Source: Promethearchaeati archaeon (GTDB lineage Archaea > Asgardarchaeota > Heimdallarchaeia > Heimdallarchaeales > Heimdallarchaeaceae). From it: DNA of 64,000 nucleotides. The stretch covers positions 14,916 to 78,915 of the forward strand of contig JABLTJ010000013.1 of assembly GCA_013166775.1 (NCBI GenBank), given 5' to 3'. The position numbers and the translations under genes were made by a program. The notes beneath the pieces were generated by a model that saw only the letters and a list, made by a program, of their open reading frames with translations, did no database searches and was not told where the DNA came from. Shown in pieces: positions 1 through 64,000 of the stretch. Every line of letters begins with the position of its first letter. Position 1 is the stretch's first letter.

Positions 1-687
1 TGCATCTTTCAGCGTCCCTATTTTAAGAACAATTTTGATAATTTTAGACCAAGAACTAGGACGTTTAGCAACCAACCACAAAGTTCTCCAAAAAGATTTT
101 TTATTTCTAAGTTCTGGATCAGTAAAACTATCTATCACATCCTGTAGCTCATTAATTACCCTAGGACTGAAATAAGCAATTTCACCTTGGAGTATATTTA
201 TATCTTTGAATCTTCCCACTCCCCTTTTATGATTAGGGATTACAGCTGCTAATATTTCCTCTGGAACTCCACCAATAACAAAATCATACCCTTTCCTCTC
301 ATGAACAGCTTCGATGAATTGATCAATGGCTTCAGCTTGAATTCCTGGACAATCACCGCTACAGAATATTAATTTGTCTGTTAATTTCCCTGCTTTAGTA
401 ATATAATCCAAACCAGCTTTATACTTTTGGCTAATTCGAGAACATGGATCTACAGGTATGAAATGAACAGGATCATTTATTTTTACATCCTTTTCTGTCA
501 AACCTAAGATGTAAACATCGTCTACATATTTCGATTTTAGGAATGCCTCAACTACCCATTCTATTACAGTTTTTCCTAAAAATGGCAATGCAACTTTGGA
601 GGTATATTTTCCATTTGGATCAAGTGCTTTCAATAAATCTCTTCTTTCCAAATCTCTTCCAGCTAGTAATAGAATAGGATATTTCAT
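1..687 (-). CDS. MobA-like NTP transferase / nucleotidyltransferase family protein (3' end runs off the window); paralog of the next gene
   Basis: Not in the ORF track. Manual translation from ATG at 687: MKYPILLLAGRD...SKVALPFLGKTVIEWVVEAF...FCSGDCPGI..., a GT-A-like N-terminal motif. Colinear with 753..1694 (KYPVFVFCGRD...KALLPFLGKRVMDW...SSSDTPGI...KRPS(S/T)W). Confidence 0.75.
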   Translation of the reverse strand, partial: MKYPILLLAGRDLERRDLLKALDPNGKYTSKVALPFLGKTVIEWVVEAFLKSKYVDDVYILGLTEKDVKINDPVHFIPVDPCSRISQKYKAGLDYITKAGKLTDKLIFCSGDCPGIQAEAIDQFIEAVHERKGYDFVIGGVPEEILAAVIPNHKRGVGRFKDINILQGEIAYFSPRVINELQDVIDSFTDPELRNKKSFWRTLWLVAKRPSSWSKIIKIVLKIGTLKDA

Positions 688-752
688 AACGTTATACTAA
701 TTTAAGATTATATTATTTAAAGCATTCCAGTGCAACTATAGCAATTTCAGGT

Positions 753-1694
753 TTACTTAACACCGGGAATATAGGGAATATTCTTTGTTTTACTTACATA
801 TCTCTTTAGTTTTTCATAATCTTCAGGAAGATCCATGTCCATTCCAAAAGCTGCATCAGAGATAATAACAGCCTTAGCAGTTACTTTAGCCATTCTAGAA
901 ACTAGCTTTTCTGCTCCTGCTAAAGAAAGCCTCCCCATTATGAATTTTAAAATCAAAAACCAAGTACTAGGACGCTTTAAAACAAGTTTAACAATTGGTG
1001 TGACAGCACTCATTTTCTTTGTTCGTTTGTTTATTTTTATTTTTCTTCGCCTACTACCTATTTCACTAATTATGTTATTTCTTTGCACTATCCCATATTC
1101 ACTCATTGCGAAAAGTTCTCCTGGAAAAACATGTATATCAGAAAGTTTACCTACAACTCTCTGATGGTTAGGAAATACTTTCTTTGTAACATCATCAGGA
1201 ACTACTGATTGAACATAATCATAGTGTTGCAAATCCTCTATTGCTTCAAAGAATTGATTTATTCCTTCAACTGTAATTCCAGGTGTATCTGATGAGGAAA
1301 CTACAATGAATGTGTTATCTTTTCCTACAGAACGCAGATATTTAATTCCTGCTAATAATTTTTCTGCATACGTTGAAGCTGTTGGAACATCAACATAGTG
1401 TACAGGATAATCAAATTTTGCCATGTCTTCAGTTATTCCTAGAAGATACAAATCCTCTACATGTGGACTCTTACGTAATTCTTCTAGCTGCCAATCCATT
1501 ACTCTTTTTCCAAGAAAAGGTAGAAGAGCTTTGGTGTTGTATTTACTATCTGGATCTAGTTCCACTATCAATTTTCGCTTTTCATAATCTCTTCCACAGA
1601 ACACAAACACAGGATATTTCGTAACCAAATTGATAACCAAATTTAAGAAAATCTCATCATTTAAAAAATATTGGTTGCGATTATCACTTTCCAC
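753..1694 (-). CDS. MobA-like NTP transferase / nucleotidyltransferase family protein
   Basis: KALLPFLGKRVMDW, SSSDTP and C-terminal MDMDLPEDY (DxDxPED) motifs. True start is probably near 1628 (TTG) by alignment with the paralog. Confidence 0.75.
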   Translation of the reverse strand: MESDNRNQYFLNDEIFLNLVINLVTKYPVFVFCGRDYEKRKLIVELDPDSKYNTKALLPFLGKRVMDWQLEELRKSPHVEDLYLLGITEDMAKFDYPVHYVDVPTASTYAEKLLAGIKYLRSVGKDNTFIVVSSSDTPGITVEGINQFFEAIEDLQHYDYVQSVVPDDVTKKVFPNHQRVVGKLSDIHVFPGELFAMSEYGIVQRNNIISEIGSRRRKIKINKRTKKMSAVTPIVKLVLKRPSTWFLILKFIMGRLSLAGAEKLVSRMAKVTAKAVIISDAAFGMDMDLPEDYEKLKRYVSKTKNIPYIPGVK

Positions 1695-1771
1695 AGAGGA
1701 GGGAATATGAGATTGTACATATGTTTAAATATCCTCTAGACGTGTGTTTGTTTGCAGATATTGGTGATTAA

Positions 1772-2251
1772 ATGGCCTTAAAAGATGGTGATGTTTTAAA
1801 ATGGTACCTCAAGGGAGTACAAAAAAGTGCAGAAATTCGTAAAAAAGAGATAGTGGAATTCAAAAAATGGAAAAAAAAGAAACTTCCAGAAGGTATCAAG
1901 TATAAGAAGAAGAAATATCCTGAAGTAGAAAAATGGAAGGAAGAAAAATTAGCAACTTGTGAAACCAACGAAAGAAAAGGGATATGTAGAGGATTTGTTT
2001 TCATGGTTTATGGGCTTAAGTATGCTCTTGAAAGAGTGAAAAATGCCATTGCAGTTGCTTATGTTTGGGTTATATTCTCGATAGGATTTGTTAAGAATTG
2101 GTTAGCCGATGCTTTTAGAATGGGTTGGCTACTAGGAGTTTTCATAATCTGTGCAGTTCTTCTATGGATTTGGAAACCTTTGCGTCCAGCACATAAAGAG
2201 CAACCAGCAGTTAGTACGACACCTGCAAGTACAACACAACAACAATATTAA
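1772..2251 (+). CDS. hypothetical membrane protein with Lys-rich N-terminus
   Basis: 159-aa ORF, GGTGAT RBS upstream, hydrophobic segments in the C-terminal half. Confidence 0.6.
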   Translation: MALKDGDVLKWYLKGVQKSAEIRKKEIVEFKKWKKKKLPEGIKYKKKKYPEVEKWKEEKLATCETNERKGICRGFVFMVYGLKYALERVKNAIAVAYVWVIFSIGFVKNWLADAFRMGWLLGVFIICAVLLWIWKPLRPAHKEQPAVSTTPASTTQQQY

Positions 2252-2305
2252 CCTCTTTGAAGGAAAGCATGAACTCTAATCTTATTCAGATATTTCTTTT
2301 CTTTT

Positions 2306-3058
2306 TCACTTCTTTTTTCCAACAGATGCCAAGTAAATTACAAATTCTTCTTCACCATCTAAACGCATAAGTTCATTGAATTGATCGTCGTGAAATGCAC
2401 CTACAGCACAGACTCCAACGTTAATATTCTCTGCAGCAATGTAGAGATTTTGACATACATGTCCAGCATCAATATGCAGGTATCTATATCCTCTCTCCAC
2501 ATAACGCCAACACATTCTATAAGGAACAGCGACCCAGATAAATGTAACTGCATCGTTTTTCACCATCTTTTGATCATAAGCTGCTTCAACAATTTTATCA
2601 GCAATACCTTCTTCCAAAACATATTCAACCAATTTATGTTCAAGTGCAACGTATCTGTAAATTCCTACCTCTAAAGTTTCAACATTGTTTACAAGCAGAA
2701 ATGTCTCAAAAGCATGTCTAGCTCCTGCAGAGGGCACTGTTCTCAAGGTAGCTGATTCTTGATAAACTTCTTTTACACCTTGAGTACACCATAATAACCA
2801 TGAAAGCTCTTCTAATGTTAACTTATTAACAGAATAGGTTCTAACGCTTCTTCTTTCTTCAATTGCTTTTCTAAGAGGATAATCTTTAATATCCAATTCT
2901 TGAGGTTCAGGTAATTTGAAACTTCTCATTTTGTGTGCATATTCAAGCTCTAATGGAGGTTGAGGAAGTCCAGTTATTTGATCTGAAGTAGAAGTATGTA
3001 CATATGTAGTTTTTTTCATGAATTCTTTTCCAATATGATTTTTTTTCAATTTAGACAC
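2306..3058 (-). CDS. SagB/ThcOx-family nitroreductase-like dehydrogenase
   Basis: RRSVR, LRTVPSAGARH, YRY..IDAGHVCQNLY, CAVGAF motifs. Confidence 0.88.
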   Translation of the reverse strand: MSKLKKNHIGKEFMKKTTYVHTSTSDQITGLPQPPLELEYAHKMRSFKLPEPQELDIKDYPLRKAIEERRSVRTYSVNKLTLEELSWLLWCTQGVKEVYQESATLRTVPSAGARHAFETFLLVNNVETLEVGIYRYVALEHKLVEYVLEEGIADKIVEAAYDQKMVKNDAVTFIWVAVPYRMCWRYVERGYRYLHIDAGHVCQNLYIAAENINVGVCAVGAFHDDQFNELMRLDGEEEFVIYLASVGKKK

Positions 3059-3178
3059 CTTCTAAAATAAATTGAATCGGGTATTATTAATTTTAACCCA
3101 TAAAATGTTAAAATTAAGATCAATTGATGTAATTCGCAAAGAAAAAAGATATAATGAGAACAAAACATAATTAAGCTA

Positions 3179-4885
3179 TTGATAGCTAATACAAATTATT
3201 CTGAAATTTCCACTAGAAAGTATCTGTGCGAAAAAAGATTGAATGATATATTATTCCTTATTCCTATATTTTTTTCCGGAATCGCTTATTTTTTTATACC
3301 TTTTATTTGGATAGCTAAGTTAGAAATAAAGAATACTTTTGTAAACAAAGAGGATTTAATTGCTAATTTGGGGATTATACAAAATGAAACAAATATAATG
3401 CTAGGCATTATGAAAGACATGGAGTTCCAACTAGGAATATTAGTTCTAAGTGGTTTGATTATACTTATTTCAATAATTTTAGCTAGATTTCATCCAAGAA
3501 AAACAGGTTTATTTTTGATCATATTTTCAATCTTAAGGATTGATGAATTTATACGTTTTCAAGCTCAAATACAATACTCTTCTCATGGTGCAGGATCTGC
3601 AATTATGTTTCTTAGAGCAGCAATAATGTATAATTTGGAAATAAATCCAACTTATCTTATTCTTCAATTTTTTATTCACTTAAGTTTAGTTTTTGCAGGA
3701 TTATTTCTTCTATTTCTCCCACTTTCAAAATTTCGTAAAGAATTTACCAAATCTAATAATCTTGAGAAAATCATGAAAACACCAAAAGAGAAATTCATCT
3801 CGAGAGTTACAACATTTTTCCCTTTTTTTGCCATCTTTTCAATTAGTTTGTTAGGAATGCTCATAGCTGCTAATCTACAACTTTTAACTCTTAACTGGGA
3901 AGCTTCTTTATTTATAATTTATTTAGTCTTCATAATTCTTTTAATTATTTTTTTTATGGGGATTATTTTTCTATTAAATAAGATAATAGAACCAATTTAT
4001 CCTCAGAATAAATCTAGAAAAATTACGGAATACATTATTTCAGCATCATTTTTTATTCTATTATCTGTTTTCATCATTTTTTTTTGGGCAGATCAGTTTG
4101 ATACAATTTCTTTAACATTAAATTATATTCTTGTGAATATTTTTGGAAAGACAGGAATAAATCCGGAAAGAAAGCTTGTATTGAGCTCATTAAATTATCT
4201 CTTTGTTTTCATTATTCCTTTATTACTAACATCTCTTGTATTGTATTTTCTAATGAAGAGAAAGATAAAAATTGAGAAAAAAGCAAAGCAAGATTCAGAC
4301 TTTATAGATTTTATAACAAAAACTAAGAAAAGTCACATTTTGACTCTTTTCTTGCTCTTGATAGTTTTTGGGTTACCCTCGAATCTCATACTTCAAGGTT
4401 CAAATATTTTCTCCAGTTTAACAATAACAAATACTTCTGCTTCAGATTCATTTGGACTAAAATGGAATAGTAGTAATATAATACAGATTCTCGATCTGGA
4501 GGTCTTCTCTAATTCCTCTTTTTTTATCAACATTAATTTCACTCATAGTTATCACAATATCCCTTTATTCATGAGACAGGATTTTATTTTTGTGAACCAA
4601 ATTATAGTTGACAGTGATTACAATGATTTTTTTGATTCATGTTGGAATTTCTCTTATTTGGAAATAGTTCCAGCAGAAACCACTTATGAATACAATATTG
4701 GGAATGATACTCGTGGATATAATTTTTATCTAAAAAACTCAGGGGAATATTTGTTAACTGGAACATTTAATGAAAGTGTTGTCATAGGCCAAAAACTGAA
4801 TGTTTTTTTGTCTTTTGAACAATATTCTGAAGTGAATGAAATCATAGTACTTTCAAATATTCAGAATACTACTATTGAACTCTAG
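3179..4885 (+). CDS. hypothetical multi-pass membrane protein with C-terminal extracellular domain
   Basis: About 9 hydrophobic segments followed by an Asn/Ser-rich beta-type domain. Confidence 0.6.
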   Translation: MIANTNYSEISTRKYLCEKRLNDILFLIPIFFSGIAYFFIPFIWIAKLEIKNTFVNKEDLIANLGIIQNETNIMLGIMKDMEFQLGILVLSGLIILISIILARFHPRKTGLFLIIFSILRIDEFIRFQAQIQYSSHGAGSAIMFLRAAIMYNLEINPTYLILQFFIHLSLVFAGLFLLFLPLSKFRKEFTKSNNLEKIMKTPKEKFISRVTTFFPFFAIFSISLLGMLIAANLQLLTLNWEASLFIIYLVFIILLIIFFMGIIFLLNKIIEPIYPQNKSRKITEYIISASFFILLSVFIIFFWADQFDTISLTLNYILVNIFGKTGINPERKLVLSSLNYLFVFIIPLLLTSLVLYFLMKRKIKIEKKAKQDSDFIDFITKTKKSHILTLFLLLIVFGLPSNLILQGSNIFSSLTITNTSASDSFGLKWNSSNIIQILDLEVFSNSSFFININFTHSYHNIPLFMRQDFIFVNQIIVDSDYNDFFDSCWNFSYLEIVPAETTYEYNIGNDTRGYNFYLKNSGEYLLTGTFNESVVIGQKLNVFLSFEQYSEVNEIIVLSNIQNTTIEL

Positions 4886-4888
4886 ATT

Positions 4889-5734
4889 TTAGTTTCTTTT
4901 AGTAAATGAAGCTACTATCATACCATAATATGTTGGGCATTCATAGATACAAAGATTATTTCTTAAATTCGTTTCTTCAAGAATTCCTTGTAGAATCAAC
5001 ATCTGCCACACACTATCAGGTTTTGCATGATCAACGAATACTTCAGTGAAATCCAATAATTTGTGTAGTTCATCTCTTTGAATCATTTGGTATACTTTGT
5101 CATCGAAAATTTTTGAAGCTGTATCATAGCCATAAGGCCCTTCTTCATCATGTGCATGCCCATGATCTGCGCTAGCAATAAAAACTACCTCTTTGTTTTC
5201 GCTAATGCTCAGTTGGTTGATTATTCTTCCTACCTCGATTAAATTTTCCCAAGGAATTTCTCTAGAAGGAGTTATGAGAACCATTGGAGGAATTTCTAGT
5301 TTGTTCTTTGTATAAATTTGGTTTATGAACCACATTGGAATAAAAGTTCCCCAATCCATTATCATTGCTGAAAATTCTCCATCTGCAGCCCCATAATTCA
5401 CTGAAACAACGGGAAGGTCAGCTTGTTTTATGTTTTTATAAAGTGTTAATCCAAACTCTCTTTCACATGAGAATTTCAGTTCCACTGATTTGGTTTTATC
5501 TTCATTCCACCATGTTCCTTGGCACCATTCAGTTGTAATTACGCCTATTTGTCCATCAATTCTTAGATTATGTGGAGATGATATGACTATAATATCTGGT
5601 TTACAAGCGAATATTTCTTTGGCTACATCTTCCATTCCTTTAATCAATTTCTTCCAGTCTTGTCCAGTATTTGGATATAACTCAGGTATAAGATCAAATC
5701 CATGAGGTAGGATTGCTGAATAATTTATAGGCAT
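4889..5734 (-). CDS. class III extradiol ring-cleavage dioxygenase (LigB/Memo-like)
   Basis: LPHG, SPHN, MDWGTFIP, ASADHGH and YGMIVA motifs. Confidence 0.78.
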   Translation of the reverse strand: MPINYSAILPHGFDLIPELYPNTGQDWKKLIKGMEDVAKEIFACKPDIIVISSPHNLRIDGQIGVITTEWCQGTWWNEDKTKSVELKFSCEREFGLTLYKNIKQADLPVVSVNYGAADGEFSAMIMDWGTFIPMWFINQIYTKNKLEIPPMVLITPSREIPWENLIEVGRIINQLSISENKEVVFIASADHGHAHDEEGPYGYDTASKIFDDKVYQMIQRDELHKLLDFTEVFVDHAKPDSVWQMLILQGILEETNLRNNLCIYECPTYYGMIVASFTKRN

Positions 5735-5833
5735 AATTAGACATTCGAGTTGTATTTTTTTAGTCTTTCCTATAAATCTGATAAATTCAAAGTCACAAGA
5801 GATAAAGATAAAAAATCGTTTTAGAATTGGATA

Positions 5834-7414
5834 TTGATGAGCAAACGATGGGGATTGGGTTTAAGCATTCTTTTCATAATGGCTTTCATAGGGCAGACTC
5901 ATTCACCATCAATTTATTCTAATAACATAAAAACTATGTTAGGAAATCCAGATATAACCATCAAGGAGGGTAGTTTTGATGGTTACAATCTTTTTGTGCT
6001 GGAACGAAAATTTGTTTCAAATTGGACAACAATAGATATGAACCTTTTAATTGTAGATATGGAAGGTCAAGTTCATTATCAAAGGCAGATAGCTGATGGA
6101 ATAATTTTAGCTGATTATTCTGCTGAATTTGTAAATTCTACTACAATTCTTTTTGGAGATTCAAGTGGAGCTAATTTGTGGAACATCTATACTGATGAAG
6201 TTGAGAAATTATCAGTTTTAGGGCATCACGATTATGAAATGAATATGAATAATAACTCCATTTTTACATTAACTTCCTTTCTAGAAGAAATAGAATCAGT
6301 AGAATACAGATTTGATAAAATAATAGAAGTCGATTTAACTACAGGTTTGAAAATTTGGGAAGTAGATACTCAGTCATTTATTTCACATAATCACTATTGT
6401 CCCTATCTAGATTCTGAGGAAGATATAGCAGATCTTACTCATTCAAATACTATCATATATGATGATCAAGATGATACTATTTATCTAAATTGCCGAAATA
6501 CTAACACATTCTACAAATTAGATCATAAAACTGGTGATTTAATCTGGGCTTTAGGAGAGTACGGAGATTTTGATCTATTTGATATAGATGGGAATCAGAA
6601 GGATATCCTCTTCTATCATGGTCATGCTCTTGAGAAGATTAGTGACGATACTTTCATCTACTTTGATAATGATGAACATAATCAGGATAATCTATTGCAA
6701 CACAAATCTAGAATAATAGAGATACAAGTCGATGAAGTTGAAAAAAAAGCACAGATTGTATGGGAATGGGCTTCCCCTAGCAAATATTTCTCAGCTTGGT
6801 GGGGGGATGCAGATAAACTCCCAAATAATAACAGACTTGGGACTTTTGGAACGATGTATCATGAGGGCTCAACTGCTATTGGAGCAAGACTGGTTGAAGT
6901 TGATAACTCAGGAGAGATTGTTTGGGAGATGAATTTCCCTAAAGAAGGTGAAATTGGATATGGTGTTTATAGTATGGACAGAATACATTTTTCACCAATA
7001 ATAGGAATAAACACAACCTATTGGGTAAAATCAGGTGAAGAAGCATCGGTAAATTGGCAAGCTTATAATAATTTCAGAAATAAATACCCATTATTTGGAA
7101 AGTATAGAGTATTTCTTGAAGGGGATTTAGTTGACAATGATAATGTAGAATTCACTCGATATTGGCAACCAACTGATTTAGATGTTAATCTTGGTTTACT
7201 TCAGGATGGTGAGTATAATTTAACTATCCAACTTGAGGATGATTCCAATCACATAAAAACACAATTTGTTAATCTCACTGTATCCAAATACCCTCCAGAA
7301 GAAACTAATAGAAATGATGGTTTTGGTATTCTTTCAACGTCCTATGCTTTTTTATTTATGATAACATTTGTTATCTATTCTAAAAAAAGAAAACAAAACT
7401 TTAGAGAAAAATAG
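5834..7414 (+). CDS. aryl-sulfate sulfotransferase (ASST)-like secreted protein with C-terminal membrane anchor
   Basis: Signal peptide; HHD, THSN, HGH, FDN, WGDADKLPNNN motifs; C-terminal TM plus KKRK. Confidence 0.78.
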   Translation: MMSKRWGLGLSILFIMAFIGQTHSPSIYSNNIKTMLGNPDITIKEGSFDGYNLFVLERKFVSNWTTIDMNLLIVDMEGQVHYQRQIADGIILADYSAEFVNSTTILFGDSSGANLWNIYTDEVEKLSVLGHHDYEMNMNNNSIFTLTSFLEEIESVEYRFDKIIEVDLTTGLKIWEVDTQSFISHNHYCPYLDSEEDIADLTHSNTIIYDDQDDTIYLNCRNTNTFYKLDHKTGDLIWALGEYGDFDLFDIDGNQKDILFYHGHALEKISDDTFIYFDNDEHNQDNLLQHKSRIIEIQVDEVEKKAQIVWEWASPSKYFSAWWGDADKLPNNNRLGTFGTMYHEGSTAIGARLVEVDNSGEIVWEMNFPKEGEIGYGVYSMDRIHFSPIIGINTTYWVKSGEEASVNWQAYNNFRNKYPLFGKYRVFLEGDLVDNDNVEFTRYWQPTDLDVNLGLLQDGEYNLTIQLEDDSNHIKTQFVNLTVSKYPPEETNRNDGFGILSTSYAFLFMITFVIYSKKRKQNFREK

Positions 7415-7423
7415 AAGGGGATG

Positions 7424-8725
7424 TTATGATTTTAACTCATAAGCATCTAAATCTCTCAATCTAAAGGAAAATATAGCAGCGATTGCCAGTATTACAGCAT
7501 AGAGAATGAAATTAAATACATCATTATCGAAACCAAACATTACAATTGTAATAAGAGCTATTCCGCCTAACTGTCCTATCCACATTAACCAACCATTAGA
7601 TGTTTCTTCAGGCAATGGATGAGTTATTTCTGCTGCAAAAGTCAACCCTATTGGTAAAGCGGAGATTAATAGAAAACCAAAGAAGAATCCTATGATACAA
7701 TGAGCTATATATTGTGGTATAAAGGAAGTGACATACTTCTCAATTATGAAGAACAACAATGTTAATACAGCTCCGGAAATAGCATTGATAATTAGGAAAA
7801 TCTTTCTTTTCCGATATTTATCTGAAAGCGTAGAAAGCGTAATTGCACCTGCTATACCTCCGACTATCATAGTCCCTCCTAAGATGCCAAAGAGATCATC
7901 AGGAACGAAACCGGGTACAGAAGAATTGAATATTGACTTATACAAATCCGCCATAACCGTGGATACTGCATTGAATGTACCTGCTCCGAATAGGAATAAA
8001 ACTAACAAGATATTAAAATCGCGATTTTTAAAGAGATCCAAAGTTCCCTTAGTCTCGAAAACTTTAGTTTTATCACTATAAGCATTGGCAGGAGTTTCAG
8101 GTTTATCTCTAACGAATAACAAATAGATTACCATGAAAGCGAGGGCAATACCACCATAGATATAAAGCATAACAGTTGGGTCTTGATACCTAGGATCAAG
8201 TGGATCATTTGATACTAGAAATGGTGTAATTAGCATTCCGAGTAATACGCCTAGCAAAACAAACATCGTTCCTAAACTTGTTGCAAGTGCTTTTTCTTTC
8301 TCACCAAACCAATTTGTGGACACTTTTGTAAAGGAATTTAGTAAGAAGGGTTGCCCTATCGCACATCCAATTTGGAAAATTAACACCCAATGATACTGGT
8401 GAGAAACAGCTCTTAAAATCCCGAAAATTCCTGTGAGTATAACTCCTATCCCAGTACCCCATTTCAAACCAAATTTATCGATTGCTAATGCAGCGGGAAT
8501 ATTCATTGGAATATATACAATCATAAACACTAATGAAAGCATGAAAATTGCATTAGTACTTTGACCATAGAAAGAAGTTGCTGACGGAGTAATTGCTGCG
8601 AATGTTATCCAAATTATCTGATTGATTAGTGTCACTAAACCAAATAGAAGCAACACAATCCAACGATAACTGTATACTTTGTAATCACTAATTTCTGTAG
8701 AATTCATACGGTTAGGTAAAATCAC
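7424..8725 (-). CDS. MFS transporter (FLVCR/SLC49-like N-terminus)
   Basis: About 12 TMs; YKVYSYRW start, IDKFGLK and LSDKYRKRK motif-A loops, WFGEKEKALAT. Confidence 0.88.
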   Translation of the reverse strand: MILPNRMNSTEISDYKVYSYRWIVLLLFGLVTLINQIIWITFAAITPSATSFYGQSTNAIFMLSLVFMIVYIPMNIPAALAIDKFGLKWGTGIGVILTGIFGILRAVSHQYHWVLIFQIGCAIGQPFLLNSFTKVSTNWFGEKEKALATSLGTMFVLLGVLLGMLITPFLVSNDPLDPRYQDPTVMLYIYGGIALAFMVIYLLFVRDKPETPANAYSDKTKVFETKGTLDLFKNRDFNILLVLFLFGAGTFNAVSTVMADLYKSIFNSSVPGFVPDDLFGILGGTMIVGGIAGAITLSTLSDKYRKRKIFLIINAISGAVLTLLFFIIEKYVTSFIPQYIAHCIIGFFFGFLLISALPIGLTFAAEITHPLPEETSNGWLMWIGQLGGIALITIVMFGFDNDVFNFILYAVILAIAAIFSFRLRDLDAYELKS

Positions 8726-8867
8726 TAATTTATAAAATTTAATCTTTTGGAGGATTGGGGAATTTCATTTTGTCAGTAAATTTCCACCTTTAAATATTAA
8801 AAATAAACCATGAAATAACAAACTCTTCAGACTCTTCGAAGTACTAATTCTAATGAAATTGTTTCTT

Positions 8868-9719
8868 TTAACCTGTGTATCTAATGAATGTTCCTTCTCT
8901 ATATTCAGTAAAAGCTGTTCTGATTTCTTCTTGAGTGTTCATCACTATTGGCCCATGCCAAGCAACAGGTTCTCCTATTGGTTTCCCAGAGATTAGTAAG
9001 AATCTGAGTAAACTATCTTCTGTTGAGATTTTAATAACATCTCCATCCTCGAAGAGAATAAGATTATCTTTATTTAGAAGAGGATTATGTTCTAAATTGA
9101 AATAACCTTCACCTTGGATAACATATGCAAAAACATTATGTCCTTTCTTTACTCGATGAACAAATTCAGAATCTTGCGTGATTGTTATATCAAGATATTC
9201 AGGTTCTGTGATGATATCTTGAACAGGGCCTTTAGTTCCCTTAACTTCTCCACAAATTATTTTGATTTTAGCACCACCAACTTCGATTTCAGGAATATCT
9301 TCTTTCTTGATATCACGATAACGAGGATTCATCATTTTGTGTGAGCTAGGCAGATTAGCCCATAATTGGAAACCACCCATCAATCCCTCTGCTCTTTCAG
9401 GCATTTCTTGATGAATAATCCCATTTCCTGCAGTCATCCATTGTACATCACCAGATTCAATTACACCTGCGTTCCCAAGACTATCTTCATGTTTAATTTT
9501 ACCATGAAGCATGTAGGTTATTGTTTCTATTCCTCGATGAGGATGCCAAGGAAAACCAGCTATGTAATCTTCAGGATTATCTGAATGAAAGTCATCTAAT
9601 AATAAGAAAGGATCTAATTTTGGATGATCCTGCCCAAAAGCTCTCTTAAGTTTAACTCCAGCACCTTCCATTGTCTCCTTGCTCTTTAAAACACTATGGA
9701 TTTTTCTCTCTTCAAGCAA
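8868..9719 (-). CDS. pirin family protein
   Basis: DPFLLLD, HPHRGIETITY, QWMTAGNGIIHQE, QLWANLP, GPIVMN. Confidence 0.95.
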   Translation of the reverse strand: MLEERKIHSVLKSKETMEGAGVKLKRAFGQDHPKLDPFLLLDDFHSDNPEDYIAGFPWHPHRGIETITYMLHGKIKHEDSLGNAGVIESGDVQWMTAGNGIIHQEMPERAEGLMGGFQLWANLPSSHKMMNPRYRDIKKEDIPEIEVGGAKIKIICGEVKGTKGPVQDIITEPEYLDITITQDSEFVHRVKKGHNVFAYVIQGEGYFNLEHNPLLNKDNLILFEDGDVIKISTEDSLLRFLLISGKPIGEPVAWHGPIVMNTQEEIRTAFTEYREGTFIRYTG

Positions 9720-9883
9720 ATAAGCACCAAAGGTAAGTTTACTAAAGATAATATATAAACTTTATATCTGTAAGGAATTTACAAAATATTCTCAATTATG
9801 TTTACCAAATTTGATTATTTGAGAAATCCTCTTCCTTATATAAGCAAAAATCACTTTGTACATAATAGTTAGGAGATAGAAAA

Positions 9884-10330
9884 ATGGATAAAATAATCTA
9901 CCATTCAATTGTTCTTGAGTGCGTAACTCATACAGCATTTGAATATTTTACTGATAATAAATTACTCGAAGAATGGTTAACAAAAGAAGCAGATGTAGAA
10001 CCAGAAGTAGGAGGAAAATATGAATTATTTTGGGTTCCTGAGGACAAAGAAAATGATAGTACAATAGGATGTAAAATTCTTGCTCTCCAACATGATAAAT
10101 TCCTTTCCTTCGAATGGAAAGGACCTAAAATGTACAAACACTTCATGAATAATGTAAGACCTTTGACTAATGTAGTTGTGACTTTTATTCCAATAGATGG
10201 AGGTACTGAGATTCATTTACTGCATACAGGATGGAGAGATTCACCAGAATGGGAAGAAGCTAGATTATGGTTTGAAAATCAATGGGAATTATCGTTTGCT
10301 AGCCTTCAACAATGCTTAATCAAGGAGTAA
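9884..10330 (+). CDS. SRPBCC/AHSA1-like domain protein
   Basis: L..WL...DVEPEVGGKY, LSFEW, GTEIHLLHTGW...W pattern. Confidence 0.85.
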   Translation: MDKIIYHSIVLECVTHTAFEYFTDNKLLEEWLTKEADVEPEVGGKYELFWVPEDKENDSTIGCKILALQHDKFLSFEWKGPKMYKHFMNNVRPLTNVVVTFIPIDGGTEIHLLHTGWRDSPEWEEARLWFENQWELSFASLQQCLIKE

Positions 10331-10400
10331 GAATATCTCTTCTTGTTAATGATTTCATTTCCAAAAATACTTAAGTATTGAAAAAAAACACTTTAATCCT

Positions 10401-10807
10401 ATGATGGGTTTTTCAGAAATTAAAACCAAGAAATACTCTCTGTGGATGAAATATTTCATAATAGGTGCAAGTTGTGCAGCGTTGATATTCATAATAGTTG
10501 TTTCTATACTTTATTTCACTCTTAACCTATCAATTAGAAATTTGTTTATTTCGCTTTGTCTAGGGAATATCATATTAGGGATTATTCCTGGGCTTATTTC
10601 AAAAAAAGAAGAACTTTTTAGTTTTTAGGTTTTGCTTATTTAGGATCTTTGATTTGTAGCATTGTAGGTCTCTTACTAATAGGTTGGAGATTCAATTTGT
10701 ATAGATTTTCATTCATAATTTAGTATTTATTTTTAGCAATATCGGAACTAATAATCATAGCATTAATTACTCATCTTCTTCATTTTAGACACGAATCAAA
10801 AAAATGA
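10401..10807 (+). pseudogene. disrupted small membrane protein gene
   Basis: 75-aa ORF stops at 10628. One extra T in the T-run at 10622-10626 would continue it as FLGFAYLGSLICSIVGLLLIGW..., then an in-frame TAG (10721-10723), then YLFLAISELIIIALITHLLHFRHESKK* ending at 10807. Confidence 0.55.
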
Positions 10808-10869
10808 AAAATCTACTTCTTTATATAGTGATAACTTTGCACTAAGATAGACTTAAAAGATAGGTTTAG

Positions 10870-13800
10870 GTGTGGATATTGTATAAGAACTCAATTGAGG
10901 TTATAGGCGCTCAAGAGAACAATTTACGTAATATCTCAGTTGAGATTCCACATGATAAGTTAATTGTTATTTCGGGCATCTCTGGAAGTGGAAAGAGTTC
11001 ACTTGCTTTTGATACAATTTATCTCGAAGCACAGAGAAGATATATGGAAACTTTATCAGCTTATGCAAGGCAATTTATAGGTAATTTTGACAGACCGCAA
11101 GTTGAGCATATTGATGGTTTACGACCAACAATTTCTATTGATCAGAAAACTATATCGAGGAATCCAAGAAGTACAGTTGGTACCCTCACTGAGATTTATG
11201 ATTACATGAGAGTACTTTTTGCAAGAGTAGGAATACCTCATTGTCCAGATTGTAAAATTAGGATTGAAGCACAACCTTCAGATCAAGTAATTGAACAGAT
11301 ATTTGCATCTTTTGAAGGACAAAGGATCAAAATAGTTGCTCCAATTTTCGAGAAGAGGAAAGGTGAGTATAGAAAGGAATTAGCTCAATGGAAAGAAGAT
11401 GGTTATGTCAGATTAATAGTTGATGGTAAAGAAGTGAACTTAGATGATGAAGAAGTTCAATTAGAGAGATATGTTGCTCATGATTTAGAAATTATTGTTG
11501 ACAGGAATCGATGTGAAAGAAAGAATGAGCCTTTGATTCTTGATAGTGTCAACCTAGCACTCGAGCTCTCAAAAGGTAGGATTAAGATAATTGGAGAGAA
11601 AGAAGAAAGAGTATACTCAACAAAACTAGTCTGTCCAGAGTGCGGATTAGCTGTAAATGAATTCAATCCTAGAGACTTCTCGCACAATACAGCTGTTGGT
11701 GCTTGTAAGAGATGTAAAGGACTAGGACAAATTGCTGAGATATCTCCTCAAAAGTTCATAGTTAATCATGATCTTTCAATCGCTGATGGTGCCATTGCGA
11801 CAATGACGAAGAACAAAAAACACATCACATATGCTTCTATAGGTTTGAAAAATATCAATGTAATTGTCCAAGAACACGGATATGATATTAACACACCAAT
11901 AAAGGATTTAACTGAAGATCAACTCGATAAACTACTTTATGGAACAGGTAGACAAGAATATCACTTGACATGGAACTGGGATAGTCAAGCAGCTAAATGG
12001 AGTGGGAAGGGTGAGTGGACCACTAGATGGAGAGGATTAATCCCAGCAACAATGGAAGCTTACTACAGACTTACGTCAGAACATAGGAAGCAAATATTAG
12101 AAGAGCTCATGGAACAAACAAAATGCCCTGATTGTAAGGGAATGAGACTCAAGCCCGAGAGTTTAGCTGTTTTGTTCAATGGGAAAAATATCTCTGAACT
12201 CAATAGATTAGAAATTGATGAGTGTTTAAAATTCTTCGAGGGAGTTAAGCTTACTAAAGAAGAGGAGATAATAGGGAAACCTCTACTAAAAGAAATTAAA
12301 AATAGATTATCATTCTTGTTGAAAGTAGGATTACATTATCTAACAATGAACAGAGCTGCGAGTGAGTTGAGCGGAGGAGAAGCTCAAAGAACAAGATTAG
12401 CAACTCAAATAGGTTCAAAGCTACAAGGAGTAAATTATGTCTTAGATGAGCCTTCAATAGGATTAGCTAATAGAGACAACCAAAAGCTGTTGAGTTCTCT
12501 GAAAACTCTCAGAGATGGAGGGAATACAGTCATAGTTGTTGAACATGATGAAGATACTCTTCGTTCAGCTGATCTGCTGTTAGATTTAGGTCCAGGAGCA
12601 GGAGATGATGGTGGAGAAGTACTATTCCTCATGGATCCAAAGGAATTATCTGAAAAAAATTCAAAGAATTCTATCACTGCAAAATATCTATTGGGATTAG
12701 ATGAGATTGAGATACCTAAGAAAAGGAGAACAAGTAAAAAATTCCTTACTCTCAAAGGTGCATCTCATAATAACTTAAAGCAGATAGATGTAAGCATCCC
12801 TTTAGGAACATTCACATGTGTTACTGGAGTTTCAGGAAGTGGTAAGTCTTCTTTAGTTGCAGATACACTTTATCCAATTCTAGTAAATAAACTTCATAAT
12901 GGAAAACAAAAACCAGGTCGATACAAGAGTATAGAAGGCTCAGAGAACATTGACAAAGTTGTCGTAATTGATCAATCACCTATAGGTAGAACGTCAAGAT
13001 CTAATCCTGCAACCTATACAAAAGTAATGGATCATATTAGAGATTTGTTTGCAACTATTCCAACAGCTAAGATTAGAGGGTATTCCAAAACTAGATTCAG
13101 TTTTAATACAAAATTAGGTAGATGTGAAGCGTGTAAAGGGCATGGTTATAATAAGATAGAAATGACCCTTCTTCCCGACGTTGAAGTTGAATGTGAAATT
13201 TGCAAAAGCAAAAGATATGATGATGAGACTCTGAAAATCAAATATCAAGGTCATTCTATAGCTGACATACTTAACATGACTGTAAGTAGAGCAATGGGAG
13301 TGTTTGAAAATATACCTAAAATTCAGCGTATTTTGAAGACTTTAATTGATGTCGGATTGGATTATATACAGCTCGGGCAATCAAGTACAACTATATCTGG
13401 TGGAGAAGCCCAGAGGATAAAACTTAGCAGAGAACTATCAAAGATATCTACAGGTAATACCCTGTATATCCTCGATGAATCGACAACGGGATTAAGTTTT
13501 GAAGATATTAAAAAGCTGTTAAATGTTCTTCAAAGATTGGTTGATAAGGGAAATACAGTATTAATTATAGAGCATAATTTAGATGTCATCAAAGTAGCTG
13601 ATTTTGTCATAGATTTAGGTCCTGATGGCGGAGAAGAAAATGGTGGGTATCTAGTAGATTTAGGTACTCCAGAAGAAATTCTTGAAAATGAGCTTTCATA
13701 TACTGGACAAGCGTTGAAGAAAGTACTAACTGATGATTACATAGAGGAAGAAGTAGAACCTATAAAAATAGAAAAAGAGGATTTAGATCCATCAAAATAT

Positions 13801-16629
13801 CTGTATGTGAGAGGAGCAACAAAGAATAATCTCAAAAGTATAAATTTAGACATTCCAAAAGAAAAACTTGTTGTAATCACAGGACCTAGCGGTTCAGGTA
13901 AAAGCTCTTTAGCTATAGATACTCTTTTTGCAGAAGGGCAAAGAAGGTTTGTAGAATCATTAAGTAGTTATGCACGGCAGTTTCTTACAAAAGCTGAAAG
14001 AGCTGATGTTGATGATATAATTGGTTTGACACCCTCAATAGCTATAGATCAGCATTCTATTTCTAAGAATCCAAGATCAATTGTTGCAACTACTACAGAA
14101 ATTTATGATTATCTCCGACTTCTTTATGCAAAAGTGGGTATACCTCATTGTCCAGTATGCAATATTGTTTTAAAAAATAGAACGTCGGATGAAATAGCTA
14201 AATTAGTACTAAAGGAATATGAATCTGAAAACATAATTATCGCATCTTCTTTATCAAATGGCGAAGAAGTGAATATTAAAGAAACAATCAAGGAAATTCA
14301 AAAACAAGGATATAATAGAATTGTAATAGATGGGAAAGACTATCTAGTAGATGAACAGATAAAAGTAAAAAAATCTTCCTCATTATCTGTAGTAATTGAT
14401 AGAATAGAAGTGAATAAAGAAAACATATCTAGGACAGCTGAATCAATAGAAGCTGCAGTAAGTGTTGGCAAAGGGAGAGTTGAGATCTATTATAATGGAG
14501 AGAGAAGTATTTATTCAATAAATGCTGAATGTATAGATCATGAATATGAAGCTCCATCTGAAATCCATCCAAGACTTTTCAGCTTTAATCACTATTCAGG
14601 AGCATGCTCAAATTGCACAGGGTTGGGAACAATAAGAAAATTTGATATAAGAAAGATAGTCAAGAATTGGGATAAATCGATAAGTCAAGGCGCTATAGGT
14701 CCATATTCTTCTCAAAGAATGTCTAATCCTAACTCTTGGAGAAGAGCAATGCTTGATTCTGTAGCTAAACATTTCGATTTCACAATGGATACACCAATGA
14801 AAGATTTAACTCCTCAACAACTGGATGGTTTATTTTACGGCTCAAAAGGTAAAGATGTATCAATTAGAATCATTCGAGAAAGAGAAAAATCTTCTTCAGA
14901 ATATACTAGAAGTGGACCATGGGAAGGACTCATTCAAAGATGGGTTACTTGGATGACCACTGAAACTGAATCACGATACATTAGTCAAAGAAAAGAACAG
15001 ATGCATCAATATTATAGCGAGTATAAATGCACAGATTGTAATGGACGAAAATTAAAAACAGAAGTTCTTGCGATAACAGTAGGAGATAAATCGATAAACG
15101 ATCTTTCTACCTATGCAGTTGATGATTTTCTTGACTTCCTTAATACTTTGAAGCTTAATAAAAGAAGAGCAAAGATAGCGGATAGGATTATAGTTGAGTT
15201 AAAGAAAAGAGCTGAATATCTAACTGATGTGGGTTTGAGTTATCTTACTCTAGATAGACGTTCAAGCACTTTATCTAATGGAGAAGCCCAAAGAATAAGA
15301 CTCGCTTCACAGATTGGGAGTGGACTTATAGGTGTCACTTATGTCCTAGATGAACCAACAATAGGTCTACACCCAAGAGATATAGATAAGCTGCTTACAA
15401 CATTGAAGAGACTAAGAGATAATGGAAATCATGTTATCGTTGTTGAGCATGATGACATCATAATTAAAGAATCAGATCACATGATTGAACTTGGCCCACT
15501 AGGTGGAGATCAAGGGGGGGATGTAGTTGCTGAAGGGAATACTACTAAACTTCTACAGCGAGAAGATTCTTTGACTGCAAGCTATCTTTCTGGTTCAAAG
15601 AAAATTAAAACACCTAAGAATCGAAGGAAAGCGGAATCTTCTATTGAATTAAAAGGAGCATCTCAAAACAATTTGAAACAAATAGATGTTGAATTCGGAA
15701 AAGGAATATTTACTGCAGTAACTGGTGTCAGTGGGGCAGGTAAATCGTCTCTTGTAATTGACACACTTCAGAAAGGACTTGAAAAGAATATTCAAGGCAA
15801 AAGAACAGAAGTTGGTAAATATAAGTCACTTACAAATTTTGAAGGTATAAACAAAGTAATAGTCGTTGATCAATCCTCTTTGAGTAAATCAAGAAGGTCA
15901 AATCCATCTACGTATTTAGGAGTACAAGATAATATAAGAGATTTCTTTGCTCTTTTACCAGAATCAAAAGCTAGAGGTTTCACACCAGGTCATTTCAGTT
16001 TCAACACATACAAAGGTCAATGTAATGAGTGTCGAGGATTAGGACATAAAAGAATAGAGTTGCTCTTTCTTTCAGATGTTTGGGTTTTATGCCCGAGTTG
16101 TAAAGGGAAGAAATACAAAAAACCTATTCTAACAGCAAGATATAGAAAAAAATCTATTGCTGATATTTTAGAGATGACTATAGAGGAAGCATGTGAACTA
16201 TTTTCGAACATAGAAAATATACGTAGACCTCTTCAATTAGCAGTAGATGTAGGGCTAGGATATCTACGAATGGGACAACCTACAACTACAATAAGTGGAG
16301 GGGAAGCAGAAAGGTTGAAAATAGCTAGAGAATTGTCAAAGAAAACACATGATAAAAGTATCTATTTATTGGATGAACCTTCACAAGGATTACACTTCTA
16401 CGATATTGAAAAACTTGTTAATATTCTGCATCGTTTAGCAGATGAAGGAAACTCAATTGTTGTTATTGATCATAATATGGACATAATAAAGAACGCAGAT
16501 AGGATTATAGATTTAGGTCCTGAAGGTGGGACTAGAAATGGTGGATATTTAGTAGCTAAAGGAACACCTGAGGAGATTATCAATCAACAGGAAGGGTATA
16601 CATGGGAGTATCTTAAGCAAGCTTCCTAG
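10870..16629 (+). CDS. uvrA: excinuclease ABC subunit A, tandem-duplicated (two complete UvrA modules in one 1919-aa chain)
   Basis: Four Walker A motifs (GISGSGKSS, GVSGSGKSS, GPSGSGKSS, GVSGAGKSS); IDQ..NPRS and FSFN-type motifs and CxxC zinc clusters repeated in both halves. Confidence 0.95.
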   Translation: MWILYKNSIEVIGAQENNLRNISVEIPHDKLIVISGISGSGKSSLAFDTIYLEAQRRYMETLSAYARQFIGNFDRPQVEHIDGLRPTISIDQKTISRNPRSTVGTLTEIYDYMRVLFARVGIPHCPDCKIRIEAQPSDQVIEQIFASFEGQRIKIVAPIFEKRKGEYRKELAQWKEDGYVRLIVDGKEVNLDDEEVQLERYVAHDLEIIVDRNRCERKNEPLILDSVNLALELSKGRIKIIGEKEERVYSTKLVCPECGLAVNEFNPRDFSHNTAVGACKRCKGLGQIAEISPQKFIVNHDLSIADGAIATMTKNKKHITYASIGLKNINVIVQEHGYDINTPIKDLTEDQLDKLLYGTGRQEYHLTWNWDSQAAKWSGKGEWTTRWRGLIPATMEAYYRLTSEHRKQILEELMEQTKCPDCKGMRLKPESLAVLFNGKNISELNRLEIDECLKFFEGVKLTKEEEIIGKPLLKEIKNRLSFLLKVGLHYLTMNRAASELSGGEAQRTRLATQIGSKLQGVNYVLDEPSIGLANRDNQKLLSSLKTLRDGGNTVIVVEHDEDTLRSADLLLDLGPGAGDDGGEVLFLMDPKELSEKNSKNSITAKYLLGLDEIEIPKKRRTSKKFLTLKGASHNNLKQIDVSIPLGTFTCVTGVSGSGKSSLVADTLYPILVNKLHNGKQKPGRYKSIEGSENIDKVVVIDQSPIGRTSRSNPATYTKVMDHIRDLFATIPTAKIRGYSKTRFSFNTKLGRCEACKGHGYNKIEMTLLPDVEVECEICKSKRYDDETLKIKYQGHSIADILNMTVSRAMGVFENIPKIQRILKTLIDVGLDYIQLGQSSTTISGGEAQRIKLSRELSKISTGNTLYILDESTTGLSFEDIKKLLNVLQRLVDKGNTVLIIEHNLDVIKVADFVIDLGPDGGEENGGYLVDLGTPEEILENELSYTGQALKKVLTDDYIEEEVEPIKIEKEDLDPSKYLYVRGATKNNLKSINLDIPKEKLVVITGPSGSGKSSLAIDTLFAEGQRRFVESLSSYARQFLTKAERADVDDIIGLTPSIAIDQHSISKNPRSIVATTTEIYDYLRLLYAKVGIPHCPVCNIVLKNRTSDEIAKLVLKEYESENIIIASSLSNGEEVNIKETIKEIQKQGYNRIVIDGKDYLVDEQIKVKKSSSLSVVIDRIEVNKENISRTAESIEAAVSVGKGRVEIYYNGERSIYSINAECIDHEYEAPSEIHPRLFSFNHYSGACSNCTGLGTIRKFDIRKIVKNWDKSISQGAIGPYSSQRMSNPNSWRRAMLDSVAKHFDFTMDTPMKDLTPQQLDGLFYGSKGKDVSIRIIREREKSSSEYTRSGPWEGLIQRWVTWMTTETESRYISQRKEQMHQYYSEYKCTDCNGRKLKTEVLAITVGDKSINDLSTYAVDDFLDFLNTLKLNKRRAKIADRIIVELKKRAEYLTDVGLSYLTLDRRSSTLSNGEAQRIRLASQIGSGLIGVTYVLDEPTIGLHPRDIDKLLTTLKRLRDNGNHVIVVEHDDIIIKESDHMIELGPLGGDQGGDVVAEGNTTKLLQREDSLTASYLSGSKKIKTPKNRRKAESSIELKGASQNNLKQIDVEFGKGIFTAVTGVSGAGKSSLVIDTLQKGLEKNIQGKRTEVGKYKSLTNFEGINKVIVVDQSSLSKSRRSNPSTYLGVQDNIRDFFALLPESKARGFTPGHFSFNTYKGQCNECRGLGHKRIELLFLSDVWVLCPSCKGKKYKKPILTARYRKKSIADILEMTIEEACELFSNIENIRRPLQLAVDVGLGYLRMGQPTTTISGGEAERLKIARELSKKTHDKSIYLLDEPSQGLHFYDIEKLVNILHRLADEGNSIVVIDHNMDIIKNADRIIDLGPEGGTRNGGYLVAKGTPEEIINQQEGYTWEYLKQAS

Positions 16630-16784
16630 AAGTATTCAAACTATTTTTTATAGAAACTACAATCTTACGAATTGTCTGCTCTTACATTTAGGTCTATTCT
16701 AATAATTAAAATTAGGCGAAATTCTTAATAAGTGTCTTAAACTAATATAAAGTAATTTCAGTAATTGGAAAGTCTCTGATAGGT

Positions 16785-18776
16785 ATGGATCGCAAAAAAA
16801 AAAATAGAGTTAAATGCTCTTTTCTGATTATTTTATTCTTCAATTTCAGTTATTCAACAAGCTTTAATTCTAAAAGTTTTAACTATCCTCAACTTGTTCT
16901 AAAAACTACAGGAGGGGGGATTTTACCAGACTATGCAATGTTTATTACACAGAATTTAAGAGATATTGGAATATATGTTAAAATCCAAATTGAAGAATGG
17001 TCGGTTCTTTATGGTAAGGAGCTTTCCCCATGCAATTATGATTTAGCAATTATTAAGATGAATTTTAATCAATTTTATCCCCATCCCTCTATATATTTCT
17101 CCAATAATGGTTCAAAAAACCTTCTTTTTAAAAATACAGATTTGCCTTATTGGAGGTTTAATGAAGAAATGCTTACTTTGATGAATCAAGTAGATGATGA
17201 TGAAAGACAGCAGATCTATTATGATTGGCAGCAGCAGCTAATGGATAAGATTCTACCTTGTCTTCCTCTTTTCAATTATCAGAAGCAAATTTCAACATGG
17301 TCTACTTTGGAAGGATATAACGTCAATTGGTCTATTTCGAATAATATGCCTTATCTCTCATTTAATGAAACTCATGAGGGACAAGAGAGCACAGATGAAT
17401 TCATATTCAGTGATTCAAGTTTTCAAAATCTTAATCCTTTAATGTATACTGATGATTCAAGTGTGAATTTAGCCAGCTTTCTTACTGAACAAATTATTCA
17501 AATTTCTCCTGAAAATGAGATACTAAAAACTGGATTAATTTATGATTGGGAAGAGGTGAACGAGAGCTATTATCGTTTCTTTGTAAGAGATAATATCTAT
17601 TGGAATCCTTCATACAACATAACAGAAAGAACTGAAAACTCACCTCCTTTAAGTATTCTCACTACTCCACTGATGAGTGGTTTAAAAGGTGATATTAGCA
17701 ATGGAACTAATCAAAAAGTAACTGCAAAAGATGTTGCTTTTACACTTCTTTCTTTAGCCACACAAAATTCAAGTAAATATTACGATCAATATAATTGGAT
17801 TAGAAGAATAGATATGAATTCAACAAATGATTTAATTTTTTCAATTTTGGTTGATTCCAATCCTCAAACGAAAGAACTAGATTTGTTTCAAGGTATTCTT
17901 TTCAATTTCCTTTTCATGTTGAATGTTCCTTGTTTACCAGAATTTTTCTTAAATTCTAGTGATGAAACAATATTTTATACTTCTGGTAGCATACCAGTGA
18001 AAGGACTTTACAATGCAAAGAATTCAGTTCAGTGGAACACATATAGTTGTTCAGCTTTTGGCTGTGGGAAGTATATGTTGGATTATACTCATAGAAATGT
18101 AGAGACTCTTCTTCAAGCAAATCCTAATTGGTTCGGAATAGGTCCTCGAGAGGGTAATAATCAGTCTCTATCTATAGAAAAGGTAAAAATAAGAGATATT
18201 TCAGATGATTTCACTTCTTTAGAGGAATTTAAAGCTGGAAAGCTCGATTTGATGGATGTCACTTCTTTTAAATCTGAAAGTGTAAAAATGCAAATTGACG
18301 ATAGATTCGAAATTCATGACACCCTCTCAAGTGATATGACATGTCTTGTTTTCAATTTAGATAGACCTTTTATTGGAGGTGCTGACAATTATGTTTTTAT
18401 GGATACCCCTGGTAAAGAAGAATATACAAAAGGTGTTGCTATTCGTAAAGCAATCTGTTATGCGATAGATCGAGAAGAGATGAATGAGATTTTACATGAT
18501 GGAGATTACATAATTTCTCATAATCCTATCCCACCATTTTTCTCATTCTACTATTATGACAATATTATCAAGTACTATAGAGATTTAGATGCTGCTTACG
18601 AATGGTTGAGGGCTTCTGGACGTGGTGTGTATCTTACTATATATTATCCCGAAGATCATAGTGATGCTTTCTTTATTCTAACATGGATTATCGTTGTCGC
18701 TGCTAGTTTACAAGTACTAGTTATAATTTTGAATCGTTTAAGCAAATTAAATAGGAGAAATAAAAAATATGTGTAG
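16785..18776 (+). CDS. family 5 (OppA/DppA-like) solute-binding protein, circularly permuted, C-terminal TM anchor
   Basis: NLNP, DWE...YRFFVRDNIYW, VTAKDVAFT, GCGKY, FKAGKLD, RKAICYAIDREEM and AYEWLRASG motifs. The usual C-terminal segment (QNLRDIGI..EW..YDL..ERQQIY..Q..LP.LPL) is at the N-terminus. Confidence 0.85.
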   Translation: MDRKKKNRVKCSFLIILFFNFSYSTSFNSKSFNYPQLVLKTTGGGILPDYAMFITQNLRDIGIYVKIQIEEWSVLYGKELSPCNYDLAIIKMNFNQFYPHPSIYFSNNGSKNLLFKNTDLPYWRFNEEMLTLMNQVDDDERQQIYYDWQQQLMDKILPCLPLFNYQKQISTWSTLEGYNVNWSISNNMPYLSFNETHEGQESTDEFIFSDSSFQNLNPLMYTDDSSVNLASFLTEQIIQISPENEILKTGLIYDWEEVNESYYRFFVRDNIYWNPSYNITERTENSPPLSILTTPLMSGLKGDISNGTNQKVTAKDVAFTLLSLATQNSSKYYDQYNWIRRIDMNSTNDLIFSILVDSNPQTKELDLFQGILFNFLFMLNVPCLPEFFLNSSDETIFYTSGSIPVKGLYNAKNSVQWNTYSCSAFGCGKYMLDYTHRNVETLLQANPNWFGIGPREGNNQSLSIEKVKIRDISDDFTSLEEFKAGKLDLMDVTSFKSESVKMQIDDRFEIHDTLSSDMTCLVFNLDRPFIGGADNYVFMDTPGKEEYTKGVAIRKAICYAIDREEMNEILHDGDYIISHNPIPPFFSFYYYDNIIKYYRDLDAAYEWLRASGRGVYLTIYYPEDHSDAFFILTWIIVVAASLQVLVIILNRLSKLNRRNKKYV

Positions 18777-18859
18777 AATATTACACAAAAATAGTTATCT
18801 TTGTATAAAATATAAGATATTTGAGAAATTTGTAACTAAATGATATAAATGTGGTAAGT

Positions 18860-19357
18860 ATGGATAAGGGAAGAATAAATGAAGTAGGAGAGTTATTGGA
18901 AGTTGCCCCTTCTAATTTAAAAGAATCTAAATTTAAAGTATTAGTAAAACGACTTACTTATCCTCTGGCCCAGATTGCATTTTTTATATTTTCTATTATT
19001 TCAGGAATTTTACTTGGATATTGGGAAAGTCAAATACAAATAGGTTACCCTTTTAATCAAATCACAAGAATTTATAGAGCAGGGATTCCGACTCTCTTGA
19101 TTATCCATAGTGGAAATACGCTATTTTCGATAAAAAATCGCAAGAAATATCGTATTTCAAATTTCCTAACAGGATCTATAGTTATTATTAATCTGATACT
19201 GTCTGCGATTAGTTTCTTTTTTATCTATAAATTTATGGATGCAAATCTAGGTCTTAGTGCTTCAGTTCGTTATGGTACTTTCCATAAGAATATAGATAAA
19301 ATAATTATTTCAAAGATTTCTTCAACTATGAAAGAGGTGTATTATTTAGAAGTGTGA
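18860..19357 (+). CDS. 3-TM membrane protein, paralog 1; putative rSAM substrate (C-terminal RYG)
   Basis: N-terminus MDKGRINEVGELLEVAPSNLKESK, GYP loop, tail SVRYGTFHK. ATG at 18860 chosen by paralog alignment (ORF track starts at GTG 18851). Confidence 0.7.
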   Translation: MDKGRINEVGELLEVAPSNLKESKFKVLVKRLTYPLAQIAFFIFSIISGILLGYWESQIQIGYPFNQITRIYRAGIPTLLIIHSGNTLFSIKNRKKYRISNFLTGSIVIINLILSAISFFFIYKFMDANLGLSASVRYGTFHKNIDKIIISKISSTMKEVYYLEV

Positions 19358-19363
19358 TTTAAT

Positions 19364-19819
19364 ATGAACGATGAGAAAATAAACGAAGTTGGAAACTTGT
19401 TGGAAATAGATTCTTCAGATATTCAAGAATCAAAACAAAAAAAAATCTGGAAAAAACTAATTTTCCCTGTTGTTCAAATTTCAACTATCGTCCTTTCAGC
19501 AATCTTAGGTGCTTTAATGGGATACTGGGAAAATAACAGATCATCAGGTTATCCTGCTTCATGGCTTTACCCAAGGATTTTCTTTTTAGGTCCGATAGCG
19601 CTTTTTGGTTTCATTGTAGGAAACATATCAATATCCTCAAAGAACTATAAAAAAATTGGATTAAGAGGTGTTTATGCAGCTATTATTATTTTTATGAATA
19701 TATTGATCTCTGTAGCAAGCTTAGCTTTTACTTATATGGCAATTCGAACTACACCACCAGTGATTCTAGGTAGTTATGTAATGTATGGTACTTATAAAAA
19801 GCCAAAATATGGAAAATAA
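19364..19819 (+). CDS. 3-TM membrane protein, paralog 2; putative rSAM substrate (C-terminal MYG and KYG)
   Basis: MNDEKINEVGNLLEIDSSDIQESK...GYP...PPVILGSYVMYGTYKKPKYGK. Confidence 0.75.
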   Translation: MNDEKINEVGNLLEIDSSDIQESKQKKIWKKLIFPVVQISTIVLSAILGALMGYWENNRSSGYPASWLYPRIFFLGPIALFGFIVGNISISSKNYKKIGLRGVYAAIIIFMNILISVASLAFTYMAIRTTPPVILGSYVMYGTYKKPKYGK

Positions 19820-19829
19820 GTGGTTGAAT

Positions 19830-20297
19830 TTGAATAAAGAGAAATTAGATGAAACTGGAAAAGTGTTGAATGTTGATTCTTCAGATATTCAAAAATCAAA
19901 ATCAAAACAAATCTTGAAGAAACTTATTTTTCCTCTTGTTCAGGTTTCAACTATCATTCTTTCAGCAACCTCAGGAGCTTTACTGGGATATTTGGAGAAA
20001 AAAGAACCATCAGGTTATCCATATGCATGGGATTTCCCGAAGATTTACTTTTTTGGCCCAATGGCACTTCTAGGTTTTAGTACAGGGAATATATTAATAT
20101 CTTCAAAAAACTATAAGAAAACCGGATTAAGAGGTACTTCTGCTAGCATTATTGTTTTTCTAAGTATAGTTATCTCAGTAGCAAGCTTAGTTTTTATTTA
20201 TATGGCTGTTCAAAATCCACCACCTCCTCTTCAAGGATACGTTCCGCCATTTAATGTTTCAATAGATTATGATACCTTTAGAAAGAGAAATTTATAA
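19830..20297 (+). CDS. 3-TM membrane protein, paralog 3 (C-terminal DYD variant)
   Basis: Likely TTG start at 19830: MNKEKLDETGKVLNVDSSDIQKSK...GYP...PPPPLQGYVPPFNVSIDYDTFRK. Extensive DNA identity to paralog 2, e.g. gattcttcagatattcaa. Confidence 0.7.
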   Translation: MNKEKLDETGKVLNVDSSDIQKSKSKQILKKLIFPLVQVSTIILSATSGALLGYLEKKEPSGYPYAWDFPKIYFFGPMALLGFSTGNILISSKNYKKTGLRGTSASIIVFLSIVISVASLVFIYMAVQNPPPPLQGYVPPFNVSIDYDTFRKRNL

Positions 20298-20307
20298 TGT
20301 GATTAAT

Positions 20308-21372
20308 ATGAAATATAATCTTGATTGCGCAGTTTGGGAATTAACTCTTGAATGTAATCTTAAGTGTAAACATTGTGGTTCTAGTGCAGGAAAGGCTAGA
20401 AAAAACGAGTTAACTACTCAAGAATGCTTCAATCTTTGCGAAGATTTATCAGAAGTTGGTTGTAGAGAAGTTAGTTTAATGGGTGGGGAACCTTTTGTAA
20501 GAGAAGATTGGAATGAAATAGCCTGGTGTGTTAAAGATTTAGGGATGGATTTAGCTTTTGTAAGTAATGGAATACTCATTCCTCAAGTAATAGAGAAGCT
20601 TAATCTATTAGAACCTGTAGTAGTTGGAGTTTCTCTTGATGGTGTAAAAGAAACACATGATTATATTAGAAGAAAAGGATCTTATGACGCAGCTCATCAA
20701 GCTATAGAACTACTCTTGGAAAATGATATTCAAACGACTGTAATAACCACAATAAGTAAAACAAATTTCAAAGAATTATTGGAATTGAAGAAACTCATTT
20801 ATGGAAAAGGAATAAACTGGCAAATTCAAGTATGTATGCCATTTGGATATTTTGATCCATCTTTAGTAATTAGTCAAGAAGAATATTATGCTTCTGCTAT
20901 GTTTATTGTTTCAGAACGGATAAAAAACAAATTCAAAGACATGCCTGTGGTAGGAGCACATTGTTATGGTTATTTCTCTCATTTACTTCCAAGAAACAAT
21001 CGATGGGATGGTTGTACTGCAGGAAGATCCACAGTTGGTTTAACTTCAGAAGGTTCAGTAGTTGGGTGTTTATCAATGGGGAATAACCAATTTATTGAAG
21101 GTAATGTGAGAGATAGAAGTTTCAAAGAGATCTGGGAAGATCCTAATTCTTTTGCTTATAATAGAAATTTCAAACGAGATGATTTCGGTGAAAATTGCAT
21201 TGATTGTTTTTACGGAGAAAAATGTAAAGGTGGATGTAACTCAACATCTTATCACCTTACAAAGAAATTTCATAACACACCTTTATGTTTAAGAAAAATA
21301 GAAGAAAAGTTGTTTGATGTGAAGATTCCTAAGAAAGAAAGATCCAATGTCCAAGAAGTGAAATCATTATGA
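20308..21372 (+). CDS. radical SAM/SPASM-domain peptide/protein maturase, splicease (PlpX)-like
   Basis: CNLKCKHC (CxxxCxxC), GGEP, VSLDG..HD, WQIQ, GYF. SPASM cysteines: WDGCTAG...GC...GNVR...CIDC.....CKGGC...C. Probable ATG at 20308. Confidence 0.85.
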   Translation: MKYNLDCAVWELTLECNLKCKHCGSSAGKARKNELTTQECFNLCEDLSEVGCREVSLMGGEPFVREDWNEIAWCVKDLGMDLAFVSNGILIPQVIEKLNLLEPVVVGVSLDGVKETHDYIRRKGSYDAAHQAIELLLENDIQTTVITTISKTNFKELLELKKLIYGKGINWQIQVCMPFGYFDPSLVISQEEYYASAMFIVSERIKNKFKDMPVVGAHCYGYFSHLLPRNNRWDGCTAGRSTVGLTSEGSVVGCLSMGNNQFIEGNVRDRSFKEIWEDPNSFAYNRNFKRDDFGENCIDCFYGEKCKGGCNSTSYHLTKKFHNTPLCLRKIEEKLFDVKIPKKERSNVQEVKSL

Positions 21373-22655
21373 TAAAATTGAATCTAGGTTGTGGTATTTT
21401 TTACAAACCAGGATATATAAACATTGATCTTGTTGAAGATAAAATTGCTGATCAGATTGCTGACGTTACCAACCTTCCTTATGAGGAAAATAGTGTAGAT
21501 CTAATAGAAGCATCTCATATAATTGAACATTTTGATGTAAATCAAGTTCCTTTTGTTCTTTCTGAATGGTACAGAATTTTGAAACCAGGTGGGAAACTAG
21601 AGATTGAAATACCAAATTTGTTAAAATCTGTAATTAAACTGAAATTAAGTAAGTACAGAAAACAATTATTAACTTTGAAATTTCTGTTTGGAGTAGATTA
21701 TAGAGGGAATATTCACAAGATAGGTTTTACAAGATTATTCTTAAAAAAATCTCTTTCCAGAACAGGTTTCAAAAAAATTAGAAGAAAGAAACAAAGAAGC
21801 TTCAAAGAAGAAAGAGGTATGAGATACCAGGCAAGCAAACCATTAGATGCTGATTTATCAAAAAAGAAACATTTTATTACTACTTTCCGTTCAGAAATCA
21901 ACTCTAATTTTGAAATAAAAGAGACTTTATTCTATGAAGTTTTAGAGAACAACTGTTTCTTATCGCTTTTTAATATTCTACCTGAAAATATTCAGAAATT
22001 TTTCAACACATTTAGGATAACTAATTTCTGTGCTTCTCTATCAATAATTCATCCTAAATTATCTAAAATCTTTCTCGAGATATTTCCTGAAAATCAGACA
22101 AATGAAATCAACAAAGAAGTATTAGACTATCTTGATGAAATTAAATTTCAATCTCTACTTCTAACTGATTGGATAAAGTGGAGAAAAGATCAATTTAATT
22201 TTCCCATTTCTATAACCAAATTCTTCAATCACTGGACATGGAAAATTAATCAAATGTTAAACAAAAAAACTGATTTTAAGAAAATGTTGAGCTACTTAAC
22301 GTCTTTAGAACAAAACTCTAATGAATTTTTCTCAATTGAGATTATTAATATTCAATCACTCAGACTAGCTAATCAAGGAATAAGAGCTTTTGAAAAGGAG
22401 ATTTTTGTAGAAGCTAAAAAGCTTCTTGAAGAGAGTCTTAGAATGAATCCTTCAAATATTGAAGCAAATCTAAATCTTGCACGTCTTCTTAGAAAACTAG
22501 ATCACAATCCAAATCAAATATCTAACTTATATGAATTTGTTCTGTCTGATTTATCTAATAGGAGAATTAAAAGGAAAATAAGGAAAGAGTATCAATTGAT
22601 TCTCCTTAACAAGGAGAAAAAAGAAGAATTGAGTCCAATTCAATTGAGAAGTTAA
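21369..22655 (+). CDS. class I SAM-dependent methyltransferase with C-terminal TPR-like helical region
   Basis: KLNLGCG, YINID, SHIIEH, RILKPGG; TPR-like AKKLLEESLRMNPSNIEANLNLARL; ATGA overlap with the rSAM gene. Confidence 0.82.
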   Translation: MIKLNLGCGIFYKPGYINIDLVEDKIADQIADVTNLPYEENSVDLIEASHIIEHFDVNQVPFVLSEWYRILKPGGKLEIEIPNLLKSVIKLKLSKYRKQLLTLKFLFGVDYRGNIHKIGFTRLFLKKSLSRTGFKKIRRKKQRSFKEERGMRYQASKPLDADLSKKKHFITTFRSEINSNFEIKETLFYEVLENNCFLSLFNILPENIQKFFNTFRITNFCASLSIIHPKLSKIFLEIFPENQTNEINKEVLDYLDEIKFQSLLLTDWIKWRKDQFNFPISITKFFNHWTWKINQMLNKKTDFKKMLSYLTSLEQNSNEFFSIEIINIQSLRLANQGIRAFEKEIFVEAKKLLEESLRMNPSNIEANLNLARLLRKLDHNPNQISNLYEFVLSDLSNRRIKRKIRKEYQLILLNKEKKEELSPIQLRS

Positions 22656-22710
22656 AATTTATTTTTTAAATCACAAAAGATATCAATGAGTAAGGAGAAT
22701 TTTAAAAAGA

Positions 22711-23958
22711 ATGACTATAAAGAACTTTGGAGTTACGAAAGAATCAGCTGAAAAACTAGAAACTGAAGATGATTTAGCAGTTTTTCGCGATAAATTTTAC
22801 ATACCTGAAAACACAATTTACATGAACGGTAATTCTTTAGGATTACTACCTAAGAAGGGAGAAAAAACTCTCTTACGAGTTTTAGAAGAATGGAAAACTG
22901 GTGGAGTCCAAGGTTGGGTAAATATTGAGAAACCTTGGTTTTTTTTTGCTGAGAAATTGGGTGAAAAAGCTGCTTTTCTAGTTGGAGCTAAATCTTCTGA
23001 AGTTATCGCAACAGGTACTACTACAATTAACATTCATTCATTGATCAGTACATTTTATGAACCTGAAGGGAAGAAAACTAAGATTCTAGCTGATGTATTG
23101 AATTTTCCTACAGATATTTATGCCCTTCAAAGTCAAGTTAAACTAAAAGGACTAAATCCTGAAGAACACTTGGTTCTAGTTAAAAGCAAAGATGGAAGAT
23201 TCTTAGATGAGCAAACTATTGTCGATGCCATGACTGATGAAATAGCTATTATTCTGTTGCCATCAGCTCTGTTTAGAAGTGGTCAACTCTTAGATATGAA
23301 ATACTTAACTGAAGAAGCTCATAAAAGAGGAATTTTAATCGGATGGGACTGTTCTCATTCAGTTGGAGTTGTTCCCCATTATTTTGATGAATGGGGAGTT
23401 GATTTCGCAGTCTGGTGTAGTTACAAATATCTCAATGCGGGTCCAGGTGCAAGTGCATTTCTTTATATCAACGAGAAACACTTTACCAAAGAAGCTGCAT
23501 TATCAGGTTGGTTTGGTTATGTAAAAGAGAAACAATTTGAGTTGAACTTACATTTTGAACAAGCGAAAAATGCAGGAGGGTGGCAGATATCATCCCCATC
23601 AATTTTAGGTTCAGCAGCACTTGAAGGAGCATTAGATCTTATATTAGAAGCAGGAATAGATGAAATTAGAGAAAAATCATTGAAGATGACTTCCTATATG
23701 ATTTTCCTTGTTGATGAATTGCTTTCTGGAGAGCCATATAACTTCTCTATTGGAACACCGAGAGAAAAGGAGAGAAGAGGAGGTCATGTAGCTTTAGAGC
23801 ACAAAGAAGCATACAAAATACATGAAGAATTACTAAAGAAAAATGTAGTACATGATTTCCGTCCTCCGAACATTGTTCGTATCACTCCATCAGCTCTCTA
23901 CAATACTTATACAGAGATATGGGAAGTAATTTCCATCATAAAGAGTCTGTTTGATTGA
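22711..23958 (+). CDS. kynU: kynureninase
   Basis: IYMNGNSLGL, FPTDIY, DCSHSVG, WCSYKYLNAGPG (PLP lysine), GWFG, RGGHV, DFRPP. Confidence 0.95.
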   Translation: MTIKNFGVTKESAEKLETEDDLAVFRDKFYIPENTIYMNGNSLGLLPKKGEKTLLRVLEEWKTGGVQGWVNIEKPWFFFAEKLGEKAAFLVGAKSSEVIATGTTTINIHSLISTFYEPEGKKTKILADVLNFPTDIYALQSQVKLKGLNPEEHLVLVKSKDGRFLDEQTIVDAMTDEIAIILLPSALFRSGQLLDMKYLTEEAHKRGILIGWDCSHSVGVVPHYFDEWGVDFAVWCSYKYLNAGPGASAFLYINEKHFTKEAALSGWFGYVKEKQFELNLHFEQAKNAGGWQISSPSILGSAALEGALDLILEAGIDEIREKSLKMTSYMIFLVDELLSGEPYNFSIGTPREKERRGGHVALEHKEAYKIHEELLKKNVVHDFRPPNIVRITPSALYNTYTEIWEVISIIKSLFD

Positions 23959-24026
23959 TTCAGCAATTATCCGAGTCTTTGAAAACATTTAATATGCACA
24001 TTTTTTTCTTCATTTTAAGTGGTTAA

Positions 24027-25007
24027 ATGTTAGCTGTCGAAACCTCAAAGTTAACAAAAGATTATAAAACGAAGGAAGCATTCCTTAGAGCTGTAGATAC
24101 TCTGGATTTAGCAATAGAAGAATCAGAAATTTACAGCTTATTAGGTCCAAACGGAGCAGGGAAAACTACTAGTGTTAGGATATTAGCTGGTCTCCTTAGA
24201 CCCACTGACGGAAATGCAAAAGTACTCGGTTTAGATATAATCAAAGATGCCCAGGAAATAAGAAGTAATGTTGGTTTGTTAACAGAAACTCCTGCTTTGT
24301 ATGAACGTTTAACAGTCCGTCGGAATCTTGAATTTATAGCAGATTTGTATGATGTTCCAAAAGAGGAAGTTAAACCAAGGATTGAAGAGATTATTGACCT
24401 TTTTGAGATATCAGAAAAAATAGATGAACCAGCAGGTGCCCTTTCTAAAGGTATGAAACAAAAAGTAGCTATAGCTAGAGCAATGTTTCATGACCCCAAA
24501 ATCATCTTTCTAGATGAACCAACAGCATCATTAGCACCTGAATCAGCAAAGATAGTAAGAGAGCAGATTCAGAAACTTGCTAAAACAGAACACAGAACTT
24601 TTTTCATTTGTACACATAATCTGTTTGAAGCTGAAATCCTTTCTTCAAGAGTAGGGATAATTAATAGAGGGAGTCTTGTTGCAGAAGGAACACCAGCAGA
24701 ATTGCGAGATTTACACAAAGATCAGCGAATTACAGTTTTTCGTTTCACAAAATGGGATAATGCTCTAAAGAATTTCTTTGAAGATTTAGATTTAGAACTT
24801 ATAGAAATTGACCAAAATCAAAAATCTATTTCAGCAATCATTCCTCAAGTAGAAAAACAAACTCCTACCATTATAGAGAATCTTGTCAAACAGAAGTATT
24901 CTATGGTAGAAGTACGTCATGAATATCCCACACTGGAAAAAATATACTTGGAGTTAGTTGAGACGGAGAGTATTCCAAGAGAAGAAGAGGAGGAGATAGA
25001 AGAATGA
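24027..25007 (+). CDS. ABC-2 type transporter ATP-binding protein
   Basis: GPNGAGKTT, LSKGMKQK, FLDEPT, CTH. Confidence 0.93.
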   Translation: MLAVETSKLTKDYKTKEAFLRAVDTLDLAIEESEIYSLLGPNGAGKTTSVRILAGLLRPTDGNAKVLGLDIIKDAQEIRSNVGLLTETPALYERLTVRRNLEFIADLYDVPKEEVKPRIEEIIDLFEISEKIDEPAGALSKGMKQKVAIARAMFHDPKIIFLDEPTASLAPESAKIVREQIQKLAKTEHRTFFICTHNLFEAEILSSRVGIINRGSLVAEGTPAELRDLHKDQRITVFRFTKWDNALKNFFEDLDLELIEIDQNQKSISAIIPQVEKQTPTIIENLVKQKYSMVEVRHEYPTLEKIYLELVETESIPREEEEEIEE

Positions 25008-25822
25008 AATGGAGAAGAATTTGGGCGATGGTTAAAAAGGACATAAGAGAGTTTGTCAAATCTAAATACGTATTATCAGTAATTATCTTGATGCCTTTGT
25101 TTTTTGCGATATTATTTCCGATTACTTCAGTTCTTCCAATTGCAAAACTTGATCCTGCAGAATTTGGAGATGAATCAATTGGTGGATTCGTAGAAACTAT
25201 GTTCAACAAGGTTATAGATAATTGGGAAACTCTTCATCCTCAAGTCCAAACCCTTGTTTTATTGTCGTATGCAATGTTTATAGCTGTGCTTTTACTACCT
25301 ATTATCATTCCAGCTGTTACAGCTTCTGAAACAGTTGTAGGAGAAAAAGAAAGGAAAACAATGGAAGCTATTCTAGCATCTCCTATGTCTGAATCCGAAA
25401 TTGTAATCGGAAAGATTATTTCTTCCTTCTTACCTTCAGTAATAGGAACTCTGGTTGCATCAATTGCTTACATGATATTCATTGATATTTTACTCTATCC
25501 ACATCTAGGATTTATACTGTTTCCTGATTTACTCTCTATGGTGTTCGTATTTATCATAAGCCCATTAGTTTCAATAATTAGTGTAGAATTGATGATTATG
25601 GTTTCAACTAGAGTAACAAGTGTAAGAGATGCTTATCAAATAGGTTCACTAGTTGTTTTGCCATTGATAGGACTTATAGTTTTCGAGATGCTTGGATTGT
25701 TATTAAACTCTGTTGCAACTCTGTTAGGAAGTATAGCTGTATTGATAATAATTATAATTGGTCTATTCAAAATAGCTACAAGTATATTCGACAGAGAAAG
25801 GGCAATTGTAAAAATGGTTTAA
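25004..25822 (+). CDS. ABC-2 type transporter permease
   Basis: VGEKERKTMEAILASP...GK motif, about 6 TMs, ATGA overlap with the ATPase gene. Confidence 0.9.
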   Translation: MKWRRIWAMVKKDIREFVKSKYVLSVIILMPLFFAILFPITSVLPIAKLDPAEFGDESIGGFVETMFNKVIDNWETLHPQVQTLVLLSYAMFIAVLLLPIIIPAVTASETVVGEKERKTMEAILASPMSESEIVIGKIISSFLPSVIGTLVASIAYMIFIDILLYPHLGFILFPDLLSMVFVFIISPLVSIISVELMIMVSTRVTSVRDAYQIGSLVVLPLIGLIVFEMLGLLLNSVATLLGSIAVLIIIIIGLFKIATSIFDRERAIVKMV

Positions 25823-25848
25823 ACAAAAAATGAAAAGAAATAGGTACC

Positions 25849-27840
25849 CTATTTCTTCTTCTTTACTATAACTGAAATTACTACAATAGCTATCATAATT
25901 ACATAAGACTCTAAAGCTGATTTATTTGGATTATCTGGATTCAGTGGATCATAACTATTTTCTACCTCTTCTCCGTCAGATATACCATCACCATCAGTAT
26001 CATTGTTGTTTGGATCTGTGAGATGGATTAAAACCTCATCACCATCAGTTAAACCATCAGCATCTGAATCTTTTTCTGTTGGATCAGTTTCATAATCATT
26101 AACTTCGTCTCCATCTAAGAGTCCGTCTAAATCAGTATCATTGTTGTTTGGATTAGTAAAATAGACTTGCACCTCTTCACCGTCTTTCAATCCGTCTTCA
26201 TCTGTGTCATCATTCTTTGGGTCTGTTTCATATTCATTAACTTCTTCGCCATCTTTTAATCCATCACTATCAGTATCACTTTTCATTGGATGTGTATTAA
26301 GAGCATATTCCTCAATGTTAGTTAAATCATCGTCATCTGGATCTTCAGCAGAATCATCATTCCATGGATCAAGGTTCTTTTCAACTTCCCATTTCGGGTC
26401 CATTCCATCGTCATCTGTGTCTTCCAAAGGATATAAATCTGAAGTTCCTGCAGTTCCTCCGATTGGATAATCTCCTGTACCTGACCAATCATCCCAATAA
26501 TTTCCTTTCTCTGTACTTGTATTATACCATATATTATCTAGTCCATCATCTTTTACCTGTGTTCCACCATTGTTATTTTCAATGAAGATATTTCTATAGA
26601 TTTTATTGTTGTCTGAAGTATCTCCCCAACCGGCAAGGTTAATCCCATGCTCAGTACAGTATTTGATTACATTCTGATAAATTTCACAATAATTTGATTC
26701 AGCAAAATACATTCCATATTGAGTACTGGTTTCAATAAAATTATTTCTTATTATTATATACTCAGACATCGGAAGATACATTCCATATTCCCAATTATCT
26801 TTACATGTATTGTTATCTATAATACAGTAAGTAGACAAATCAACATAGATTCCTATATTTTGTCCTTGGCAAAGATTATTTCGGATAATAACATTACTAG
26901 AGAATTCATAAACATATATCCCAAAATCTCCATCTTCATCATATTGATTGTTTTCTATGATAACATTTGTTGATTTATGCACAGTAATAGTTCTATCTTC
27001 TAGTTTATTATGAGCAATATTTACATTATTAGAACCCGTTACTTCAATACCACAATAATTATTTTCAATAATCACATCATTACAATAGAAAAGAAATATT
27101 CCCTTAGAAGGAGATTTCATCTCTTGATTTATTATTTGAATATCACTACAATCAATTAGAAAAATCTGACCATAATCTGAAGCTGAAAAAGTTAGACTTG
27201 AATTACCAACAAACCAAGCTATAGGTTTTCCATTTAGAGTATTATCGTTGATTTGCATTGTCGAAACTTCAGATAAATCAACATCATACATGATACTAAT
27301 TCCACCTTGAGTAAATTCATTATCTTCTATAACTACAAAGGGTGAATACTCAATATGTATCCCACCCCATTCATTGTTTTCCAGTGTATTATTAGCAATT
27401 ATTGCATAAGATGCACTATACAAAATGATTCCTCCGTGTGTATCCCTTATTGTGTTTTCCAGAATCTGGACAGTATTGAGTCCTACTGATGAAATATAAA
27501 TTGCAATTGTAAAGCCTTCTATCAAACAATTTTGAATTACAAAATTTTTAGTAGTAGATGTTATCTCTATTGCAGTACCTGAATCAGCAGAGATATGATA
27601 ATCCTCTATTCTGTAGGGATTACCTGGAGATCCATCTCCTGGGAATCCATATGATATGAAATCAGCATCGCTATCAATTTCAATCGGCAAATAAATTGTA
27701 TATGTAAGATTCGAGGAATTATTTTCTTCCAGATAGGTTGCTAGATTTGTTCGTGATAAAAGTGATAGATATAACATGAATAACAAAAAAACCAAAAAAA
27801 TCGATAGTACTTTTTTTCCATTATTTCTTTTATTTTTCAT
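25849..27840 (-). CDS. surface protein: right-handed parallel beta-helix (NosD-like) + Ca-binding DxDxDG repeats + C-terminal TM anchor
   Basis: Signal peptide, GDGSPGNPYRIE, I.NN/GI repeats, GNYWDDW, DTDxDGLxDGxE repeats, TM plus KKKK. Confidence 0.85.
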   Translation of the reverse strand: MKNKRNNGKKVLSIFLVFLLFMLYLSLLSRTNLATYLEENNSSNLTYTIYLPIEIDSDADFISYGFPGDGSPGNPYRIEDYHISADSGTAIEITSTTKNFVIQNCLIEGFTIAIYISSVGLNTVQILENTIRDTHGGIILYSASYAIIANNTLENNEWGGIHIEYSPFVVIEDNEFTQGGISIMYDVDLSEVSTMQINDNTLNGKPIAWFVGNSSLTFSASDYGQIFLIDCSDIQIINQEMKSPSKGIFLFYCNDVIIENNYCGIEVTGSNNVNIAHNKLEDRTITVHKSTNVIIENNQYDEDGDFGIYVYEFSSNVIIRNNLCQGQNIGIYVDLSTYCIIDNNTCKDNWEYGMYLPMSEYIIIRNNFIETSTQYGMYFAESNYCEIYQNVIKYCTEHGINLAGWGDTSDNNKIYRNIFIENNNGGTQVKDDGLDNIWYNTSTEKGNYWDDWSGTGDYPIGGTAGTSDLYPLEDTDDDGMDPKWEVEKNLDPWNDDSAEDPDDDDLTNIEEYALNTHPMKSDTDSDGLKDGEEVNEYETDPKNDDTDEDGLKDGEEVQVYFTNPNNNDTDLDGLLDGDEVNDYETDPTEKDSDADGLTDGDEVLIHLTDPNNNDTDGDGISDGEEVENSYDPLNPDNPNKSALESYVIMIAIVVISVIVKKKK
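25945..26421 (-). repeat. intragenic ~69-bp (23-aa) tandem repeats encoding bacterial TSP3-like Ca-binding units
   Basis: DTDSDGLKDGEEVNEYETDPKND / DTDEDGLKDGEEVQVYFTNPNNN / DTDLDGLLDGDEVNDYETDPTEK / DSDADGLTDGDEVLIHLTDPNNN / DTDGDGISDGEEV, plus two degenerate units upstream. Boundaries approximate. Confidence 0.85.
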
Positions 27841-27946
27841 TTTTTTAACCCTTAATATACTTTAAATATACCTAAGGTTTTGTTCTTTAATCTAATAAAC
27901 TTTACGGGATTCATATTAATATCAAAATAAAATAAGATTTGTTTGT

Positions 27947-28888
27947 TTATTTCTTTCTTTTTTCCTTTCTTCTAATTTTCTCTCTTTCTTTTCTTTCTTT
28001 CTTATATTTCTTCAACATTAGCTTATCTAATTGCTCATCAGTTAATTCTGGAGGTTCAATTAGAGACTCTGGATTTTCTATTAGACTTTTGAAAAGTTCG
28101 ATAGTTGGTCCTGTGTAACTTCCTGGCGCTATTCTATCATCAATATTGATTTTTAACTCCATTACTTCTTTGATCTCTATTTCATCTGTTTCTTCATTAA
28201 CAATTGGAGCTTTGTGGATTTTACCTAGTGTTATCAACAAGCTTGTTGTTCCAAGTTCAAAGAGATGATGATAAACTGCAGGTATGTTAATAGATCCTAA
28301 ATGCGCAAGAAACACTGAAGCCCACATAGGTATATCTTTTGTTAGCGAATAGATGGGCATATTGCGATCATCTGTCCATTTCAAAAGCCAGAAAATGAAT
28401 CTAATCAAAAATCTAGGCATTGCTCCCCAGAATTTAACATCTTCCTCGTTTTTATTTACACCATAACGAGCTTCATATATTTCTGCGTTAATTATCTTCT
28501 GAACAGTTTCCAGAGTTTCAAAGGGATTGAATTCAATCATTGCATTAATTTCTTCTCCATCTTCAGTCTTTTCTTTTTTAACAACAAAAGCGAATAGTAT
28601 TTGATTTCGTTGCCATAACCTTTTTCCAGCTACGAATCTATTAATTTTATATCTAAGAGCTATTGTTCTGACAGCTGCTGTAAGATAAATTTGAAACAAT
28701 GTGAGCTTTTCTTCATCCTTTCGATTTTTGTTATATTCTTCTAAAAATTCATAAGTATGTGTTAGATCCACTTGAGTCTTAAAATAGATAGAACTATCTA
28801 CTTTTCTTTTCATTATGTAAAATTCCATTTCATGGAATTTTGATGTTTTAACTAATTCAGCATCAGGTCTTCTTGGCATGATAATCAC
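27947..28888 (-). CDS. stand-alone 2-oxoacid dehydrogenase E2-like acyltransferase catalytic domain protein
   Basis: INRF, SVFLAHLGSI, YHHL..GT, IDDRIAPG; no lipoyl domain. Confidence 0.75.
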   Translation of the reverse strand: MIIMPRRPDAELVKTSKFHEMEFYIMKRKVDSSIYFKTQVDLTHTYEFLEEYNKNRKDEEKLTLFQIYLTAAVRTIALRYKINRFVAGKRLWQRNQILFAFVVKKEKTEDGEEINAMIEFNPFETLETVQKIINAEIYEARYGVNKNEEDVKFWGAMPRFLIRFIFWLLKWTDDRNMPIYSLTKDIPMWASVFLAHLGSINIPAVYHHLFELGTTSLLITLGKIHKAPIVNEETDEIEIKEVMELKINIDDRIAPGSYTGPTIELFKSLIENPESLIEPPELTDEQLDKLMLKKYKKERKEREKIRRKEKRKK

Positions 28889-28978
28889 TTATATCGCTAA
28901 TTACTATTTAAATAGAAGTAACTTTTTTATGAGTAGAATCACTCTTATATATTTATTTCTTCAAAAAAAAGAAGGAAA

Positions 28979-29479
28979 TTACCACTTATTGATGTGGATT
29001 TTCTCTTCATTGTAACGATCTGATGGTTCCTTTTCTTCTGCAGGATACCCAATTGGTATAATATTGATTGGAAAAACATCTGAAGGCATTTCTAGTAAAT
29101 CTTGGAATGCTTTAGTTCTTCCCTCATTAGGGTAGATTCCGCACCAAACTGCTCCCAATCCTAATGCATGAGCTGCTAAGAGGATATTCTGTGATGCAGC
29201 GGAACAGTCTTGTATCCAAAAACCTTCTCGTACTTTCTTACTAGTATCACAACACACTACTATCGCAATAGGAGTTTCAAGAGTCATTTTTGCGTATTGA
29301 TGGAGTTCTGGAACTTTATCTAGAATATCTCTGTCTCTTATCACTAAAAATTCCCATGGTTGCATATTTCCAGCAGAAGGGGAAGCCATTGCTGCTCTAA
29401 GAATGGATTCTATCTGTTCCTCTGAGACAGGTTTATCCATGAATTTTCTAATACTTCTTCTTGTTAAAATATTGTCCAA
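28979..29479 (-). CDS. nitroreductase family protein
   Basis: RRSIRKF, SPSAGNMQPWEF, QDCSAASQNILLAAHALGLGAVW, PIGYP. Confidence 0.93.
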   Translation of the reverse strand: MDNILTRRSIRKFMDKPVSEEQIESILRAAMASPSAGNMQPWEFLVIRDRDILDKVPELHQYAKMTLETPIAIVVCCDTSKKVREGFWIQDCSAASQNILLAAHALGLGAVWCGIYPNEGRTKAFQDLLEMPSDVFPINIIPIGYPAEEKEPSDRYNEEKIHINKW

Positions 29480-29574
29480 ATAATCACCTTTAGAATTTTC
29501 TTTGTTCTATGTTCTATAAAAGTTTTGGACAGATAATAGTAAAACTCAAAAGTGAGTCTATTCTGTTTAGTGTA

Positions 29575-30507
29575 ATGGATATTGGTTTATCGATTCCTAT
29601 AGTGATGTCAGCTGAAGAAAAGGAAGAATATGCTAGAACAGCAAAGGAAATAGGAATTGATAGTATTTGGATTGGTGATAATCCTCCAGTAAACAATGCT
29701 TTCCTTGATATTGGAAGATTATTTTCTAGTGTTAAAGATTTGAACTTCTGGACGGGAATAACGTCTCCTTTCTATTATTCAGTTGAAGTTTTATTTTCCC
29801 TAAGTGTCTGGTTTGCTCGAAATTATCCAGGAAGATTCGGTCTAGGTTTGGGAATCGGTAATATGGATATTATTGATGATGTGAGTATCAGAGCTCAACC
29901 TTTCAGCAACTTTAAGAAGGAAATTGATAGGTTATTACAAATAATTAGAGTAAGAGAAGAAAAACAGAATGAAGATGACTTTCCCCCTCTTGCTATAGGT
30001 GGATTAGGCAATAAAATGATGAATTTAGCATTCGAAACAGTAGATAATTTTCTCTTGAATAGCATATCAGTTTTTGATTTGGAAAGAACGATGATTCAAC
30101 TAGAGGATAGTCTTCTTAGTGGTCCTAAAGGAACGAATATCATCCCCTATGGAATGCTGCAAATCACAGACAAAACTGAAGATATGTCTCTTACACTTTG
30201 GAATATTGCTAAAGATATTGCCAAAAGCTGCTCAAAAACCATACTAAAATCTCATGGATACTCAGCTCAAATGGTACAAAAAATACGAGAATTACCTAGG
30301 GAGAGGCAGTATGAAGTCCCAAAAGGAGAGATTGTTCAAATAGTCAATGATTTTTCCATTATTGGTTCAAAGGAAGAAATAATTGAAAGATTGAAAACCT
30401 TCAAACAATACAGTGAAAACAAGAAAATTCAAGGAATCGTATTCGGTTGGATCTACTCAGAAAATCAATGGGATGAACTAAAAGAGATTGTTAGTTTTCT
30501 AAAATAA
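29575..30507 (+). CDS. LLM-class flavin/F420-dependent oxidoreductase (Mer-like, divergent)
   Basis: GIDSIWIGD, PGRFGLGLGIG, IGGLGNKM..LA, IIGS..EIIERL. Probable ATG at 29575. Confidence 0.7.
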   Translation: MDIGLSIPIVMSAEEKEEYARTAKEIGIDSIWIGDNPPVNNAFLDIGRLFSSVKDLNFWTGITSPFYYSVEVLFSLSVWFARNYPGRFGLGLGIGNMDIIDDVSIRAQPFSNFKKEIDRLLQIIRVREEKQNEDDFPPLAIGGLGNKMMNLAFETVDNFLLNSISVFDLERTMIQLEDSLLSGPKGTNIIPYGMLQITDKTEDMSLTLWNIAKDIAKSCSKTILKSHGYSAQMVQKIRELPRERQYEVPKGEIVQIVNDFSIIGSKEEIIERLKTFKQYSENKKIQGIVFGWIYSENQWDELKEIVSFLK

Positions 30508-30510
30508 CCA

Positions 30511-31311
30511 TTAATTATTCTTGAGGAAATCATATAAAAATTCAAGATTTTTCCAGATAAAGGTTGGTTTAAAATTTGATTCATAAGCATCTTTTTCATT
30601 TGAATCTCCTGTTAGAACTAAAGCACTATAGGTGCTTGCAATATTTGCCATTTGTATGTCTGTTTCTAATCTATCTCCTATGATTAAAACTTCTGATTTT
30701 TTGATATCTCTTCCTTTCATACTTAATTTAATCATGATATCGTTTGGTTTACCAAAAACCATATCAGGAGTTCGATTTGTAGCTTCTTTGAACATTTTCA
30801 AGAAAGATCCAACATCAGGAATCTTTCCATCATCAGTAGGACAGGTCTTATCGGCATGAGTAGCATAGAAAGGGATTCTTTTATCTCTCTGGAGTAATAG
30901 GGCTACTGTTTTTATTTTGTCATAGGTTAATGTTTTATCATACCCCAAAACAATAGCTTCAGGATTTTCAGAGTTTTGTTCTATTCCATTTCTTTTAAAT
31001 TCCTCTACCATCAGAGGTGCTCCTACAATGTAGCTAGAAGAAATGTTTTTTTTCTTGAGATATTCAATTGATGCTTGAATAGAAGTAAACAAATTGGAAT
31101 AATCAAGTTCAATATCTAATGTTTCCTCTAATCTTTGTTTGTTTTCTTCTGGTGAATAGGAAGAATTATTAGAAATTATAACAAAATCCATTTCTTTCTC
31201 TTTCAATAATTCAAGCACTTTTGTTGCATATAGTAATGGCTGTGAACCTAAAAGAAGCGTTCCATCAACATCGAAAATAAATAATTGGATTTTATTAAGA
31301 ATAACTTCCAA
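30511..31311 (-). CDS. HAD-IIA (NagD-like) hydrolase
   Basis: FDVDGTL, SNNS, GKP, IGDRLETDI, LVLTG. Confidence 0.92.
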   Translation of the reverse strand: MEVILNKIQLFIFDVDGTLLLGSQPLLYATKVLELLKEKEMDFVIISNNSSYSPEENKQRLEETLDIELDYSNLFTSIQASIEYLKKKNISSSYIVGAPLMVEEFKRNGIEQNSENPEAIVLGYDKTLTYDKIKTVALLLQRDKRIPFYATHADKTCPTDDGKIPDVGSFLKMFKEATNRTPDMVFGKPNDIMIKLSMKGRDIKKSEVLIIGDRLETDIQMANIASTYSALVLTGDSNEKDAYESNFKPTFIWKNLEFLYDFLKNN

Positions 31312-31329
31312 CTTAATAGCCTCTATAGA

Positions 31330-32820
31330 TTATTCTTTAGGAGTCTCCTGAATATCTTGCTCTTCATCAATCTTTGTTTCATGCAAATCCTTAGTTTCTT
31401 TTTCTCTTGAGAACAAGTTCTTGAAGAAAGCTTGTGTTCTCTTTGCTCCAGATACAGTAACTTCCTTTGTTTTATTATAAGCTGGAGTTAATCTTTCTTT
31501 TACTGTCGAAAATGCACTTACTTTTTGTTCTCTTTCTTTCAAGATTTTATTTGCTGTTCTTCTATTTCTCATTTCATCTGCAAAGACAGTCTTTTCTATT
31601 TCATCAAGTGTTGCTAAGATTTGTTCAATTTTTTCAGTGCTCAACTCTTCTCCTAATGGCAGTTTAACTAATCCCAATGGACTTAATTCAAACACTGGAA
31701 AATTACCCTCTAAGAGCGCTAATTTGAGAGTACCTTTCAACTTAATACTTGACTTCAGATGTATATCTTTCTCTTTTATTGTCATTAATTTAAGATTAAA
31801 TACATCACCTTTTGATTTTATCAACTTGTAGGTTTCGTGAATATCTTCACCCTCAGAATCAGCTATAGTTCTTATGGCATTTATCCATGAAATCTTTTTT
31901 TCAAATAAAACCAATCTTTCTTGTAGTCCTTCCTTTATTGAAAATAAAGACGTCTTGTTTATTTCAAATTGTTGTTGAAGTTCTTTGAATTTCTTTGAGA
32001 ACTCTTTGGTTATACCCCTTCTTGGTAGACTAACTCTGAGATTGTTCATTTCTTCTAGTTTTAATCCAGCTTTTGATGCATAATTATCAGTTTTAAGTAT
32101 CTGTTCACTTGATTTGTCAATCTCAAATTCATTTGAAACAACATTTCCTTCCTCAACTAGTTTTTCAGCTTCTTCTGCTAGAATCTGCATTCTACATGTT
32201 CGAAGAATTAATTCATACTCACCAAGTTCATTTTCCACTTCTTCGAGTTTCTCATTCAAATACCCATAAAATTCTGATACATCAAAAGAACCTGAAGAAA
32301 GTTTTTGGTATTCATCCCTGAGAGCACCAAGTTTTCCTACAATTTCTGAAATAGTTTCCTCGTAAGCTTGGCTTTTTGCTAGAATTTCATCTAGAGATAA
32401 TCCTTTCAAGAAAGAAAGCTTACTTCGTATTTCTTTCTTTATTGTTGGAATTGTCTCCTCTATGTGTTTCTTTCTTTTAGACATAAGAATAGTATCTAAT
32501 CTTTGAGAATCTCCCTGTAATCTGCTTTCAGCTGTTTCTAAATCTGAAAATAGATTGAAAACCAGTTTGTTTAGAAGATAGTCATTGAAATACTTTGTAG
32601 CTATTTTTTCAGCTTCTCGAACAAGAGGAATAACTTTAACTAGATGTTCATTGATTCTGATGTAATGATAATTTATCTCCTCAAAAGTATAGAGAGTACT
32701 GTTTTTTAACATCTCTCCAGTAGTTTGAAGATCATGGTTAACAGTTTTTAATAATACATCAGCTTCAGATTTGACTTCTTTAACCTTCTTAGGAAGAGGA
32801 CGAAGTGTTCCGGGTATCAT
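31330..32820 (-). CDS. hypothetical coiled-coil/helical protein
   Basis: 496-aa Glu/Lys-rich ORF directly downstream of rad50 on the same strand. Confidence 0.65.
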   Translation of the reverse strand: MIPGTLRPLPKKVKEVKSEADVLLKTVNHDLQTTGEMLKNSTLYTFEEINYHYIRINEHLVKVIPLVREAEKIATKYFNDYLLNKLVFNLFSDLETAESRLQGDSQRLDTILMSKRKKHIEETIPTIKKEIRSKLSFLKGLSLDEILAKSQAYEETISEIVGKLGALRDEYQKLSSGSFDVSEFYGYLNEKLEEVENELGEYELILRTCRMQILAEEAEKLVEEGNVVSNEFEIDKSSEQILKTDNYASKAGLKLEEMNNLRVSLPRRGITKEFSKKFKELQQQFEINKTSLFSIKEGLQERLVLFEKKISWINAIRTIADSEGEDIHETYKLIKSKGDVFNLKLMTIKEKDIHLKSSIKLKGTLKLALLEGNFPVFELSPLGLVKLPLGEELSTEKIEQILATLDEIEKTVFADEMRNRRTANKILKEREQKVSAFSTVKERLTPAYNKTKEVTVSGAKRTQAFFKNLFSREKETKDLHETKIDEEQDIQETPKE

Positions 32821-32874
32821 GAACTATAGATAAACCAGCCGAGTAATAAATATTATTGAGAAGGAAAAAATAAA

Positions 32875-35007
32875 CTATCCTTCCGATTCTTCCTCTATTT
32901 CAGTTGTAGAAGGATAATAGTTAGCAACACTACCAGTTTTTGTTGACTGGATTGTAATTAGCGGAGCTCTAAATCTTCTTCTTATATTTGTGTGAGTAAT
33001 AAGAAATATCTGGGAGAATTTCTTTTCAGCTATCAACCCTTCTATCACTTTATCTCTTCTTTCTTCATCTAAAGATCCAAGAGGTTCATCTAGAACAAGA
33101 ACATCCATTTTGGGAGGTTGATAGGGAGATGTTTTCAGAGGTCTTATCCGTTTGAGAAGATCGCTTATACCGATTCTTAAACCCAAACCTATTGCAGCTT
33201 TGTCTCCACCTGAAAGCAGATTCTGACTCTTAACAAAACCAGATTCTTCATCCTTTATGCTCATAACTAGAGTTTTTTGTCTTGTAGGTTCAAGGTAAAG
33301 TTCCGAATATCTACCTCTTGTAAACAAAAAGATATATGCACTTGTAGATCGTTGGATATTAGCTAGCATCTTATTTGAGATTAAATCTTCTGCAATAAAT
33401 CCTTCAACATATTTCTGAACTGATTGTATCAAAGCTATCTGATAATTTATTTTTTCTATTTCCTCTTCCTTCGCTTTATTCTCCTTAATTTGCTTTTTTA
33501 ATTGAGAATTCCTTTCATGTTTCTCTTTTATGCTAACAATTTTATTCTTTTTATCTTGTTCCTTAGAAATTTTATTTTGACTTGTTTGATTAACTTGATC
33601 GTAGAGCTCTTCAAAAGAAGACAAGTTGTAGTTTTTAGCTAATTCTTCTGTTGATTTAGCTTTAAATCCTTTCAATGCATCAAGTATACTCTTTTCCAAA
33701 TCCTTCTTTGATTTTTCAATTCCGTTAAGCTCAGTTAAGTCCTCTTTTATATTTTCCACTTGATTCTTATTTTGAATTGTTTCTTTATTTTCTTGTTCAA
33801 TCTTCTTGATTTCCTCTTCTTTTTCCTTTATTTCATCAGATTTCTTTGAAATTCCTTTTGTTAAAATAGGTATATTTTGTCTTGATAATTCCAGTAACTC
33901 TTTCAGTTTAGCTTCATTAATTTCTTGTTCACACACTTCACATGTAGGATCCTTATTTTCCTCTAATGATGCACTTTCGAGACTTTTCCTTCTGTTTGAA
34001 AAAGTTTCTAACTCAAGTTCCAAATTGATTCTTTCTTCACGTAAAGAGTTTATTGACTCTCTAATCTGCTCTTGACTCTTATTCAAGCTAACAATTTTTT
34101 TGTCAAATTCCCCAATTTTCGATTCTACTTCTTTATCTGATATTGGGAGAGTTAGATCATATTTTTTAGATAACTGTTCAATTGAACGTATTTTAGATAA
34201 AATAATATTCTCAATGGATAGAACTTGATTAGATAATCCATCAATATCCTTCAAATCTTTCAATTCTGGCAGTTTTTGGAGAGTATTTTCTAATTCATCT
34301 ATTGCTTTCTCTATTGCTTTTACATTTCTTTTGGTAACTTCAATAGATTCAGTTATTTCTTCTAATTCTTTCTGAATATCCTCTGTTTCTCTAACTATTC
34401 TTTTCTTTTCTTTTTCTTCTTCAAGAACCGATTTTCGTTTCTTCACTACCTCAATAGCTTTGTCTCTGTAGTAATCGAGTTGAAAAAGCTCATAAACTAT
34501 ATCTCTTAATTCTGCTCCTTTTGCTTCTGCTAGAGCTTGAACAGAACCTTGACGAACTACAAGTGTATTTAGAATCTTCTCTTTGTTGATGTTAAGCAGA
34601 GATGTAATTTTCTTTTCTACATCAGGTACACCTTCGCTAAGAAGCTTCTGATTGGTTGATAAACCAACTAGAGCTTTATCTCTATCGATTTCCATTAAAC
34701 TTGCTAAAACAGGCTTTTTCTTCCCGTGTTCCCTTTTAATCAAATAGCATTTGTTATCAAGTTCAAATGCAACTTCAACATCAGTTTCTGATTGACCTCG
34801 TTTGATCAAATCCTCTTTATTTCCTAATTCTTTTGTAGTTGTAGGATCATAGAATAATGCATAGAAGATTGCGTCAAATAAGCTTGATTTTCCTGTTGAG
34901 TTTTCACCCTCTACAAAAAGAAGTCCTTCTGGAAAAATCCCTTGTTTAGGGATTTGAACCTCACTATAGCATTTGAAATTTTTAGCAGAAATCCACAATA
35001 TTCTCAT
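32875..35007 (-). CDS. rad50: Rad50/SbcC SMC-like ATPase
   Basis: Walker A GENSTGKSS, Q-loop VRQG, central zinc hook CEVC within coiled coil, LSGGDK signature, LDEP, SLD, ITH. Confidence 0.9.
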   Translation of the reverse strand: MRILWISAKNFKCYSEVQIPKQGIFPEGLLFVEGENSTGKSSLFDAIFYALFYDPTTTKELGNKEDLIKRGQSETDVEVAFELDNKCYLIKREHGKKKPVLASLMEIDRDKALVGLSTNQKLLSEGVPDVEKKITSLLNINKEKILNTLVVRQGSVQALAEAKGAELRDIVYELFQLDYYRDKAIEVVKKRKSVLEEEKEKKRIVRETEDIQKELEEITESIEVTKRNVKAIEKAIDELENTLQKLPELKDLKDIDGLSNQVLSIENIILSKIRSIEQLSKKYDLTLPISDKEVESKIGEFDKKIVSLNKSQEQIRESINSLREERINLELELETFSNRRKSLESASLEENKDPTCEVCEQEINEAKLKELLELSRQNIPILTKGISKKSDEIKEKEEEIKKIEQENKETIQNKNQVENIKEDLTELNGIEKSKKDLEKSILDALKGFKAKSTEELAKNYNLSSFEELYDQVNQTSQNKISKEQDKKNKIVSIKEKHERNSQLKKQIKENKAKEEEIEKINYQIALIQSVQKYVEGFIAEDLISNKMLANIQRSTSAYIFLFTRGRYSELYLEPTRQKTLVMSIKDEESGFVKSQNLLSGGDKAAIGLGLRIGISDLLKRIRPLKTSPYQPPKMDVLVLDEPLGSLDEERRDKVIEGLIAEKKFSQIFLITHTNIRRRFRAPLITIQSTKTGSVANYYPSTTEIEEESEG

Positions 35008-35017
35008 ATTAATCCCC

Positions 35018-36292
35018 TCACTCCTCTTCCTCCTCCTGAGTGGATTCTATAGGTCCTGAAAATACTTCGTCAATTATCTGTGCTCCCATGTCAATGAAAA
35101 TTCTTGCTTGATCTTCATTTTCTAATCCTAGAGATCTTATGTACCGTTCGAAATCATCGACTGGGTCATCGATTAGATATTCGTGAATCTTAGCCCCTTT
35201 CTCATGACTTATTGGTGCTCTTTTCGATAGGTCATAAGAATCCCATCTAAATTCTAGTATATTATATGCATCTGTAAATACCTCTTGTTGGATTTCTAAA
35301 AGAATATCTTCCATACTCCACCAATTAGATAGGAGAACTGAACCATCAATTTTAATTTTAAACCGAGTAGCTGATTCACCTGCAAACTTCTCTTTATAAG
35401 CTTTAATTTTTTCTCGGATGATTTCTTCAAAATCACTAGGATTAGTTTGTGTAGTGAGGGTAATATTCGTTTGATGCATTTTTCTTTTTGTTTCAATTTT
35501 TCTAGGTGTTACCTTAGGAACCTCACCTTTCTGTACTTCGACTTCCAAAACACCTTTTGTATGTCCCCTTTCAGCAAAAGTGTGTTTTTCAGTACTACCA
35601 CTTTGCCATGCGTTCGTTTTTGTACTTCCTTGTTTATGATCATGTCCGAGTGCTACATAGTCATAAGAAAAATCAAAAAGTAGACTATGTAAATCCTCCC
35701 CTCTTTGCATTCCATGAGCAACAGCAATAGATATTTTGGAAGAATCAGGTTGTTGATTGTTTCTTAGCCATTCTTCATAGCTTTTCTCTATGTGTGGAGC
35801 TCTACCAAATTTGAAATAAGGGAAAAGAAAGAAAACAACTTCATCAAATTCAAGTTTGAGAGGTTTGTTATCCAAAATTGCTTTTTTTAGTTGATAATTT
35901 GTAAATGTATAAACATTCCCTGGAAAAGCTGCTTGAATGAATTCAATTGTACTATAATTTCTTGTGAGATATGACCCATGATTACCATCAATTATTATAA
36001 CTGGTACTTTGTATTTTGTTTTCTCAAAGAAGTTTTTCAATTCTTTTATTACATAAGTTCGGGAATATTCTGTTGGTCCTGCTAGATATCTACCAACAGG
36101 AATATCAAATAAATCACCAGAATGTACAACATAATCATAATCAGTTTCTGCTGCAATTTCCAGTGTTTTTTTGAAACCCAAACAATAGTCTTCTTCTATC
36201 CAAGTTACTCTATTACTGATCTTCCATGCATCTCGTACATCTCTGAATCGACGGTGTGATACATGAGTATCTGAAAAATGAAGTATTTTCAT
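35018..36292 (-). CDS. mre11: Mre11/SbcD nuclease
   Basis: Calcineurin-like motifs SDTH, GDLFD, GNH, AHG, ALGHDH; adjacent to rad50. Confidence 0.88.
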   Translation of the reverse strand: MKILHFSDTHVSHRRFRDVRDAWKISNRVTWIEEDYCLGFKKTLEIAAETDYDYVVHSGDLFDIPVGRYLAGPTEYSRTYVIKELKNFFEKTKYKVPVIIIDGNHGSYLTRNYSTIEFIQAAFPGNVYTFTNYQLKKAILDNKPLKLEFDEVVFFLFPYFKFGRAPHIEKSYEEWLRNNQQPDSSKISIAVAHGMQRGEDLHSLLFDFSYDYVALGHDHKQGSTKTNAWQSGSTEKHTFAERGHTKGVLEVEVQKGEVPKVTPRKIETKRKMHQTNITLTTQTNPSDFEEIIREKIKAYKEKFAGESATRFKIKIDGSVLLSNWWSMEDILLEIQQEVFTDAYNILEFRWDSYDLSKRAPISHEKGAKIHEYLIDDPVDDFERYIRSLGLENEDQARIFIDMGAQIIDEVFSGPIESTQEEEEE

Positions 36293-36305
36293 TATTTTTT
36301 CACCA

Positions 36306-38123
36306 TTACATTATCGGGACTTCAGTTGATTTTCTTTTTGATTTCTCTAATTCTAAAACTTTGTGCGGATCCTTAAAGAAAGGTAATTGTTGCTCGATAT
36401 AAAAAGGAACATTACTAACCTTTACTGGAAGAGGGATATTTTTGAGAGAGTTTGTTAGTATTGCTTCTCCTCGGCCCAGAACTTTGAATTCGTTTTCATA
36501 TCCCATAATATTATTACTTGCATTAGTTATAGCTTGCCTGATTTCGATTTCATTACCAAGCATCATATTCAACTCAGTATTTGTATTCGCTAAAATTATG
36601 GGTTCCATTGAAGAGATATTTTGAGTTATGAGTAACAAACCTATCCTAAATTTTCTTCCTTGGCGTGAAATGTCAATGAAAATATTGCCTTCTTTGGACA
36701 TTTGAGCTCCTAAAATACTTGGTGCTTCCTCAACAGTAACCATAACAATAGGTAGTTCCTTTATTGATTTCATCATGAAATCATCAGTACCAACTTTCTC
36801 GTTTGTATAGATATCTTGAATTGAGTATTTAGAATTGGGAGACTCACCTAAAAGTTCACTTGCTATTTCTTTTGGAAGTTTGTTTTTAACTTGTTCTTTG
36901 AATTGTTTCCACTTTGTAGATGACATTAGAGCTTGACGGAGTGAAAACAGTGTTCGAGCAACCATTGTTATGACAACAAACTGCTCTGTAGACGATAATA
37001 AAGCAGTACTAAAATTATAGAAATGACCTTGTTCTAAATTGTAGATTATTTCTGCTAAATCACTGTAATTATCCTTTGTGAAAATTGTTGATCTAATAAT
37101 GGGATATAATCGTCTCCTGACTGCACTAACTGTTCCTTTAGCAAAACCATAAGTTTCGTCTTCTGGAGCTGTTTCAATAGTGGTAACCCAATCATCTTGT
37201 TTACCTCGAGTAACACTCATATATCCGAGCATTTGATCTGAAACAGACATAACAGAAGTGATATCACTTATGGCTAGATCTTGTCTTCTGAATCGTAGAG
37301 GTTTAGATATTTTTTGCATTTCTTTTGAAATAGCAGATAAATCCCTTGTAAGATAGAATTTATCCCCAAAAAGAGCATCAAAATGTTTTTGATCTCCTTT
37401 AAGTGTAGCATTAGCTATATCTAAAACACCTTTAGTTTTATTTTCGAAAGTTAAACCTTTCATATACTCATCATGTACATCCACCATGAAGACTGAAAGT
37501 CTTTCATTTAAAGGAGCATTGCTCAATAATTTAGTAAGATTATTTCTCAGAGCTGATGTAATGAATGTCAGCATAAAGAATGATTTTCCAGCTCCAGTAG
37601 TTCCAGCTACTTGAAGATGCATTGGGAGTGATTCCAGATCAATTTTTATTGGTATATCCATTGTTGATGTACCAATCAGCAATTTTCCTATCTCAATATC
37701 AGTTCCTACCTCTTCTTGTAATAGACTGCTTAGAGCTCCTGGACTTTCTGCACCTCTATAAACCTCAGAGAAATGTGGGGGAAGTGTTCGTGGTTTCTTG
37801 AAAATCCATTTTCCTTTCTTCGCGTCAAATTCACTGTAACCCATGAGCAATCCATGAACTTTGACTAACTTTTCTGATTCAACTCTTGCAATGTAAGCTT
37901 CTCTGTTTCTTAGAAAATTCGCTGCAATTTCTCCCATATCTCGGATGTTTCTGAGAATGTTTTCATAATTCATAACACGAAACAGGAAGACTTGAGTTCC
38001 TTTAGGGGGTTTAATTACTAGTATTTCTCCAATTTGGAATCGAATATCTGTACATACAACTGTTAAAGTTGATATATCTCCTTCTGCTAGTATGCCAATT
38101 GGTTCTGCTAACTCTAATTTCAT
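36306..38123 (-). CDS. herA: HerA helicase/translocase
   Basis: N-terminal HAS-barrel-like region, GTTGAGKS, DVHDEY, VEEA, RQGRKFRIGLLLITQ. Confidence 0.88.
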   Translation of the reverse strand: MKLELAEPIGILAEGDISTLTVVCTDIRFQIGEILVIKPPKGTQVFLFRVMNYENILRNIRDMGEIAANFLRNREAYIARVESEKLVKVHGLLMGYSEFDAKKGKWIFKKPRTLPPHFSEVYRGAESPGALSSLLQEEVGTDIEIGKLLIGTSTMDIPIKIDLESLPMHLQVAGTTGAGKSFFMLTFITSALRNNLTKLLSNAPLNERLSVFMVDVHDEYMKGLTFENKTKGVLDIANATLKGDQKHFDALFGDKFYLTRDLSAISKEMQKISKPLRFRRQDLAISDITSVMSVSDQMLGYMSVTRGKQDDWVTTIETAPEDETYGFAKGTVSAVRRRLYPIIRSTIFTKDNYSDLAEIIYNLEQGHFYNFSTALLSSTEQFVVITMVARTLFSLRQALMSSTKWKQFKEQVKNKLPKEIASELLGESPNSKYSIQDIYTNEKVGTDDFMMKSIKELPIVMVTVEEAPSILGAQMSKEGNIFIDISRQGRKFRIGLLLITQNISSMEPIILANTNTELNMMLGNEIEIRQAITNASNNIMGYENEFKVLGRGEAILTNSLKNIPLPVKVSNVPFYIEQQLPFFKDPHKVLELEKSKRKSTEVPIM

Positions 38124-38133
38124 TTTTTCACCT

Positions 38134-39477
38134 TTATAATAATCCTAATCTTTTTCTTGGATGAATAAACATCTTTGGATTTTCACCTTGTTCTGCGAAA
38201 TAGTCTATTAACTGGTCTGCTACCACATCTCTTTCAGAGAATTTAACTAATGTGGTATGATGGGCAAAAGCTAAATCGAAGAAATAGCCATAATACCTAA
38301 CATCTCTTGCTAACCAATCAATTTCTTGAAACATTTTCAATTCATTTTCTCTTTCTTTCTTTTTATCAGATGATCTAATCTTCTCCTTCCACCACTTTTC
38401 ATCAATATCAATTCTCAATATAGGAACCTCAGATGAGAAATGAAAAAGGTACGTAACACCATAAGCTGGAGGGATATGCGGTCGATCTTTGAGTATGTTA
38501 AGAGTTTTACTTTCACGTGGAGGTGTTGGAACTCTTACAAACCATTTTTTCTCTGAACCTAAGCTCTTTTCTAAATCTTGAGCTATTCTGTAAATAAAAG
38601 GAAAGGTTGTAGTTTTGCTTACTGCAACAACACAAGTTTCTTTTTCAATTGCTTTTAAACATAAATCCCTTAATAAGTAGTTAGAAGCTAATCTTGGTTG
38701 CTTTTGTTTAGGGGACAGGAGCATATTCATTGAGCCATCTAAGAAGAGATATTTGAGCTTCAAATCAGATTTTAATAGAGCATTGGCTAATGAATATTCG
38801 AGAATTTCACGAAATTGGTCATACCATCCTCTAGGAGCATTAGATCCAGGAGAAACCATCCATGAAGAAAAATCCTCAATATCATCTCTGTATAACCTCA
38901 GATTTAGCTGCTTAGCTGTCATAACAATCTTCGTTTTAGTATCTAATTTTGGAACAGGATCATTCGGACGTTTCAGTTTGAATGCCTCTGCAACAATATT
39001 TCCTAAAACTCGAATAACAACATCCAGTAGTTTTTCCCCATAATTGTAATTTATGTAAGTTAGAAAATCATCCCAAACTTCATCTGAATTATCTTCTCGT
39101 AACAATACCAATCTTAGAATTCCTTCAGGGGATGTACAAATGGGGGGAAGTATATCAAGCTGTTTTGTTGTTCCTTTATTAAAAACAGTTTGATCAGCAG
39201 CAAATGCAGCAGTCATGAGATGAATGGATATATCGTTTAGGGACACTAGACTGTCAGCACCAGAACCATCAATCGCTGCAATATTGAAATTTTCATTCTC
39301 AAAAATTGATGGATATGGTTCAAATATTTGCAGTTTTGATGTGAGATATTTGAGATCTTCTTGATACGCTTCATCAGATTTTTGTTCTATCAACTTGAAT
39401 TTTGAATATACTTTCGCGAACTCTTTCTCTAGGGATTTATCGAAAAAAACTTGCATTGAAGAGACTCCTCCTATCAA
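38134..39477 (-). CDS. nurA: NurA nuclease
   Basis: AAIDGS, FLDGS, VSKT, GY...AH motifs; upstream of herA. Confidence 0.82.
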   Translation of the reverse strand: MIGGVSSMQVFFDKSLEKEFAKVYSKFKLIEQKSDEAYQEDLKYLTSKLQIFEPYPSIFENENFNIAAIDGSGADSLVSLNDISIHLMTAAFAADQTVFNKGTTKQLDILPPICTSPEGILRLVLLREDNSDEVWDDFLTYINYNYGEKLLDVVIRVLGNIVAEAFKLKRPNDPVPKLDTKTKIVMTAKQLNLRLYRDDIEDFSSWMVSPGSNAPRGWYDQFREILEYSLANALLKSDLKLKYLFLDGSMNMLLSPKQKQPRLASNYLLRDLCLKAIEKETCVVAVSKTTTFPFIYRIAQDLEKSLGSEKKWFVRVPTPPRESKTLNILKDRPHIPPAYGVTYLFHFSSEVPILRIDIDEKWWKEKIRSSDKKKERENELKMFQEIDWLARDVRYYGYFFDLAFAHHTTLVKFSERDVVADQLIDYFAEQGENPKMFIHPRKRLGLL

Positions 39478-39614
39478 TTGTGATTTTGTATTATTAAAAT
39501 ATTTTTGGGGAGTACACTAAAAGTGTTATAAGTATGAAACTGAAAATTATGCTTCAAAAGCATTTTTTTTCTCCATTTCGAGAACATATTTATAAATAGA
39601 CGATGTTGTAAATA

Positions 39615-40235
39615 TTGATAGGGAAAAATAAATTGAAAAGTCTTAAGGAGATTAGACGATACCTGAATATGGTTGAGGGAGAAAATATTCTACGTAGATA
39701 TTTTGTTATGAATGGTTTTGATGGAGCCTTAACTGCTTTTGGAATAATACTAGGTACATGGATAGCACAAAATTATAGTGATCCTAAAACCTTAATCTTT
39801 GCTGGAATAGGTGCAAGTTTTGCAATGGGAGTTTCAGGATTTACAATTGCCTACCTTACTGAAAAAGCTGAAAGAGTAAGAGAAATTAAAGAATTAGAAG
39901 AACAGATGGTTGCTGATTTAAATGACACTGCAATAACTAAAGCTAGTTTCTGGACTTCATTAGTTGTATCATTTGTTGATGGTCTTTCACCCTTTCTATT
40001 CTCACTTGCTGCAATGATACCTTTCTTCTTTGTCTATATAGGTCTGCCAATGCTCACAGCGTACATTATCTCAACAGTAATAGTAACCGTTGAGGTGATA
40101 GTTCTTGGACTATTCTTAGGAGCAGTTTCCAAAGAAAACAAAATTATGTATGCCTTAAAGATTCTCCCAGCTGCTCTGCTAGTAGCAGGTTTGACTTATC
40201 TTCTTGAACTCATCTCCAGGATAGGTGGGGGATAG
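39615..40235 (+). CDS. VIT1/CCC1-family membrane protein
   Basis: RRYFVMNGFDG, AMGVSG...EKAER..ELE. Confidence 0.82.
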   Translation: MIGKNKLKSLKEIRRYLNMVEGENILRRYFVMNGFDGALTAFGIILGTWIAQNYSDPKTLIFAGIGASFAMGVSGFTIAYLTEKAERVREIKELEEQMVADLNDTAITKASFWTSLVVSFVDGLSPFLFSLAAMIPFFFVYIGLPMLTAYIISTVIVTVEVIVLGLFLGAVSKENKIMYALKILPAALLVAGLTYLLELISRIGGG

Positions 40236-40295
40236 AATTCAATCCTTCCTCTTTTTAGGGTAAAACTAAATAATGGATAATTTTACAGTAGGTTA

Positions 40296-41654
40296 ATGTC
40301 TAAGAAGAAACCTAAGCCTAAACCTAATGATGTCATTATAGTTGGTGCAGGAATAGCAGGATGTGTGCTTGCTTTCCATTTAGCTACAGCAGATAGGAAA
40401 GTAATTGTTTTTGAGAAAAAGACTAGAGAAGAAATGGGTCCAGATTGGTGCGATTCAGTAGAGAAAGAAGCTTTTTCATTCTCAGGCATACCTCCTCCTA
40501 AAGGTAAAGAAAAGAAAGCAGAGAGAGATCATGCAGCTATATTATCACCTGATTTTAGTAAAATAATTCATTTGGATTCCTATAATCAATGGATTGTCGA
40601 TAGAAAGTTACTTCATGAAAGATTAGTTGGAATGGCAGAAAAAGCTGGTGCGGAATTCGTATTTGAAACTGAAATTGTTGAACCTATGGGAAAAGGTCAA
40701 TGGGTTGTTGGAGTTAAGAAGAAAGATGGAAAAGTAGAAAATGCTCGTTTAATCGTAGACTGTTCAGGTGAAGAGAGAATTTTAGGTAAGAATATCGAAA
40801 TATTGGATCTGAATCTTAAGCTCCCTGAAACAGATATTGTTGATGCTTACAGAGAACTCCATAAGGTTGACTCAAAAGATATTGAATGGGGAGGACACAA
40901 AATAGAGCAGAATGTTCTATATTATCGATATGGGTATGAAAAAGGATATAGCTGGCTAAACTTTGAGGATTTAGAACACTTAGATATTGGTGCAGGCGTT
41001 GGAAAGGGTTTCTCCAATAGATCTGCAAAGGCAATAGTAAATGATTATATCAATTCAAACAAAGAAATTCAGAAAGAAAAATTAAGAGGAGGAGGAGGGA
41101 AGATTGTGGTTAGAAGACCATTAACATTAGTATGGTATGGTTTTATGATGGTTGGAGAAGCTGCTGCTCAAGTTTTGCCATCTATGGGATTCGGAACAGG
41201 TTCATCTATGAAAGCAGCTAAAATTGCAGCTGAAGTTGCACTAAAAGCTCTTCAGAGAAAAGAACTTTCAATTGATGGATTGTGGGAATACCAAGTAAGA
41301 TATATAAAAGAGAGAGGAAGAGATGTTGCTGCTCTGGACATGATGAGAAATGGTTTACAACAATTTTCAGAAGAAGAAGCGTCTTTTCTTATCAACAAAG
41401 GTATTTTTTCGAAAAATGACTTTGAGAAACTAATTAATGCAAAATATCCTAAAGTAAATATTTTCAAGCAAATAGATTCAATGTTAAAAGGAATTTCAAG
41501 ACCAAAGTTGATGTGGAAGATGAGAAAAGTAGCTCAGAGATCAAACAAAATCTTTAGTCATTATAGAAAAATGCCCAAAGAATATGATTCCAAGAAATAC
41601 CTTGCATGGATGCTAGGACACATGCATTTGTTTGAAGAAATAAGAAAAGAATAG
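40296..41654 (+). CDS. geranylgeranyl reductase family FAD-dependent oxidoreductase
   Basis: VGAGIAG, DR..L..RL...A...GA, DCSG, GYSW, VGEAA.Q...G.G. Confidence 0.8.
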   Translation: MSKKKPKPKPNDVIIVGAGIAGCVLAFHLATADRKVIVFEKKTREEMGPDWCDSVEKEAFSFSGIPPPKGKEKKAERDHAAILSPDFSKIIHLDSYNQWIVDRKLLHERLVGMAEKAGAEFVFETEIVEPMGKGQWVVGVKKKDGKVENARLIVDCSGEERILGKNIEILDLNLKLPETDIVDAYRELHKVDSKDIEWGGHKIEQNVLYYRYGYEKGYSWLNFEDLEHLDIGAGVGKGFSNRSAKAIVNDYINSNKEIQKEKLRGGGGKIVVRRPLTLVWYGFMMVGEAAAQVLPSMGFGTGSSMKAAKIAAEVALKALQRKELSIDGLWEYQVRYIKERGRDVAALDMMRNGLQQFSEEEASFLINKGIFSKNDFEKLINAKYPKVNIFKQIDSMLKGISRPKLMWKMRKVAQRSNKIFSHYRKMPKEYDSKKYLAWMLGHMHLFEEIRKE

Positions 41655-41679
41655 TACTTTTTGCCTATATATTTAAAAA

Positions 41680-42564
41680 ATGAAAAGTTTCTTTTATGTT
41701 ATGGATGAATCCGAAAACGATTTTCGGTTCATATTGGAGAATGTACTTTGTATAGAGGATAGTAGTCAAATTACAGTTCAGCTTATTAATATTATTGAGG
41801 GAGTCAAGTGGGATATATCTTGTATTAATGATGAGGTTAGATTTCTTTCTAAAAACTTCAAATCAGAGGGAGTTGAGATAACATCACCCAATTTCAGGAA
41901 AATATATAGCGGAGCACATAGAAGAAAACTTCCAATTCTGCATCTCTATGATACTGAAAAAGAAATCTCTGGTGCTTTTCCATTAAAATTGATATCCAGA
42001 ATCTGGAAATTATCAATAAGAGAGAAATTGGGAAGCATAAAAATGGTTCCATTTGAAGATGATCCATCTAGAGCGAAATATCTAGAAATAGAATTTCAGA
42101 GCGGTTTATTTAGAGTTAGGGGAGTCCATCAACTTTTCCCAACAGAAGACTATTTTCAGACTAATGTGGAATATTCAAAAAAATACGCTTTGGCTTATGA
42201 AAAATTCAAGGAAATAACACCGTTTACAGTAGACAGAATAATTGATCTTCTTTCAACAGATAAAATAGCAGCGTCTTTTGAAGCGTGGGAGAACGATCCA
42301 GTTCAATATGACATTCCAGGTGTAGATACTGCAAACATTTACTTAGCTAGGAAACTTGCAGATGAATTAAATGCAGAAGAATTAGATATTCTAGTTAAAC
42401 AAATAAGAGAGATTATGACTGAAACTGATTGGGAAGATTTTACAGATAAACAAACAATCGAGCGATATTCTCATTTTCTTAAATATGTGAAGAAGATAAG
42501 GACAATAAAGAAGAAAGAACCACCTGAAGATTATACTCCTTTTACAGATTACTTTGATATTTAG
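41680..42564 (+). CDS. hypothetical protein
   Basis: 294-aa ORF with no recognisable motif; start may be the ATG at 41701. Confidence 0.6.
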   Translation: MKSFFYVMDESENDFRFILENVLCIEDSSQITVQLINIIEGVKWDISCINDEVRFLSKNFKSEGVEITSPNFRKIYSGAHRRKLPILHLYDTEKEISGAFPLKLISRIWKLSIREKLGSIKMVPFEDDPSRAKYLEIEFQSGLFRVRGVHQLFPTEDYFQTNVEYSKKYALAYEKFKEITPFTVDRIIDLLSTDKIAASFEAWENDPVQYDIPGVDTANIYLARKLADELNAEELDILVKQIREIMTETDWEDFTDKQTIERYSHFLKYVKKIRTIKKKEPPEDYTPFTDYFDI

Positions 42565-42579
42565 AAAGAAAAAGAGAGA

Positions 42580-44088
42580 TTAGTTTTTCTTCCTTCTTCT
42601 AAATATTAAAATGAAGTTACTCGCAACCAACAATGTTGTAGTAATAGTAATAATTGTAATTCGAGTTTCTGTTGCAGAATTCTGGTGTCCAGATTCAATT
42701 GAGAAATCAAGTTCACTTACTGGACTTGCCATCCACAATCTAGGTCCTGCTGTAATGCCTACACGGATTTTACTAGTTACTACATAGACTTTTTCTATAT
42801 TCTCTCCATTGCAATACAGACGTGTTTTATTGCCATTACTTGTAAGTATTGATTGAGTAACATTCCACCCATTATCATCCTCAATGATTGTAACAACACC
42901 TAAGGAGCCAGGATAATCTGGTGTTTCTAATTCCAATGTAAATTCATCTGGTGTCTCATCTAATTCCAGAATTTCAATTCCATAATATCTATGTTCAATA
43001 TTAGTAAAAGTTCTCGGTAAATTAGAAACAGGTCTTCTAGTTAATATATGATAATCTGCATTGATAAAACCATATAAGTCCTCATAGATCCCAAGTTCAT
43101 CAATTGTGCAAGCTGTAATAAAATTGAGAAAAATCTCATTGAATGTAATTTCTAATCCGTGGTTTGAAAGTACATACTCTATTCCTTCTGGACCATCCAA
43201 ATCATCAATTCCTATTAAATCCTTGATAATCTGGATTCCATACTTCTCTGCTATATAGAACAGAAACATATAACCTGCACCATAACTTGCATAGGAATGA
43301 TATCCTTCGTCAAAATAGAGTAAAGATACTGAAGGATTTTCCGAATAATAGTACGCTGAATAAGTTATGTTTAAACTCATTCCACCTTGCATAAAGGATG
43401 AGTTCGACATATAACCTGCATTATACATAGAAAATTCAGCTAATCCTTCAATAAGAAAAACAGCTTCATCTAAATCGTAATTAAACAAAAACAAATGGTT
43501 TGTTTCGTGACATATAACGCCAATTGTGTTTATAAGAGGCATCTCTGAGTTTACAAAAACCATTTCTCGGTTATTTGAATAAGGATATCCAACCAGTTCA
43601 TTATGTTGTAGATAATAACTCCCTACTCCTTCAACAAGAAATACAGTTATTCTAGGATCGCTATCTATATCCCCCAATGTTCCAGCTGGATCTCCCATCA
43701 GTTCATAGTTTTTCGGATAAATGGTTTCATCAAACTCAAAACTATAAATCTCACTTCTTCTTATTGCTTCATTCTGCCCTAAGGAATTTATTGTTCTATT
43801 ATCCATGTAAATATAACACTGATCTCCAACAGCTAATAGAGTGGCTCTAACCTCAAACCAGTCATTAGTTTGAAGATTAGCTGTCCAGAAATCTTCTTGA
43901 TCACCAAAATTATGTATTGATAGTACCTTAGGATTGCTATCAGCAATTTTTTGTTCAATTTTATAGATAGGGTTTTCTTCTAACTCTAGATTATTTGTTT
44001 CAGTAGATAATACATCAACTGTGTTAGTAGAAAAGAGAGGAAAAAGTAGAAGTGAAATTAATAATAAGAAATTTCTAAATTTAACCAT
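42580..44088 (-). CDS. secreted, membrane-anchored zinc metallopeptidase (M30/neutral protease-like), paralog A
   Basis: Signal peptide, GDIDSDPRIT, NNREM, HETNH (HExxH), EGLAE, C-terminal TM plus RRRKK. Confidence 0.78.
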   Translation of the reverse strand: MVKFRNFLLLISLLLFPLFSTNTVDVLSTETNNLELEENPIYKIEQKIADSNPKVLSIHNFGDQEDFWTANLQTNDWFEVRATLLAVGDQCYIYMDNRTINSLGQNEAIRRSEIYSFEFDETIYPKNYELMGDPAGTLGDIDSDPRITVFLVEGVGSYYLQHNELVGYPYSNNREMVFVNSEMPLINTIGVICHETNHLFLFNYDLDEAVFLIEGLAEFSMYNAGYMSNSSFMQGGMSLNITYSAYYYSENPSVSLLYFDEGYHSYASYGAGYMFLFYIAEKYGIQIIKDLIGIDDLDGPEGIEYVLSNHGLEITFNEIFLNFITACTIDELGIYEDLYGFINADYHILTRRPVSNLPRTFTNIEHRYYGIEILELDETPDEFTLELETPDYPGSLGVVTIIEDDNGWNVTQSILTSNGNKTRLYCNGENIEKVYVVTSKIRVGITAGPRLWMASPVSELDFSIESGHQNSATETRITIITITTTLLVASNFILIFRRRKKN

Positions 44089-44190
44089 TCTGACCAGTAT
44101 TAAGGTGTAAAAAGCACTAATAAAGATATGTAAAAAAAGATAAGAGAACGTTCATTAATTTACTAATATCTGCATTCATTATATTAATTA

Positions 44191-44754
44191 TTAAGTCTTT
44201 ATCTTTTCTGCTAATTCTCTAACATCTGCAAGTAATTGTACATTCTTAGCTGCATCCCCAATATTCTCTGCAGTTCCATGAACTATTCCTAGATTTTCTC
44301 CTTTGAAATAATGAATTAAATATTTTATTGAATTAATAGCATTTTGCACTCCTGATCCTTCGACACTACTATTTCCATAAACAAACATTGAAGCAAATTT
44401 CTTTCCATCTAAAGCATGCCCACCTTTTACATGTAGAGCAACTAAACGATCAATAAACAGCTTCAATTGACCAGAGTAATTATACCAATAAACAGGGGAA
44501 GCGAAGACAAAGATATCAGTTTCTAGAATTGTTGGATAGAGAGTGTTCATAACATCATCTTGAACACATTTTAAAGGAAAATCTTTGTAGCACCAGAAAC
44601 AACCTTGACAAGGCTTTATATTCAGATCATTAAGTTTGAAAATTTCCACATCGTTATTGCTCTCTTCTAAAATTTTCGATAGTTTCTCAACTAAAACAGC
44701 TGTATTGCCTTTTTTTCGAGGACTACCATTAAGAATCAATACTTTTTTCATCAA
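44191..44754 (-). CDS. flavodoxin family / iron-sulfur flavoprotein
   Basis: GSPRKKGNT, CQGCFWC...C..DD, SPVYW, KLFIDR. Confidence 0.9.
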   Translation of the reverse strand: MMKKVLILNGSPRKKGNTAVLVEKLSKILEESNNDVEIFKLNDLNIKPCQGCFWCYKDFPLKCVQDDVMNTLYPTILETDIFVFASPVYWYNYSGQLKLFIDRLVALHVKGGHALDGKKFASMFVYGNSSVEGSGVQNAINSIKYLIHYFKGENLGIVHGTAENIGDAAKNVQLLADVRELAEKIKT

Positions 44755-44838
44755 AGGAACAAACTTTTAGATAATTATAAGAATTTTCCAAGATAACAAG
44801 AAAAAACTGAAATAATCATGTGAAGGAGATTATCATAG

Positions 44839-45672
44839 ATGATATATGAAATCGAAAGAAAAGACTATCCAAAAGTATTGAAACTTTTTAGTCAATTATC
44901 AGATGATCATATGTCAGTAGTTGTAGCTTTAGAGCATAATTATCCAAGTAGAATTTTTGTAGATAATCTAGATTCACCAAAGAGTGGTTTAATTTATCTT
45001 GGTAAAAGAACATTAGGTTTCTCAGGTAGAAGTGATAACAAGCAATTTAATGATGAACTTAAGGAATTATTGAACAAAGAAATTCTTCCTCTCTTAAAAA
45101 ACGAATTAAAAGTTAGAGAAGTAATCATCAGGTATGATGATAGCTGGGAAGATGAATTGAAGTCTTTTTTGAACGATTTAGTAGAACATCAACTTGGTAA
45201 TTATATTTTCAGTGACTTGAAATACGATTATAACAAAAATAAACTCCCAGATGGTTATGAGTATGTTGCTATCGATTCAGATTTGTTGAAACGAGAGGAT
45301 CTAAAGAATTTCTACATTGTCGAAAGGTGGGTGAGAGGTTGTTACTTAGGTACAGAAGATTATTTATCCCGAGGTTTTGGTTTCTGTATAATCCATGAAA
45401 AGAAAGAAATCGCTAGCGTCTGTTTTTGTAATTACATATCCAAAGATAGGAAAAGATGTGAGATAGGTATAATCACCTCTGAAGAACATAGAAAAAAAGG
45501 TTTAGCAAAAAATCTTGTCTCTTATACCGTTTCTCATGGTTTGAAACTCAATATTCAGAGAATAGACTGGCAATCACGATTAAGTAATATAGGCAGTATA
45601 AAAACTGCTGAAGCAGTTGGTTTTCAACTTGAAAAAACCTACATAGGATATGTCTTGGAATATACTCAATGA
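44839..45672 (+). CDS. GNAT family N-acetyltransferase
   Basis: GFGFC, EIGIIT...HRKKGLA, N.GS..TAE.VGF. Confidence 0.88.
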   Translation: MIYEIERKDYPKVLKLFSQLSDDHMSVVVALEHNYPSRIFVDNLDSPKSGLIYLGKRTLGFSGRSDNKQFNDELKELLNKEILPLLKNELKVREVIIRYDDSWEDELKSFLNDLVEHQLGNYIFSDLKYDYNKNKLPDGYEYVAIDSDLLKREDLKNFYIVERWVRGCYLGTEDYLSRGFGFCIIHEKKEIASVCFCNYISKDRKRCEIGIITSEEHRKKGLAKNLVSYTVSHGLKLNIQRIDWQSRLSNIGSIKTAEAVGFQLEKTYIGYVLEYTQ

Positions 45673-45708
45673 TATATAAGATTGTCAATGTAACATATTA
45701 GTTGTTTT

Positions 45709-47136
45709 CTAAATACTAGGTGTTCCCATTTCTTTATGTAAGTGTTTTTGATCTGTAATTGTTATAGGCTCTACCCAGTGAACTGGAGTTACTTCAATTA
45801 ATCTTCCTTTCACATTCAAGAAATCTCCTAAGATTTTAGGTTTATCCTTTTGCTTTCTCTGATAAGGTCTTTTCAAAATCAGAGCGAATAGCCATTCAGC
45901 TGAAAAGAGATATCTTCCTTTTTCCCAAATCCAAAGAATGAAAAACCATAATCCCATCTCGAGAGCAATTAAAAAGAATGTCCAACCAATGTTCAATCCT
46001 CCTGTAGTCCTAAATCCTGGATCAGTCCATCCGAAAAGTTGTGTTATACCCCAAAGAGCAACTCTAAGAACTGCTTGAATTGATGCAAATGAATAAACTG
46101 ATAAACAGAGAAAACCTGCTCTTCGACTAAATCTGGATATTCTTAATCTTCGTTCCCAATTTACTTTTCTGCTAAACTCCATACTGGCCATCAAACTTAG
46201 AACAACAATTAACAGCATTCCAATTGTTACAAATACAAACCATGTTGGATGAACATGAAAATCTACTAACATGAATGGATCTTCGGGAATCTTTTCCACA
46301 ACAAATAACCAGAAAGCGCCAAAAGCCATTGTGAACCCTGCAATTCCATATCCCCATGATAAGAATTTTTTCTTATTCGGAGGTTTTTCTTGAGCAATAA
46401 AGATTCCTAGTATCGATCCTACCGCACTATATGCAAAATGAGGTAACAAAGGTGATTCCCGAGCATTGAACTGATTTCCAATCATCCGCAGAATGTAATC
46501 CCACCATCCTTTATCTCCAATTTTATCTAGATGTTCTTCTGTATGCAAATTTACTCCCCAGAAAGTCATTGAAGCTTCATGAATAGCTGGAGCTGGGAAG
46601 ATGAACAAGCAACCAACGACAGCGAACACTATTGCCATAACTATAGGTTTCTTTGTTTTCTCATTAGAAGTTAAGAAGAAGAACAATACTGAAGAAATCA
46701 TAATAGCCCAAGCAATATTAGCAAACTGATCTGCATGGTAAATGTTTTGCCATTCTAGACTTGCAGTTCCTGTTGTTACCCACTCTAATGATGGACCCCA
46801 TTGAGCAAGGAATACGTAAAAGAACATTGCCCACATCCATAGGAAAAGCCCTTTTGTAAACTCTTGAGCAAGAATAACTCTCCTTGGAACACCTCTTCTC
46901 AGCTTAGCAAACATGATAAACATGTGAATTGCTGCACTCATAAGAAGGAATAATCCTCTCCAATGACCAAAAACAACTATCAATCCCATGAGAATATAAC
47001 CTGCTAAAGTTAATTCACCAGGATTTGTTTCAGCTACTCGTTGAACTTGACTAACAAGCATAAATGTGTGAACCACCAAATTGCCTAGTATAGCCCACCC
47101 TCGTAGAATATCAAAGGAGATAATTCGTTCAGCCAT
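45709..47136 (-). CDS. multi-pass membrane protein, DUF1624/HGSNAT-like acyltransferase
   Basis: ERIISFDILRGWAI...VH N-terminal motif, about 11 TMs. Probable ATG at 47136. Confidence 0.62.
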   Translation of the reverse strand: MAERIISFDILRGWAILGNLVVHTFMLVSQVQRVAETNPGELTLAGYILMGLIVVFGHWRGLFLLMSAAIHMFIMFAKLRRGVPRRVILAQEFTKGLFLWMWAMFFYVFLAQWGPSLEWVTTGTASLEWQNIYHADQFANIAWAIMISSVLFFFLTSNEKTKKPIVMAIVFAVVGCLFIFPAPAIHEASMTFWGVNLHTEEHLDKIGDKGWWDYILRMIGNQFNARESPLLPHFAYSAVGSILGIFIAQEKPPNKKKFLSWGYGIAGFTMAFGAFWLFVVEKIPEDPFMLVDFHVHPTWFVFVTIGMLLIVVLSLMASMEFSRKVNWERRLRISRFSRRAGFLCLSVYSFASIQAVLRVALWGITQLFGWTDPGFRTTGGLNIGWTFFLIALEMGLWFFILWIWEKGRYLFSAEWLFALILKRPYQRKQKDKPKILGDFLNVKGRLIEVTPVHWVEPITITDQKHLHKEMGTPSI

Positions 47137-47205
47137 GATATTTTGTTCTGTCCTTAGGGTTATAAAAACATTATCCGAAGAAGAAAGAGACAAATGATGA
47201 AGAGA

Positions 47206-50200
47206 TTATATTCGTTTTCTCTTTATCTGTTCTATATTAGCATGAATGAGTCTTCTCATATTTGGAGTTATAGCAGAAATATCTACATCAAATACTAGAA
47301 ATGGCATATTGTTTTCCAAATAAATCGGTTTAAGTATTGCTTGTGAAATCTTGTATGGAAGACAATTCATTGGTCCTGTAAGAATTAAAGAATCAAAGGA
47401 ATTCTCACTTAAAGCTTCTAATCCAGTCCCTATTGTTGGAATTGCCTCACCAAAAATTAATGGACTTATCACTGGTTTAGATTGTTTGAAAATTTCTTTT
47501 AAATCGTTATGTTTAGCATAAAGAAGTCCCGTTTTTTCGAATCTTTTTCTCTCTTTCTTATCTGCTAAATGCAATAATTGCAATCCAATTTTGCTGAATA
47601 GAATTACTCTTGAGTATCTATTCCAAGGAGTAGCTAAGCATCTGAGTATGGTAGAGAATTGATCAGGAGTTTTCTTCCATTGGTGTGAGAGAAGGTGACT
47701 TTGATAATGGAGACTATAGAGAGCAAGCTCGAAATAATCTGCTGATTTAACTAGTACTTTGTGTTTACTATATATTTCTCTTAATTCTTTCAGGAAAAAC
47801 GGACTAAAACGAACAAAGAAATCTCCATTGATTAAAACCTTGGGATAATCCTTTGGCGAACCGATTGTTGGAATTGTAGATATTTGTTTTATTAGTCTTT
47901 TTGCTCCTTTTCGTAAATTCTTCGTATGAGTAAAACCTTTTAGAAATTCTCCCCAGTATTTTTGAAGAAGATCTAGACTTCCTTCCTCCCCAACTACATG
48001 TAGTGCACTTTCAATCTCTGTCATTATATCAGCAATTAGAATAATAGGAGGACCAAAACGAAGGATATCAAATAAAGGAATTCCTAAGTATTGAGTAAGA
48101 TAATCAAATCTATAGAGAAAAACATCTTTCATTTCATTTGTCTCTAAGAATTTTTCCGCATAATGATAATAACTATAAACGGCGCAGGGAGAACCACCTC
48201 TTAAAGCTAAATATCCAATTACATCTCCTGGTTCTCTTTTCTCATAAACGGACATCATATGACCAAGCACAATTGGAAGAGGGATACATTCCTTACCAGA
48301 ACTATATCTCAAACCTTTAACAGGATAATCAAGAATAATATCCGAAGATTCTCCAACATGAAAACCCAAAGCTTTGAAACCTCTTAGAGAAAGATCAGAG
48401 TGATATTTCGAGAAACTAAAGAAATTTAGTTTTATTCTTGGATCTTTTATATCTAGTTTCTTACCTTCTGAAGTGTAAACTACGACCTTTCCACCTCGTT
48501 TCTTTATTTTAGCAATTTGGAAGGGTTTGTCTTCTGATTTACTCTCGCTTTTCTTGAAATTATTGATGATCTCGAGATAAGCTTCAAGCCTTGTCTGGAC
48601 TCCAGCATCAGCTGTATGAGCATCTAGTTCCAGAATTAAATATGGTTTTGTTTTTAATTCCGTTCGAACATAATTTTGCACAAAAGCATCTATTGTGCAA
48701 CTAAAGCTGTTAATATAAAGTAAGAACAAATTTTCATTTTCTAAAGATAGGTCTATTGCAGCTTTAACATAATTTGCAAAATACCATGGAATATCAGCAT
48801 CCCCTGTTTTTTCTAGGAAATCAAAAGGTATCACAGAGATTCCCATACTTGCTAATTTCTTTGGAATTAGTAGGGATGTTTCCGGAGGAAAAGCGTTATA
48901 GCTTCTTCCAACTAATAAGATTCCTGTTTCGTCTGTTCCTTTTAATTTCTCAATTGCTTCTTTACCTAATTTTAGAAATGTAGCTTCAACTTTGTTTTGA
49001 ACTGCAACAGCTTTATCATAAGCTGCTTTAGCTAGCTTCCTTGATTGTTGAAGGTTAACAACAGCCATTTCAACCAATCCTTTATCAGCTGCATACCCTT
49101 TATCATAAGCTAGTACAGGACTCAAGAATGTTGGTTCCTTAAATGCAGTAGCAGCGAAATAAGGACTTGCTTGGGTGATTGGACAGAAAGTTGAATTAAG
49201 CCATTTTTCTCCCTTCTTTAATGTAACAACATGAGGTAGAAAAACCAACTCAATATCTTTTTTAATTAAATCTAAAATTGCTCCATGCATAATCTGTATC
49301 GGATAACAGAATGGAGCATTTGTCATTAACTCTTTATCTTCATCGATATCTGAAAGAATAACTTCGTATCCCAACTCGTAGAAAAATGTGGAGAATAATG
49401 GGTATAAACTATGAGTAAGCAAAGCTCTTGGAATTCCTATCTTCCCTTTTGCTTCGGATTTCTTGATTTCTTTCTTTTCGTTAGCAAATATAAGATCGTT
49501 TCTAACATCAACAAGATTTTCTTTTTCTTCGATTTTTTCAGATCTCTTCCATTGGTGTTCATATCTTGTACAACTTCCACCAAATGGGAATTTGCGACCG
49601 CCTACCTCATATCTTTCAATTTCACAGAAATTTGCACAAGCTTTGCAAGTAAAACTCCCTAGATGTTTTAATTCTTCTTCAACCAATTTATCTAAAGTGG
49701 TTTCTTTGTCTAAAGCATCTATTTCATGTTGTTCGTATTTTGTTTTAGCTATGAGAGCAATTCCGAAAGCTCCAATTAGCTCAGGATTTGGGGGAATAAT
49801 AATTTGTTTTCCAGTTGCATGAGCAAAAGCGTATCCAACAGAATTATTTTTTGCTACACCTCCTTGAAAGAAAACTTTTCCACCAACTGGTCTTGATCCT
49901 TTAACTTTATTCATATAGTTCTCTGCAATGGAATAAACTAAACCACCAATTATGTCATCACGAACATATCCTTCTTGCAGAGCTGTTCGTATATCAGTAT
50001 TGATGAAAGCAGCACAGTCAGCTTTGAATAGCACAGGTTCATTTGCACCCATAGCAGTATCAGAGATGTCAAAAACACTGACTCCAAGATCTCCTTTTGA
50101 GCTTTCTTCAAGGAAGGATCCAGTCCCAGCTGAACATGTGGCATTCATTGCATAATCAACTGGTACTCCATTCTGAAGATACATATACTTTGAATCTTGA

Positions 50201-51387
50201 CCACCTATTTCGAAGATAGTATCTACATCTTTATCGTAAAAAACTGCACCTTCAGAGTGAGCTGAAATCTCATTAAAAACTGCTGGAGTTCCTAAATAGG
50301 CACCTACTATTGCTCTTCCAGAACCTGTTACTCCAACAAGATTTACTTTTAATTTTCCTACTTGAGAGATTATTTCATTGATACATTCTCTTGTTGCTTC
50401 TACTGGATTACCACTTGTTCTTCCATAATGTGATGCTAAAATCGACTTATCTGAAGGATCCATCAAGATTGCTTTAGTTGTAGTAGAACCAACATCAACT
50501 CCTAGGATATAATCCTTGTTTCTGTCCAAATCTTTCTTATACAATTCAGGTTCGATTATAGTTACTTGGTCACTAAATTGACTCAAGGAAGGAAGAGTTG
50601 AGAAACTTTTTCTGGTGACTAGTTCTAATTTTTGAAGCTTGGGATTATCCTTAACAAGAAGAGCTGTGCCATATGCTTCAAAAACTGGACTCACATCTTT
50701 TGTTGCAACATCGACATCTTCAAGAGCTTCTTTTAACAACTTAAGAAAAGCATCATTGAGTGATAAACCACCTATTACGAGCAGACGTTTGATATCAACT
50801 CGGGATTGAAACATCATTCCTTTTACTTTGGTCACCATACTTGCAAGAACAGAAGCTAAAAGATCCTCAACGGAAGATTCTCCTCTATTCAATTTGTGAG
50901 TGATGTCAGATTTGCAATGTACTGAACAACGATATGCTAAATCGATGGGTTTTCCCTTAAGTGCTAAAGAAATAGCATCAGGTAAGGATACACCCAATCT
51001 TTCTATTTGCTGAATAAAAAACTCTCCACTTCCAGCTGCACATTTATCATGAGATAAAACATTCATGATGAATCCATCTTTATCCAAAACATAGAGAACA
51101 ATAGCTTCTCCACCTAACGAAAGAATGACATCAAATTTTTCATCAAAGGAACGAATACCTCTTTCAACAGCAACAATCTCTGAAAGCTCACCAAAAGAAC
51201 CTGAAACATTGTAGTAAAAAGTCTCTGAATTTAGTTTTTCTTTAACAACCTTATCCAGAACATCCATTGGATTCCCTAGATGTTGCTCTTTAACTTGGAA
51301 GTAATTTCCTTCATCATCTACACTAACAAGATTTACTGAAACAGAACCAATATTTACTCCGACATAACGATAGCTAATGTTAAACAC
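47206..51387 (-). CDS. acyl-CoA dehydratase activase fusion (two BcrAD/BadFG ATPase domains + DUF2229-like)
   Basis: KCAAGSG, CSVHCKSD, GVDVGSTTTK, IGGQDSK, CSAGTGSF, GIPRAL, LELDAHTADAGVQTRLEA. Confidence 0.9.
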   Translation of the reverse strand: MFNISYRYVGVNIGSVSVNLVSVDDEGNYFQVKEQHLGNPMDVLDKVVKEKLNSETFYYNVSGSFGELSEIVAVERGIRSFDEKFDVILSLGGEAIVLYVLDKDGFIMNVLSHDKCAAGSGEFFIQQIERLGVSLPDAISLALKGKPIDLAYRCSVHCKSDITHKLNRGESSVEDLLASVLASMVTKVKGMMFQSRVDIKRLLVIGGLSLNDAFLKLLKEALEDVDVATKDVSPVFEAYGTALLVKDNPKLQKLELVTRKSFSTLPSLSQFSDQVTIIEPELYKKDLDRNKDYILGVDVGSTTTKAILMDPSDKSILASHYGRTSGNPVEATRECINEIISQVGKLKVNLVGVTGSGRAIVGAYLGTPAVFNEISAHSEGAVFYDKDVDTIFEIGGQDSKYMYLQNGVPVDYAMNATCSAGTGSFLEESSKGDLGVSVFDISDTAMGANEPVLFKADCAAFINTDIRTALQEGYVRDDIIGGLVYSIAENYMNKVKGSRPVGGKVFFQGGVAKNNSVGYAFAHATGKQIIIPPNPELIGAFGIALIAKTKYEQHEIDALDKETTLDKLVEEELKHLGSFTCKACANFCEIERYEVGGRKFPFGGSCTRYEHQWKRSEKIEEKENLVDVRNDLIFANEKKEIKKSEAKGKIGIPRALLTHSLYPLFSTFFYELGYEVILSDIDEDKELMTNAPFCYPIQIMHGAILDLIKKDIELVFLPHVVTLKKGEKWLNSTFCPITQASPYFAATAFKEPTFLSPVLAYDKGYAADKGLVEMAVVNLQQSRKLAKAAYDKAVAVQNKVEATFLKLGKEAIEKLKGTDETGILLVGRSYNAFPPETSLLIPKKLASMGISVIPFDFLEKTGDADIPWYFANYVKAAIDLSLENENLFLLYINSFSCTIDAFVQNYVRTELKTKPYLILELDAHTADAGVQTRLEAYLEIINNFKKSESKSEDKPFQIAKIKKRGGKVVVYTSEGKKLDIKDPRIKLNFFSFSKYHSDLSLRGFKALGFHVGESSDIILDYPVKGLRYSSGKECIPLPIVLGHMMSVYEKREPGDVIGYLALRGGSPCAVYSYYHYAEKFLETNEMKDVFLYRFDYLTQYLGIPLFDILRFGPPIILIADIMTEIESALHVVGEEGSLDLLQKYWGEFLKGFTHTKNLRKGAKRLIKQISTIPTIGSPKDYPKVLINGDFFVRFSPFFLKELREIYSKHKVLVKSADYFELALYSLHYQSHLLSHQWKKTPDQFSTILRCLATPWNRYSRVILFSKIGLQLLHLADKKERKRFEKTGLLYAKHNDLKEIFKQSKPVISPLIFGEAIPTIGTGLEALSENSFDSLILTGPMNCLPYKISQAILKPIYLENNMPFLVFDVDISAITPNMRRLIHANIEQIKRKRI

Positions 51388-51499
51388 CTGATAGATTCAA
51401 TACTTGGAATGTAGTTCAAGAGAAAATGTTTCTTTTATAAATATTGTCACAAAGCATTTACAATTTATGATAATTACTTAAATAATTTCTAGATCTTCG

Positions 51500-52117
51500 A
51501 TGAATATTGCCTTAGGATTGGATGATGAAATTGATCTCGCTAGTTTAGGAATGGATTGCGGGTACAATGTTGTTACAACAGGAGGAGATTCTTTTGAAAA
51601 GCTGTTTGAAGATTTTGAAAATGAGAAATTTGGTTTTACTGAGAAGAGATTTAACATGGGAGTTATTTATCCATCTCTTACTACAGGTGGAAAACCGAAC
51701 ATTACAATTCGAGTTGTACCTATGGCATTAGCTGATTGGACAACATTGAGGGAAAATAATCCTACTAAGTATAAAGAAAAGAAAGAAGAACTTGCTGATT
51801 TCTTCATTGATTTAGTTGAGAAGTTTTTGATATCAAATTTGAGGAAACACATCAAGATAATCGATATTTCAACACCTGCAACATATGCAAGATATTCGGG
51901 TTCTCCTACAGGGTCAATTTATGATATGGCTCCTTATCCAGATAATTTTGGTAGAACTCGATTGAAGATGAGAACACCAATTAAGGGATTATTTCAACCA
52001 CGCTTTGTCCATGGTGTTTTCGGTAGTCTACTAGCTGGTTTACAAGTTAATGACATGATACTCGAAGGAAAAATAATGAATGGAAATGCAAGATTAAAAA
52101 CGAAAGAATTGAAATGA
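51500..52117 (+). pseudogene. C-terminal fragment of a phytoene desaturase / retinol saturase-like FAD oxidoreductase
   Basis: YKEKKEE.AD, TPATYARY...GSIY, TPIKGLF. No N-terminal GxGxxG domain, and only ~110 bp to the divergent upstream gene. Confidence 0.65.
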
Positions 52118-52197
52118 AAAGGAAACTATCAATCGTTTTTCCTAAACACAAATTCATCTTTGAGAATGAATAAAAATAAAAATAGAAAAAAGGGAAA

Positions 52198-53742
52198 TTA
52201 ATTGCGTTTTCTTCTTCTTACTATTACTATCATTGTACTAAGGAATATTAAGAGAATTGAAAAGCTTAGAAAGTTGTATGAAGCTCTTTTATGCCCTTTC
52301 ATGAAGGAATATGATAGTTGCTTTGATGAGGATTTTTCTGTATAACCACTTGCATACGTAGTTGGAGTTTCTGGACTCATCAAACTTGTTATGATATATG
52401 CGAATTCAATATTTTCTCCAGTGAAATGGCTAATAATTGTCTCTCCATTTTCTTCTGAGTTTAGAGTTTGAGCGATACTCCACCCATTATCATCATAAAT
52501 AGCAGAGGAAATGCCTATTGAAAGTGGATAAGGATTAGCAATCTCTAGAGTGAATTCGTTAGGAGGATTAATGAGTTTTTTAACATCAAAACCATATTTT
52601 AGGTGTTTTACATCCTCTTCAGTGAATGGAAGAGTATCAATTGTCGTAATTTTGCTTATAGTAAAATCAGTATTATCAAAACCATATATTCCGTTTTCAA
52701 TATCTTCCTCATCTATCGTACATGCAGTTATCCAATCCAAGTAAAGATTGTTGAAATTAATATCATATCCTGCATTAGCTAATGCTATTTCAATTCCCAC
52801 TGGTCCATCTATAGCAATTTTTATTAAATCGTTTATTAATTCTTCACCATATTTTTCACTTAAATAAAAGATAAACATCTGTGCTTTACCATAATTAGCA
52901 CAAGATATATCGTCAGTTTCGTAATCAAAAGAGAGTAAAGATTGTTCTGGATGTGCTGAAAAGTTATCTGTAAACCGAGTCCTATTGAGACTATTTTTTG
53001 ATGACCAAGAATTTTCCAATGATAGATAACCTGAATAGTACATTGCGTAATCTGCATAACCTTCTCTTATCGTAGTCATATCCCCATTAGTATCAGTATT
53101 CTCCCATATAAGATGGTTGAATTCATGTGCAAGGATAGATGAATAACATATTGAATCCGGATTCTCTCCTGTGTAAATATATATCATTTCTCGATTATTT
53201 GGGTGGGTATTCCAGGTTGCAATAGAGTAATCATCATATGCATAGTAACCCCCCTCATAAACTTCATCATCAATAATTAGTAAGGTAACTTTTGGGTCAC
53301 CATCAATATCTCCAAGAGTACCATTAGGATGTCCTGCTAGTTCTACTCCTTTAGGATAGGTAATAGCATCGAAATTATCTCTAATTTCACTGCAGAGGGC
53401 TAGAGATTCATTATAGCCCCATCTATCAATTGTCGCATTATCTAGATACACATAGCACCATTCACCTTCAGCTAGAAGAGTAGCATGAATTTGATACGCA
53501 TCTTGATCAACAGCCCAAGGATTAGGAAAAACCCAGAAGGTTTTCTGATCACCAAAATTCTCATCTAGTTTGACTTGTGTAGGTTGAGGTTTATGGTGAA
53601 AGATGCTTTTATTATTTTCAAAATTATTTGATATTTTTTCATCAAGAATACTAGAAGCTTCAGATTGTATTCCAGAAGAGATTAAAACACTAAAAAAAAG
53701 AAGAATAATCAGTAGAGCTTTGCTCTTATTACAGTTTAATAT
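52198..53742 (-). CDS. secreted, membrane-anchored HExxH metallopeptidase, paralog B (ATA start)
   Basis: The frame stays open 97 codons upstream of the ORF-track start, to ATA at 53742 behind a GAGGAG RBS, adding a signal peptide homologous to paralog C. AHEFNH, EGYA, C-terminal TM plus RRRKR. Confidence 0.78.
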   Translation of the reverse strand: MLNCNKSKALLIILLFFSVLISSGIQSEASSILDEKISNNFENNKSIFHHKPQPTQVKLDENFGDQKTFWVFPNPWAVDQDAYQIHATLLAEGEWCYVYLDNATIDRWGYNESLALCSEIRDNFDAITYPKGVELAGHPNGTLGDIDGDPKVTLLIIDDEVYEGGYYAYDDYSIATWNTHPNNREMIYIYTGENPDSICYSSILAHEFNHLIWENTDTNGDMTTIREGYADYAMYYSGYLSLENSWSSKNSLNRTRFTDNFSAHPEQSLLSFDYETDDISCANYGKAQMFIFYLSEKYGEELINDLIKIAIDGPVGIEIALANAGYDINFNNLYLDWITACTIDEEDIENGIYGFDNTDFTISKITTIDTLPFTEEDVKHLKYGFDVKKLINPPNEFTLEIANPYPLSIGISSAIYDDNGWSIAQTLNSEENGETIISHFTGENIEFAYIITSLMSPETPTTYASGYTEKSSSKQLSYSFMKGHKRASYNFLSFSILLIFLSTMIVIVRRRKRN

Positions 53743-54152
53743 TTTATCTCCTCTTTAGATTAAAACTTGTAATATTAAGGCAAAGCTGGAATAATATAAA
53801 AGAGTATTGAAGAGAGTCTAAGAAGTGACTAGATATTTTTCGTTTTCTATCAATTGTCATTGTAGAATTTGAAACACAATAGAGATTGATAATAAATTAT
53901 GATTTAAGCAATGAGCATAACTTTTGAAAGATCTCTGGTAGATTAGCAAAGAAAAAATCACTAAGATTTTTTACTACTAGTGCATTGTACTCAATAACTA
54001 TAAACGGAATAGTTACTTTGGGTATTTTTATTTTATCTTCAATTGCAATTCTCTAGCGATATTAAAATAATTTTATCCTCTTTTATTTACTTTTTTTCTA
54101 TTTTATATGAAAATACAAATCACTCTTTTAAGGTTCATTGAAAAAAAAAGAA

Positions 54153-54410
54153 TTAAGTTTGTTTTCTTTTTCGTACTATAGCGATTATTGTACTAAGGAA
54201 TATTAACAGAATTGAAAAGCTTAGGAAGTTGTATGAAACTCTTTTATGCCCTTCCATGAAAGAATAACTAAGTAATTTTATTGGTACTTCTTCACGATTA
54301 TCAGTTCTTCCTAGATAATAAGTAGGAGTGTTTTGATTCATCATACTTGTTATGATATATGCGAAATCAATGTTTTCTCCTGAGAAAAAGCTTGTTATAT
54401 TCTCCCCCAT
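54153..54410 (-). pseudogene. C-terminal fragment of a fourth metallopeptidase paralog
   Basis: FFSGENIDFAYIITSMMNQNTPTYYLGRTDNREEVP...SFMEGHKRVSYNFLSFSILLIFLST; near-identical DNA segments in paralogs B and C. Confidence 0.8.
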
Positions 54411-55390
54411 TTTTCTTTTGTAATTAGTCCATACTTTTCTAAAGGTACCAAATCTCTAGATATTTTAGATTTGGTTTTGTTTGTAACGGTTATTATCTCC
54501 TTTTGAGACATTCTACCTTTATGATCAAATAAGTGTTTCAATAGTATCTTCTGATCTTCAGTAAGGAATATTGTTCCTAGTTTAATCATAGCTTTCCTTT
54601 CTCTTCTCTTCATCCACCATAATACTGCAAATGCTCCTGTTATCAAACCACTCACTGGACCTACAATTATTAACCAGATTAGTGGAGGTGTTTTACTGAA
54701 TGGTTCATTAAAGTAAACTACAAACAGATTATCCGAATAAGCATATAGATTCTCAAACTCCCATACTAGATGAAATTTACTCCCTGATAAAACAGGTGTA
54801 GTTTCTTCAGGATAATAAGAAAACGGAACCTCGCCTTCATGCAGAAAACTATTTTCCGGCATCTCAATTTGCATTCTGAAAAACAGAGTTTGATATGTGA
54901 TTGATTTCCTAAATAGAAAGCTGTAATAAGCAGATTTATCTTCAAATTGAGAAAGTTCTATATCAAGAAAATACTCTATTTTGAAGCTCATTGATTCATT
55001 TGTACCTATACTACTAGGGTAATTTATTGTTATATAATGAGCAGAAGAATCTGCTGAATCTAAATCGAAATCTATATCTTTATCTTGTGTATCTTCAACC
55101 ACTAGATTCCTTATTGTTTGGTTAATCCAGAAACCACAATGCGTTGTAGACATGTTATCTTTATTTTCTGCTATTATTGTTTCCGTTACTTCTATTTCAT
55201 TTATACTCTTGATGTCAATTCTTGTTTCATGAAAATTATGAACCAGAGGTATATGATCATTAAAATTAATTTCAGTTTCTTGTTCATCCAATCCTCTAGG
55301 AAATGCAACATTATTCATTGATAGAACTAATAAAGAGACAACTAATGCTAAACAGAATGGACATTTTATGTAGTTTCTCAAACAGTACAA
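54395..55390 (-). CDS. membrane-spanning transcriptional regulator: extracellular domain + TM + C-terminal winged HTH (probably 3'-truncated)
   Basis: Signal, beta-rich domain, TM, then LTEDQKILL..L....GRMSQKEI......KSKISRDL..LEK.GLI.KEKWGR, ending abruptly in the wing. Confidence 0.72.
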   Translation of the reverse strand: MYCLRNYIKCPFCLALVVSLLVLSMNNVAFPRGLDEQETEINFNDHIPLVHNFHETRIDIKSINEIEVTETIIAENKDNMSTTHCGFWINQTIRNLVVEDTQDKDIDFDLDSADSSAHYITINYPSSIGTNESMSFKIEYFLDIELSQFEDKSAYYSFLFRKSITYQTLFFRMQIEMPENSFLHEGEVPFSYYPEETTPVLSGSKFHLVWEFENLYAYSDNLFVVYFNEPFSKTPPLIWLIIVGPVSGLITGAFAVLWWMKRRERKAMIKLGTIFLTEDQKILLKHLFDHKGRMSQKEIITVTNKTKSKISRDLVPLEKYGLITKEKWGRI

Positions 55391-55546
55391 AAAAATCCCT
55401 CCTTAATGAAAAGCATTTACTTTCATCAAAAATCTCTGAAATCATATCTTGCTTAATACTGACGCTCTGTAATCTAAAAAAACTCATCAAAATAAGAAAA
55501 ATGAGTTGATAAGATTTTACTCTCTTTTCACTATTCTGTTTTAATG

Positions 55547-56452
55547 TTAAAATTCTAGAAACCAAGGTTTGTAATTTTCTGGTACTTTATATCTGGAATC
55601 ATTTTCAAACATATTTTTCAATTCGAAGAAAGCTTCTGGACTATTAACTTTAGATATTTTCTCAGCTAATTCATCAAAATCCTCATACCCAAGTTTTTCA
55701 AGATTCTTCACATCATGGCAAATACCCCAGCTTTCCCAAGCAAGAACTTCTACCTTGTTAAGACAAGCGAGATCCATAATAAGCTTGTTAAGTACGAAGA
55801 CTTCTCCTCTCCAATCATCACCTATTCCAAAGTTATGAGGATCTATATTACCTTTTCTGAAAACTCTCCATGTTCTACCAGCATCTGGAAACAATTCATA
55901 AGGTATATCTGCTGTATCGAAATTTATTTTGAGAACCTTTCTTTGCAATTCATCTAGTTGTGGATCAACCATTATCCACCTGTTGTTTTCTTCACTCCAA
56001 TATTCGCAAACATAATGATCTTCATAACGTTCCAAATCTAGCGGATAGAAATATCTTCCAGCTCCGCTTCTTACTCTTGCTGGAATTCCTTTATGTCTGA
56101 GCATTGAAACTAACATTAAAGAGAAATCTCTGCAGTTCCCAACTACTCTATCGATTTTATCTCTAGGTAGAGTGATTGGAGTATCATTCAGAGAGAATAA
56201 CAATTCGAGTTTTTCTTCTAATGTCCTAAGATTCAATTCTTTACTATGATTTCTTCCCTTCTCTATTATATCCTTAAGAGTGAAACCGTAGTTCTCTACT
56301 TTTTGAATCCAAAAAATATGATTAAATGTATTCTGCACTATTTCACATAGATCAGAAATTGAATCAGGCAAATCATCAAAAATTTCCTTGAATTTGCCAG
56401 GAGTACTTATTTTACTCTGGTCTTTGTAAAAACTTAACATTTCCTCTTTCAA
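55547..56452 (-). CDS. transglutaminase-like domain protein
   Basis: GNCRDFSL..SMLRHKGIPARVR.G, DHYVCEYW, W..VD (Cys-His-Asp triad). Confidence 0.87.
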   Translation of the reverse strand: MKEEMLSFYKDQSKISTPGKFKEIFDDLPDSISDLCEIVQNTFNHIFWIQKVENYGFTLKDIIEKGRNHSKELNLRTLEEKLELLFSLNDTPITLPRDKIDRVVGNCRDFSLMLVSMLRHKGIPARVRSGAGRYFYPLDLERYEDHYVCEYWSEENNRWIMVDPQLDELQRKVLKINFDTADIPYELFPDAGRTWRVFRKGNIDPHNFGIGDDWRGEVFVLNKLIMDLACLNKVEVLAWESWGICHDVKNLEKLGYEDFDELAEKISKVNSPEAFFELKNMFENDSRYKVPENYKPWFLEF

Positions 56453-56569
56453 ATCTTCTCACCAATGTTACTTAGTTTCTTAACTAAGCTTTTAGCAATA
56501 AGGATGAGCTAAGAATTCAATATATAAAGAAGCTTTCTTCCTTGTTCTGCAAACATAGAATCTTAACGC

Positions 56570-58138
56570 CTATTTTGAAGGATAAGTATATTTCACATTT
56601 CTTCTTCTCATTACTATAATCGTACTTAGTAAGATTAGTAGAATGGAAGAACCAAGGATATTAGATGAAGCTTTTTCATGTCCTTCCATGAAAGAATACT
56701 TAAGAGATTTCACTGGTACTTCTTCACGATTATCAGTTTTTCCTAAATAATAAGTAGGAGTGCTTTGATTCATCATACTTGTGACTATATAAGCAAATTC
56801 GATGTTTTCTCCACTGAAGAAACTAACAAGTTTCTCATCATTTTCATCTGCATTCATAGTTTGAGTAATACTCCAGCCATTCTCATCATAAATGATAGCA
56901 GAGATACCTATCGAATATGGGTGAGGATTTGTAATCTCCATAGTAAATTTATCAGGAGGATTAGTGAGTTTCTTAATATCTATTCCATATGCATAATACT
57001 CTTTAAAGTCTGTAGTAAATGGGAGAGTATCTATTATTGCTTTTTTGTGTATAGTAAAATCAGTATTTTCGAAACTATATAATCCATCTTCTATTTCTTC
57101 TTCGTCAATTGTACATGCTGTAACCCAGTCCAAGAACAAATCATTAAATGTAATATCATATCCAGCATTTGATAAAGCTGTTTCTATTCCTGCTGGTCCA
57201 TCTATATCCTCCTGTTTCAAATCTTCTAGGAGCTCTTCACCATATTTCTCTACTAAATAGAAAATAAACAGCTCTGATTTACCATAATGAGCATAAAATG
57301 TTTGTAATTCTTCATACCAAAATAATAAAGATACTTCCGGATGAAGTGAAAAATCATTTGTATACCAGCTTCTATTTAGACTATTCCCCGATGTAAGAGA
57401 ATTGTCTAATGATAAATAACCTGAATTGTAAGTAGCATAACATGCATAACCTTCGTAGATAGATATCATTTCTAATGTTAGTTCATAGTTATCCCAAATT
57501 AAATGACTGAATTCATGAGCGAGAACAGCTGATAGGAGAGAAGAATCAGGATTCTCACCAGAAAAAACATGTATAATTTCTCTATGGTTTACACCAGGGA
57601 TATCATAGAAAAACGAACCAGGAATATCATTTCCATAATAATAACCATTGCAATAAAGATCATCATCTACTATTAATAGAGTGATTTTCGGATCGCCATC
57701 AATATCTCCAACAACACCATCTGGGTGACCAAAAAAATTAACTGTATTTGGATAGGAAAGAGTATCAAAATCATCTCTTACTTCTGTACAGAGAGTTAAA
57801 GATTCATTATATCCCCATCTGTCTATTGTTGCATTATCGATATAAACATAACACCATTCGCCAATAGCAAGAAGTGTAGCATTTATTTGATATAATTCAC
57901 CACCTCTAAATATCCAAGGATAAATCCAGAATGTGAGCTGATCACCAAAACTATCTTCTAATTCAAATTGAGAAGTACTAATCTGTTGGTTGAATGTACT
58001 TGTTCCACTGGACACATAATATTGTGAGTCCTTATCAAAACATGTAGTACTTGCAGATTGTATTCCTGATGAAGCTAAAATGCCAATAAAAAGAAGAGTT
58101 ATTAGCAGAGTTTTTCTTTTGTAGCGATTTAACATCAC
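56570..58138 (-). CDS. secreted, membrane-anchored HExxH metallopeptidase, paralog C
   Basis: Signal peptide, GDIDGDPKIT, AHEFSH, EGYA, C-terminal TM plus RRR. Confidence 0.78.
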   Translation of the reverse strand: MMLNRYKRKTLLITLLFIGILASSGIQSASTTCFDKDSQYYVSSGTSTFNQQISTSQFELEDSFGDQLTFWIYPWIFRGGELYQINATLLAIGEWCYVYIDNATIDRWGYNESLTLCTEVRDDFDTLSYPNTVNFFGHPDGVVGDIDGDPKITLLIVDDDLYCNGYYYGNDIPGSFFYDIPGVNHREIIHVFSGENPDSSLLSAVLAHEFSHLIWDNYELTLEMISIYEGYACYATYNSGYLSLDNSLTSGNSLNRSWYTNDFSLHPEVSLLFWYEELQTFYAHYGKSELFIFYLVEKYGEELLEDLKQEDIDGPAGIETALSNAGYDITFNDLFLDWVTACTIDEEEIEDGLYSFENTDFTIHKKAIIDTLPFTTDFKEYYAYGIDIKKLTNPPDKFTMEITNPHPYSIGISAIIYDENGWSITQTMNADENDEKLVSFFSGENIEFAYIVTSMMNQSTPTYYLGKTDNREEVPVKSLKYSFMEGHEKASSNILGSSILLILLSTIIVMRRRNVKYTYPSK

Positions 58139-58348
58139 ATCACCCTTAACAGATAAAAATCTGTAAGCGTTTATTCATTACTAAAGACTCTTAAAAATAT
58201 AGTGGAGATTTAATTTGCTTTTTCATATCAAGAATTACGAAATTTCATTATTTTGCATACAGTGAGTCCAATAACCTACCTTTTTAGATATGAGTGGATT
58301 TTGTAAGCTCTTGTTTTCAACTGTAGTACAGGAGTAGCTTTTCACCTT

Positions 58349-58534
58349 CTAATTACCTCCTCTAAGAAGATGAGAATTATTCTTATAAAATTCGATAATA
58401 GCTTGTCTGATAACAGCAGTGTGATTAATATAAAGACCAGCCACTACAAACTCATCTATCAGTTTCATTAAACGTGGAGTAAGTCTTGTACTCTTAGGTT
58501 TAGTATCAGGATAAGGAGGAGAATCATTACTCAA
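58349..58534 (-). CDS. ribbon-helix-helix (CopG/Arc/MetJ-like) DNA-binding protein
   Basis: STRLTPRLMKLIDEFV..GLY.N...VIRQAI pattern; overlaps the stop of the upstream gene. Confidence 0.75.
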   Translation of the reverse strand: MSNDSPPYPDTKPKSTRLTPRLMKLIDEFVVAGLYINHTAVIRQAIIEFYKNNSHLLRGGN

Positions 58535-59439
58535 TTATTACCCTCCATATCTTCTTTTGGTTGCTCAATAAAATTAAGCAAAGAAACTAATTTTTTTTCC
58601 TGTTCTGCTTTATCCTGCCTAGCATTCAACCAAGAAACAGCTTTTTTGTAAACTTCTTTTGGTATAATTTTATATGAATAAAGATTGAGCTCTTTTTTGA
58701 GTTTATTAGCAAGGCTATTAAAATGAACACCCTCTCTTTGAGCTGAATCCTTAATAAGAGATCGGATAATTTTCCGTCTATAGGTTATTGTTCCATTTTC
58801 TGGAACTGCTGATTCTTCCTTTTCTTTATTTTGTTGCTCATGTAATTCTGAAATTGTATTATAAACTTGTTCTAATTTCGTATTTTGCTGATTTAATACT
58901 GAAGTAACTTGATCTAATCTTTTTTCTAAAAGATGAGTCTTAAATTGCTGCTCTTCTACAAAAAGATTAATAGCTTCTTGAGAAGGCATTATAGATAATT
59001 CTCCTTCAAAGAGTTTTTGATGGAGTTTTCCAACAGCTTTTAGATAATCAAAAGCAATATCACTATTGGCTCGAGAGCAAATAAAGCTTATAACATCAAA
59101 TGTAGCTGTTAAATAAGTTCTTTTTCCTAGTGTTGTTTTAAACTCAAACTTTCTGAAAGACTCTGGCAGGAATTTATCTTTATGATTATACTGAAACATC
59201 CTTCCACTAGCAGCAGGATCCTTAACACCAAGTTTAACATAAGTATCTTTAAGTACGAAATATATTCTGCCTTCACAGAAAGCATGTCTAATTCTAAAAC
59301 CTTCTATCTGGCTTTCTTTCAATTCCACAAGCTTGCGTAAATTTAATTTACGTGAAGAAATAATATCTTCCTTCAAACTTTGATTATCATCAGGAATAAT
59401 TTCTAGTTTTTCTTCTTTTTTTGTTGTTTTAACTTCCAT
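58531..59439 (-). CDS. phage antirepressor-like protein (BRO-N-like domain, coiled coil, C-terminal helical domain)
   Basis: IR.....GRIYFVLKD....LG BRO-like pattern; C-terminal LKKELNLYSYKIIP..VYKKAVSWL. ATG at 59439 with GGAG RBS. Confidence 0.6.
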   Translation of the reverse strand: MEVKTTKKEEKLEIIPDDNQSLKEDIISSRKLNLRKLVELKESQIEGFRIRHAFCEGRIYFVLKDTYVKLGVKDPAASGRMFQYNHKDKFLPESFRKFEFKTTLGKRTYLTATFDVISFICSRANSDIAFDYLKAVGKLHQKLFEGELSIMPSQEAINLFVEEQQFKTHLLEKRLDQVTSVLNQQNTKLEQVYNTISELHEQQNKEKEESAVPENGTITYRRKIIRSLIKDSAQREGVHFNSLANKLKKELNLYSYKIIPKEVYKKAVSWLNARQDKAEQEKKLVSLLNFIEQPKEDMEGNN

Positions 59440-59568
59440 TAATAAATCTCCTTTTACTTTGAAAGAAGAAGGATTTACCCTAAGCTTTAAGAATAGATAA
59501 GAAACAAAATAATACAGAGAGATGGGATTCAATCCCGTCTTTCTCAAACACTTTATTTTGTATGTTTT

Positions 59569-59682
59569 TTATTCTTCAGCTTTTTTGCTTTCTTCCTTTC
59601 TAATCACTTTCTTGATATCAATTGTTAGAAGATCTTTTTCATCAACATCTAAATTATCACATATATGTCGAGGAATAGTCAC
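59569..59682 (-). pseudogene. AbrB/MazE/SpoVT-like DNA-binding domain remnant
   Basis: Manual translation: (QIT)VTIPRHICDNLDVDEKDLLTIDIKKVIRKEESKKAEE*. An in-frame TAA a few codons upstream removes the N-terminal strand. Confidence 0.55.
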
Positions 59683-59986
59683 GGTAATTTGTAATAATTA
59701 CAAGAGTAAAAAGTTCTCTTATCGTATTTTAGATTTTTTAGGTCAAAAATAAAGATGATTGAGAAGATTACAACTACAGAATGAGAGCATTTCAGTAACA
59801 GACTCTAAAGAGATTTAGGTTTTTAGTTTGATATGTTTTAGTCAGAAAAATGGTATCCATTTTGGATAGTGTTACATGTTTGTTTAGATTGAATCTAACT
59901 AAGTAGAAGTGAAACCTTAATGAAATATGATGAAAAGTTGTTTTCGAAAGGTTTCGACAGAGATTAACGATTAAAGTAGAAGTAGA

Positions 59987-60721
59987 TTAGTTGTTCTTCT
60001 TTTTCCTCTGGTTTGTTTGATTGAAATACACATTAACTAATAATTCTCGGTTCGTTCTATAGAAATACATAATAGCGATTAATTCTCCTCCTGAGAAAGC
60101 CCAGAGAAGAACAGTTACTAATCTATACTTAAAAGAGGTGATTTTACCCCAATTCCAAGGAGTAGCTTCAGGATTGATTGAGTAACCAAAACGGTTCTTT
60201 TTAAGGACAGTTTTGTAGGATTTGAAGGTAAAAGGAGGTTCTCCGTAAAGTTCAGGTTCATCAACAATACCTACCCAAGTCGTATATGTTCCTATAGGGG
60301 GAGTGGAAGCATTATAGAAGTTAATAGTAACATCTAATCCTGCTTGTATTTCTGTAAGCCCTGGTTTGATTTCATGCTTTGTTAAGTAAATCCAAAAAAT
60401 ATAACCAGCACTAGCTGGATAATCCTTTTTGAGCTTTATTTTCATTTGGGGATCAACCAAATTTGCATTTCCTGTATGATGAATATATGTGGTGTCTGAA
60501 GGATTCCATATCTCACAAACCATAGGAACCCAGAAAACCACTTCTACATCACTCATTAGAGTAAATTCTGAAGGTGGAGGCCAAGTGATTTCTTTTATTC
60601 TAATATATAAATCGAAAGGTTTGTTATCAAAAACTGATGTAAGAATTCCACTGCTAAGAGTGGTAAAGAATACAAGCAGTAGAATTATGACCACTTGTTT
60701 ATTAGATAATCTAAGCTTCAT
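59987..60721 (-). CDS. hypothetical exported protein with N- and C-terminal TMs
   Basis: 244 aa; shares motifs with 61176..61877. Confidence 0.65.
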   Translation of the reverse strand: MKLRLSNKQVVIILLLVFFTTLSSGILTSVFDNKPFDLYIRIKEITWPPPSEFTLMSDVEVVFWVPMVCEIWNPSDTTYIHHTGNANLVDPQMKIKLKKDYPASAGYIFWIYLTKHEIKPGLTEIQAGLDVTINFYNASTPPIGTYTTWVGIVDEPELYGEPPFTFKSYKTVLKKNRFGYSINPEATPWNWGKITSFKYRLVTVLLWAFSGGELIAIMYFYRTNRELLVNVYFNQTNQRKKKNN

Positions 60722-60765
60722 CCCTAAAGAATGTGATACAAATCACCTTAATAAAGCTTATCTGA

Positions 60766-61101
60766 TTAGGAAATCACATCGTTAATTGGCTTGCACCAGG
60801 TAATGGGATACCAGTGTTAACAACTACTTATGAATATTTACCTGGGCGTTGGGGTGGAACTTGGAAGTATGATTGTGGAACAAGTTATAGTACTCCTTAT
60901 TTAGCAGCGATAATTGCTTTAATAATTACTGGATATCATAATGGTATTGGTTCTTCCACTGATCCTTCAGTACAAAAAGTGATAGAGATTTTACTATATG
61001 CTAGTTCAAGGAGCACATTTTTCCAACTAACGGGCTATGGTTATGTAGATGCTTACATAGCGTATGGAAAAGCCTATACAGAAGGAGTATTAGCTTCATA
61101 A
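60766..61101 (+). pseudogene. C-terminal fragment of a subtilisin-like (S8) serine protease
   Basis: WLAPG...GTSYSTPYLAAIIALI...GYGYVDA. The catalytic Asp/His part is missing; in-frame TGA at 60763. Confidence 0.8.
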
Positions 61102-61175
61102 GAATTATAAGTTCTTATGCAGTTGTATTTACAAGGTTTAATTGAAATGAAATACAAGAAGGAGGCGAAAAGTCT

Positions 61176-61877
61176 ATGGATAAATTATTGGAAAAACTCT
61201 TGATTGCATCAATACTTATACAATTGCTTATTCTTCCTAATGTGTTCGTAGCTATTGGTGATCAACCAGTTATTGCTTCTAGGATCGCAGAGATCAGTGA
61301 AATTGCAATAATTGATCAAAATTATCGATCTAGTTCTACTCTATTTGGTATCAAAACCGATGTAGAGATTTTAAATAGGGGTGAGGAAAATCAAACAATA
61401 ACTGAATCAGTAGAACTTATTCCTAAAATCTTTATTAATGTATCATTTGTGGATAAATCCTTGAAACTTATTTCATTAGTATGGTGCCATGATATGTTTA
61501 TGCATTATTCCTATGCACCTGGTATCACTGTTGAATATGAATTTATTCAGTTTCATATTAATCAAACAGATCTTACTCAGCTTCCAGATGGTAACTATAC
61601 TCTCTGGAGACCTATACCTATAAATACAGATGTTCGACTTGGGAATGTTATAGGAGAAGCATTTCCAACAGTAATTAATGTAGATGGAGGAATATTGACT
61701 ATTATTTACCACAGTTTTTACTATACCTATCCTGAGGAGGTTAACACTGAGAGTAACAATACTGAGAACAACGGTACTGATGAGACAAACTTCTCACTCG
61801 CATTTCCCTTAGTTTGCATTTCCATTTTATCATATGCTAGCACTGTTTATTCAAGGAGAAGATCAAGAATTTCTTAA
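61176..61877 (+). CDS. hypothetical secreted protein with C-terminal TM anchor
   Basis: GGAGG RBS, signal peptide, Thr/Glu/Asn linker, TM plus RRR. Confidence 0.72.
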   Translation: MDKLLEKLLIASILIQLLILPNVFVAIGDQPVIASRIAEISEIAIIDQNYRSSSTLFGIKTDVEILNRGEENQTITESVELIPKIFINVSFVDKSLKLISLVWCHDMFMHYSYAPGITVEYEFIQFHINQTDLTQLPDGNYTLWRPIPINTDVRLGNVIGEAFPTVINVDGGILTIIYHSFYYTYPEEVNTESNNTENNGTDETNFSLAFPLVCISILSYASTVYSRRRSRIS

Positions 61878-62106
61878 AAAAACTACGATTATATCTGAAA
61901 ATTTCCATATTTATAGTATTTTTTTCTTTTTTTAATTTCTTTTTCTTTCCCAAAAACCAACCTTCTATTTTCCAGTCCTTAGCACAAATAATTTCATATT
62001 TGCAGGTTCTACATTTCTGTGAGTAAAAATTCCATTTAGAACAATTCCTGACTTTAGCTTTTTCAATTGTTGGTAGATTCTGATAAGTTAAATTAGCAGT
62101 ATTCAT
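61837..62106 (-). CDS. small Cys-rich hypothetical protein
   Basis: GGTGA RBS; C..(9)..CxxC.....C cluster; follows 62176..63453 on the same strand. Confidence 0.5.
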   Translation of the reverse strand: MNTANLTYQNLPTIEKAKVRNCSKWNFYSQKCRTCKYEIICAKDWKIEGWFLGKKKKLKKEKNTINMEIFRYNRSFFKKFLIFSLNKQC

Positions 62107-62175
62107 AATTTCACCATATTAAGATAATTCTGGAAAAAATATCCCACGTGGAGTAAAAAAAACTATAAGGTCCAC

Positions 62176-63453
62176 TTAACTACCATCCTTAAGTTTGTAG
62201 ATTCTCTTTCTAGCTCCCCTTCCCTTCCACTCTTCTTTGAGAGCTGTTATTTTACCTGAATCTACTAGCTTCCTGATATGATAATAGATCCGATCATAAT
62301 CTAGCTCTAAAGCTACTGCAAGATCTTGAAGAGTATAATTCTTTTCTTTAAGAAGATGTAAAATCCTTGTTTGCATGGATTCACTCCTAGCTTGATTGAC
62401 ACTAACAACTTTAAGAATCTGTATTTCTTCAACTAGAAAGTCACATTCTTTTTTCATATTACTATCATGGTCCAGAATAAAATCTGTTTGAGTATCCATT
62501 CTTTGAAGTAGTATTAAATTGTTAATAGCTAATTGTGATTGAAATTGAGCTATCTGATTAATATCTTTGGTATAATTGGAGAAATTAGAATCCAGTTGCT
62601 GAACAACATTTAGATTATAATCTAATACAGAATTGAGTTTTGAAATTCCTTGATTGTGAGATCTTATAAATTGATTCAATACAGTATTAGTTTTGTCAAA
62701 AACTGAACCTATTTTCAATTCTCTTGATGTTCTTTGAAGCTGCTTACTCATCCTATCTACAGGGATATCCATAAAGCTTAATTGAGCTTCTTTTCGCAAT
62801 CCTTCTTTCTTGTTATAAGCTGTTAATAGTAGGTTTTGAAAAGCTTGAACATTAATGCAATTAGCTCCTGCTATTCTCTGGAAATCTATATCGTTGTTTA
62901 AATCTAAATTGATTATCCTCATTTTATCACGACTGCAGCTGATTTCTTTCAATTGTAAAACTGTATCAATAACAGCTATCAAAGCATTGAATTGAAAATA
63001 GTCTAAAGCTTTCTTCCAACCACTACATTTGAGATCTATTCTAATGCTTTGAGTATTTTTGTAAAAATCGAATCTTATAGGATTTGAAAGATTCAAGAAG
63101 GTTACTTCTATTTTTTCATCCTTCTTAATTAAGATATCCCTGATCATTATCATTATGCGATGAATGAATAAGGATTCAACGGGATTGAAAAAAGAATCCA
63201 GCTCATAGGGAATCTGTTCTTTTGGTTCAGATTTAGAATAGTAATATAGATATGGTTTAGTTACTGTTCGAATTATAGAATAGTTGGAGTTTCTAGTTAA
63301 TCTTGTTAAGATCCTTCTAATACTTGAGGGATTAGCATCAGGATCAAGCTGTTTAATGGCTTTGACTATTTCACCACTAGTAAGTTTATGTTTAGCTTTG
63401 TGGATAGTGGAGATAATAGATCCAGTTAAGTTAATTTTAGTCAATAAAACCAA
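62176..63453 (-). CDS. multi-domain DNA-binding protein (N- and C-terminal winged HTH; central Rep-like region)
   Basis: LTSGEI...NPSSIRRILTRL; central LDLNND..AYNK...LRKE; C-terminal TLQDLAVAL...RIYYHIRKLVDSGKI...GRG.RKRIY. Confidence 0.65.
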   Translation of the reverse strand: MVLLTKINLTGSIISTIHKAKHKLTSGEIVKAIKQLDPDANPSSIRRILTRLTRNSNYSIIRTVTKPYLYYYSKSEPKEQIPYELDSFFNPVESLFIHRIMIMIRDILIKKDEKIEVTFLNLSNPIRFDFYKNTQSIRIDLKCSGWKKALDYFQFNALIAVIDTVLQLKEISCSRDKMRIINLDLNNDIDFQRIAGANCINVQAFQNLLLTAYNKKEGLRKEAQLSFMDIPVDRMSKQLQRTSRELKIGSVFDKTNTVLNQFIRSHNQGISKLNSVLDYNLNVVQQLDSNFSNYTKDINQIAQFQSQLAINNLILLQRMDTQTDFILDHDSNMKKECDFLVEEIQILKVVSVNQARSESMQTRILHLLKEKNYTLQDLAVALELDYDRIYYHIRKLVDSGKITALKEEWKGRGARKRIYKLKDGS

Positions 63454-63961
63454 CTCCTAGAAGATATATCAAATTGATGTATGGCTGAGTATACAAATTG
63501 AATACGCAGAATATAAGCTGAGTAAGCAAATTGCTGATGCAGGTGAAAGAAGAGCGACAAGCGACACAGACTGATAGGAAAAATGCCGCACTTTTTTTAA
63601 AAATTTTGTAGTTGCAAAATTCTTCAAAACTAAAGCCTGAGATTGAAAAATAGGCTAAATTGTGTTTGATAATTTTTAGATTCAGTTTTTCAAAAATATA
63701 GGCTGCTGAGACATTTTCTTGTCTCCACGTGGAGACTTTTTCCAAAATAATAAGAATAGACTTCCTTTTTAGAAGGTAGTGTTTCCAGTGGTAATACAGG
63801 TGAATAACAGCAGTAGAGCTTTTTAAATCCTTAATTTCTAATGGAAAAGCAATTTCATGTTTAGTAAAGTAATTATCTAAATAATAGAAATCAGAGGGAT
63901 GTTCACATTCTTGATTCAGCCTGAAAGATTGTTTCAAAGGCTGTTTTTCATTTCCCTGCAA
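63437..63961 (-). CDS. hypothetical protein (uncertain)
   Basis: 174-aa ORF with no motif; the C-terminal part looks non-coding-like. Confidence 0.3.
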   Translation of the reverse strand: MQGNEKQPLKQSFRLNQECEHPSDFYYLDNYFTKHEIAFPLEIKDLKSSTAVIHLYYHWKHYLLKRKSILIILEKVSTWRQENVSAAYIFEKLNLKIIKHNLAYFSISGFSFEEFCNYKIFKKSAAFFLSVCVACRSSFTCISNLLTQLIFCVFNLYTQPYINLIYLLGVGFID

Positions 63962-64000
63962 GCTAGAGCTAGAAAGGTGGAACTTCTTATAAGGAAGACA

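Follow-up and report, generated by a model that had tools for sequence, protein, structure and literature searches.

What does a radical SAM (rSAM) enzyme do in an Asgard archaeon when its gene is packed between three small-protein paralogs and a methyltransferase? The genes in question lie in the window, the whole 64,000-nucleotide stretch of DNA analyzed here, and our leading explanation is that they form a three-component protein-maturation system. A preliminary description of this DNA had proposed an operon-like run with short gaps and an ATGA overlap; all five ORFs were confirmed on the + strand, co-directional and tightly packed, with the following features:

18777..18859, + strand: AT-rich intergenic leader 5' of paralog 1, read from sequence
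18860-19357, + strand: paralog 1, 165 aa, with an N-terminal conserved helix and membrane helices
19046-19051, + strand: Y63-P64 of paralog 1
19271-19273, + strand: codon of Tyr138 in the tail of paralog 1 (SVR-Y-G-T-F)
19364-19819, + strand: paralog 2, 151 aa
19550-19555, + strand: Y63-P64 of paralog 2
19784-19786, + strand: codon of Tyr141 in the tail of paralog 2 (YVM-Y-G-T-Y)
19809-20297, + strand: paralog 3 from ATG, 162 aa (155 aa from TTG at 19830)
20016-20021, + strand: Y-P of paralog 3
20268-20270, + strand: codon of the tail Tyr of paralog 3 (SID-Y-D-T-F)
20308-21372, + strand: rSAM/SPASM enzyme, 354 aa from MKYNL, assigned by Pfam, NCBIfam and tree
21369-22655, + strand: methyltransferase-TPR, 428 aa, with Pfam Methyltransf_11 and a weak TPR match

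A conserved cassette

The three small proteins are paralogs, as had been described, with 36-56% identity to paralog 2, and the TTG at 19830 is the start of paralog 3 that aligns with paralogs 1 and 2. Intergenic gaps across the cassette measure 6, 10 (paralog 3 from TTG) and 10 bp, and the ATGA overlap joins the rSAM and methyltransferase genes. The tails reported earlier are exact, including a later KYG in paralog 2, and the reported enzyme motifs (AVWELTLECNLKCKHCGSSAGKAR, WQIQ, GYF, WDGCTAG, GCLS and GNVRDR) were all found in the translation. A TATA-like stretch, tttgtataaaatataag, lies ~45-55 nt ahead of the paralog 1 start codon, and the AT-rich leader is likely the promoter for the whole five-gene unit. 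No terminator was found in 18600-22900 by a sigma-70 and terminator scan that is itself uninformative.

Is this gene combination peculiar to one genome? The cassette, comprising the rSAM enzyme, the methyltransferase and one to five small proteins, occurs in Asgard, Thermoplasmatota and DPANN-type archaea and in Elusimicrobia and Patescibacteria. The rSAM enzyme is present in ~22% of 300 sampled Asgard genomes, and the cultured Promethearchaeum syntrophicum MK-D1 carries the cassette (NZ_CP042905.2, ~1.574-1.585 Mb). All 85 of the related loci that were fetched contain the rSAM enzyme and 74 contain a methyltransferase homolog; Tyr-tailed small proteins were found in 45 loci. The linkage persists across phyla, with varying gene orders and on both strands, and in the window genome every copy of the small-protein family lies within the cassette. 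Among the 85 loci, no other gene recurs beside these three components, and no protease, exporter or Y/RRE gene is conserved with them. The lack of a separate PlpY/RRE gene, remarked on earlier for the window, poses no problem, because binary splicease systems without a Y protein exist, in which the leader helix is the activator (PMC11414181).

The methyltransferase partner consists of a class I SAM methyltransferase (residues ~1-160) followed by an all-helical/TPR domain (~165-412). Its AlphaFold2 model (pLDDT 92.9) matched only generic methyltransferase folds in structure comparison. We are aware of no described splicease system in which a methyltransferase is an obligatory partner.

Placement of the rSAM/SPASM enzyme

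Which family does the enzyme belong to? Pfam recognizes Radical_SAM (81.5 bits) and SPASM (34.8 bits) domains, and the cysteines of the CxxxCxxC motif (C16/C20/C23) and of the C terminus are invariant in 18 orthologs. Among NCBIfam models, TIGR03913 (199 bits) and TIGR04103 (195 bits) score highest and no other family exceeds 146 bits, with TIGR04133 at 146, MftC at 140, AhbD at 131, NirJ at 129 and PqqE at 81, and this ranking was unchanged in 18 of 18 orthologs tested. The two top scores are a third or less of the curated cut-offs (592 bits for TIGR03913 and 725 bits for TIGR04103) and hence below the equivalog threshold. Because they fall so far short, the enzyme is, judged by sequence, a sister family of the splicease-type families and not a member of TIGR03913 or TIGR04103, and chemistry is therefore not transferable by equivalog logic. 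A tblastn search against plasmids gave 178-192 bits for GDL-type maturases, 181 bits for nif11 maturase 3 and at most 131 bits for MftC.

A maximum-likelihood tree of 34 rows, a small sampling that leaves out the experimentally verified spliceases, recovered the window family as monophyletic (support 97/99) and placed it in a 99/98 clade with TIGR04103, TIGR03913 and the Aureibacter, Tropicibacter and Agathobacter enzymes. TIGR04133 falls inside this clade on a long branch, while MftC, NirJ, TIGR04347 and TIGR04053 lie outside it. Ten clade-specific positions, including W171, Q172 and Q174 of a WQ.Q motif, are common to the family and the splicease clade, each held by at least six of seven splicease-clade rows (all seven at 7 of the 10) and by at most one of seven outgroup rows. 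The earlier reading of the enzyme as a PlpX-like splicease thus stands as kinship, given the best matches and the clade, but not as family membership, given the cut-offs. Grouping with AhbD/NirJ/PqqE-type families, named in the preliminary description as evidence to the contrary, is not what we found, because the splicease-type families rank first and share the 99/98 clade.

Two further identities were rejected. MftC scores 140 bits against a cut-off of 265 (TIGR03962) and lies outside the clade, the tail Tyr is never C-terminal, and there is no MftB-like gene; AhbD, NirJ and PqqE all score below the splicease-type families, and NirJ lies outside the clade.

Two tyrosine motifs in the small proteins

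The AlphaFold2 model of paralog 2 (pLDDT 84.5) contains a leader helix (residues 3-12), helices at 17-58, 72-94 and 102-129, and a tail predicted to be disordered from residue 130 (tail pLDDT 48-60). The three long helices agree with the earlier claim of 3-TM proteins, but a crude hydropathy scan scored the middle helix as a membrane span in paralog 2 only, which makes the assignment likely and not certain. The conserved N-terminal helix of these proposed substrates has the consensus K-L-x-E-[IV]-G-x-x-L-x-[IV]-x-x-x-D-[IL]. Single-TM and lipobox forms also occur in the family: Elusimicrobia versions are lipoprotein-like and carry a lipobox, while Helarchaeota versions are soluble peptides that have lost the leader and membrane parts and kept both Tyr motifs.

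Which positions does this divergent family preserve? Using the leader and membrane parts, we gathered 95 non-redundant homologs, 86 of which carry Y-[GSND]-[VST]-[YFVI] within the last 50 residues. The background rate is 5% for the remaining ORFs of these loci and likewise 5% for shuffled tails; the tail motif exceeds chance. The residue preceding the tail Tyr varies freely, like the X of XYG; the residue following it is G in 56 homologs, S in 20, N in 11, D in 7 and E in 1; and 93 of the 95 have V, T or S at position +2. Between 4 and 35 residues follow the tail Tyr. In the window, paralogs 1 and 2 have Y-G, and in paralog 3 the tail Tyr is followed by Asp; Asp, Asn or Ser is common at this position in orthologous loci. 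The XYG motif as first described therefore survives in its Tyr, which is invariant, but not in its Gly, since 41% of homologs have S, N, D or E there instead. Orthologs nearly always have Tyr-tailed small neighbors. In 15 of 45 loci no substrate has Y-G at all, and the enzymes of these loci look intact. Going by these homologs, the Gly of XYG is dispensable in this family.

The preliminary description missed a second conserved site. Aligning 37 rows (mean column identity 23%) left Y63, P64 and Y141 as the only invariant columns; the Y-P motif, located after the first membrane helix, is thus as invariant as the tail Tyr. The spacing between the two ranges from 6 to ~80 residues across the family. 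In a clade of Thor, Prometh and Elusimicrobia sequences, Y-P stands six residues ahead of the tail Tyr, forming a fused block (Y-P-x-G-T-x-Y-[GS]-[ST]-[IV]-x-x-x-D-F), and this adjacency suggests that the two tyrosines work together.

Candidate chemistries and known systems

How might the three components cooperate? We think it very probable that the rSAM enzyme acts on the co-encoded small proteins and, with slightly less assurance, probable that the tail Tyr is the modification target. That the chemistry is tyramine excision, the likeliest of the reactions considered, we propose tentatively, at somewhat below an even chance. The splicease reaction is a loss of C8H9NO (135.07 Da) that yields an alpha-keto-beta-amide. 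In the cassette, a cytoplasmic rSAM enzyme would act on Tyr138, Tyr141 and the Tyr at codon 20268 of the three paralogs; it would recognize, or be activated by, the substrate's N-terminal helix, which would have the role of the leader helix in binary spliceases. Removal of a tyramine equivalent would leave an alpha-keto-beta-amide joining the residues that flank the Tyr. As a guess, the methyltransferase-TPR could add a second modification or grip the substrate via its helical domain. The product would remain full-length and membrane-anchored, given that the cassette has no conserved protease or exporter; and if the tail faces outward, as in the single-TM and lipobox forms, the cytoplasmic enzyme would have to act before insertion. 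Splicing at MYG and LYG sites has been published (PMC11626197); a point against splicease chemistry here is that only 56 of 95 homologs keep the Gly that helps define XYG.

The same enzyme-substrate pairing could instead serve another tyrosine radical chemistry, a serious alternative though on the unlikely side: a C-C or C-O crosslink from the tail Tyr to Y-P, a cyclophane from the Tyr to a beta-branched Val/Thr at +2, or an oxidation leading to a protein-derived tyrosine cofactor, in which case the methyltransferase would cap the product. G, S, N and D are turn-favoring residues and would suit a folded-back substrate. The near-constant V/T/S at +2, the exclusive invariance of Y-P and the tail Tyr, their fusion into one block in the second clade and their joint retention in the soluble Helarchaeota peptides all favor such chemistry, as does a constant methyltransferase that is foreign to known spliceotide logic. 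The related MftC also takes a Tyr as its starting point, linking it to Val through a carbon-carbon bond (PMC10114670). However, the enzyme is clearly nearer to the splicease-type families than to MftC or crosslinking maturases such as WgkB, StsB and DynA; the motif spacing is variable; and the closest bacterial relative, from Agathobacter, lies beside an unannotated 35-aa peptide ending PVMYGTGVRM, which has MYGT yet no Y-P.

A more distant alternative is that the small proteins are anchors, partners or immunity proteins while the rSAM enzyme and methyltransferase modify a lipid or another small molecule. Most of the small proteins are membrane-embedded, and archaea do apply rSAM enzymes and methyltransferases to membrane lipids. 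We nevertheless consider this improbable, since the invariant features are two Tyr motifs in loops or tails and not the membrane parts, some versions are soluble or lipoprotein-like, the copy number per locus resembles that of precursor genes, and the enzyme's nearest relatives are peptide or protein maturases. Short C-terminal motifs that follow a final membrane helix can act in sorting or anchoring, but a structural or sorting role unrelated to the enzymes is barely credible here, given a linkage that spans several archaeal and bacterial phyla in differing gene orders and on both strands, the confinement of the small proteins to the cassette in the window genome, and data opposite to the small proteins and rSAM occurring apart in many genomes.

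Returning to the three-component maturation system, its fullest form would mean that radical chemistry edits the backbone of archaeal integral membrane proteins in nature, those of a cultured Asgard species among them. A splicease-related enzyme and a dedicated methyltransferase would turn two Tyr motifs into a membrane-tethered product (an alpha-ketoamide or a Tyr-Tyr or Tyr-derived structure) that might act as a surface protease trap or protein-derived cofactor and not as a secreted peptide natural product; we offer this as a speculation, unlikely to hold in every part. Tyramine splicing is one of very few routes that place beta-amino acids and reactive ketoamides in ribosomal products, and to our knowledge its demonstrated cases are confined to bacterial peptides and a handful of soluble proteins. 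If the cassette splices, the chemistry would extend to membrane proteins and to archaea close to the eukaryotic stem, with a site rule relaxed to Tyr followed by G, S, N or D that would be useful for protein engineering. If it performs another chemistry, that would be a widespread modification of tyrosine that still lacks a name and goes with a conserved methyltransferase. Either is directly testable, with soluble natural substrates in Helarchaeota and a cultured host in P. syntrophicum MK-D1.

How does the cassette compare with known systems? TIGR04133 of Bacteroidota, associated with a radical SAM-associated putative lipoprotein, is the third-best family and shares the clade, and its lipoprotein partner recalls the lipobox of the Elusimicrobia small proteins. 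However, it sits on a long branch and has no assigned function, and its partner is a 280-aa lipoprotein without a leader helix or tail motif. The mycofactocin system (MftA/MftB/MftC, TIGR03962) likewise uses a SPASM rSAM enzyme on a Tyr near a peptide C terminus, the Gly-Val-Tyr end of MftA echoes Y-G-V-Y, and some clusters include the methyltransferase MftM (PMC10114670). In contrast to the cassette, MftC scores lower and lies outside the clade, and the MftA Tyr is the very last residue and is required for decarboxylation; no MftB-, MftD- or MftE-like genes were found with the cassette.

GDL-motif systems combine a TIGR03913 maturase with DUF1843 and DUF1842-DUF1843 proteins (Burkholderia, Azospirillum and Chromobacterium, with an Aureibacter variant), and splicing by them was reportedly described by Scott et al. 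2022. TIGR03913 is the top-scoring family for the window enzyme, GDL substrates are tandem paralogs, some of them full proteins, and their x-Y-G-V is the four-residue pattern of most archaeal tails: the Burkholderia proteins carry TPYGVA, AMYGVA and PMYGVG. A comparable site occurs in substrates of other named relatives, as ALYGLP in a Nostoc Nif11 peptide and MYGT in the Agathobacter peptide, which speaks for splicease chemistry in the cassette. In the Aureibacter cluster, a methyltransferase follows the rSAM gene and two of three peptides have Tyr-Ala sites, although that methyltransferase is unrelated by sequence to the one in the window. GDL enzymes, however, are 470-520 aa long with extra termini, and their substrates are soluble, with the Tyr site N-terminal to a helical GDL domain and not in a C-terminal tail.

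The spliceotide systems proper are type I PlpX/PlpY/PlpA and PcpXYA (Pleurocapsa, TIGR04103) and the binary type II systems of Rheinheimera (RhaX/RhaA, RcsX/RcsA and RasX/RasA). The cassette differs from them in an enzyme far below the family cut-offs, a dispensable Gly after the Tyr, substrates that are mostly integral membrane proteins, a constant methyltransferase-TPR, no conserved protease or exporter, mainly archaeal hosts and an extra invariant Y-P, for which we know of no counterpart in described spliceotide precursors. It resembles them in an rSAM/SPASM enzyme of the same well-supported clade and in adjacent, multi-copy substrates bearing x-Y-G-[hydrophobic] with a variable residue before the Tyr, and it is like the binary systems in having no Y/RRE gene and a conserved N-terminal helix in the substrate (PMC11414181, PMC11626197).

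The gene run and its recurrence

What does the run at 18860-22655 encode, and how much of it travels together? Its five genes all point in the same direction, with gaps of 6, 10, and 10 bp and an ATGA overlap between genes 4 and 5. The run and its immediate neighbors are as follows.

16785-18776, +: SBP_bac_5 family-5 solute-binding protein, 663 aa, with a C-terminal membrane anchor; immediately upstream of the cassette
18860-19357, +: paralog 1 of the small proteins (the three are 151-165 aa, with 36-56% identity to paralog 2)
19364-19819, +: paralog 2
19809 (or 19830)-20297, +: paralog 3
20308-21372, +: radical SAM (rSAM)/SPASM enzyme, 354 aa (Pfam Radical_SAM and SPASM)
21369-22655, +: class I methyltransferase with a helical/TPR C-terminal half, 428 aa (AlphaFold2 pLDDT 92.9)
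22711-23958, +: kynureninase-like PLP enzyme (KYNU_C and Aminotran_5); just 3' of the methyltransferase

Every motif quoted in the preliminary description is present in the translations. In the AlphaFold2 model of paralog 2 (pLDDT 84.5), a short helix at the N-terminus precedes three long ones, and the tail is disordered from residue 130. The small proteins match no NCBIfam or Pfam model, no model in either collection names the enzyme, and an orphan-paralog search of the window genome found no copy of the small-protein family besides the cassette's three. A promoter and terminator scan of the cassette region gave chance-level hits only. For the methyltransferase, a sequence search of solved structures returned no match, and a fold search with its model returned only generic class I methyltransferases, with no hint of the substrate.

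How widespread is this cassette? Relatives occur in at least 582 species-representative genomes—among archaea in Heimdall-, Hod-, Prometh-, Hel-, Hermod-, and Thorarchaeota, in Thermoplasmata, and in Undinarchaeota and Nanohalarchaeota MAGs; among bacteria in Elusimicrobia and one Patescibacteria MAG. In the cultured Promethearchaeum syntrophicum MK-D1, locus L025 encodes the rSAM and methyltransferase together with three small proteins whose tails end in YNVY, YDVY, and YGVY. Only three gene families recur in the 85 related loci that we fetched: the rSAM (85/85), the methyltransferase (74/85, the contig stopping within many of the loci), and the small proteins. Nothing of the protease, transporter, or RRE-like kind is recurrent among them. 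Gene order and strand differ between loci, and the linkage is therefore selected rather than inherited synteny. It is a genuine maturation cassette, both conserved and widespread. It is also an accessory trait: within the phylum, the enzyme is found in 65 of 300 sampled genomes, 20 of 90 high-quality genomes, and 16 of 70 genera, and within the window's genus in 10 of 25 genomes (first draw of relatives, the window's own counted). Full-text literature searches on spliceotides in archaea or Asgard returned no account of the cassette; the splicease census of Scott et al. (2022, Chem), reported to include 27 experimentally confirmed spliceases, lies outside this coverage and may hold a prior description. 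That census covered bacterial and archaeal genomes according to PMC11626197, while a review gives 189 bacterial genera (PMC10849128).

The genes flanking the cassette in the window (solute-binding protein, kynureninase-like enzyme, and ABC transporter) recur in only one to three related loci. Because the SBP_bac_5 gene recurs in just one, its product is probably not part of the system, and the kynureninase-like gene shows no conservation with the cassette in related loci. Farther out, the 663-aa product of 25849-27840 (-) combines right-handed beta-helix repeats with Asp-rich repeats of the calcium-binding type and has a membrane anchor at its C-terminus; five related loci (L016, L017, L018, L047, and L049) have homologs of it no more than 6 kb from the cassette. 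A single ORF at 10870-16629 (+) encodes 1919 aa with two UvrA-like halves.

Relatives of the radical SAM enzyme

To which family does the enzyme belong? Its top two NCBIfam scores, 199 bits to TIGR03913 (GDL-motif peptide maturase) and 195 bits to TIGR04103 (the PlpX family, or nif11-class maturase 3), are both to splicease-type families. TIGR04133 (146), MftC (140), AhbD (131), NirJ (129), and PqqE (81) follow, and every score is far under the curated cut-offs. The ranking is identical in 18 orthologs from several phyla, and it recurred in tblastn against annotated plasmids (178-192 bits for GDL maturases, 181 for nif11 maturase 3, and at most 131 for MftC). In a maximum-likelihood tree of 34 rows, with annotated family members drawn from plasmid records, orthologs of the window enzyme are monophyletic (support 97/99) and group with an Agathobacter enzyme (88/89); together these are sister to TIGR04103, TIGR03913, Aureibacter, and Tropicibacter. 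TIGR04133, with a long branch, falls in the same splicease-type clade, which as a whole has support of 99/98 and leaves MftC, NirJ, TIGR04347, TIGR04053, and two other peptide maturases outside. Ten alignment positions, including a W-Q-x-Q motif, are common to the window family and at least six of the seven splicease-clade rows (seven of them to all seven rows), and each occurs in at most one of seven outgroup rows.

The clustering with non-splicease SPASM families that would have refuted the PlpX-like kinship first proposed was thus not seen. Judged by sequence, it is a member of neither curated family and represents a new sister family of splicease-type enzymes. A sequence search of solved structures found only distant SPASM enzymes (SkfB and PqqE). 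A triceptide-type cyclophane enzyme is not favored by homology, because no such family is among the listed matches of the window enzyme (E up to 1e-20).

Small proteins and their tyrosine motifs

We collected small-protein homologs by an iterative profile search from the three paralogs, driven by the leader and membrane parts and not by the tail, which yielded 95 non-redundant proteins from 45 loci. All 95 have a tyrosine 4-35 residues before the C-terminus. The residue preceding it varies (K, L, R, M, D, F, E, Y, or A), and the three that follow are restricted: G56, S20, N11, D7, and E1 at +1; V70, S15, T8, and A2 at +2; and Y40, F28, V12, and I8 at +3. A strict tail motif is present in 86 of the 95, compared with 5% of control ORFs and 5% of shuffled tails. 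Y-G is absent altogether from 15 of the 45 loci. Glycine is therefore favored without being essential, and the Y-D tail of the third paralog is an ordinary variant.

The preliminary description missed a second motif. When 37 rows are aligned (mean column identity 23%), just three columns never vary: Y63, P64, and the tail tyrosine (Tyr141 in paralog 2). Y63-P64 lies directly past the first membrane helix. In a second enzyme clade (Thor, some Prometh, and Elusimicrobia), both motifs are in one block, Y-P-x-G-T-x-Y-[GS]-[ST]-[IV]-x-x-x-D-F. An N-terminal helix, K-L-x-E-[IV]-G-x-x-L-x-[IV]-x-x-x-D-[IL], is kept from Asgard to Elusimicrobia. Departures from the three-helix form include the following.

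L015:5475-5988 (JAHPZH010000003.1): three soluble Helarchaeota peptides, between the methyltransferase and rSAM genes
L084:7533-7844 and L092:7996-8346: Elusimicrobia small proteins in which a lipobox (LAAC, LSAC) follows the leader helix

The Helarchaeota peptides (46-65 aa) are without leader and membrane helices and keep K-[KR]-G-Y-P-[FY] and P-P-x-Y-G-V-Y; a separate TPR protein is encoded upstream. The Elusimicrobia proteins end in GPYPGYPCGTRYYTVSxxDF, with Tyr-Tyr replacing Tyr-Gly. The single-TM and lipobox forms suggest a tail that may face outward; in the three-helix forms, segments rich in Lys/Arg occur on both sides. With a median length of 28 residues, the tail past the last helix is short; at the end of translation it would have only just left the ribosome or not yet emerged, so that a cytoplasmic enzyme could reach it before insertion, even if it later lies outside.

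Candidate chemistry and known systems

What might the enzyme do? Spliceases cut out a tyramine equivalent at X-Y-G, and binary systems can dispense with the Y protein because the leader helix activates the enzyme (PMC11414181, PMC11626197, PMC9811515). The rSAM probably acts on the co-encoded small proteins, most of which are membrane proteins and which bear the two invariant tyrosine motifs; its target, with slightly less confidence, is probably the tyrosine. That the small proteins are not substrates is improbable. Our best single guess, from homology and site architecture, is that the enzyme excises a tyramine equivalent at the tail tyrosine, with the N-terminal helix of the small protein as its activator; we offer this chemistry tentatively, at somewhat under an even chance. 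Another tyrosine-centered chemistry, for instance one that makes a crosslink or a product resembling a cofactor, is a lesser but serious possibility. It would suit the dispensable glycine, the second invariant motif (Y-P), the juxtaposition of Y-P and the tail tyrosine in one clade, and the constant methyltransferase, and we keep it as a strong rival because described spliceotide systems have none of these four features.

How do the archaeal small proteins compare with the precursors beside related bacterial enzymes? Two of these loci contain the following.

L103:2803-2910 (Agathobacter rectalis plasmid NZ_CP143948.1): unannotated 35-aa ORF, MFNLEELSLEFVKISELKTSKNLFGPVMYGTGVRM, ending in PVMYGTGVRM; ~80 bp upstream of the rSAM
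L106:2150-2863 (Aureibacter tunicatorum plasmid pAT1): three DUF1843 peptides beside a GDL-type rSAM

The Agathobacter enzyme is the closest bacterial relative (37% identity to the window enzyme), and the 35-aa ORF matches paralog 2 in its tail (VMYGT) and resembles the archaeal leader helix at its start; the arrangement resembles a spliceotide-type cluster of the binary kind, reduced to a minimum, in a Firmicute of the human gut. An MFS transporter gene comes next, downstream of this rSAM. In Aureibacter, the peptides (LYAAG, MYAAS, and PYGAG) are followed by the rSAM and then by a class I methyltransferase, which has no sequence kinship with that of the window. Tyr-Ala in two of these three peptides indicates that relatives of the named family tolerate a residue other than glycine too. 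Burkholderia DUF1843 and DUF1842-DUF1843 proteins beside a TIGR03913 enzyme carry TPYGVA, AMYGVA, and PMYGVG, and a Nostoc Nif11 precursor beside a TIGR04103 enzyme carries ALYGLP. Thus, throughout the clade, the tyrosine of the site precedes a small residue, and next comes a hydrophobic or beta-branched one.
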